Source: a virus
Lineage: Duplodnaviria > Caudoviricetes
Virus record (IMG/VR): IMGVR_UViG_3300037458_000362
Span: 1 to 30,729 of that record
Reading direction: 5' to 3' (one strand)
DNA length: 30,729 bases
Part shown: positions 1 to 30,729 of the stretch, piece by piece
Layout of the letters: each line of letters opens with the position of its first letter
Position numbering within the stretch: position 1 is the stretch's first letter
Notes under the pieces: generated by a model
What the model saw: the letters and a program-made list of their open reading frames with translations, nothing else
Databases searched by the model: none
What the model was told of the DNA's origin: nothing
Position numbers and translations under genes: made by a program

Positions 1-83
1 CTGCGGAGCCGCACCAGCAAAAGCAAATCTTGAAAAAACATTTGACTACTTTTTGAGACGCTTTCTATGTAAAAGAGGTAACA

Positions 84-476
84 ATGGCAGGAAAACCGAA
101 GACAAAACCATCGCCGGGATGGGGTGGAGCGCGGGCAGGCGGCGGCAGGAAGCCTATTAACCAACTTTCGGACGCAGAATCAAAAAAACTATTTAGGGAG
201 ATCAAGAAACGCACTAAGATTGAGGGCCGGAACTGGCAGGCTGTGCTTTTGGATTTCGTTTTTGGGAAAGACTTGGTTACGGGCATAGGTTTGGACCTTA
301 CAGGCAAGGAGCGGCTTACGGCTTTGAGGCTTATAGCCGATTTGGCCGTTGCCAAGCAAAGCGAACAAACCGTGAACGTGAACCGCACCGATGGACCGTC
401 AATCGGGCTCCCCCCGGCGCGGCAGGACCCGGCGAAGTTGGTTGCGTTAGAGGGCAAGAAAGCCGCCAATGAGTGA
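84..476 (+). CDS. terS: Putative terminase small subunit
   Basis: GAGG RBS upstream; N-terminal GGARAGGGRKP motif typical of small terminases; 3' end overlaps the large terminase start. Confidence 0.65.
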   Translation: MAGKPKTKPSPGWGGARAGGGRKPINQLSDAESKKLFREIKKRTKIEGRNWQAVLLDFVFGKDLVTGIGLDLTGKERLTALRLIADLAVAKQSEQTVNVNRTDGPSIGLPPARQDPAKLVALEGKKAANE

Positions 477-1902
477 ATGGTATCCGTTCCCCGGGCCGCA
501 GTTTGAGTTTTGCAGCCGGGGTGAGTTTGAAGTGCTTTTCGGAGGCGCGGCCGGCCCCGGCAAGACCGATTGCCTTATCATGGAGGCGACCAGGGATGTG
601 TTGCATTCTGACTACAGCGGGATACTATTCAGGAGGACTTTCCCGCAGTTACAGGAGATAGTTGACCGCTGCTGGCGCTGGTATCCAAAGATTGGCGGGC
701 AATACCGGGCGACCGAGCACCGTTGGTACTTCCCGAGCGGGGCTAAAATCACGCTAAGCCATATGCAGCATGAAGCCGACATGTATAACCACCAGGGGAA
801 GGAATATCATTTTGCAGGGTTCGACGAATTGACCCAGTTCACAAAAGCCCAATATCTTTACATCTTTAGCCGTGTTCGCGGAACAAATCCAGATATACCT
901 TTGCGAGTCAGGAGCACTACTAACCCCGGCGGCATAGGCCATGCTTGGGTAAAAGAGCGGTTTGTAGATATTACCATTGCCGGGCAGACGTATATTGACC
1001 CGGTAACGGGGTTGTCACGCGCATTTGTCCCCGCAAAAGTAACAGACAACCCGATGCTTGTCCTAAATGACCCCACCTACGTCAAGCGCCTTGAAGCCTT
1101 GCCAGAGATCGAAAAGAAGCGCCTGCTTTACGGCGATTGGGAATCATTCAGCGGGCAAGTGTTTACAGAGTTGTCTCAACGCATACACGGCTGCCAGCCG
1201 TTTGAAGTCCCGCCTGAGTGGACCAAGCTGATGGCTTTTGACTGGGGTTTCGCCCGACCGTGGGTGGCGTTGTATGCCGCAGTAGATTATGAAAACACGC
1301 TTTACATTTACCGGGAGATATACGGGTTGAAACCCGACCATGTGAACGTTGGTGTGCGGCAAAGCAACGATGAAATTTGTTCGGTCATAAAAAACACCGA
1401 GAAGGAAAAGATCGGCGTCCGTGTGGCTGATCCGGCCTGTTGGTCGCCTACCATGCGGAACAATAAAATCACAGGACCGTCGTTTCAGGAGGACGCCGCA
1501 AGATTTGGCCTCTTTTTTTTAAAGGCAGATAATGATAGAATACGCGGAAAACAACAAGTCCATCAGCGGCTTCAACTTGAAACCGATACTGACCCGATAA
1601 CCGGGGAGGTTAAAAAAGAGTGGCCGCGCCTTGTGGTATTTAACAGTTGTACGAATTGGTGGCGCACGATGATGGAGTTAAGGGAGTCACCAAAGGACGC
1701 TGAGGACGTTGACACCGACCAGGAAGACCACCTTTACGACTGCACCCGGTATTTGTGCATGAGCCGACCAATCACCCCCCGCCGCAAACATGACATTCCG
1801 CAGGGAACTTTTGCAGCCGAGCGCCGGCGCATGATTAGGGCGAAGGAATACTGCCGCCGTCATGGAGTCAGTCTCGATGCTGCTTACGCAAGGGTTAGGT
1901 AA
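469..1902 (+). CDS. terL: Terminase large subunit
   Basis: Walker A GGAAGPGKT, Walker B FAGFDELTQF, STTNPGG coupling motif, nuclease motifs AFDWG and EDHLYDCTRY. Confidence 0.96.
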   Translation: MSEWYPFPGPQFEFCSRGEFEVLFGGAAGPGKTDCLIMEATRDVLHSDYSGILFRRTFPQLQEIVDRCWRWYPKIGGQYRATEHRWYFPSGAKITLSHMQHEADMYNHQGKEYHFAGFDELTQFTKAQYLYIFSRVRGTNPDIPLRVRSTTNPGGIGHAWVKERFVDITIAGQTYIDPVTGLSRAFVPAKVTDNPMLVLNDPTYVKRLEALPEIEKKRLLYGDWESFSGQVFTELSQRIHGCQPFEVPPEWTKLMAFDWGFARPWVALYAAVDYENTLYIYREIYGLKPDHVNVGVRQSNDEICSVIKNTEKEKIGVRVADPACWSPTMRNNKITGPSFQEDAARFGLFFLKADNDRIRGKQQVHQRLQLETDTDPITGEVKKEWPRLVVFNSCTNWWRTMMELRESPKDAEDVDTDQEDHLYDCTRYLCMSRPITPRRKHDIPQGTFAAERRRMIRAKEYCRRHGVSLDAAYARVR

Positions 1903-3776
1903 TGGCAAAAAAGAAAAAGGCCGCTGAAACCCAAAAGATTTGGGAAGAACGGATTAACCGAGCTAAGCAGGTAAAAAAGAACTGGAAAGATCTATTCAAA
2001 GTTGCGCTTGCCCTTGAATATCTGGATGGCAAACAGAGGCCAGAAGGCTACGACGCTAACGAATGGATAACGGTTAACAACGTCTATTCCCACCTAAAAG
2101 CGCAACTCCCCGCGTTGTATTCGACCGACCCATATTTCTATGTCAAGGTAAAGCGTTCATACACTCCGATCCGGCAAATGATCGACGCCTACGAGAAGAA
2201 GGCGAAAGTCCGTCAATCGAATCTAAACTACTACAAAGACGAGTTGGACCTTAAAACCAAGGCGCGGCTTGGCATACAGGATGCCATGTTCGCATTTGGC
2301 GTGCTGCGGGTTGAGCATGTTTCAACCCTGATAGAAAACCCAGATGCCGGAAAGCCAGCCATTAAGGATTCTGATGCCGATGAACCGGAAGAACTACTTG
2401 GCGATGACGGTCAGCCTATCATTGAGCCTGATTTCATCCCGGTAAACAGCCGATACAATATCGCCAGGGTCCATTTTGACGATTTTCTATTCGATGAAGA
2501 CGCCGGAACACTGCAAGATTCATGGTCCTGGGTTGCAGAACGAATGCGGATACCGTTCTCGGACGTTGAAAAAAACCCAATGTTCAAAAAGTCGGCCGTT
2601 AAAGCGTTGCGCGGCAAGGGTTCGACCGAGGACGATGAAGTAAAGGCCCGCGATGACCGCAAAAAGGGCGACATTAAAGACAACCGTGGCGGTTCTAACC
2701 GTTATTTTGGCGAAAATCAGGATCAGGTGACGCCAGAAATTGCCGTGCTTTGGAAAATTTGGGACTTGAAGGCTAAAAAGTGGCTTGTCATTGGAGAAAA
2801 CGGCGAGGAACCGCTGATAGACGAGTCGGAATACCCGAAAGGCGTTGAAGATCACCCGTATTCGATTCTCCGTTTCACCTACCGGGACGATTCTCCGTAT
2901 CCGATCCCTCCGATGAGCCAGGGATTGGACCCCGCCAAGGAATATAACGTGGCGCGGTCTGACATTTTGAAGCATCGCAAGCGGTTTAACCGCAAATATG
3001 TCATTTATGGTCCCGCGTTTGACGACGCCGAGGGGGCAGCAAGCAAGCTACAGTACGGCGACGATGGGACTTGCATCGTTGCATCTATGCAGGGCGACGT
3101 CGTTAGCCCGATTCAGGATGCCCAGCTCGACCAGATGCGATGGCAGGAAATGGGCTATCTCAAAAATGAGATGGTTGAACTTTTCGGTGGCAGCACCGGG
3201 GAATCACGCGGCATAGCCGAGGCCGACAGCGCAACGCAGGCCGGTATCCTTGATAGCCGGATGCAGATGAAGGAAGGTGACGCGCTAAGCATGGTCACGG
3301 ACTGGGTGAAGTCGGTCGCTCGCAAGCTGGACCAGCTTATCCAGGCTCACATTGACGTTGTTCAGGCCGTGCGCGTTACTGGGGCCGATGGCATGGAGTA
3401 CATGGAAGTCATCACCCCAGAGGACTACGACGCAATCAACGGCGAATTTGTCTACGACGTTAACGTGGGTTCTACCATGCCGAAACTGCCGCAGATGGAG
3501 CGGGCGTCATGGCTGGCGTTTTTGCAGCTGCTTGGTCAGGTGCCGCAACTGATGACTTCGCGGCGGCTGTTGAAGCGCATGGCCGAAATGCACCACATTG
3601 AAGACGAGTCGATGCTTGAAGAACTGGTTAATATCGGCCGGATGATGATGCAGCAGGCGCAGGAGCCGTCTAAGCCTGGAAGTGTGGCGAACGTAAGCGA
3701 GTCGCGGCCGCAGTCGGCTATGGGCGGGCAATTCGGCGGCGCGGCGGCTGACCAGACGGCGGGGATGGGGGCTTAA
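1902..3776 (+). CDS. Portal protein (podovirus/P22-like)
   Basis: 624 aa, TAATG-coupled to terL; contains SATQAGI motif and a low-complexity Q/G/M-rich C-terminus typical of podovirus portals. Confidence 0.85.
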   Translation: MAKKKKAAETQKIWEERINRAKQVKKNWKDLFKVALALEYLDGKQRPEGYDANEWITVNNVYSHLKAQLPALYSTDPYFYVKVKRSYTPIRQMIDAYEKKAKVRQSNLNYYKDELDLKTKARLGIQDAMFAFGVLRVEHVSTLIENPDAGKPAIKDSDADEPEELLGDDGQPIIEPDFIPVNSRYNIARVHFDDFLFDEDAGTLQDSWSWVAERMRIPFSDVEKNPMFKKSAVKALRGKGSTEDDEVKARDDRKKGDIKDNRGGSNRYFGENQDQVTPEIAVLWKIWDLKAKKWLVIGENGEEPLIDESEYPKGVEDHPYSILRFTYRDDSPYPIPPMSQGLDPAKEYNVARSDILKHRKRFNRKYVIYGPAFDDAEGAASKLQYGDDGTCIVASMQGDVVSPIQDAQLDQMRWQEMGYLKNEMVELFGGSTGESRGIAEADSATQAGILDSRMQMKEGDALSMVTDWVKSVARKLDQLIQAHIDVVQAVRVTGADGMEYMEVITPEDYDAINGEFVYDVNVGSTMPKLPQMERASWLAFLQLLGQVPQLMTSRRLLKRMAEMHHIEDESMLEELVNIGRMMMQQAQEPSKPGSVANVSESRPQSAMGGQFGGAAADQTAGMGA

Positions 3777-4057
3777 TGCTTCGACTGTATGACTTTCGGT
3801 GTCCGGCTTGCGACGGTGTGGCTGAGCGGCTTGTGAATGACGGTGAAAAGGTAAAAAGCGCCTGCTGCGGGGCCGTCATGGAACGCCTGCCTCCGCGCAT
3901 CAACATCAACATGGGCCCGGCAGGGGCGCATGGCTATTACGATGAAAATCTCGGCACCTACGTCAACACCAATCGCCAGCGCCGGGAGCTGTGCAGGCAG
4001 CAGGGGGTTACGCCGAAAGGCGACACGCCAAAGCCGGATGGGGAGGCTTGGGTATGA
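3776..4057 (+). CDS. FmdB-like zinc-ribbon protein
   Basis: LYDFRCPAC...ACCG..MERL pattern; TAATG coupling to the portal; this gene type is common between portal and scaffold. Confidence 0.8.
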   Translation: MLRLYDFRCPACDGVAERLVNDGEKVKSACCGAVMERLPPRININMGPAGAHGYYDENLGTYVNTNRQRRELCRQQGVTPKGDTPKPDGEAWV

Positions 4058-4515
4058 GAATAACAGAACCGATTAATGTTGTTTTCTGGCGCAGGGTTAT
4101 AAATACCGGCGTAGATACATGCTGGAAGTGGACAGGGTCTAAAAACGACAAGGGATATGGACAAATAAGAAATAACAAGAAAATATTTTATGCGCATAGG
4201 ATTTCATACGAAATCCACAACGGTAGCATTAATGATGGGCAGGTTGTCATACACAGCTGCGACAATCCAGAGTGCACAAACCCAAGACACTTAAAAGTTG
4301 GTAGTCAGGCTGACAATTTACACGACGCCTTTATGAAGGGCCGCATGAATGGTACGCCAATATTTGATAATGATGTCAGAGATATAATTAATCTATACAA
4401 TATACAAGGCTACACACAAAAACACATAGCAAAATTGTATGGTTGCAACCAATCGAACATTTGTAGAATAGTAAATAACAAAACACGAAAGGCGGCCCAA
4501 AACGCGCATCTGTGA
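4054..4515 (+). CDS. Free-standing HNH endonuclease with C-terminal HTH
   Basis: CWKWTG..KGYG...AHRISY...HSCDNPECTNPRHL...N motif; HTH-like TQKHIAKLYGCNQSNICRIV; ATGA overlap at 4054; visibly more AT-rich than its flanks. Confidence 0.9.
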   Translation: MRITEPINVVFWRRVINTGVDTCWKWTGSKNDKGYGQIRNNKKIFYAHRISYEIHNGSINDGQVVIHSCDNPECTNPRHLKVGSQADNLHDAFMKGRMNGTPIFDNDVRDIINLYNIQGYTQKHIAKLYGCNQSNICRIVNNKTRKAAQNAHL

Positions 4516-4699
4516 TTTCTGTTGGAGTTCAAGCGGCCTTCCGGTAGCTGCGGCAACGCAGGTTTCATTTGGTGCGACAGAAAGCCCGGATGAAATTTAC
4601 GACGCCTGCCAATCGTGCGCCATGACGGTTAAGGAATTGCTCAACCAGCCGAAAGAAGAAAAAAAGAATGGCCCCGGAAGACCTCGCAAAACTGCTTAA
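4499..4699 (+). pseudogene. Start-less reading frame for a CxxC...CxxC protein ending in GRPRK
   Basis: Manual translation KTRICDFCW...YDACQSCAMTVKELLNQPKEEKKNGPGRPRKTA*. There is no ATG/GTG/TTG between the in-frame TAA at 4472-4474 and the first CxxC. Confidence 0.5.
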
Positions 4700-4772
4700 A
4701 GCGCTTGAGAAAAAATTTCCATTGGTTTATCGGCATATTATTGCTACAATAAAGGCTATCCTTAACCAATAG
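4668..4772 (+). CDS. Small hypothetical protein (34 aa, not in ORF track)
   Basis: MAPEDLAKLLKALEKKFPLVYRHIIATIKAILNQ*; amphipathic helical pattern; fills the gap before the scaffold leader. Confidence 0.45.
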   Translation: MAPEDLAKLLKALEKKFPLVYRHIIATIKAILNQ

Positions 4773-4797
4773 CTTAACCTACAGCCCGACACGCCAC

Positions 4798-4832
4798 AAG
4801 CCTCTCGGTTACACGACCGGGAGGCTTTTTTT
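4798..4832 (+). terminator. Intrinsic-terminator-like hairpin overlapping the scaffold RBS
   Basis: AAGCCTCTCGGT-tacacg-ACCGGGAGGCTT 12-bp stem (one G-U pair), T7 run at 4826-4832, then ATG at 4833. Confidence 0.65.
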
Positions 4833-5711
4833 ATGGCAGACGATGCGGCCCCCGCGACCACGGACGGACAAGCCGGCGGCGGATCTGCTGCTATCACGCA
4901 GACAACCGACGTGGCATCCACAAGTGATAGCGGACAAGGCGTTAAGGCATCAGGCGACAGCGGGACCAGCAGAACAACCCCGAAGGACTCTGCTTCTCAA
5001 GGCACCGACGAACCCACCTTTTTTGACCCCAAACAAGTTCCGGCTGAGCTGCAAGGCAATTACAAGTCCATGCAGGCGGCTTTTACCAAAGCGATGCAGA
5101 AAATATCGGGAGAGCGGAATAAGGTCGCATTTTACGACCAGTTTTCGCAGGACCCGGTAGGGAACATGCAGCGCTTGGCGGCGCAGTACGGCTACCGCAT
5201 GACGCGGGAACAGGCGGCGGCGGCGGTGAACGACCAGGACCAGGGCGGAGGCATTCCTCAGAACTGGGAACCGAAGTCATGGGAAGAAGTTTTCAGCAAG
5301 GCCGAGGAACGTGCGGCGGCAAAGATCTTCAAAAACCTGCAACCGCTGCTTGACGAGGTAAAAAGCCAAAAACGGGCCAGCATAGAACGCCAGCTTTCGG
5401 ATATAGACCCCGGCTGGCAGCAGTATGAGCAGGAAATGGCCGACCTCATTCAGCAAGTCCCTGGACTCGCCGCGCACCCCGAGAAACTTTACCGCCTTGC
5501 AGTACCGCCAGATGTGATCGAAAGCCGCGCCACCCAAAAGGCAATCAAGCGCCTTGAGGACAAGGCGAAGAGCGCGGCCGGAGCCGGGGGCAGCACCACA
5601 ACCAAAAAACCGAGCGCACTTGACCCGAATCAACGGTTTACTTCCGTGCATGAGGCTGCGGCCTGGGCGCGGAGCAAGCTGGCAGAAGAAGGCAAGCAGC
5701 CTCCAAAATAG
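4833..5711 (+). CDS. Capsid scaffolding protein
   Basis: Disordered acidic/Ser-Thr N-terminus, YKSMQAAFTKAMQ helix, located directly upstream of the major capsid gene. Confidence 0.8.
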   Translation: MADDAAPATTDGQAGGGSAAITQTTDVASTSDSGQGVKASGDSGTSRTTPKDSASQGTDEPTFFDPKQVPAELQGNYKSMQAAFTKAMQKISGERNKVAFYDQFSQDPVGNMQRLAAQYGYRMTREQAAAAVNDQDQGGGIPQNWEPKSWEEVFSKAEERAAAKIFKNLQPLLDEVKSQKRASIERQLSDIDPGWQQYEQEMADLIQQVPGLAAHPEKLYRLAVPPDVIESRATQKAIKRLEDKAKSAAGAGGSTTTKKPSALDPNQRFTSVHEAAAWARSKLAEEGKQPPK

Positions 5712-5719
5712 AGGACTAA

Positions 5720-6829
5720 ATGGCAACTATCGGGACCAATCCTTCACCAAGCACCAATACCGTTTACTATGACAGTCTCTTGACGACTACGCTGATGGCG
5801 TACCGCAAGGAACTGGTGGACAACATTTTCAAAGACTCCGCTTTTTTGTCTTACCTTCGCATGAAGGGTGCTGTCAAAAAGCAGAACGGCGGAGAGCGGG
5901 CGTCTATCCCGCTGATGTACGGAACCAATAAAACCGTATCGACTCACGGTGGATATTCCGTGATCGATACCACCCCGCAGGAAGGTTTTACCACGGCGTT
6001 TTATGAGTGGGCCGAGGTCGCTGGCAGCATCTCTATTAGCCGCAAAGAGGAACGGCAGAACAGTGGCGAGGGCCGACTCATCGACCTGTTGGCTTCGAAA
6101 GTGAAACAGGCCGAAATGAGCATGCGTGAAAAACTGAATAGCGACCTGATCCTTGGGACCGTCAGTTCTTCGACGTTCGTGCCCGACTCAGCGCAGGACG
6201 GCAGCAAGGGTCTTCTGCCTCTCGGTTTTTTCCTCCGCAAACTGAACGCTACCGACCCGACCGCGCCGACCACCGTGGGAAACATCTCGTCTGCTTCCTA
6301 CGACTGGTGGAGACACAAGACCGGCTGGGTGAACAACCAGAACGTGACCGGAAACAGCTTCTACGCTTCTGTTACCACTTACGCCGGCCTGAAAGCCTAT
6401 CTGCGCCGGATGTATAACTACTGTTCACGCGGTAGCGGCGGTGCTCCTAATCTGGTGCTTTTCGATCAGGTGTCTTTTGAAACTTACGAGAACGCACTTG
6501 ACGCCAGCATGCGGTACACTGATACCAAGATGGCCGACATGGGATTTGACACCATCAAACTGCGCGGGGCTACCTGCATTTGGGACGAAGTTGTACCGGA
6601 CATTTATACCGGGACGGCGGCTATCACTGTCGGCAGCGCGTTTTTCCTGAACACCGATTTTTACGGCCTGATGATCGACAGCGAAACGGACATCATCACG
6701 ACCCCGTTTGTCGAGCCAGAGAATCAGACGGCCAAAACTGCCAAGGTTCTTTTCATGGGGCAGGCTTGGTGCAGCAACCTTCGCAAGCTCGGAGTACTGG
6801 GCGGCATTTCGCAGTCTATCGTTTCTTAA
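5720..6829 (+). CDS. Major capsid protein
   Basis: 369 aa after the scaffold with GAGG RBS; motifs LVDNIF, GGER..IPLMYG.N, ISRKEERQNSGE and MGFDTI resemble HK97-fold capsids of uncultured podoviruses. Confidence 0.9.
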   Translation: MATIGTNPSPSTNTVYYDSLLTTTLMAYRKELVDNIFKDSAFLSYLRMKGAVKKQNGGERASIPLMYGTNKTVSTHGGYSVIDTTPQEGFTTAFYEWAEVAGSISISRKEERQNSGEGRLIDLLASKVKQAEMSMREKLNSDLILGTVSSSTFVPDSAQDGSKGLLPLGFFLRKLNATDPTAPTTVGNISSASYDWWRHKTGWVNNQNVTGNSFYASVTTYAGLKAYLRRMYNYCSRGSGGAPNLVLFDQVSFETYENALDASMRYTDTKMADMGFDTIKLRGATCIWDEVVPDIYTGTAAITVGSAFFLNTDFYGLMIDSETDIITTPFVEPENQTAKTAKVLFMGQAWCSNLRKLGVLGGISQSIVS

Positions 6830-6897
6830 CCTTTAACCCGTAACAAAACGGCGGGCGCGGCCCGCGTCAGTCACAACAAACGGAAGGAGAAGTAAAA

Positions 6898-8048
6898 ATG
6901 CTTTGGCAGAGGATTAGCAGGACCAACCCTGAAAAATGCTTCATCATCGTCAAGAACAGCTACAGCACTGCAAGCCTGACCGACGGGCAGGCGGTGATTT
7001 GGGATTAACGAATAGTCCCCCGTCGGCGCAATGGGCCTAACGCAAGATTTCTTAAAGACTCTGGATGAATAGATACATGAGCAGAACGGTTAACAAGCAA
7101 AAGGTTCTCAAGCGAGTTGTTGAGCTTGTTTCCGTCTATGTGGTGGACAATCTCGTTAGAGCAAAGTCTTCTGCCGAGATGTTTTTCCATAACGTAACGA
7201 TGCTCAAGAGTCGTGCCGCTTTCGGTCTTTATGACTTTGTAACCATGATTCCCGATGTAGCAGTCCCCTTCTCCGTTAGCTCTCTTTTTTCGGAAAAGAG
7301 GATCGCCATATCGCTTAAACCGAAGCCCGTGCTTGTTGCAGAAGCCGTTCCCTCTTACCGGCTTGCAACACCCTTCAATTTTGCAAAGATTCGGGGAATC
7401 ATGTTTCTTGAAACGGCCGCTCACCGGGTCTTTAATCATTCGGTTCATTGCTTGTCCTCCATTACAACCAGTTTACTACAGACGCTAATGGTTGTCAATC
7501 GGAACGATGGTTCACAGCGGGTGAATTCAGGGGAAGCCCCAACGGGTAACGCCGTGGGTAATCCTGAGCCAAGCCGGCGGTACACCGCCGGAAGGTGCAA
7601 CGACTACCGGAGTGGTTTAGTCCACTTAATGACCGGCATGAGCGCCCGCCCCGAAAGGGAAGAGATAGTCTACTCCTTGCAGTAATGCAAGGTAGCAAGG
7701 TTCGGAACCGATGTTGATGGCGTCGGCGTTACCCGCCCGACGGCCCGAGCCACTAACGCTGGGGTTGCAATTGCAGGTATCGCGGCCGAGACTATCGCGG
7801 CAGGCGACTATGGCATGGTACAGGTTTACGGCTACCATGCGGCTGTCCGCGTGCGCAACATGACCGGCGGCTCCCCTGCGGTTGCAGCCGGTTCTCCGCT
7901 CGCGCTCAATTCGGCGGGGTCCGTGTTTTGCCTGGAGAACTGGGACACCGGCAGCACCAACCTGCAAGTGCATAGCTGCGGGTTTGCCCTGGCGGCCCAA
8001 GCCTCCTGGACCACAAAGGCCGTCGCTGCTTTTCTGAAGTGCCTGTAA
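6898..8048 (+). CDS. Intron-split capsid cement/decoration-like protein: exon 1 6898-7005, exon 2 7701-8048, 151 aa after splicing
   Basis: AAGGAG RBS and ATG 6898. Exon 1 MLWQRIS...GQAVIWD joins in frame to FGTDVDGVGVT...AGIAAETIAAGDYGMVQVYG...FLKCL*. Exon 2 is in frame with listed ORF 7815-8048. Cement call rests on position after the MCP and the AGIA..I..GDYG.VQ.YG pattern. Confidence 0.85.
7005..7448 (-). CDS. Intron-borne HNH homing endonuclease, antisense to the intron
   Basis: CKIEGC..P....FCNKH zinc motif; EHRYVMEKHLGR...VHHIDGNKLNN..ENL HNH motif; GGAGG RBS 7 nt before the ATG on the minus strand. Confidence 0.92.
   Translation of the reverse strand: MNRMIKDPVSGRFKKHDSPNLCKIEGCCKPVRGNGFCNKHGLRFKRYGDPLFRKKRANGEGDCYIGNHGYKVIKTESGTTLEHRYVMEKHLGRRLCSNEIVHHIDGNKLNNSLENLLLVNRSAHVSIHPESLRNLALGPLRRRGTIR
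7006..7700 (+). ncRNA. Group I self-splicing intron (probably subgroup IA, extra helix between P7 and P3')
   Basis: P1 GGGAU|UA-acgaa-UAGUCCC with U-G at the splice site; P10 CGAA(7009-7012)/exon 2 UUCG; P3 GCGGG 7517-7521/CCCGC 7645-7649; P4 UCAGG 7527-7531/CCUGA 7563-7567; P7 GACUA 7602-7606/UAGUC 7666-7670; P8 CCC-GAAA-GGG; P9 CCUUGCA-GUAA-UGCAAGG; terminal G 7700. Confidence 0.93.
7470..7498 (-). promoter_or_regulatory. Sigma70-type promoter for the antisense intron HNH
   Basis: Minus strand reads TTGACA (7498-7493), 17 nt, TAAACT (7475-7470), then GGAGG and ATG. Confidence 0.75.
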
Positions 8049-8058
8049 ACCAATAACA

Positions 8059-8082
8059 GGCGGGGGGCTTCGGCCCCTCGCC
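8059..8082 (+). other. Stable cUUCGg hairpin after the capsid genes (mRNA stabiliser or weak terminator)
   Basis: GGCGGGGGGC-TTCG-GCCCCTCGCC; no U-tract on the + strand. Confidence 0.6.
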
Positions 8083-8106
8083 AAACCAATCCGATAGGGG
8101 GATTGC

Positions 8107-8322
8107 ATGAAAGAATCTTTTACTGATCCAGTTGTAAGATGCACCGATTGCCAAAGGCTTATCACGCGGGCAGAAATCAGGAAATACGGCCTCTGTCCAG
8201 ATTGCGGGAACAAACGGGTGCGTAACGTGCTGGTGCTGAGCGGCAAAGAAGTCGAGCGCCTTAAAGAGATGGACATCGACCCCGCTTTTCTTGCAGAGTT
8301 TACGGCGGTAGACAATGGCTAA
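8107..8322 (+). CDS. Small zinc-finger protein
   Basis: RCTDC...LCPDCG; GGGGGA RBS; overlaps the next gene's start. Confidence 0.75.
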   Translation: MKESFTDPVVRCTDCQRLITRAEIRKYGLCPDCGNKRVRNVLVLSGKEVERLKEMDIDPAFLAEFTAVDNG

Positions 8323-9724
8323 GATACTGATTGGTATCCCCGCATACGGCCAAATGCCACCTGAAACCGAGGAAGATTATCTTCGGTTTTTTTATTATCT
8401 CGGACGCCGGTACACTGAGCATGATTTCTTTGTCGGTATCAAGCGCAAGGCCGAGCAGTTCCGCGCAAGGAATAGCATCGTCAAGGCCGCGTACCAGTGC
8501 GGCGCTGATTATATCTTGATGCTGGATGATGACCATGTAATCGATTTGGAAGGGACCAACGAAGCAAGCAGTCGGTATGAGTTTTTGCGGAAACTGATCG
8601 AACACCATGAGCGCATACCGGAAGCCGGAATCATCGGAGCGCTTTACTACCATCGCGGCGGTGAGTGCCGCCCGGTGCTGATGGAAGAAAAAGACGGCCA
8701 GTATTTCTACCTCCGCGACGACCAGATTAAGCACGGGCTGCAAGAGGTCACGGTGCAGGGCGGCGGCTGTATGCTCATCAAGTCAAAGGTGTTTGACAAG
8801 ATTGGAGCGGAGCCGTTCGAGCCTGAACATGAATACGGTACCGACTTTCAAATTTGCTTAAAGGCTCGAAACGCGGGGTTCAAAATCTACTGCGATACGT
8901 CCATCGAACTCGGTCATGTAAAAAACGAGCGGAGCATAGTGACGAGCAAGAATCGGCACCTGCACTATTCCGACTACATGAACCAGGACGACGCTATTCG
9001 CGAGAACGCAATCATGGGGCGCATCCTGCGTGAATTTCGCGCCGATGTGATGGAATATCTTGAAGTCGATAGCGTACCGCACCTGCTTGAGATTGCAGAA
9101 CAGTATGGACCTCATTCAAAAAAATTCAAGGAATATCAGGCGCAGAACAATATCAAGCAGTATTACATAGACTCTGAATTAGCATATCTTGCGCGGGCGT
9201 GTTTCATTCGATGCGAGGACAACCAACACCGTTTCGATCACTTTGTCTTAAACACCGTCAAGGCCGATGTGCCCGGTGTGGGGATGGACTTCGGATGTGG
9301 GTCCGCGCCGATTTCGTTTGAGCTGGTACGCAAGGGGCAAGTAATTTATTACTATGACATAGACGGTTCGGCCCCGTTTGAGTTCCTGAAATGGCGTGCC
9401 AGAAAATATGGGTTCTACGGCAGCCGGGCGATATTTCAGGAAGGCCCGCCGCCAGATGGCATGCTCGATTACTGCCTTTGCCTTGACTCAATCGAACACT
9501 TACCGGACGGCGAGTGGCAGGCGCTTATAAAGCGTATTGCGGTTGCGCTGAAACATGGCGGGGCGCTGATAACTAATTTTGTTTTGCTTACCGACATAAA
9601 AAACCATGAACACATTTTCACCGACCGGCAGGCGTTTATTGCCGAAGCTACAAAGAACGGCCTATGGCCGTTGAACACGGCTATTTATCAAAAAATGAGT
9701 GACCTAAATGGCATCGATCCTTAG
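8315..9724 (+). CDS. GT-A fold (GT2-like) glycosyltransferase fused to a class I SAM-dependent methyltransferase
   Basis: N-half: KILIGIPAY, ARNSIV, YILMLDDD (DxD), GGGCMLIK, GTDFQIC..AR.AGFKIY.D....LGH. C-half: MDFGCGSA, YYDID, CLDSIEHLP. Confidence 0.88.
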   Translation: MAKILIGIPAYGQMPPETEEDYLRFFYYLGRRYTEHDFFVGIKRKAEQFRARNSIVKAAYQCGADYILMLDDDHVIDLEGTNEASSRYEFLRKLIEHHERIPEAGIIGALYYHRGGECRPVLMEEKDGQYFYLRDDQIKHGLQEVTVQGGGCMLIKSKVFDKIGAEPFEPEHEYGTDFQICLKARNAGFKIYCDTSIELGHVKNERSIVTSKNRHLHYSDYMNQDDAIRENAIMGRILREFRADVMEYLEVDSVPHLLEIAEQYGPHSKKFKEYQAQNNIKQYYIDSELAYLARACFIRCEDNQHRFDHFVLNTVKADVPGVGMDFGCGSAPISFELVRKGQVIYYYDIDGSAPFEFLKWRARKYGFYGSRAIFQEGPPPDGMLDYCLCLDSIEHLPDGEWQALIKRIAVALKHGGALITNFVLLTDIKNHEHIFTDRQAFIAEATKNGLWPLNTAIYQKMSDLNGIDP

Positions 9725-10004
9725 ACGAACGATCCTTTACGAGAAGGGCGCGGACGGCATTATCCGCTTTCATGACTGGGCAATCGTCAACACCACGCTT
9801 GGAACGATGATTGAGGCCCGCGCTGTCGTCAACCCAATCTATATGCCGGGCGGCAGTGGGGTGGACTTCGAAGACCGCGACTATTCCGACGACTTCCAGC
9901 GGATCGATGCGATTGAGCCGTTTTCGCTTGACCGGCAATATCATATCATCGGCAACGCCGAGGCTATTGGCGGAGGGAATCTCATCGGCCGAGTGGGACG
10001 GTAA
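9708..10004 (+). CDS. Hypothetical protein
   Basis: 98-aa ORF overlapping the upstream stop, same strand as the operon. Confidence 0.65.
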   Translation: MASILRRTILYEKGADGIIRFHDWAIVNTTLGTMIEARAVVNPIYMPGGSGVDFEDRDYSDDFQRIDAIEPFSLDRQYHIIGNAEAIGGGNLIGRVGR

Positions 10005-10070
10005 AAAAACCGGGTTGCGAAAGCATTAAACGTGAATAGCCCTATCCTATTCCGGCCCGGCTAAAACCTT

Positions 10071-10709
10071 ATGGCAAACACAATAGAAAAAACAGTCATG
10101 GACCTGATCGGAGAAAACTCCGAGAGCCCCGATGTGTTCACGGACGCATCGGGCATTGAAGAAATCAGGAGCCATGTCAACGACGCCATAGAAGAAATCT
10201 GCGTCATTACCGGTTGCCATAAACGGGTTTGGCATGTCCCGCTGCGCGGCAATTCAGTCTTTTACCGGCTGGACCAAGGCCGGGACCAATTCGCTTGGTT
10301 CGACACGGTTTATCTGATCGGCACCAAGCGCCTGTTGGAGCAGACTGATTTTGAAGGGCTTGAATGGCTTGATTCGCGCTGGATGTCCAGCACCGGAACG
10401 CCGAGCCACTATGCGCCGATAGGCGTTTCTAAGTTCGCAATTTATCCATCTGCGGCAAGTGACTCCGACACGCTTGAGATAACCGGGGTGGCGGTACCGT
10501 CACGCTACACGGAAGACACCGACAGGATAAAACTCCGCAAATCGTTCGAGTGGGCGGTGGTCAATCGGGCCGTGTCAGAGTTTTGGGCCACCCGTGGCGA
10601 TGCGGCGTCGGCTGCAAAGGCTTTCGGTCTGTACGCTTCCGAGGTAGGGCTTACTAAGATGTATCCTGAATACTACGAACGACGCTGGCAGTTTCAGGGG
10701 CGCAAATGA
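10071..10709 (+). CDS. Head-tail adaptor-like protein 1
   Basis: HVNDAIEEIC, GTPSHY and IYPSA..D motifs characteristic of podovirus adaptor proteins; position after the head genes. Confidence 0.65.
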   Translation: MANTIEKTVMDLIGENSESPDVFTDASGIEEIRSHVNDAIEEICVITGCHKRVWHVPLRGNSVFYRLDQGRDQFAWFDTVYLIGTKRLLEQTDFEGLEWLDSRWMSSTGTPSHYAPIGVSKFAIYPSAASDSDTLEITGVAVPSRYTEDTDRIKLRKSFEWAVVNRAVSEFWATRGDAASAAKAFGLYASEVGLTKMYPEYYERRWQFQGRK

Positions 10710-11764
10710 ACTGGGCCGATCAACTTATCAGAATACGCCGATGGGTCCGCGACCCGGCCGCCAACATATTTTCAGAGCCGTTTTTGCGGCTTCTGTATAA
10801 CGACGAGCAGTCGCAGCTTTATACGGTCCTTGCCCCGATGCTGAACGTGCAGGCAATTTTGACGCATCCTGAATTCGTCGGCACCTACACGCATGATTGG
10901 GAGTGGATGCACCTGGACCACGAGAGCGGCAACGTGTACCAGGTTGGGCAGTACTACGACGCTGCGGACTACGTTTATTTCTACGTTTGGGAGCCTGAAA
11001 GCATTAAAGGCTACAATGCCGACAGCGTTGACGCCGGCAGCGTTTACACTCATCCATGGGAAGCCTGGATGACGACGCCGCACTACCCGCCGCCAATCCC
11101 GCTTCCAGATGATTTCAATTCGGCCGTATTTCTGGCGCATGACCGGCAAAAACTATACCCGGAAACCAAGTCAGAGATCATCAGCCGTGATGACATGACC
11201 TGGAAGACGCGCACCGGGCCGGGCATATCCTATTGGCGGGACGCAAAAAATAATAACTGGATTCGGATTTATCCGTTGCCGTCGATCACTTGGTATGACG
11301 ATGAAATCAGCATAGCTGACCCTGACACGGCTGAATATGTCGATGTTGGCGAAGCGGTCACGTTCGGCTCTGAGGATGCTTATTTCGGAACAACTCTTGT
11401 GCGGTTTGATTCTTCCGATGATGCAAACGATACCGACAACAACATCCTGATAGTTTACAACACCGACTCGACCGACATGACCGCCGCGCCGGATGAGAGC
11501 ACGCTGCCTGAGTGGATGCAAAAATATATCGAATACGGGGTGGCGGCACGCGCTCTAAGGGCCAACACGGACGGCCGGGTAGAAAGCCTTGCCGACTATT
11601 GGGACATGCGGAAAAAGGCTGGCTACGAGGTTATAAAGAGGTGGAAGCGGCTGAAAATGAGCAATCGGAATATAGTTTTTAGAACGCGCAACGGATCAAG
11701 CGGCACGGGACAGCGTCCGAAGCACCCGCGCCTGCCGTCAACGTATGCGGATAATTGGATCTAA
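10706..11764 (+). CDS. Head-tail adaptor-like protein 2, with insertions
   Basis: IRRWVRDP....FS, LPDDF, IRIYPLP and LPEWMQKYIEYGVAARAL adaptor-type motifs; ATGA overlap. Confidence 0.6.
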   Translation: MNWADQLIRIRRWVRDPAANIFSEPFLRLLYNDEQSQLYTVLAPMLNVQAILTHPEFVGTYTHDWEWMHLDHESGNVYQVGQYYDAADYVYFYVWEPESIKGYNADSVDAGSVYTHPWEAWMTTPHYPPPIPLPDDFNSAVFLAHDRQKLYPETKSEIISRDDMTWKTRTGPGISYWRDAKNNNWIRIYPLPSITWYDDEISIADPDTAEYVDVGEAVTFGSEDAYFGTTLVRFDSSDDANDTDNNILIVYNTDSTDMTAAPDESTLPEWMQKYIEYGVAARALRANTDGRVESLADYWDMRKKAGYEVIKRWKRLKMSNRNIVFRTRNGSSGTGQRPKHPRLPSTYADNWI

Positions 11765-12384
11765 TGGCTATACTCTGGAAGCCAACCGGGGCGCTTGACA
11801 TAAACTCAATGCCTACCGATCTGCCGGAGCAGGCTGGCGGGAACGCTATAATTTCGGGCGCGATGGTCCGCTGTAAAAATCTATCGCTTGACCGGAATGG
11901 GCTTGCTGAGCTTCGGGCTGGCAGCTCGCTTATTTCTACGTTCACACCGGCGTCGGTGCCGGAACTTATTTTAGACGCTGCCGGGCATAGGTATATATTC
12001 GCCGGAAATGAAATATTTTATGATGAATCACCGATAGCAGACGCGGTGATATGCGGGACCCCGACGTTTAGCCCGGCCGGTGGAAGCTACGCAGCGGCGC
12101 AGACAGTCACAATAACGTCTTCAACCGCATCGGCAGATATACATTACACTCTGGACGAAAGCACGCCAACGGAGCAATCGCTCAAATATTTTTCGCCCGT
12201 AGCGGTCCCGGCGAATAGCTATTTGAAGGCCATAGCTATCGACCCCCGAGGGATAATGTCAACGTCTGAAGTGGCAAGCGCGTTTTATTCTATTTTTGCA
12301 CAAGATTCTCTTGTGACCGAAACCAACGTCTACACGTTAACGACTGAAACGGCAGAAGACACACTGACCACGGAAGGACCATAA
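11764..12384 (+). CDS. Nozzle-like N-terminal segment fused to a chitobiase/Fn3-associated domain
   Basis: TAATG coupling at 11764; GALDINSMPTDL...CKNLSLDRNGLAELRAG resembles nozzle N-termini; PTFSPAGGSY...VTITS......IHYTLD.STP is a CHB_HEX_C/Fn3-associated motif; ends in LxTE repeats. Confidence 0.65.
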   Translation: MAILWKPTGALDINSMPTDLPEQAGGNAIISGAMVRCKNLSLDRNGLAELRAGSSLISTFTPASVPELILDAAGHRYIFAGNEIFYDESPIADAVICGTPTFSPAGGSYAAAQTVTITSSTASADIHYTLDESTPTEQSLKYFSPVAVPANSYLKAIAIDPRGIMSTSEVASAFYSIFAQDSLVTETNVYTLTTETAEDTLTTEGP

Positions 12385-13166
12385 TGGCAAACAGAAAAAT
12401 AAGCCAGCTGACAGAGCTTACGTCCCTTGCGGCAGCCGACAAATTCCCGGTTGTCGATGATTCTGAATCATCGGTTGAAAAAACTAAGTACGTCGATTTT
12501 GCCCAGCTGCAAGACGACATACTGAATGACGCTACGACCTTGCCGTTTACAATTGGAGGAGTGGCGCAGGTAAAACTAACAGATGGCGTGCTTGCACCAG
12601 AAACCGACAATGACATTGATATAGGCGACGCAAGCCACCAGATAAAAAATATCTATCTAAAAGGCAATAAGGTTTGGAACGCTACGACTCAGAACGTACA
12701 GACCGTGACTGCCAGCGGTACGACACTGGATGTTACCGGGCTGACGGCTTGGGGCATGTACGAGGTCTTTTTAAATGTTGCTTTTGTTGGCTCAAACAAG
12801 GTGCTCTACTTGACTTTAAACGGAGACACAGGAGCCAACTACAGCGGGATAATTCATTCTGCATACTATACGTCATCGACAGGGGGCAGCGACGGCTTAT
12901 CAACTTTTGGTACTGGATTAAACTATATACCATTATCAAGCGGGCCAGTAGCTAAAAAAGTAATAGGCAAGTTTGTTTTCATGGCTAACGGCGCTGCTAC
13001 GCAAGTGTTAGTAAATGGTGATTGCACATATTATGGCGATGCGACAGAGTATGGTAAAAGGTCGTTTGGTTTTTTTTATTCCGGGTCAGCAGATGTAACT
13101 CAATTTACGATTACTACCAACGGCACATCGCTTTCAGGTTGGGCCGTCGTAAAGCGGATTATGTAA
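12384..13166 (+). CDS. Tail fibre/appendage-like protein
   Basis: N-terminal RKISQLTELT....D.FPVVD and PETDNDIDIG motifs seen in fibre proteins; AT-richer beta-rich C-terminus. Confidence 0.6.
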   Translation: MANRKISQLTELTSLAAADKFPVVDDSESSVEKTKYVDFAQLQDDILNDATTLPFTIGGVAQVKLTDGVLAPETDNDIDIGDASHQIKNIYLKGNKVWNATTQNVQTVTASGTTLDVTGLTAWGMYEVFLNVAFVGSNKVLYLTLNGDTGANYSGIIHSAYYTSSTGGSDGLSTFGTGLNYIPLSSGPVAKKVIGKFVFMANGAATQVLVNGDCTYYGDATEYGKRSFGFFYSGSADVTQFTITTNGTSLSGWAVVKRIM

Positions 13167-14792
13167 ATGGCTTGGTCAGCAGTATTAGCATCGCCATACA
13201 ACTCCGAAACGGCGACAGTGTTCGCAACCAACGGAACCGTATACCGCCGTCTTGAAGGGACGTATAGTTACACTTGGGGAATTGCGGCCCCTGATACGGT
13301 CCCGATTATCGCAGCGGGCGCAAGCACGGGGTTGAGCGGTGCCTATAATGCCAAATACACATACGGACGCAAAGAACGCCAGGCGCTTGTCTGCGAGTCG
13401 GACCCCAGCCTGCAAGCGTCTGCGGCGGTAACGCTGGCAAACAAATCTTTCTCAATGACAGCAGCCGCGCCGGATGATGAGCAGGTCAACTGCATTCGGT
13501 TTTTCAGGACGGTGGCCGGAAGTTCATCTTACTATTTCACAAGAGAAGTAAACTACTGCAACCGGGCGTATGCCGTTACCTACGATTGGGAAGAAACTGA
13601 CGGCTACATTGCCGGCAAGGCGTGGCGGTACACGGTCGAAGACTCGGCGCGGCAGCGCGAATGCTGCTACGTTTGGGAATTGCTTTACGCCGCCTACACA
13701 ATAACCGATAGAACGAATTGCATTACGGGGATAGCAGATAACGACTTGTCGATTGATGACACGGCTACCGATGACGAGCTTGGAACGCTTGAGCATTCGG
13801 GGAACGACCCGCCGCCGGCTGGCGGATCTTACGTTTTTGGTCCGACGGCCAACGGGACGTTGTTTTTAATCAAAAATCATCAGGTGCATTACTGCAAACC
13901 GCAGCGTCCAGAATATTGGCCAAGCAGTTACTATATCGACGTTTCGGCTATACAGTATCCGCTTGTTTGCGGAGTGATATACGATACAATGCCTTATGTG
14001 TTTGACAAGCGGGAAATTTACTATCTCGCCGGGACTCAATTCGCCGACCTGCCGGACATGACCACGTTCAGGCCGTATCCTCAATCGGCGCGGGCCGGGG
14101 CCATGTCTTCGGCGGCGGTCGCGGTGGCGCTCGGTTTAGGGATATTTCATATCGGGCATGACGGTATCTATCGGTTTGCGCCTAACGGCTCTGCAAGTGG
14201 AGCGGATGACAAAATTTCAGACCAGGTTAACCCAATATTTTTGGGCGAAACGGTTAACGGTATTCCGGCAATAGCAAGCCTTTCAACGGCTTGGCTCCAA
14301 TGGTTTGATAACAAACTGTACTTCGGCTATCCGAGTGGCAGCGATACCTATCCGAAAAATGTGATCGTATTCGACTTCGCCCGGCAGAAGATCGCCTATT
14401 ACGTTTACCCGTTTGATATTGCAGCGCCTTGCAACGACAAATACTACGGCAGATTTTTGGCATGTCCGTCAACGGGTAACTTGAACAAAGTTGAAGATGT
14501 AACGGTCTCGGCAGACATTGGAACCGAGATAGAATGGGAAGTCGAAACCAAGGATTTCATGCTTCAAACGCGGAAGCATTATCCGCGCTGGAACAAATAC
14601 GACGTTGACGCTTCTGCGGCTGTCAGCGCGGAGGCCTACACGTATTTGAACGATGTTTTAGTACAAACGCACACGATAACGAAAAACCGCGACACGGTTA
14701 GGAGGCTTGTAAGCCTTTCAAACGGGACGCGGTTCTCGGTACGCATGGCCGGCACGGGGCCGGTATCGATTTACGCAGTTGAATCGGAGTGA
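13167..14792 (+). CDS. Tail nozzle / packaged-DNA stabilisation-like protein
   Basis: 541 aa, beta-propeller-like; GIAAP, PEYWP, HDGIY, KISDQV.PIF and ETKDF motifs; sits immediately before the ejection-protein genes. Confidence 0.65.
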   Translation: MAWSAVLASPYNSETATVFATNGTVYRRLEGTYSYTWGIAAPDTVPIIAAGASTGLSGAYNAKYTYGRKERQALVCESDPSLQASAAVTLANKSFSMTAAAPDDEQVNCIRFFRTVAGSSSYYFTREVNYCNRAYAVTYDWEETDGYIAGKAWRYTVEDSARQRECCYVWELLYAAYTITDRTNCITGIADNDLSIDDTATDDELGTLEHSGNDPPPAGGSYVFGPTANGTLFLIKNHQVHYCKPQRPEYWPSSYYIDVSAIQYPLVCGVIYDTMPYVFDKREIYYLAGTQFADLPDMTTFRPYPQSARAGAMSSAAVAVALGLGIFHIGHDGIYRFAPNGSASGADDKISDQVNPIFLGETVNGIPAIASLSTAWLQWFDNKLYFGYPSGSDTYPKNVIVFDFARQKIAYYVYPFDIAAPCNDKYYGRFLACPSTGNLNKVEDVTVSADIGTEIEWEVETKDFMLQTRKHYPRWNKYDVDASAAVSAEAYTYLNDVLVQTHTITKNRDTVRRLVSLSNGTRFSVRMAGTGPVSIYAVESE

Positions 14793-14800
14793 GGTGAATC

Positions 14801-15772
14801 ATGTTTGGACTTGGCGGCGACGACGACAAATATCAGGACAGGTCATGGGACTGGGCCAAAAAAATTTCGCGGGATGTCCACGGCGGCTGGAAGAACATAT
14901 TTAATCAATCGCTGAATGCTGCGGATGGTGGCATGTCCCCATGGGGGCAAAACACGTTTGACTATGCCAGCCAGGGGCTTGACAGCTACACCAATTACAA
15001 TGGCGACTTCCGCAATACCGACCTTTGGCGCACGGCTGGCGATCTTTTTTCGCCGTGGGCCGAGGACCAGGACCCGACGCAGACATCGACCTACAAGGGC
15101 GCAAGCGATCTTTGGGACATCACCACCAAGCCGCTATATCAGGATTTAATGCCGCAGCTTAAACGCGGGATTGAATCGCAGTACGGGAACGCGATGGAGT
15201 CTGCGCTTTCGTCCGGTGTGCGCGGGGGTTCTCTCATGGACGCGCTTTCGAATGCTGCTATGGGCCGCGATACGGCGCTGGGTGAGATGGAAATGGGACT
15301 TCGGGCGCAGGATACCGCACGGCTTGACGCAAACCAGAAGGCGCGGGCGGGGGCGCTCACGGACCTGCTTGACAGCCTGAACCGAACCTATGAAGCCGGG
15401 CGCATGAACCGCAGCAACATGCTTTCTAATCTCGGCTACCAAATGGATGAGTCAAAGAGCCGTCAAGGGCTGATGGCTCAAATGAGCCTTAACAGCCTCC
15501 TTGACCAGCTTACGCAAGGCGACATTGACCGGGCGACCAAAATGGGTAATCTCGGTATCCAGGGCCGCATGGGCGTAGGCCAGCAGCTCGCCAGCAATGA
15601 GAGCCAGAGCAACGCCTCACTGACAAGTGACCTGTTCGGCATGGGATCGATGATTGGGCTTGGGCTTGGTGGTAGCGGGCTATTTGGTGGCGCATCATCT
15701 ATCGGTGGTATGACCGGAGGCGCAACAGGGTCTGGCACTATGCAATCGCTTTTTGATTTGGGTGTTTTTTGA
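14801..15772 (+). CDS. Putative internal virion/ejection protein
   Basis: GAGGTG RBS; Gly/Ser/Gln/Met-rich helical protein with SSGVRGGS and a Gly-rich hydrophobic C-terminus. Confidence 0.6.
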   Translation: MFGLGGDDDKYQDRSWDWAKKISRDVHGGWKNIFNQSLNAADGGMSPWGQNTFDYASQGLDSYTNYNGDFRNTDLWRTAGDLFSPWAEDQDPTQTSTYKGASDLWDITTKPLYQDLMPQLKRGIESQYGNAMESALSSGVRGGSLMDALSNAAMGRDTALGEMEMGLRAQDTARLDANQKARAGALTDLLDSLNRTYEAGRMNRSNMLSNLGYQMDESKSRQGLMAQMSLNSLLDQLTQGDIDRATKMGNLGIQGRMGVGQQLASNESQSNASLTSDLFGMGSMIGLGLGGSGLFGGASSIGGMTGGATGSGTMQSLFDLGVF

Positions 15773-15788
15773 AAGTAAGGAGCAGGCT

Positions 15789-17024
15789 ATGGACTCTCGT
15801 CTAATCGGCATTGGCGGGCAGATAGTAGGCGGCTTCCTACTCGGCCAGCAGCAACGCGAACAGCGGATGCAGGACGCCGAGGTGAAGCAGAAGCAGATTG
15901 ACCAGATGCTAAAGTTCGCACAGGCGCGTGAGAAGCGAGAGGAACGCTTGTTTGAAAAGCAGATGGGCGAGAAGGAGTCTGCCGCGCCTCTGATGCAGGC
16001 CGTGCTTTCTAAATACGGAATAGGCGTACAGCCGGCACCGGCTGGCGACAGCGGGACCGGGCTTAAATACGGGGAAACCTTTGGCAAGGATAGCTCGGCC
16101 GCCGAGGCCTCCGCAACTCCGCAGGGACCAGATATAGCAGGGTTAATGTCTGACCCGCTGGCATTGGCGCTGCTTAAACATGGGACCGGGGTTGATTGGC
16201 TTGGGGCTGGAAACGCTGCGCGACAGAATCAAGAATTTCAACTAAACTTGTATAAGGCGCAGCGCGAAGGGACACAGGGCAGTTGGGTAGACATTCCTGA
16301 TGGTGCGGGAGGTGTTGCTAAAGTCTGGCAGCCGAAGTTTGGCGGTCCCAGCGTCGGCGGTGGTGTGGGTGGGTATCAGCCTCCGAAGCCAGAACTTCGC
16401 CAGTTTGAACAAGGTGGCGTAACGTATGAGCAGCCGGTCAATCCATACACGCAGCAGCCGTTAAGCGGTGCGAATGTAAAGACAGAGAAAAAGCCTATGC
16501 CTGCTGACTCTGCCGGCAAGATGGGTATGCTCAAAAGCGGGCTTGATGCCATACGCCAAGTCAACTCAATGCTAATGCCTAACGGTAACGCTGACTCGCA
16601 GACATATAAAGTGCTTGCTCAGATGGAAGCTAACTTGCCTTGGACCACAGGGAGGCAAGTCGGAAGCCTGATGGATGATGCGCTTGAAGGCAAGATAAGG
16701 ATTGAATCGGGCGCAGCCGTCCCGGATCAGGAAATCAAGCGCATGGCAAAACGCTTCAAGCCAAGTGTTGCCGACCAGCCTGAACTTATCAAACAAAAAT
16801 TGAGCCGGATGGAACAATATTTAACCGGCACAATTGAAATGCTTGATCCGAATAAGAATTACAGCAAAACGGCCGAAGTGTTCACGGCGCAAGACGGAAA
16901 AAAATACGTCATGCAGCCAAATTCAAAGTTGAGCCAAGACAAGGCTATGGAATACCTGAAACGCGCAGGCGGCGACAAGGGAAAAGCTCGTGAGCTTGCC
17001 AAGCGCGATGGGTGGGAATTTTAA
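15789..17024 (+). CDS. Putative internal virion/ejection protein
   Basis: AAGGAG RBS favours ATG 15789; GGFLLGQQQ N-terminus, coiled coil, RIESGAAV...E motif. Confidence 0.6.
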   Translation: MDSRLIGIGGQIVGGFLLGQQQREQRMQDAEVKQKQIDQMLKFAQAREKREERLFEKQMGEKESAAPLMQAVLSKYGIGVQPAPAGDSGTGLKYGETFGKDSSAAEASATPQGPDIAGLMSDPLALALLKHGTGVDWLGAGNAARQNQEFQLNLYKAQREGTQGSWVDIPDGAGGVAKVWQPKFGGPSVGGGVGGYQPPKPELRQFEQGGVTYEQPVNPYTQQPLSGANVKTEKKPMPADSAGKMGMLKSGLDAIRQVNSMLMPNGNADSQTYKVLAQMEANLPWTTGRQVGSLMDDALEGKIRIESGAAVPDQEIKRMAKRFKPSVADQPELIKQKLSRMEQYLTGTIEMLDPNKNYSKTAEVFTAQDGKKYVMQPNSKLSQDKAMEYLKRAGGDKGKARELAKRDGWEF

Positions 17025-18496
17025 TGGCCGACATCTTTGATGAAGTCGCCAAGCGCGACATCTTTGATGACGTTGAATCAATTGGCGGGAGTATGCCAAC
17101 AAGCACAATAACCGGCAAGCCACTCCCTACCGACGCCGAAAAGATGTCAATGAGCAAGCAGGCTATGGGCGAGATACTACCCATAGCAGGCGACATAGCC
17201 GGGACCGCGATTGCCCCGCAGTTAAAACTTGCCGCGTCAGCGCCGCGCATAGCACGGGCTGGGGCTGGTTTGATTAACATGCTATCACGGGCGGCCGGTT
17301 CAACTGCCGGTAGCGTTACGGGCGAAACCTTGCGCCAAGTGATGACGCAGAATTTTGATCCAAACCAGATTTACATTCAAGGGGCGGCTGGTGCTGCCGG
17401 TGAGATTGGTACGAGCGCCGCCGCCCCGTTATTGAAAGCCGTCAGAAAGCCGGGGCTTGAGCTTGCGTCAGATTTGACGTTGAGCGGTTCGAAGTTGAAG
17501 CAATACTTCACCGAGCGCCTAAAGAAACAGGCAAACGAGCGCATAGAGCGGTTTGTCGCTGATGTGGCTCCAGAATCGGTCAAGGGCAAAATATCCGAAG
17601 TTGGTCTTGCGCGGGCGGTCGATGAAGCCGTTGACGAAAAGCAGGCGATATATGGGCATTTCAAGGAAGGGCTTGAAGCGGTTGCGGAAAAAAATAATGG
17701 GCATGTACCGCTTGAAGGAACGGCTGGTGCTTTGCAGCAATGGCTAAAAGAAGAACTTCCAAAACACAAAAGCCAAGCGCAAGCCGAGAACGCAATTATC
17801 AAAGCTATGGGGTTCTCACCCGGTGGGCAAAAAGAGTTCCAGCACGTTTCTATCAGGAGGCTTTTGCGCGGTGAAGACTTGTCGGATAAGGAAGTGAACT
17901 ATCTGCTCGGAAACATATTTGAAAAAAGTACCGACAAATTTTTGAAGATGCACCCAGAGATTACTGAACTGCGTGGGTTGTTGAAAGACGCCATAGTTAA
18001 GGACTTGGACGACCTCGGCGCGGGAGCAGCTAAAAAGACCGCTGATGAAATGCACCGGGCTCTAAAAAACTTTCAGCGAATTGAAAGCATCTACAAGAGT
18101 GCGGCACCGGCGAACAAGGAAACCGGGGAACGCATGTTTAACCCGCTTACGTTTGCGGAAAACGTCTACCGTAATGAGCGGGCGATCAGGACCACGATGC
18201 CGGATGTTTGGCCGCAAATAAAGGCCGAAGCAGACGCCATGAAAGGTGTGGCCGACGACATCTCAACCGGCAAGCGGTCAATGGGTGGTTTGCCTATGTT
18301 GGCGGGCTTGGCGAGTTCTCACTTTACCGGGTATATTCCTGTTGGCGAGGCTTTCGGCGCGGCCTCTGCCTGGGCGCTGATGACACCAAGCGGCAAGGCG
18401 GCGCTAAGCGGAGTTTTTAAATACGGCGTAAAACCGGCTGCAAAGGCTGGCCTGCATATCGGCGGACGGCTGGTTGAAATGGGAAAGTCGCACTGA
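17024..18496 (+). CDS. Putative internal virion/ejection protein
   Basis: TAATG coupling; N-terminal DIFD repeats; Ala/Gly-rich helical segments. Confidence 0.6.
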   Translation: MADIFDEVAKRDIFDDVESIGGSMPTSTITGKPLPTDAEKMSMSKQAMGEILPIAGDIAGTAIAPQLKLAASAPRIARAGAGLINMLSRAAGSTAGSVTGETLRQVMTQNFDPNQIYIQGAAGAAGEIGTSAAAPLLKAVRKPGLELASDLTLSGSKLKQYFTERLKKQANERIERFVADVAPESVKGKISEVGLARAVDEAVDEKQAIYGHFKEGLEAVAEKNNGHVPLEGTAGALQQWLKEELPKHKSQAQAENAIIKAMGFSPGGQKEFQHVSIRRLLRGEDLSDKEVNYLLGNIFEKSTDKFLKMHPEITELRGLLKDAIVKDLDDLGAGAAKKTADEMHRALKNFQRIESIYKSAAPANKETGERMFNPLTFAENVYRNERAIRTTMPDVWPQIKAEADAMKGVADDISTGKRSMGGLPMLAGLASSHFTGYIPVGEAFGAASAWALMTPSGKAALSGVFKYGVKPAAKAGLHIGGRLVEMGKSH

Positions 18497-18663
18497 TGAG
18501 GATTGCAGAAGAACAGATAGACCGGCTGATTTTGCTCATGCAGAAAAGCCGCACCGAAATAGACAAACTGTTTGCGGGCAGCGCCAACCGCGATGAATCT
18601 GTTGGTATATTTTATACGCATCCTTGGGAAAAGGACTTCACAAATAGCGATAGAGGAGAATAA
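18496..18663 (+). CDS. Small protein (55 aa, not in ORF track) with YTHPWE motif
   Basis: TGATG coupling; MRIAEEQIDRLILLMQKSRTEIDKLFAGSANRDESVGIFYTHPWEKDFTNSDRGE*; stop lies 2 nt before the next ATG. Confidence 0.75.
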   Translation: MRIAEEQIDRLILLMQKSRTEIDKLFAGSANRDESVGIFYTHPWEKDFTNSDRGE

Positions 18664-18665
18664 AA

Positions 18666-19097
18666 ATGTCGTCCGCAACAGTTACCGCCCGAAGGTCTTT
18701 TCATTCCGACAATCACAAAACGCTGTTCATTTCTGTAGCATGCACTGCAAACGCAGACGGCACATTTGATGCTGTTGAGCTTTCTTCCGCGCTGGTAGGG
18801 TTCGAGTATTGGCTTGAAAGTTACCGGCTTGCTAACGCTTGGGCAAAGAATCCAGCATCGAATTATCCTACTGCGGCGGCAGTCGTTACTATCACCGACA
18901 GCAATTATCAGGAATTGGTAGGGGCGATAGCCGGCGACACATTGACGCTTTCGACCGCTGCGTCTGGGTTGGCGCAGTTGTCTGTTGACCGCAGTAGCGG
19001 ACAGCGTATAGCTACTGGGCCGCTTACCTTGTCGATTGCAGACACTGGCGCTGCTGCGAACTCGGTAACAATTAACATTGTGTTGGAGCGGTTCTAA
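18666..19097 (+). CDS. Hypothetical beta-rich virion-associated protein
   Basis: GAGGAG RBS; 143 aa; coupled to the next gene. Confidence 0.7.
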   Translation: MSSATVTARRSFHSDNHKTLFISVACTANADGTFDAVELSSALVGFEYWLESYRLANAWAKNPASNYPTAAAVVTITDSNYQELVGAIAGDTLTLSTAASGLAQLSVDRSSGQRIATGPLTLSIADTGAAANSVTINIVLERF

Positions 19098-19459
19098 TGC
19101 CCATACTTTTGGCCATAGCCGTTTGCCTCATCCTGCTTTGCGGGCAGGCGTGGGAAGCAGTTGAGATAGAGCGTGTGGTAAGCGGAGGTTTTTGCCGCGC
19201 ATGGAAGTATTACGACAGCTCAGGAAATGTTGTCAGAATAGACATATTTCATGACGCTTCTAGCGTTGGTTCTGGACTTGATTATGAAACGTATAGTGAT
19301 GTCACTTTTGGGCACCCATCCGGGCCGATGAATGGTGACGACATAATTATATCAGGCAGAAAATATAAAGTATTCTATACGCGAAATGAATACAATGTGG
19401 GTAGAATAATTTTCGAGGCGTTTGGAATTCAGTTCCCCGAATATTACACGGCGCCATAG
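19097..19459 (+). CDS. Hypothetical protein with signal-peptide-like N-terminus
   Basis: TAATG coupling; MPILLAIAVCLILLCGQA hydrophobic leader. Confidence 0.65.
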   Translation: MPILLAIAVCLILLCGQAWEAVEIERVVSGGFCRAWKYYDSSGNVVRIDIFHDASSVGSGLDYETYSDVTFGHPSGPMNGDDIIISGRKYKVFYTRNEYNVGRIIFEAFGIQFPEYYTAP

Positions 19460-19470
19460 GAGCAGAAAAC

Positions 19471-20691
19471 ATGGGCAGACCAATCAAAAGAGGTAGTACT
19501 GACCAATCGGTAGTGATCCACATTATGGACTCAACCGATGGCTCAAACGAAACCGGGGTTGTCTATAATACCTCCGGTATTGACCTATGGTATCGGAGAC
19601 AGGGGTCTACAAAAACGAGCATTACAGAGGCCACTCTTGCCGCTACCGATTCGGCCCATTCAGACGGCGGGATTATCCATATTGGAGACGGCGACTACCG
19701 TCTGGATCTCCCTGATGCAGCAGTTGCGTCTTCAGCTGGAATTAATGAAGTGACTGTAGGTGGCACAGTGACTGGGATGATCGTAGTGTCCGACACCTTT
19801 CCGCTTGTCGCTTATGACCCTTACGATGCAGTTAGAATAGGGATAACCGCCCTGCCTAATGCTGCGGCCGATGCTGCCGGGGGCTTGCCGATTTCTGATG
19901 CTGGCGGGCTCGACCTTGATGCAAAACTTGCCAATACCAACGAAATCACAGCTGCAAGGATGGGCGCGCTCACCGACTGGATTAATGGAGGTAGGCTCGA
20001 CCTCATTATTGATGACATCTTGACGGACACCGGAACAACGCTTGACACCAAAATCAATACGATTGACGACTTCCTTGATACTGAAATCGCTGCTATCAAA
20101 ACTAAGACTGATTACCTGCCATCGGCTACAGCAGGCGCGGCCGGCGGTCTGTTTATCGCTGGAAGCAATGCCGCAACATCGATTACAACGGCGCTAACAG
20201 CGAATATTATTGGCAACATCACCGGCAACTTGAGCGGATCGGTTGGCAGCCTTACTGGGCATACGGTGCAGACTGGAGACAGCTATGCCCGACTGGGGGC
20301 ACCTGCTGGGGCTTCTATCAGCGCAGATATTGCGGCCGTGAAAACCCAGACTGCGGCTATCGAAGTAGACACACAAGACCTGCAAACGCAAGTGGGCACT
20401 GATGGCGCAGGATTAACCAACATGCCTTGGAATGCTGCTTGGGACGCAGAAGTGCAAAGCGAAGTCTTTGACGCTCTTGACTCGGCTTTCACTGATGCTA
20501 CCAGTCTGACCGCAAATGGTCTGCTTGACAGGATTCGGACGTTGATGTGGGTCCAAAGGAATAAAATAACGGTTACCGACGCCAACGGAAACACGGTTAT
20601 TTACAAGGACGATAACTCTACGCAGGCTTTTGCTGTCAATGCCATGCTGACGGACGATTCTACGAGTACTGTCCGGCTGCGCGCCGCATAG
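19471..20691 (+). CDS. Virion structural/fibre-associated protein
   Basis: AGGAG RBS; Ala/Asp/Thr-rich; GDYRLDLPDAA, AIKTKTD.LP and AEVQSEV.DAL patterns seen in phage fibre-region proteins. Confidence 0.65.
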   Translation: MGRPIKRGSTDQSVVIHIMDSTDGSNETGVVYNTSGIDLWYRRQGSTKTSITEATLAATDSAHSDGGIIHIGDGDYRLDLPDAAVASSAGINEVTVGGTVTGMIVVSDTFPLVAYDPYDAVRIGITALPNAAADAAGGLPISDAGGLDLDAKLANTNEITAARMGALTDWINGGRLDLIIDDILTDTGTTLDTKINTIDDFLDTEIAAIKTKTDYLPSATAGAAGGLFIAGSNAATSITTALTANIIGNITGNLSGSVGSLTGHTVQTGDSYARLGAPAGASISADIAAVKTQTAAIEVDTQDLQTQVGTDGAGLTNMPWNAAWDAEVQSEVFDALDSAFTDATSLTANGLLDRIRTLMWVQRNKITVTDANGNTVIYKDDNSTQAFAVNAMLTDDSTSTVRLRAA

Positions 20692-21178
20692 CAATTATAT
20701 TGCGCCCTTGGGCAAGAGAACACGATCTTGAACAATATATAGCGCTACTGTGATGTGTACCTTTATAAAATGTTTTTCCACAAATTGGGCATGCCTTATC
20801 AGGGAGCTTTCTTCTAAGCTTTGCATGGTAGCCGGAATGTCGCGCGTTGCATGTTACAATAAGATTTTCAATGCGGTCGTCGGACTTGTCTCCATTAATA
20901 TGGTGAACTATTTCGTTATCAGCAAGTGCCCTGCCAAGCTTTTGGCTCATAACGACTCTACTTCGCTTAATGTATCCTTTTCGCTTCCATGCGTTTGGAT
21001 GTTCAGGAAGATAAACGTAAGCGTACCCACCAAACCAAATAATATCTTTTCTCTTTTCCTTGTTCCAATGGCCTTTAAGATAGCCGGTTGGCTTTCCTCT
21101 CTTAATCTTAAGGTGGGCTTGCTTTTGCCTAAACTGAGTATCTGGAAGATCATTTCCGCAGCCACATTTACATTTCAT
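20660..21178 (-). CDS. Free-standing antisense HNH endonuclease
   Basis: GGAGG RBS favours ATG 21178 (MKCKCGCG); PEHPNA, VMSQKLGR.L...VHHINGDKSDDRIENL; C-terminal CPICGK.F...YCSRSC zinc motif. Confidence 0.9.
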   Translation of the reverse strand: MKCKCGCGNDLPDTQFRQKQAHLKIKRGKPTGYLKGHWNKEKRKDIIWFGGYAYVYLPEHPNAWKRKGYIKRSRVVMSQKLGRALADNEIVHHINGDKSDDRIENLIVTCNARHSGYHAKLRRKLPDKACPICGKTFYKGTHHSSAIYCSRSCSLAQGRNIIAMRRAAGQYS

Positions 21179-21208
21179 AGGTTCCTCCAAAATGTTAGTG
21201 TATGCTAT

Positions 21209-21237
21209 ATGATAACCGTAAACATTAAAAATGTCAA
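21209..21237 (-). promoter_or_regulatory. Sigma70-type promoter for the antisense HNH
   Basis: Minus strand reads TTGACA (21237-21232), 17 nt, TATCAT (21214-21209). Confidence 0.8.
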
Positions 21238-21249
21238 GAGGGCCACCTA

Positions 21250-21639
21250 ATGGACTTTAAAACATTGCTTGAACCTTACGCCGAACCGAACAAAGAAGGG
21301 GTCCCTACGCGCACGGTTGAAGGTCAAATCAAATGGCTTACCAACCGACACCACTTTCCGCGCGATGTTGTGGATAAGGCTATTTTAAAGGTCTACAACG
21401 AGATTGAGAGCGGAAAGGCGTTTATAGCCGATGACGACGGCAGCGCCGGACATCACTTGGACCGCTATCTATTCTCAGTCTGCGAAGAAATCGTGGGACT
21501 GAACGTAAGGAAGCAGGCCAAAGAGCTTGAAGACTTCCTGCACAAGTTCAAGGAAACGGCTGTCGAAAAATACGTCGCCGAACAGCGCGGTAGCGTATGG
21601 AAGCGCGTCAAAGCCGTCTTTAAACCGGTTCAGGTATGA
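21250..21639 (+). CDS. Hypothetical protein
   Basis: 129-aa ORF with GAGGG RBS, coupled by ATGA to the next small gene. Confidence 0.75.
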   Translation: MDFKTLLEPYAEPNKEGVPTRTVEGQIKWLTNRHHFPRDVVDKAILKVYNEIESGKAFIADDDGSAGHHLDRYLFSVCEEIVGLNVRKQAKELEDFLHKFKETAVEKYVAEQRGSVWKRVKAVFKPVQV

Positions 21640-21806
21640 ACTACCTACCTTTCGTATCATGGGGCATGTATGGTGGCACTACGGCCACCCAGCGGGCTAA
21701 TTTCTTCGCCTCGTGGGGGCTGATGGCGGCGCTTCCGAATCTTGCAGCTAATGCGTTTATGGTGATTTACAACTACATCCGACATAGGCGCAGAAATGAA
21801 TTTTAG
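21636..21806 (+). CDS. Small SWG-repeat protein A (56 aa, not in ORF track)
   Basis: MNYLPFVSWGMYGGTTATQRANFFASWGLMAALPNLAANAFMVIYNYIRHRRRNEF*; ATGA overlap; paralogous to the next ORF. Confidence 0.8.
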   Translation: MNYLPFVSWGMYGGTTATQRANFFASWGLMAALPNLAANAFMVIYNYIRHRRRNEF

Positions 21807-21966
21807 AGCATATGTAAGCTGGGGATTGTTCGGTGCGGCCAACTCCACAGAGAGGGCTAACCTCTGGTCATCGTGGGGACTGATGTCCGACCTGCCAGCA
21901 TACGAGGCTCCGCTTCGAACGAGAGTTTGGGACATATTCGGGCAGTTCTTTTGGAAACGACCATAA
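21796..21966 (+). CDS. Small SWG-repeat protein B (56 aa, not in ORF track)
   Basis: MNFRAYVSWGLFGAANSTERANLWSSWGLMSDLPAYEAPLRTRVWDIFGQFFWKRP*; stop overlaps the next gene's AAGGAG RBS. Confidence 0.8.
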   Translation: MNFRAYVSWGLFGAANSTERANLWSSWGLMSDLPAYEAPLRTRVWDIFGQFFWKRP

Positions 21967-21978
21967 GGAGAATTTGAA

Positions 21979-22305
21979 ATGGCTCTCACCGAGATTCAGC
22001 TTTTGATGGGTGGCAAGGTTACGGCGGCGGACTCTAAGCTGGTTCTGTACTCGATCTTGCAGGACGCGGCAGCTGATCTTTCATCTTCAATGAACAAGAT
22101 GAAACTGGTGGCAAACTTCATTAACCGGATGGAAACGGATGACCTCGACGCGCTGCAAGTCCCAGCCGGGCAGATAAGGGCAGACATGACAAACCTGAAA
22201 ACCGTGCTGAATTACTTTGTCGCGCTTTGGGGCAATCAGGCCGTGACTCCGGCAGTGAATCCGGTAACAGTCGTTGACGCAATTCGCCGCGCCAATCAGG
22301 GGTAA
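21979..22305 (+). CDS. Hypothetical helical protein
   Basis: AAGGAG RBS; 108 aa. Confidence 0.75.
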   Translation: MALTEIQLLMGGKVTAADSKLVLYSILQDAAADLSSSMNKMKLVANFINRMETDDLDALQVPAGQIRADMTNLKTVLNYFVALWGNQAVTPAVNPVTVVDAIRRANQG

Positions 22306-22309
22306 TAAA

Positions 22310-22645
22310 ATGAAAAAGATCGTTATAGTTTTGGCCGCTCTACTTATCGCGTTGCCCTCTTTTGCCGGGACATGGCAGGTTACTTTCTCCAACTGGACGG
22401 AAAGCCCCGGCCCGAATCTGGTCAACGAAAAAGTTTTTTACAACGGGCTAGAATGCTGCACGGTTGCGGCTGGTGCGCCGAAGACTTGTCAATGGACGCT
22501 TCCAGCGGCTGGACCTTTTGCGCTCCCGGTAATCGTCCGCAGCTACGACGGCGCAAGCAACATGGCTGAATACACCGGCCCGGTTCTCAATCCGACGATT
22601 GCGCCGGCGTCGGGCGGCACGGTTATTATCCAGTGGATGCCCTAA
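22310..22645 (+). CDS. Secreted Fn3-like protein
   Basis: MKKIVIVLAALLIALPSFA signal peptide; VIVRSYDGASN Fn3-type strand. Confidence 0.7.
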   Translation: MKKIVIVLAALLIALPSFAGTWQVTFSNWTESPGPNLVNEKVFYNGLECCTVAAGAPKTCQWTLPAAGPFALPVIVRSYDGASNMAEYTGPVLNPTIAPASGGTVIIQWMP

Positions 22646-23602
22646 ATGCGATGGCTTGCGCTACTATTGTGCTTGGCGTCATCCTGCTTCGCGGCAGATC
22701 TCGCCTGGGACTGGATACAGGAAGAAGGTGGCTCGGCTGATGGATTTCGGATTTACTACGGCTCGGCAAGCGGGCAGTACACTGAAAGCGTTGACGTTGG
22801 GCTTGTCAACCAATGGCATGTTCCTGATGCATGGCCGAACGGGACTTATTTCTTCGTTGTCAGCGCCTACAACGCTTCCGGGGCCAGCCCCTACAGCAAC
22901 GAGGCGGTTTATGTTTGCGACATCGTTTCGGGGATTCAACCGGCGAGCGGTGGGAATTATCAATTATCCTGGGTTGAGGATAGTTTAATGACGACTATTG
23001 GGCCAATATTTATTGCTGCTAATGGTGATGACGGAAATATTTATAATGGCTCGCTGTACCCCAACGGTGACGACGGATCGAACGCCTGGATCGGGGGTGA
23101 TAGTGTATACTACCAATGGGGGTTTTTCCGTTTTACTCTCTCCGCTGCGATCCCCTCCGGTGCAACAATCAATGCCGGGACAAAAATCGCACTTTATGGT
23201 GTAGACAGCTATAGTTGGGGTACAGGTGATTACCTGACGATTTATGCTACAAACTCATCCGATGCTTCACAACCGAGCACCGGTGGCGAGCCAACCCCAT
23301 TAACAACGGCGTCGGTGCGCTGGCCGGCATCGGGGGATCTGACCTGGCCTACCGGGCAGTACAATGAGCGTGATATAGTGTCGATCATCCAAGAGTTGGT
23401 CGATGATTACGGCGGGCTATCATCGGGGGCTCATATCTTAATTTGGATTCGAGGAGAGAAAAGCAATAGCTGGCTCGCTGCTGAGGATTATAATTCAAGC
23501 AATAATAATTTAGCCAAGTTGACTATTGAATACACGACTTCTGGCGGCAGCGCATCAGCGGTTCCTAAAATTTTTCGCCAATTCGCAGCGAGGCGCAAGT
23601 GA
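22646..23602 (+). CDS. Secreted protein with Fn3 domain and C-terminal DNRLRE/CBM-like beta-sandwich
   Basis: MRWLALLLCLASSCFA leader; LAWD...GFRIYYG..SGQY...TYFFVVSAYN..G.S.YSNE; FFRF.....IPSGATI...AKLTIEY. Confidence 0.75.
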   Translation: MRWLALLLCLASSCFAADLAWDWIQEEGGSADGFRIYYGSASGQYTESVDVGLVNQWHVPDAWPNGTYFFVVSAYNASGASPYSNEAVYVCDIVSGIQPASGGNYQLSWVEDSLMTTIGPIFIAANGDDGNIYNGSLYPNGDDGSNAWIGGDSVYYQWGFFRFTLSAAIPSGATINAGTKIALYGVDSYSWGTGDYLTIYATNSSDASQPSTGGEPTPLTTASVRWPASGDLTWPTGQYNERDIVSIIQELVDDYGGLSSGAHILIWIRGEKSNSWLAAEDYNSSNNNLAKLTIEYTTSGGSASAVPKIFRQFAARRK

Positions 23603-24003
23603 AGGCTGAACATATAAGGCAAGAAATAAGATCGATTTGGCCGGGGGTTGGATTCCTTTGGCTGCCTGATGGCGAGTATGAAACTCCAGATATAGTAGGC
23701 GTTATTGACGTGTTGAAGATGAGTAATATTGATAACATTGAATACGAATGCGAGCTTTGGGACTGCGATGATAGTGCCCTTGCCGCAAACTGTTGGGTTA
23801 AATATTACTGTTATAATGAAGAAGGGTTCGAATCTCAGTGGGCATTTGGAGAATGTTTTGCTTCTAGACTACACGGCCGAGACTTGGCCCATACGCTTTG
23901 CATTTGCCGAGCATCAGATGGAATCTACTTGATCGAGCCTAAAGGCTACCACTATTGGAGGGCCAACGGTGCCGAAGATACTATTCATACTGTTAAAATG
24001 TAG
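23599..24003 (+). CDS. Papain/transglutaminase-like domain resembling the lectin MOA C-terminal domain
   Basis: GTGA overlap; WDCDDSA...AFG...HTLC...LIEP arrangement matches a Cys-His-Glu triad pattern. Confidence 0.6.
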   Translation: MKAEHIRQEIRSIWPGVGFLWLPDGEYETPDIVGVIDVLKMSNIDNIEYECELWDCDDSALAANCWVKYYCYNEEGFESQWAFGECFASRLHGRDLAHTLCICRASDGIYLIEPKGYHYWRANGAEDTIHTVKM

Positions 24004-25093
24004 CATTGTTGCCCTGCTTCTTTCGGGCTGTTCGACCCTCCCTGTTGTAAAAAATTTACAGCAGGAACCGCCAGCAACTCAAGACCTTGAGCGGATGGTG
24101 GAAAAGTCTGGGCTCAATATCGACGTTGATAGTAACAACGCTACGGATGTTACCTATGGTGGCACTAACGCAGCTACAGCGTCAGGTGCCAGAACAAATT
24201 TAGGGCTGGCAATAGGCACCGATGTTGAAGCCTATAAATCGGCAGCAGATTGGAAAACACACCTTTCCGTTGATGACCTAATAACCCTCTCCGGCGTGGC
24301 CGATGGTGCAACTACCCTTGGTGAGTTCACCGGGTCAACCATAACCGACAGCCTCGACATCAAACAGGCGCTACAAGCGCTTGAGACTGCTGTGGAGTCT
24401 GCCGGTGCATTAGGGTTCGATATTGATGTGCCTGGGGCTTCTGGTGGGTTTCTCCAATCTAACGGAACCAAGTGGGAACGGGTTGACGAGATAGACGTAA
24501 CCATTGCAGGGTTTACAGCTTCTAAAATGGTTGAGTCTGACGCAAGCGGGGAACTTGTTTCAAGCAGCTTCGGGCCGAGCGACGTAGCTCTTGCAACCGG
24601 CGACACTTTTACGGGTGTGCATGACTTCGGCGGGGCCACTTCGGTTGAGTTGCCTAACGGCACAGGCCCTACGGTTGACGCGGCTGGCGAGGTCGCTGTT
24701 GATACCACTTCCGATCAGTTCATTTACTACGGCGGGGCCAAGCGGGTTTTGACTTACAAGAAGCAGAAGGATTTCGTAGTCAAAACCCCTGCCGACGCCG
24801 ACGACTTTATTCTATTCAGAAGCCGGACCGCGACCACGATTTCAAATATTTACTGCATTGCTCAGGGCGGGACTTCAATATCGTTGACAATCCAGGAGTG
24901 TGATAGCGCCGGCGCTAATTGCAGCAATGTGGACGACGCCCAGACGTGTGATACTGACGGAGCATTGGATGACGGATCGCTTTCAAATGCTTCGATTGAT
25001 GCTGGTGATTGGATTAAGGTATTGCTTGGAGCGCCCACGGGCACGGTGAACTTCTTGACCGTATCTATTTATTACGAGGAGACTGCCGACTAA
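23969..25093 (+). CDS. Tail-fibre-like protein with lipoprotein signal
   Basis: GTG start; lipobox LLLSGC; fibre motifs GGTNAATASGARTNLGL, LGEFTGSTITD..DIKQALQALET and TFTGVHDF. Confidence 0.65.
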   Translation: MPKILFILLKCSIVALLLSGCSTLPVVKNLQQEPPATQDLERMVEKSGLNIDVDSNNATDVTYGGTNAATASGARTNLGLAIGTDVEAYKSAADWKTHLSVDDLITLSGVADGATTLGEFTGSTITDSLDIKQALQALETAVESAGALGFDIDVPGASGGFLQSNGTKWERVDEIDVTIAGFTASKMVESDASGELVSSSFGPSDVALATGDTFTGVHDFGGATSVELPNGTGPTVDAAGEVAVDTTSDQFIYYGGAKRVLTYKKQKDFVVKTPADADDFILFRSRTATTISNIYCIAQGGTSISLTIQECDSAGANCSNVDDAQTCDTDGALDDGSLSNASIDAGDWIKVLLGAPTGTVNFLTVSIYYEETAD

Positions 25094-25452
25094 TGAAAGC
25101 CACTCTAACACTCCCCGAACCGCTTGCGCTTCCAACGGCAACGCAGATACAGTTTACCAAAGTCATCATTGAGATGGGCATCAAGCAGATAACGGTTGAA
25201 TACCGTTTCCTTGACGCCAATAATCAAGACATATTCGTGCCCGGCTCCGGGTCAGCTTCCCGCTACTGGCGGGCAATCGACGCGCCGGCCGCCGATGGTC
25301 AGCCGGAGAAAACTGACTATACGGACATTTTTGGATTCATCATCCGTTCGCAAGACGTTGGGAAAAAGATCGGCACGGGCCTTTGGATGCTTATCTGGTC
25401 GAAAATGAAAACCTCGGTCTTGAAGGTGGACGGAAATGATTTGGTTCCTTAG
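25093..25452 (+). CDS. Hypothetical protein
   Basis: TAATG coupling; 119 aa. Confidence 0.7.
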   Translation: MKATLTLPEPLALPTATQIQFTKVIIEMGIKQITVEYRFLDANNQDIFVPGSGSASRYWRAIDAPAADGQPEKTDYTDIFGFIIRSQDVGKKIGTGLWMLIWSKMKTSVLKVDGNDLVP

Positions 25453-25984
25453 CCTGCTGCTACTGATAGCGCCGCCGGCCTACGCCGACACTGTTATGCT
25501 GGTCGGCTTTGGCGCTACGTCGAGCTATCCGTGTTCGCATGACCAGCTCGGCGGTACGGAGTCAAATATTGTAAACTTTATACGAGCGGCCGCCTACCAG
25601 TATGGGACCAAAATAACGACCTGCACAAGCGCAACGCGCACAGTTGCCTTCGGGGGCGATGGTGCAACGTCCAGTGACGGATATAAACTGGTTCGCAATA
25701 ATAACGGAACACCATATTATTATTCTGGCGATGCCGATTGGGCACTTGAGGGAACGACTACGGGATATGATTTAAAAATTGAGGTTGATATAACCAGTTC
25801 CACGGAAGCATCGGTGACGTTTTATGTTGGCGCTGTCCAGGGTACACCCGGAACCGCCACTGTTCGTATCAGCAAAAGCGACACGCTCGATTTATCGTCT
25901 GATTATTGCTCAGGAACAATATCTATTACTGGGACTGGAACCTACGGGCCGGTATCCTTTACGGGGTGCGACTTTGAAGATTAG
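25436..25984 (+). CDS. Secreted beta-rich hypothetical protein
   Basis: MIWFLSLLLLIAPPAYA signal peptide; four Cys in the mature part. Confidence 0.65.
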   Translation: MIWFLSLLLLIAPPAYADTVMLVGFGATSSYPCSHDQLGGTESNIVNFIRAAAYQYGTKITTCTSATRTVAFGGDGATSSDGYKLVRNNNGTPYYYSGDADWALEGTTTGYDLKIEVDITSSTEASVTFYVGAVQGTPGTATVRISKSDTLDLSSDYCSGTISITGTGTYGPVSFTGCDFED

Positions 25985-27761
25985 GACACTTATAGCTTTC
26001 TTACTGTTTGCTTTACCGGCTCACGCTGCTAACAGGCTATTCTACACAGACTTCGAAACCGGAAACTTAGCCACGACCGGAATTACAGCTTACTCTGACG
26101 GAGCAAGCATATCAACAAATAGTCCTTATGCTGGAACGTACTGCATGAAACTGTCTTATGAGGATCAAATAACCTTACCAGAAGGAGTCTACAAAGTAAT
26201 ACATACGGGAATAACTGATAGAGTCTACCATGCTTTTTGGATGAAATTAAACGCCGATTGGCCCGATGGCAACGGATGGAAGCCGGGACGGGCAACTAAT
26301 TCGGCATCTAACGCCAACACCACTGAATATTGGGGAACTGGCTACCCCGTTGCTACTCACCCACTTCAAACATTCACATACGGGACGGGATTTACTGGCG
26401 TAACAAATAATACCGGCGTTTTGTGGGATGCCCCTGCAAATAGTTGGAAGGGAAACTGGCATCATTGGGCGATTTATATGCAAAAAAATACGACCGCCTC
26501 CTCCGCAAACGGGATCTTGCGAATATGGATTGACGGCGTTTTGAAAGTAAATAGATCAAATATGACGTTCTGGAGTGCGAACACTTATTTTTACAATATG
26601 TTTTATTTCCCTTCAAACACGAACTGCCGCACCGGGCATTTGAACGAGTGTTACCCTGGTACTGATTGGACAGGCATGTATCTATATGTCGATAACGTCG
26701 AAATATGGGACGACATGCCAACGTCGAATACTGCCCCAGAAATATCAATCACTAGCCCAACTTGCCCCGCTACGGTAACAAGCTCGCCACAAACGCTTAC
26801 CGTTACGGCAACGGATAGCGACGGAACCATATCAAGCGTTAATTGGTACAATGATACTACCAGCGCAAACGGTTCATGCACAGGGGCGTACTCTTGTTCA
26901 GTAACGCTTGGCGACGGCGAAAATTCGATCCGTGTCGTTGCTACAGACAATGGATCTGTTTCGTCAACTGTAGCCTGTACTATCACAAAATCAGTCGGTG
27001 CGGATTATACAGCTCCGACTATCACGATTCAAAGCCCGGCCGAAACCAATCCTTACTATAACATGGCGGCAACCGGAGCTATTACTGTGAGTGGCGTCGC
27101 AGCAGATAATGTTGAGGTATCATCAGTTACTTGGACTTGCCCATCATGCTCGGTCACAAGTGGAACGGCTACTGGTAAAACTACCTGGAGCTTTAGCGCA
27201 ATCCCCGGTGGTGGTCCTTATGGGTCTGAAGTAGTAACAACTGGAGATTTTTCTTCAAGCGATGCATGGTACACCGAAACCGGATGGGAGATTACAGGCG
27301 GTAAAGCGGTTGCGACATCAGCCAGCAATAAAGGATTTCAACAATCTGGTTTGGTTCTGGCTCAATATGCAAACTATTTACTATCTTACGATGTTTCAGG
27401 CTATAGCGGTGAGGGTAGCTTGTATCTATCTCAATATGGCTTTGGAGGGGCAACCGTTGGACTTACTGAAGCAGCGGGGACATATACACTTGAAGTGGTT
27501 TGCGTAGATCCAACAGACCCGCTTCGATTTGCAAGCGGTTCGGCTGCGCTGAACATTAGCATGGATAATATAAGTCTAAAACAAAAAGGCATCCGAAACG
27601 TCGTCACCGTAACTGCAACCGATTCAAGCGGCAACACGGCGAGTGATATAATTTATATCAACAACTTTTTAGAACAGCGCGATGTGTCTATTTCAGCAGG
27701 AGGTCCAACAACCCTTACGGGTGGCGGAACAAAAAAGTTGATCTTCAAAAGGACGGAGTAA
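25974..27761 (+). CDS. Secreted multidomain adhesin-like protein (lectin/polysaccharide-lyase-like jelly roll plus Ig-like repeats)
   Basis: TTG 25974 yields leader MKIRTLIAFLLFALPAHA; DFETG...WHHW...NGILRIWIDG...YVDNVEIW; Ig-like ATDSDGTISSV and G.A.DN..VSSVTW. The start at 25824 is less plausible. Confidence 0.7.
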   Translation: MKIRTLIAFLLFALPAHAANRLFYTDFETGNLATTGITAYSDGASISTNSPYAGTYCMKLSYEDQITLPEGVYKVIHTGITDRVYHAFWMKLNADWPDGNGWKPGRATNSASNANTTEYWGTGYPVATHPLQTFTYGTGFTGVTNNTGVLWDAPANSWKGNWHHWAIYMQKNTTASSANGILRIWIDGVLKVNRSNMTFWSANTYFYNMFYFPSNTNCRTGHLNECYPGTDWTGMYLYVDNVEIWDDMPTSNTAPEISITSPTCPATVTSSPQTLTVTATDSDGTISSVNWYNDTTSANGSCTGAYSCSVTLGDGENSIRVVATDNGSVSSTVACTITKSVGADYTAPTITIQSPAETNPYYNMAATGAITVSGVAADNVEVSSVTWTCPSCSVTSGTATGKTTWSFSAIPGGGPYGSEVVTTGDFSSSDAWYTETGWEITGGKAVATSASNKGFQQSGLVLAQYANYLLSYDVSGYSGEGSLYLSQYGFGGATVGLTEAAGTYTLEVVCVDPTDPLRFASGSAALNISMDNISLKQKGIRNVVTVTATDSSGNTASDIIYINNFLEQRDVSISAGGPTTLTGGGTKKLIFKRTE

Positions 27762-27764
27762 AAA

Positions 27765-28076
27765 TTGGATGAGCCGAAATCTATTAAAGAGTTCTGGTCT
27801 GACCCTGTGCGGGAGCGCAGGCGAAGCGCCGGCAGGCGAGAGTCGGATTACTCAGTGTGCGTACACCACGATGATATACGGTCTAAATGCGGGGAAGAAA
27901 TGAAAGGCCTTTGGAAAAGACTTGAAATACTAGAGGAACGCATCGTCGGCAAGTGGACGTTTGGCGTTATCGTAACGATTCTGCTTGCCGCCATTACCTT
28001 GTCTAGTGGAGCGAGCGCGATAATGTTCCAGAGCATCAAGGCTGAAATAAAATCTATTAATGAAACAGTAAAGTGA
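27765..28076 (+). CDS. Single-TM membrane protein (holin/XhlA-like)
   Basis: GGAG RBS with TTG start; coiled coil followed by WTFGVIVTILLAAITL. Confidence 0.55.
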   Translation: MDEPKSIKEFWSDPVRERRRSAGRRESDYSVCVHHDDIRSKCGEEMKGLWKRLEILEERIVGKWTFGVIVTILLAAITLSSGASAIMFQSIKAEIKSINETVK

Positions 28077-28102
28077 TTTACTGACGAAGGGGTGTATATG
28101 CT

Positions 28103-28315
28103 GTGGCTGTCAACTTGTGCATTCCGCCTTGGAGCACTCCAGATGGATGTGGATTGTCTATGTGCTCGTCCCCGAACGATTGGAGCAAACAATATAAATG
28201 CAGTTTTTCCACCACACCGCCGATCCACAACCGTTGCACCTTCCAGCGAGAAGACGGCAGTTGCTTCTGTGTCGCCGCGCAGCGGGATTGCTACCCGCCC
28301 AAACCAGATTCGTGA
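28103..28315 (+). CDS. Small Cys-rich protein
   Basis: 8 Cys in 70 aa; its Cys/His pattern recurs downstream in another frame (28363-28472). Confidence 0.5.
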   Translation: MAVNLCIPPWSTPDGCGLSMCSSPNDWSKQYKCSFSTTPPIHNRCTFQREDGSCFCVAAQRDCYPPKPDS

Positions 28316-28473
28316 TTTTCGTGAGCAAAACAGTGACCACGTTACCTATCGCTGCCTAAAATCCTGGCAGCAGTGGTTTACCCAATCCGATTGCCATTAC
28401 GCGATAAAAAATCCAGAACATGACCGTTGCTGGTATCAGACACTACAAGGGGAGTGTAACAGGGAGGACTAAA

Positions 28474-28938
28474 ATGAAAAGATTGGCATTGATTATGCTT
28501 ATCGTCACAGGCTGCGCCAATGTGGGGCAAATTTACCCGCCGCCAGCGGTCCCGGTCTGCGCGAAGCCGGAAGCGGCCGACTCCGTTATCTGCGCCATTG
28601 CAACCCGGCAGGGGTACGCCCCGGAGCAGATCGACTCCATGTTCCTTGATGCTGCCCTGGCCGGCATCGGAGCAAAGGTTTTCAGCGCTGCGGATCTCCG
28701 TGCCGCCCTGCAAAAGACGCGGGACTGGGTTGTTGACCGTGACATTCTGAGCGTACAGGGATTGACGATGTACCTCGTCAAACAGGCCGAAATGGACCCC
28801 GCGCTTGCCATGCTGCTATCGCGCCGGTTGGGGCTTATCAACGTGCCGATTTTGAGCCTGGCTCCGCTGACGGCCTACGACAAGACTTTGATTTTGGCGG
28901 GGATTGACCATCAGCTTGAGCAGATGAGGTTCTTTTAA
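28474..28938 (+). CDS. Lipoprotein
   Basis: GGAGG RBS; MKRLALIMLIVTGC lipobox followed by a Pro-rich linker. Confidence 0.75.
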   Translation: MKRLALIMLIVTGCANVGQIYPPPAVPVCAKPEAADSVICAIATRQGYAPEQIDSMFLDAALAGIGAKVFSAADLRAALQKTRDWVVDRDILSVQGLTMYLVKQAEMDPALAMLLSRRLGLINVPILSLAPLTAYDKTLILAGIDHQLEQMRFF

Positions 28939-29174
28939 TGGCTGCGACAGTAACAAGGCTACACCAAAGCGATGCTGCTAAACTTTTAAGTGATTTTGCG
29001 AATAGGATACAGGATAAAGAAATAACGGATTTAATTTTTTACGCAAGGGATAAGGATGGCATTACAACTTCGCATTGGTTTGGGCATGATTCTGCGCTTA
29101 GGTGCCTTGGCATGGCACAATATATGTCATGGAAAATAGGCGCATACATTGACAATGAAGATTTTGAAGTTTGA
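28938..29174 (+). CDS. Hypothetical protein
   Basis: TAATG coupling; 78 aa; AT-richer than flanks. Confidence 0.65.
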   Translation: MAATVTRLHQSDAAKLLSDFANRIQDKEITDLIFYARDKDGITTSHWFGHDSALRCLGMAQYMSWKIGAYIDNEDFEV

Positions 29175-29201
29175 TATTCTTGGGCTGAAAAGCGTATATT
29201 A

Positions 29202-29468
29202 ATGACCCAACTCGCCGAAACCATGTCCCGCGCCGCGTTCATGTTTGCCGCTTTGGTTGATTCTAAGGCCGCTGACTGCGACTTGTCGCTATGGGAGATA
29301 GACCAGCTGCTTGGCGAGTTGGCCGTGATCCAGAACGCTCTGGAGTGCGCTAAGGCGCAATTTGAAGCTGCTTGTGAGGATGCAGGAGGAGCAGATGCAA
29401 GGATACCGGACCGTAATATTCAATGCGATAATGGCGCTACTGGCGCTGGTGAGGGCGCTTTTTCCTGA
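29202..29468 (+). CDS. Hypothetical protein
   Basis: 88-aa ORF with no clear RBS; 3' end overlaps the holin-like gene. Confidence 0.45.
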   Translation: MTQLAETMSRAAFMFAALVDSKAADCDLSLWEIDQLLGELAVIQNALECAKAQFEAACEDAGGADARIPDRNIQCDNGATGAGEGAFS

Positions 29469-29607
29469 CCTAATCGGGCTCTCAGAGGACGAAATCAGGA
29501 CCATCTTTGACGCAATCTGGCCCGCAATTATCGTCTTGGGCAACATCGGCTTGCGGGTATTTGTAACTAAGGGGCCTGTAGGGATGAAAGACCCTGAGTG
29601 CAAGTAG
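29395..29607 (+). CDS. Holin-like two-TM protein
   Basis: AGGAGG RBS; MQGYRTVIFN...NIGLR..TKGPVG pattern with two hydrophobic segments. Confidence 0.7.
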   Translation: MQGYRTVIFNAIMALLALVRALFPDLIGLSEDEIRTIFDAIWPAIIVLGNIGLRVFVTKGPVGMKDPECK

Positions 29608-29812
29608 GCTTGAGCCTGCCCCGCTCGTTACAGGAGTTGCGACGAGACTGACGATTTGGGACGCCGGGCTGAACGGCGTGGCGGGCTTTAATAACATCCC
29701 CAAACGATAACTAAAACCACACCAGCTAATCCCACGACCATCATACTTACAAATATCTTTATCGCTATTTCTACCCAATACATTTAATACTCCTTCGCGG
29801 CGGCGATGGACT

Positions 29813-30058
29813 TTAGAACCTTCTTCTCTTCTTGCTTTTCTCCAAGAGTCCATATGCTTTGATTAGATCGTCAGGACATCTTTCTTTTGGATTAAAATAT
29901 TCCTCTATTGCCTCCACCAGCCGCGCCAGCCGTTGGCGCAGGGCGGCAACTTCCTCTCTGAGGTGCCCAACGCACAAGCTATCCTCTTTCACGCCAGCCG
30001 GATCTTTCCCCGCAATTTGCCTGCACCGTGAGCAGGCAGGGTTGTATTCGATTTCCAT
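29813..30058 (-). CDS. Hypothetical protein (CxxC..CxxH plus coiled coil)
   Basis: GGGGTG RBS on the minus strand; CSRC...CVGH then EEVAALRQRLARL. Confidence 0.7.
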   Translation of the reverse strand: MEIEYNPACSRCRQIAGKDPAGVKEDSLCVGHLREEVAALRQRLARLVEAIEEYFNPKERCPDDLIKAYGLLEKSKKRRRF

Positions 30059-30070
30059 TGTTTCACCCCA

Positions 30071-30367
30071 TCATAAGTTTAATTCTACAAACTTTATCAA
30101 TTCTCTTAGTTCCGCGTTTTCCGCCACAAGCCGCAAAATTTCTTTCTTATGTTCTTCGATACTTTCAAGATAAAGCTAACGGCTAAACCTGCCGGCCAAC
30201 GTCTTTCGGTAATGTTCCACTTCTTTTTCCAGCCGCGCAATTTCAGCGTCTGCCTCGACTTTTGGATAAAACACCATCATAGGATTTTTCCGTGTTTCGT
30301 CTATGATAGTTCCTGTTTTATCGTCGTCACCAACATAGCAAATGCTTACCATTCGTATCGCTTCCAT
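30071..30367 (-). CDS. Coiled-coil hypothetical protein interrupted by an in-frame TAG at 30176-30178
   Basis: GGAGG RBS; 63 aa to TAG, then the same frame continues LYLESIEEHKKEILRLVAENAELRELIKFVELNL to TGA at 30071-30073. Confidence 0.6.
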
Positions 30368-30376
30368 GCGCCCCTC

Positions 30377-30729
30377 CTATTCAATATACCCATCTATTTT
30401 CCAGCCTTTTTCTTTGCATATTTCGATTATCAAATCGCTGTCTCTAATTTCCGGCTTTCCTGGCTTCCACAAATCTTTACGCAATTCAAATTTCCAAAAT
30501 CTATCCTCATTTTCATATGGACACTGACCGTCGTTGGCCCACAAGTCAAACCGCTCCGGGTGCGGATGCGCCCAAGCATCTCGGCGCATCAGTTCAAGCG
30601 TTAAGACATCGTTTAGTTTTCCAAGGATTAAAGAGGATAAAAACGACAATGACGGAAGTTTTGAGAATTTAATTGTTGCGCGGTATAGGTTTGCGTAAGA
30701 CAAGTTTGCGTCGGACAGGTTTGCGTAGG
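30377..30729 (-). CDS. Pentapeptide-repeat protein (partial, starts beyond the window)
   Basis: Frame is open to the window edge and reads YANLSDANLSYANLYRA; 15-nt periodic DNA repeat at 30686-30729. Confidence 0.85.
   Translation of the reverse strand, partial: YANLSDANLSYANLYRATIKFSKLPSLSFLSSLILGKLNDVLTLELMRRDAWAHPHPERFDLWANDGQCPYENEDRFWKFELRKDLWKPGKPEIRDSDLIIEICKEKGWKIDGYIE

Follow-up and report, generated by a model that had tools for sequence, protein, structure and literature searches.

The cement-like head gene of this phage is split by a group I intron that contains an HNH endonuclease gene, which is encoded backwards in the P2 loop and ends on the 5' splice site. The explanation that we regard as probable is that the HNH gene is a backward cassette, likely transcribed from its own promoter and likely driving the homing of the intron, and that its antisense overlap with the splice site is a by-product. 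The element is known with DNA context in only two independent copies, one in the window, which is the whole 30,729-nt stretch of DNA analysed here, and one in the locus L058, which is the same DNA as L180, L181 and L210.

The split head gene and its intron

Profile matches over the 30,729-nt window show a virion operon on the + strand with terminase, portal, major capsid and adaptor-like genes, and the runs that contain window DNA come from wetland and sediment metagenomes. The head genes discussed here are:

5720 to 6829, + strand: major capsid protein gene, uninterrupted (phrog_9953 major head protein, E 9.5e-42)
6898 to 7005, + strand: exon 1 of the cement-like head gene, 36 codons, ending in ...VIWD
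7701 to 8048, + strand: exon 2 of the cement-like head gene (Phage_cement_2, E 9.6e-5, 23.1 bits, below the cut-off of 24), with full-length intron-less homologues

The two exons together encode a spliced product of 151 aa, which is called cement-like because of the weak Phage_cement_2 score of exon 2 and the position of the gene. The sequence-only reading had put expression of the capsid gene at stake, and this part of it fails: the major capsid gene is whole and is ruled out as the intron host, and the next gene, which is the cement-like one, is split. The position 6195 in the capsid gene has A>G in three of four RNA runs, which is probably a strain allele. Directly past the head genes, as in Cluster J mycobacteriophages, a gene at 8315-9724 encodes a glycosyltransferase-methyltransferase fusion, for which capsid modification is possible. 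The third HNH gene of the window (3991-4515, + strand) is free-standing, in sense orientation, and located between the portal region and the gene preceding the capsid gene.

The elements of the intron are:

7006 to 7700, + strand: group I intron, 695 nt, with U at -1 and a terminal G
7001 to 7019, + strand: P1 helix with the internal guide sequence (7001-7007 paired with 7013-7019; U7005·G7015)
7009 to 7012 with 7701 to 7704, + strand: P10, in which both strands are changed yet still paired in L058
7020 to 7025, + strand: P2 5' arm, dual-coded, its opposite strand providing two Arg codons of the HNH gene
7505 to 7510, + strand: P2 3' arm, pairing with 7020-7025 (duplex of -9.0 kcal/mol)
7518 to 7671, + strand: catalytic core P3-P8 with a P7.1 insertion; P7 is 7600-7606 with 7666-7671

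Rfam model RF00028 has a single group I intron match in the window (64.3 bits against a cut-off of 50). Nine of ten homologues are continuous across the site in the protein alignment, with W/H-D followed by an aromatic residue or Leu, and the frame and the 7006-7700 boundaries are therefore fixed. Other 3' splice sites, among them 7692, where the Rfam alignment ends, and 7691, an in-frame G, are ruled out by these homologues and by an RNA joint. The exact joint of 7005 to 7701 is present in one contig from one of the four RNA runs, which extends over 262 nt without any differing letter and has a depth of 4, 89 nt on its short side and one ambiguous base. This contig fits spliced RNA, with an intron-less DNA allele as another possible source.

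The core resembles that of a bacterial tRNA(CAT) intron (L400) and those of other phage introns. Over five related introns, 98.5% of the cells in the core helices are paired and 14 of the 39 pairs are changed on both sides, in a structure drawn from the window sequence, which favours that structure over the slid controls; none of 500 shuffles was paired as highly, and the slid controls reached at most 50%. By its core, the U·G pair of P1, the terminal G and P10, the element is assigned to the group I introns, and self-splicing is predicted.

The antisense HNH gene and its signals

The HNH gene and the signals that would serve it are all on the minus strand:

7448 to 7005, - strand: HNH endonuclease gene, 147 aa, in the P2 loop; Pfam HNH_3 (PF13392), E 6e-12, 45.4 bits against a cut-off of 24.8
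7456 to 7460, - strand: GGAGG ribosome-binding site, 7 nt ahead of the ATG, present also in L058
7470 to 7498, - strand: sigma70-like promoter in the P2 loop, with TTGACA at 7498-7493, 17 nt, and TAAACT at 7475-7470
6851 to 6865, facing the - strand: terminator-like hairpin with a U-tract, a possible end of the HNH transcript, within an intergenic motif common to intron-less alleles

The sequence-only reading described a minus-strand HNH gene between P1 and the core, with final codons and a stop complementary to the internal guide and the 5' splice site. Both points are confirmed, the second codon by codon. The reading frame passes through the 5' arm of P2, then the guide sequence and the loop of P1, with Arg (7025-7023), Arg (7022-7020), Gly (7019-7017), Thr (7016-7014), Ile (7013-7011) and Arg (7010-7008) as its final codons, and ends at a TAA that is the complement of 7005-7007 (-1 to +2). 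Any minus-strand transcript of the gene would necessarily be antisense to the 5' splice site and to the P1 and P2 helices. The conserved U(-1)-U-A gives an opposite-strand stop in one frame of three. Since the HNH tail extends over P2 and P1, the RNA helices would determine its last codons, and the gene is a clean example of a protein C-terminus set by P2 and the guide sequence of the opposite strand.

Residues H83, H102, H103, N107, N111 and N115 are invariant in all 14 HNH homologues. A PDB search with the single HNH sequence gave no match, whereas the profile of the 14 homologues matches the HNH homing endonuclease of PDB entry 1u3e, which we take to be I-HmuI, over positions 47-125 (E 2e-4), and H124 is aligned with the last ligand position of that structure. 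The nuclease segment can be aligned in both proteins. Unlike 1u3e, the window HNH carries a C22-C27-C37-H40 cluster at its N-terminus, and where 1u3e has a long C-terminal DNA-binding region it ends in a short tail. The AlphaFold model (mean pLDDT 77, pTM 0.48) is confident only in the nuclease segment, with values of about 90 over residues 81-120.

The second copy, L058, has the intron at the same codon, the same P1, and an antisense HNH that is 60% identical to that of the window (86 of 143 aligned residues). The differences between the two genes are distributed as 40, 38 and 93 over codon positions 1, 2 and 3 of the minus-strand frame, a third-position bias which indicates that this frame is under selection; dN/dS (NG86) is unusable for this pair, dS being saturated. 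The stop of L058 is a TGA at +4 to +6, compared with the TAA at -1 to +2 in the window, and the shift accompanies a 1-nt change in the P1 loop. The P2 duplex is longer in L058, with -20.2 kcal/mol against the -9.0 of the window. Among the closest HNH homologues without DNA context (P0001-P0007, of which P0005 is the L058 protein), six of seven have G-T or R-T at the C-terminus, and because the Thr codon is the complement of the guide AGU these homologues are likely in the same position. Both introns have a long + strand open frame in register opposite the HNH gene (7065-7685 in the window and 1876-2430 in L058). That of the window, which encodes 206 aa, matches no Pfam family and was set aside as a shadow frame.

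Promoter-like sites over 5 kb are at chance level (2 against 2.7±1.9 in shuffles), and it is the position of the site that is non-random. When the 80 nt upstream of the HNH gene were base-shuffled 20,000 times, a promoter site of at least 10/12 had P=0.006 and the ribosome-binding site P=0.0055. A promoter, a ribosome-binding site and a start codon are combined at just two sites of the window, both ahead of minus-strand HNH genes. These results support the proposal that TTGACA-17-TAAACT and GGAGG serve the HNH gene, which would then be expressed from a promoter of its own. In L058 the promoter-like site, TTGCCT-17-CATACT, is at the same place with 8/12 (P=0.076), and the placement of promoter and ribosome-binding site is thus common to both copies, with the spacer sequence changed. 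As the gene is backward, it would be translated neither from the abundant virion mRNA nor from the excised intron, and its dose and timing would be set only by its own promoter. A search for an operator-like match to the homing site, by which the endonuclease could repress itself, gave none that is convincing (best 10/14).

The other of these two sites belongs to a free-standing HNH_3 gene of the virion operon (21178 to 20660, - strand, E 2.4e-9), which has no intron core. It is preceded by TTGACA-17-TATCAT and GGAGG (window 20660-21237) and its stop overlaps the end of a + strand gene at 19471-20691. Because this backward HNH gene with a promoter-like site is free-standing, the combination of backward orientation and own promoter is a property of the HNH cassettes in this phage and needs no splice site.

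The terminator-like hairpin passes a terminator test in two of 26 intron-less alleles and fails in L058, and is therefore not tied to the intron. It lies in the gap between the capsid and cement-like genes, where 6843-6890 comprises a conserved ACAAAACG, a variable hairpin and then CAGUCACAAAA just ahead of the ribosome-binding site. This intergenic motif, which has no Rfam match in the window, is found by eye in 15 of 28 alleles, with and without intron (window, L058, L184, L185, L189, L190, L193-L196, L198, L199 and L204-L206), and is possibly a translational operator or an antisense-RNA terminator.

Antisense endonucleases in other introns

A core motif from the window intron detects at least 121 viral loci in a search that covered 13 of 64 parts, a biased and partial sample, and 80 of these loci have flanks. 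Of the 136 core-adjacent ORFs, 82 were compared with Pfam, as were two others, and the remainder were classified with local HNH profiles. An endonuclease-like ORF is inside the intron in 39 of the 80 loci, of which 22 are antisense and 17 sense, the internal placement of the sense ORFs being checked by eye on 8 representatives. The nuclease is outside the intron in 3 of the remaining loci, ambiguous in 1, and none is seen in 37; L067, L101, L117 and L400 (nuclease ORF outside the intron) and L129 (ambiguous) were left out of the tallies. All 22 antisense loci represent one site, which is the fourth codon of a gene similar to one of Synechococcus phage S-EIV1, while the 17 sense loci are spread over about seven sites. 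Antisense orientation is a minority by site (1/8, or 2/9 including the window) and is not rare by locus. The sequence-only reading held that the arrangement would be less novel if antisense HNH genes proved common, and this applies in part, as antisense intron endonucleases are known from mycobacteriophage LittleE, from nuclear introns and from the 22 loci of one phage family.

The S-EIV1-like family shares with the window a related core, an antisense HNH 5' of the core, a promoter-like site next to the core and a stop at most 10 nt from the 5' splice site. It differs in its host gene and in its longer HNH, which has a C-terminal HTH; the stop is right after the splice site, with the guide apparently beyond the ORF, which would then stop short of a complete P1 and P2. 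A TAnnnT at a fitting distance is present in 17 of 18 distinct upstream sequences of this family, with the middle three bases variable, and in 16 upstream sequences it is accompanied by an extended TG, a pattern that a used promoter would be expected to show. A loss of the -10 box in the ORF-less introns of the family was rejected, as the box is absent in five of these nine introns and present in four. The S-EIV1-like gene has additional group I introns elsewhere (L106:2266-3168 and L117). Of 80 bacterial and archaeal loci, 47 have a core, and none yielded a confirmed antisense endonuclease inside an intron. In five of the loci, from Omnitrophota and Patescibacteria (L343, L350, L353, L371 and L377), the group I core lies within a tRNA-Thr/tRNA-Gly cluster, and a sense ORF of 220-250 aa without a clear Pfam family precedes it on the 5' side; these ORFs are possible unrecognised homing endonucleases.

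The mycobacteriophage LittleE has a spliced intron in its major capsid gene with an endonuclease ORF (gene 14) on the bottom strand, as described in a part of Pope et al. 2013 (PMC3706429). Like the window, LittleE thus combines a group I intron in a phage virion gene with an opposite-strand endonuclease ORF, and splicing in vivo is reported there for LittleE. In the LittleE record (L331), the core is at 559-762 and the ORF, which has a weak LAGLIDADG_3 score, is 3' of it at 765-1298. The LittleE ORF does not overlap P1, whereas the window has an HNH_3 gene in the P2 loop of an intron in a cement-like gene, with a tail dual-coded with P2 and the guide sequence.

Nuclear introns with antisense homing endonuclease genes (HEGs) include Dir.S956-2 (I-DirII) and Dsq.L2066 (I-DsqI), which have their own internal promoter according to the relevant sections of PMC9548176 and PMC3073962. 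The likeness to the window is in the antisense HEG and in the internal promoter, which is likely in the window; on the same sections, the nuclear introns differ in being located in eukaryotic rDNA, in their His-Cys box enzymes, in their transcription by RNA polymerase II and, for I-DsqI, in the P9.2 location. One section of PMC9548176 poses antisense interference with the host transcript as an open question and proposes separation in space or time as the answer. The window, unlike the nuclear introns, is transcribed in a bacterial setting with no compartment that separates the two RNAs, and it brings into this compact setting the question of how an antisense homing gene can be expressed while splicing goes on unharmed.

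In T4, the endonucleases of the td, nrdD and nrdB introns (I-TevI-III) are sense-strand genes regulated by a hairpin that sequesters the ribosome-binding site and by autorepression, as given in a part of PMC2988022. Like the window HNH, they are intron HEGs with a promoter and a ribosome-binding site of their own; unlike them, the window has no convincing operator-like match. Own promoters and overlaps between ORF and helices are known for T4 and other bacterial introns from sections of PMC2988022 and PMC3984707. An antisense or opposite orientation is not mentioned in the available sections of PMC3984707, PMC11835236 and PMC11878797, and those of PMC3428280, PMC10914365, PMC4528723 and PMC5107563 contain no relevant passage. 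In the literature covered, which is mostly open-access main texts rather than supplements with possible tables of ORF strands, no description was found of an antisense HNH in P2, of an ORF tail dual-coded with the guide, or of a cement-like gene split by an intron. Antisense endonuclease ORFs are already known, from a phage capsid intron as well as from nuclear introns, and antisense interference has been raised in print. New in the window are the identity of the host gene, the location in the P2 loop with a tail that is dual-coded, and RNA and tree evidence taken together.

By base-pairing to P1, to the 5' splice site and probably to exon 1 with its ribosome-binding site, the HNH mRNA could act as an antisense regulator that delays splicing and cement synthesis until late in infection, which is the proposal of the sequence-only reading transferred to the cement-like gene and which we consider unlikely. 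A transcript from about 7463 to the hairpin at 6865-6851 (about 620 nt) would cover P2, P1, exon 1 and its ribosome-binding site, and would spare the capsid ORF. The 25-bp antisense duplex has -48.7 kcal/mol compared with -6.9 for P1, which holds for any perfect antisense RNA. The antisense stops are at -1 to +2 in the window, +4 to +6 in L058, +3 to +5 in the 21-locus family and +7 to +9 in L106; all four antisense arrangements 5' of the core thus stop at most 10 nt from the splice site, which regulation also predicts and which is a point against the by-product explanation. The exact stop on the splice site is, however, not conserved between the window and L058, and the hairpin is independent of the intron. 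A junction as in spliced exons is seen in one of the four RNA runs, so a block would probably not be absolute, and the LittleE intron, with its bottom-strand ORF, is spliced during infection in the account of PMC3706429. The same phage has a self-promoted antisense HNH outside any intron, and ORF-less introns are found in the same gene (L058) and in the S-EIV1-like family (nine loci), which also argues against a regulatory role.

It is quite unlikely that an antisense HNH 5' of the core is a recurrent design of virion introns, in which its mRNA would be a timer that keeps the head-protein message unspliced during homing; one promoter would then both launch the nuclease and delay virion assembly. 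If antisense RNA gates splicing, a selfish gene regulates virion assembly, and if it does not, the element is a tidy variation on a known mobile intron.

Origin and probable mobility of the intron

According to the preferred explanation of a backward homing cassette, a self-promoted HNH gene would have been inserted backwards into the P2 loop, and its 3' end would have grown across P2 and P1 until the first stop codon was reached, much like the 'core creep' that is described in a section of PMC3073962 as an outcome where the end of the ORF overlaps intron helices. The HNH would move the intron into intron-less copies of the gene by homing. On this view the overlap with the splice site would have no regulatory purpose; it would be a side effect, tolerated since the antisense transcript may be scarce or earlier than the virion mRNA.

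Alleles of the host gene are open across the site in 26 of 27 database loci, and the remaining one (L058) is intron-bearing. In a protein tree of 26 rows, from which two truncated alleles were omitted, a clade of the two intron-bearing alleles is rejected (AU p=0.0002) and L058 is sister to the intron-less L189 with support of 99/97. The simplest reading of this patchy distribution is that the intron has spread laterally, and repeated intron loss is possible. As a measure of co-conversion of the flanking exon, the last 24 nt of exon 1 have 22/24 identical positions between L058 and the window and 21/24 in the best intron-less alleles, and exon 1 ends in the same six bases in 12 of 24 intron-less alleles.

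A silent or decaying HNH, with its promoter-like sequence unused and the intron now inherited only vertically, is very unlikely in our judgement. Promoter-like sites are at chance frequency over the region, the site of L058 reaches just 8/12, and none of the four RNA runs has a contig over the HNH gene (7010-7479), a result made uninformative by a depth of only about 2-5 elsewhere; the contigs are unstranded. A passenger of this kind is opposed by the open frame, the intact active-site residues and the third-position bias of the divergence, by the promoter and ribosome-binding site at the same place in two phages despite the changed spacer, and by an intron distribution that is patchy and does not form one clade. 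Least probable of all is interference competition, in which the HNH would be retained chiefly to attack intron-less relatives in the same cell and homing would come second. The many intron-less alleles with a similar junction and a precedent in another phage intron endonuclease (in a part of PMC11620839) could be cited for this, and it is compatible with the homing explanation.

Several features open the element to experiment. The intron is compact at 695 nt, the near-consensus promoter could be altered while the helices stay intact, the L058 copy offers a natural comparison in which the stop is shifted, and intron-less target alleles are numerous. Further copies were searched for in three ways. 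A search with the alignment of the two HNH proteins returned the L058 DNA again and two distant free-standing HNHs, with nothing in GTDB genomes. Among 48 loci with HNH relatives in viral contigs, two (L026 and L040) have an intron-core match with E<0.01; in these the core is on the same strand as the HNH, and neither is a close relative. A scan of 120 loci with the P1 pattern found no additional copy of the window element. In two other phage loci, L262 and L289, whose sequence is unrelated, a P1-like helix that is almost the same lies close to group I cores. The cement-like gene of L058 has a second group I intron near codon 6 (L058:1505-1724), which is ORF-less and 220 nt long, has a plain hairpin as its P2, and scores 44.7 bits with Rfam, below the cut-off.
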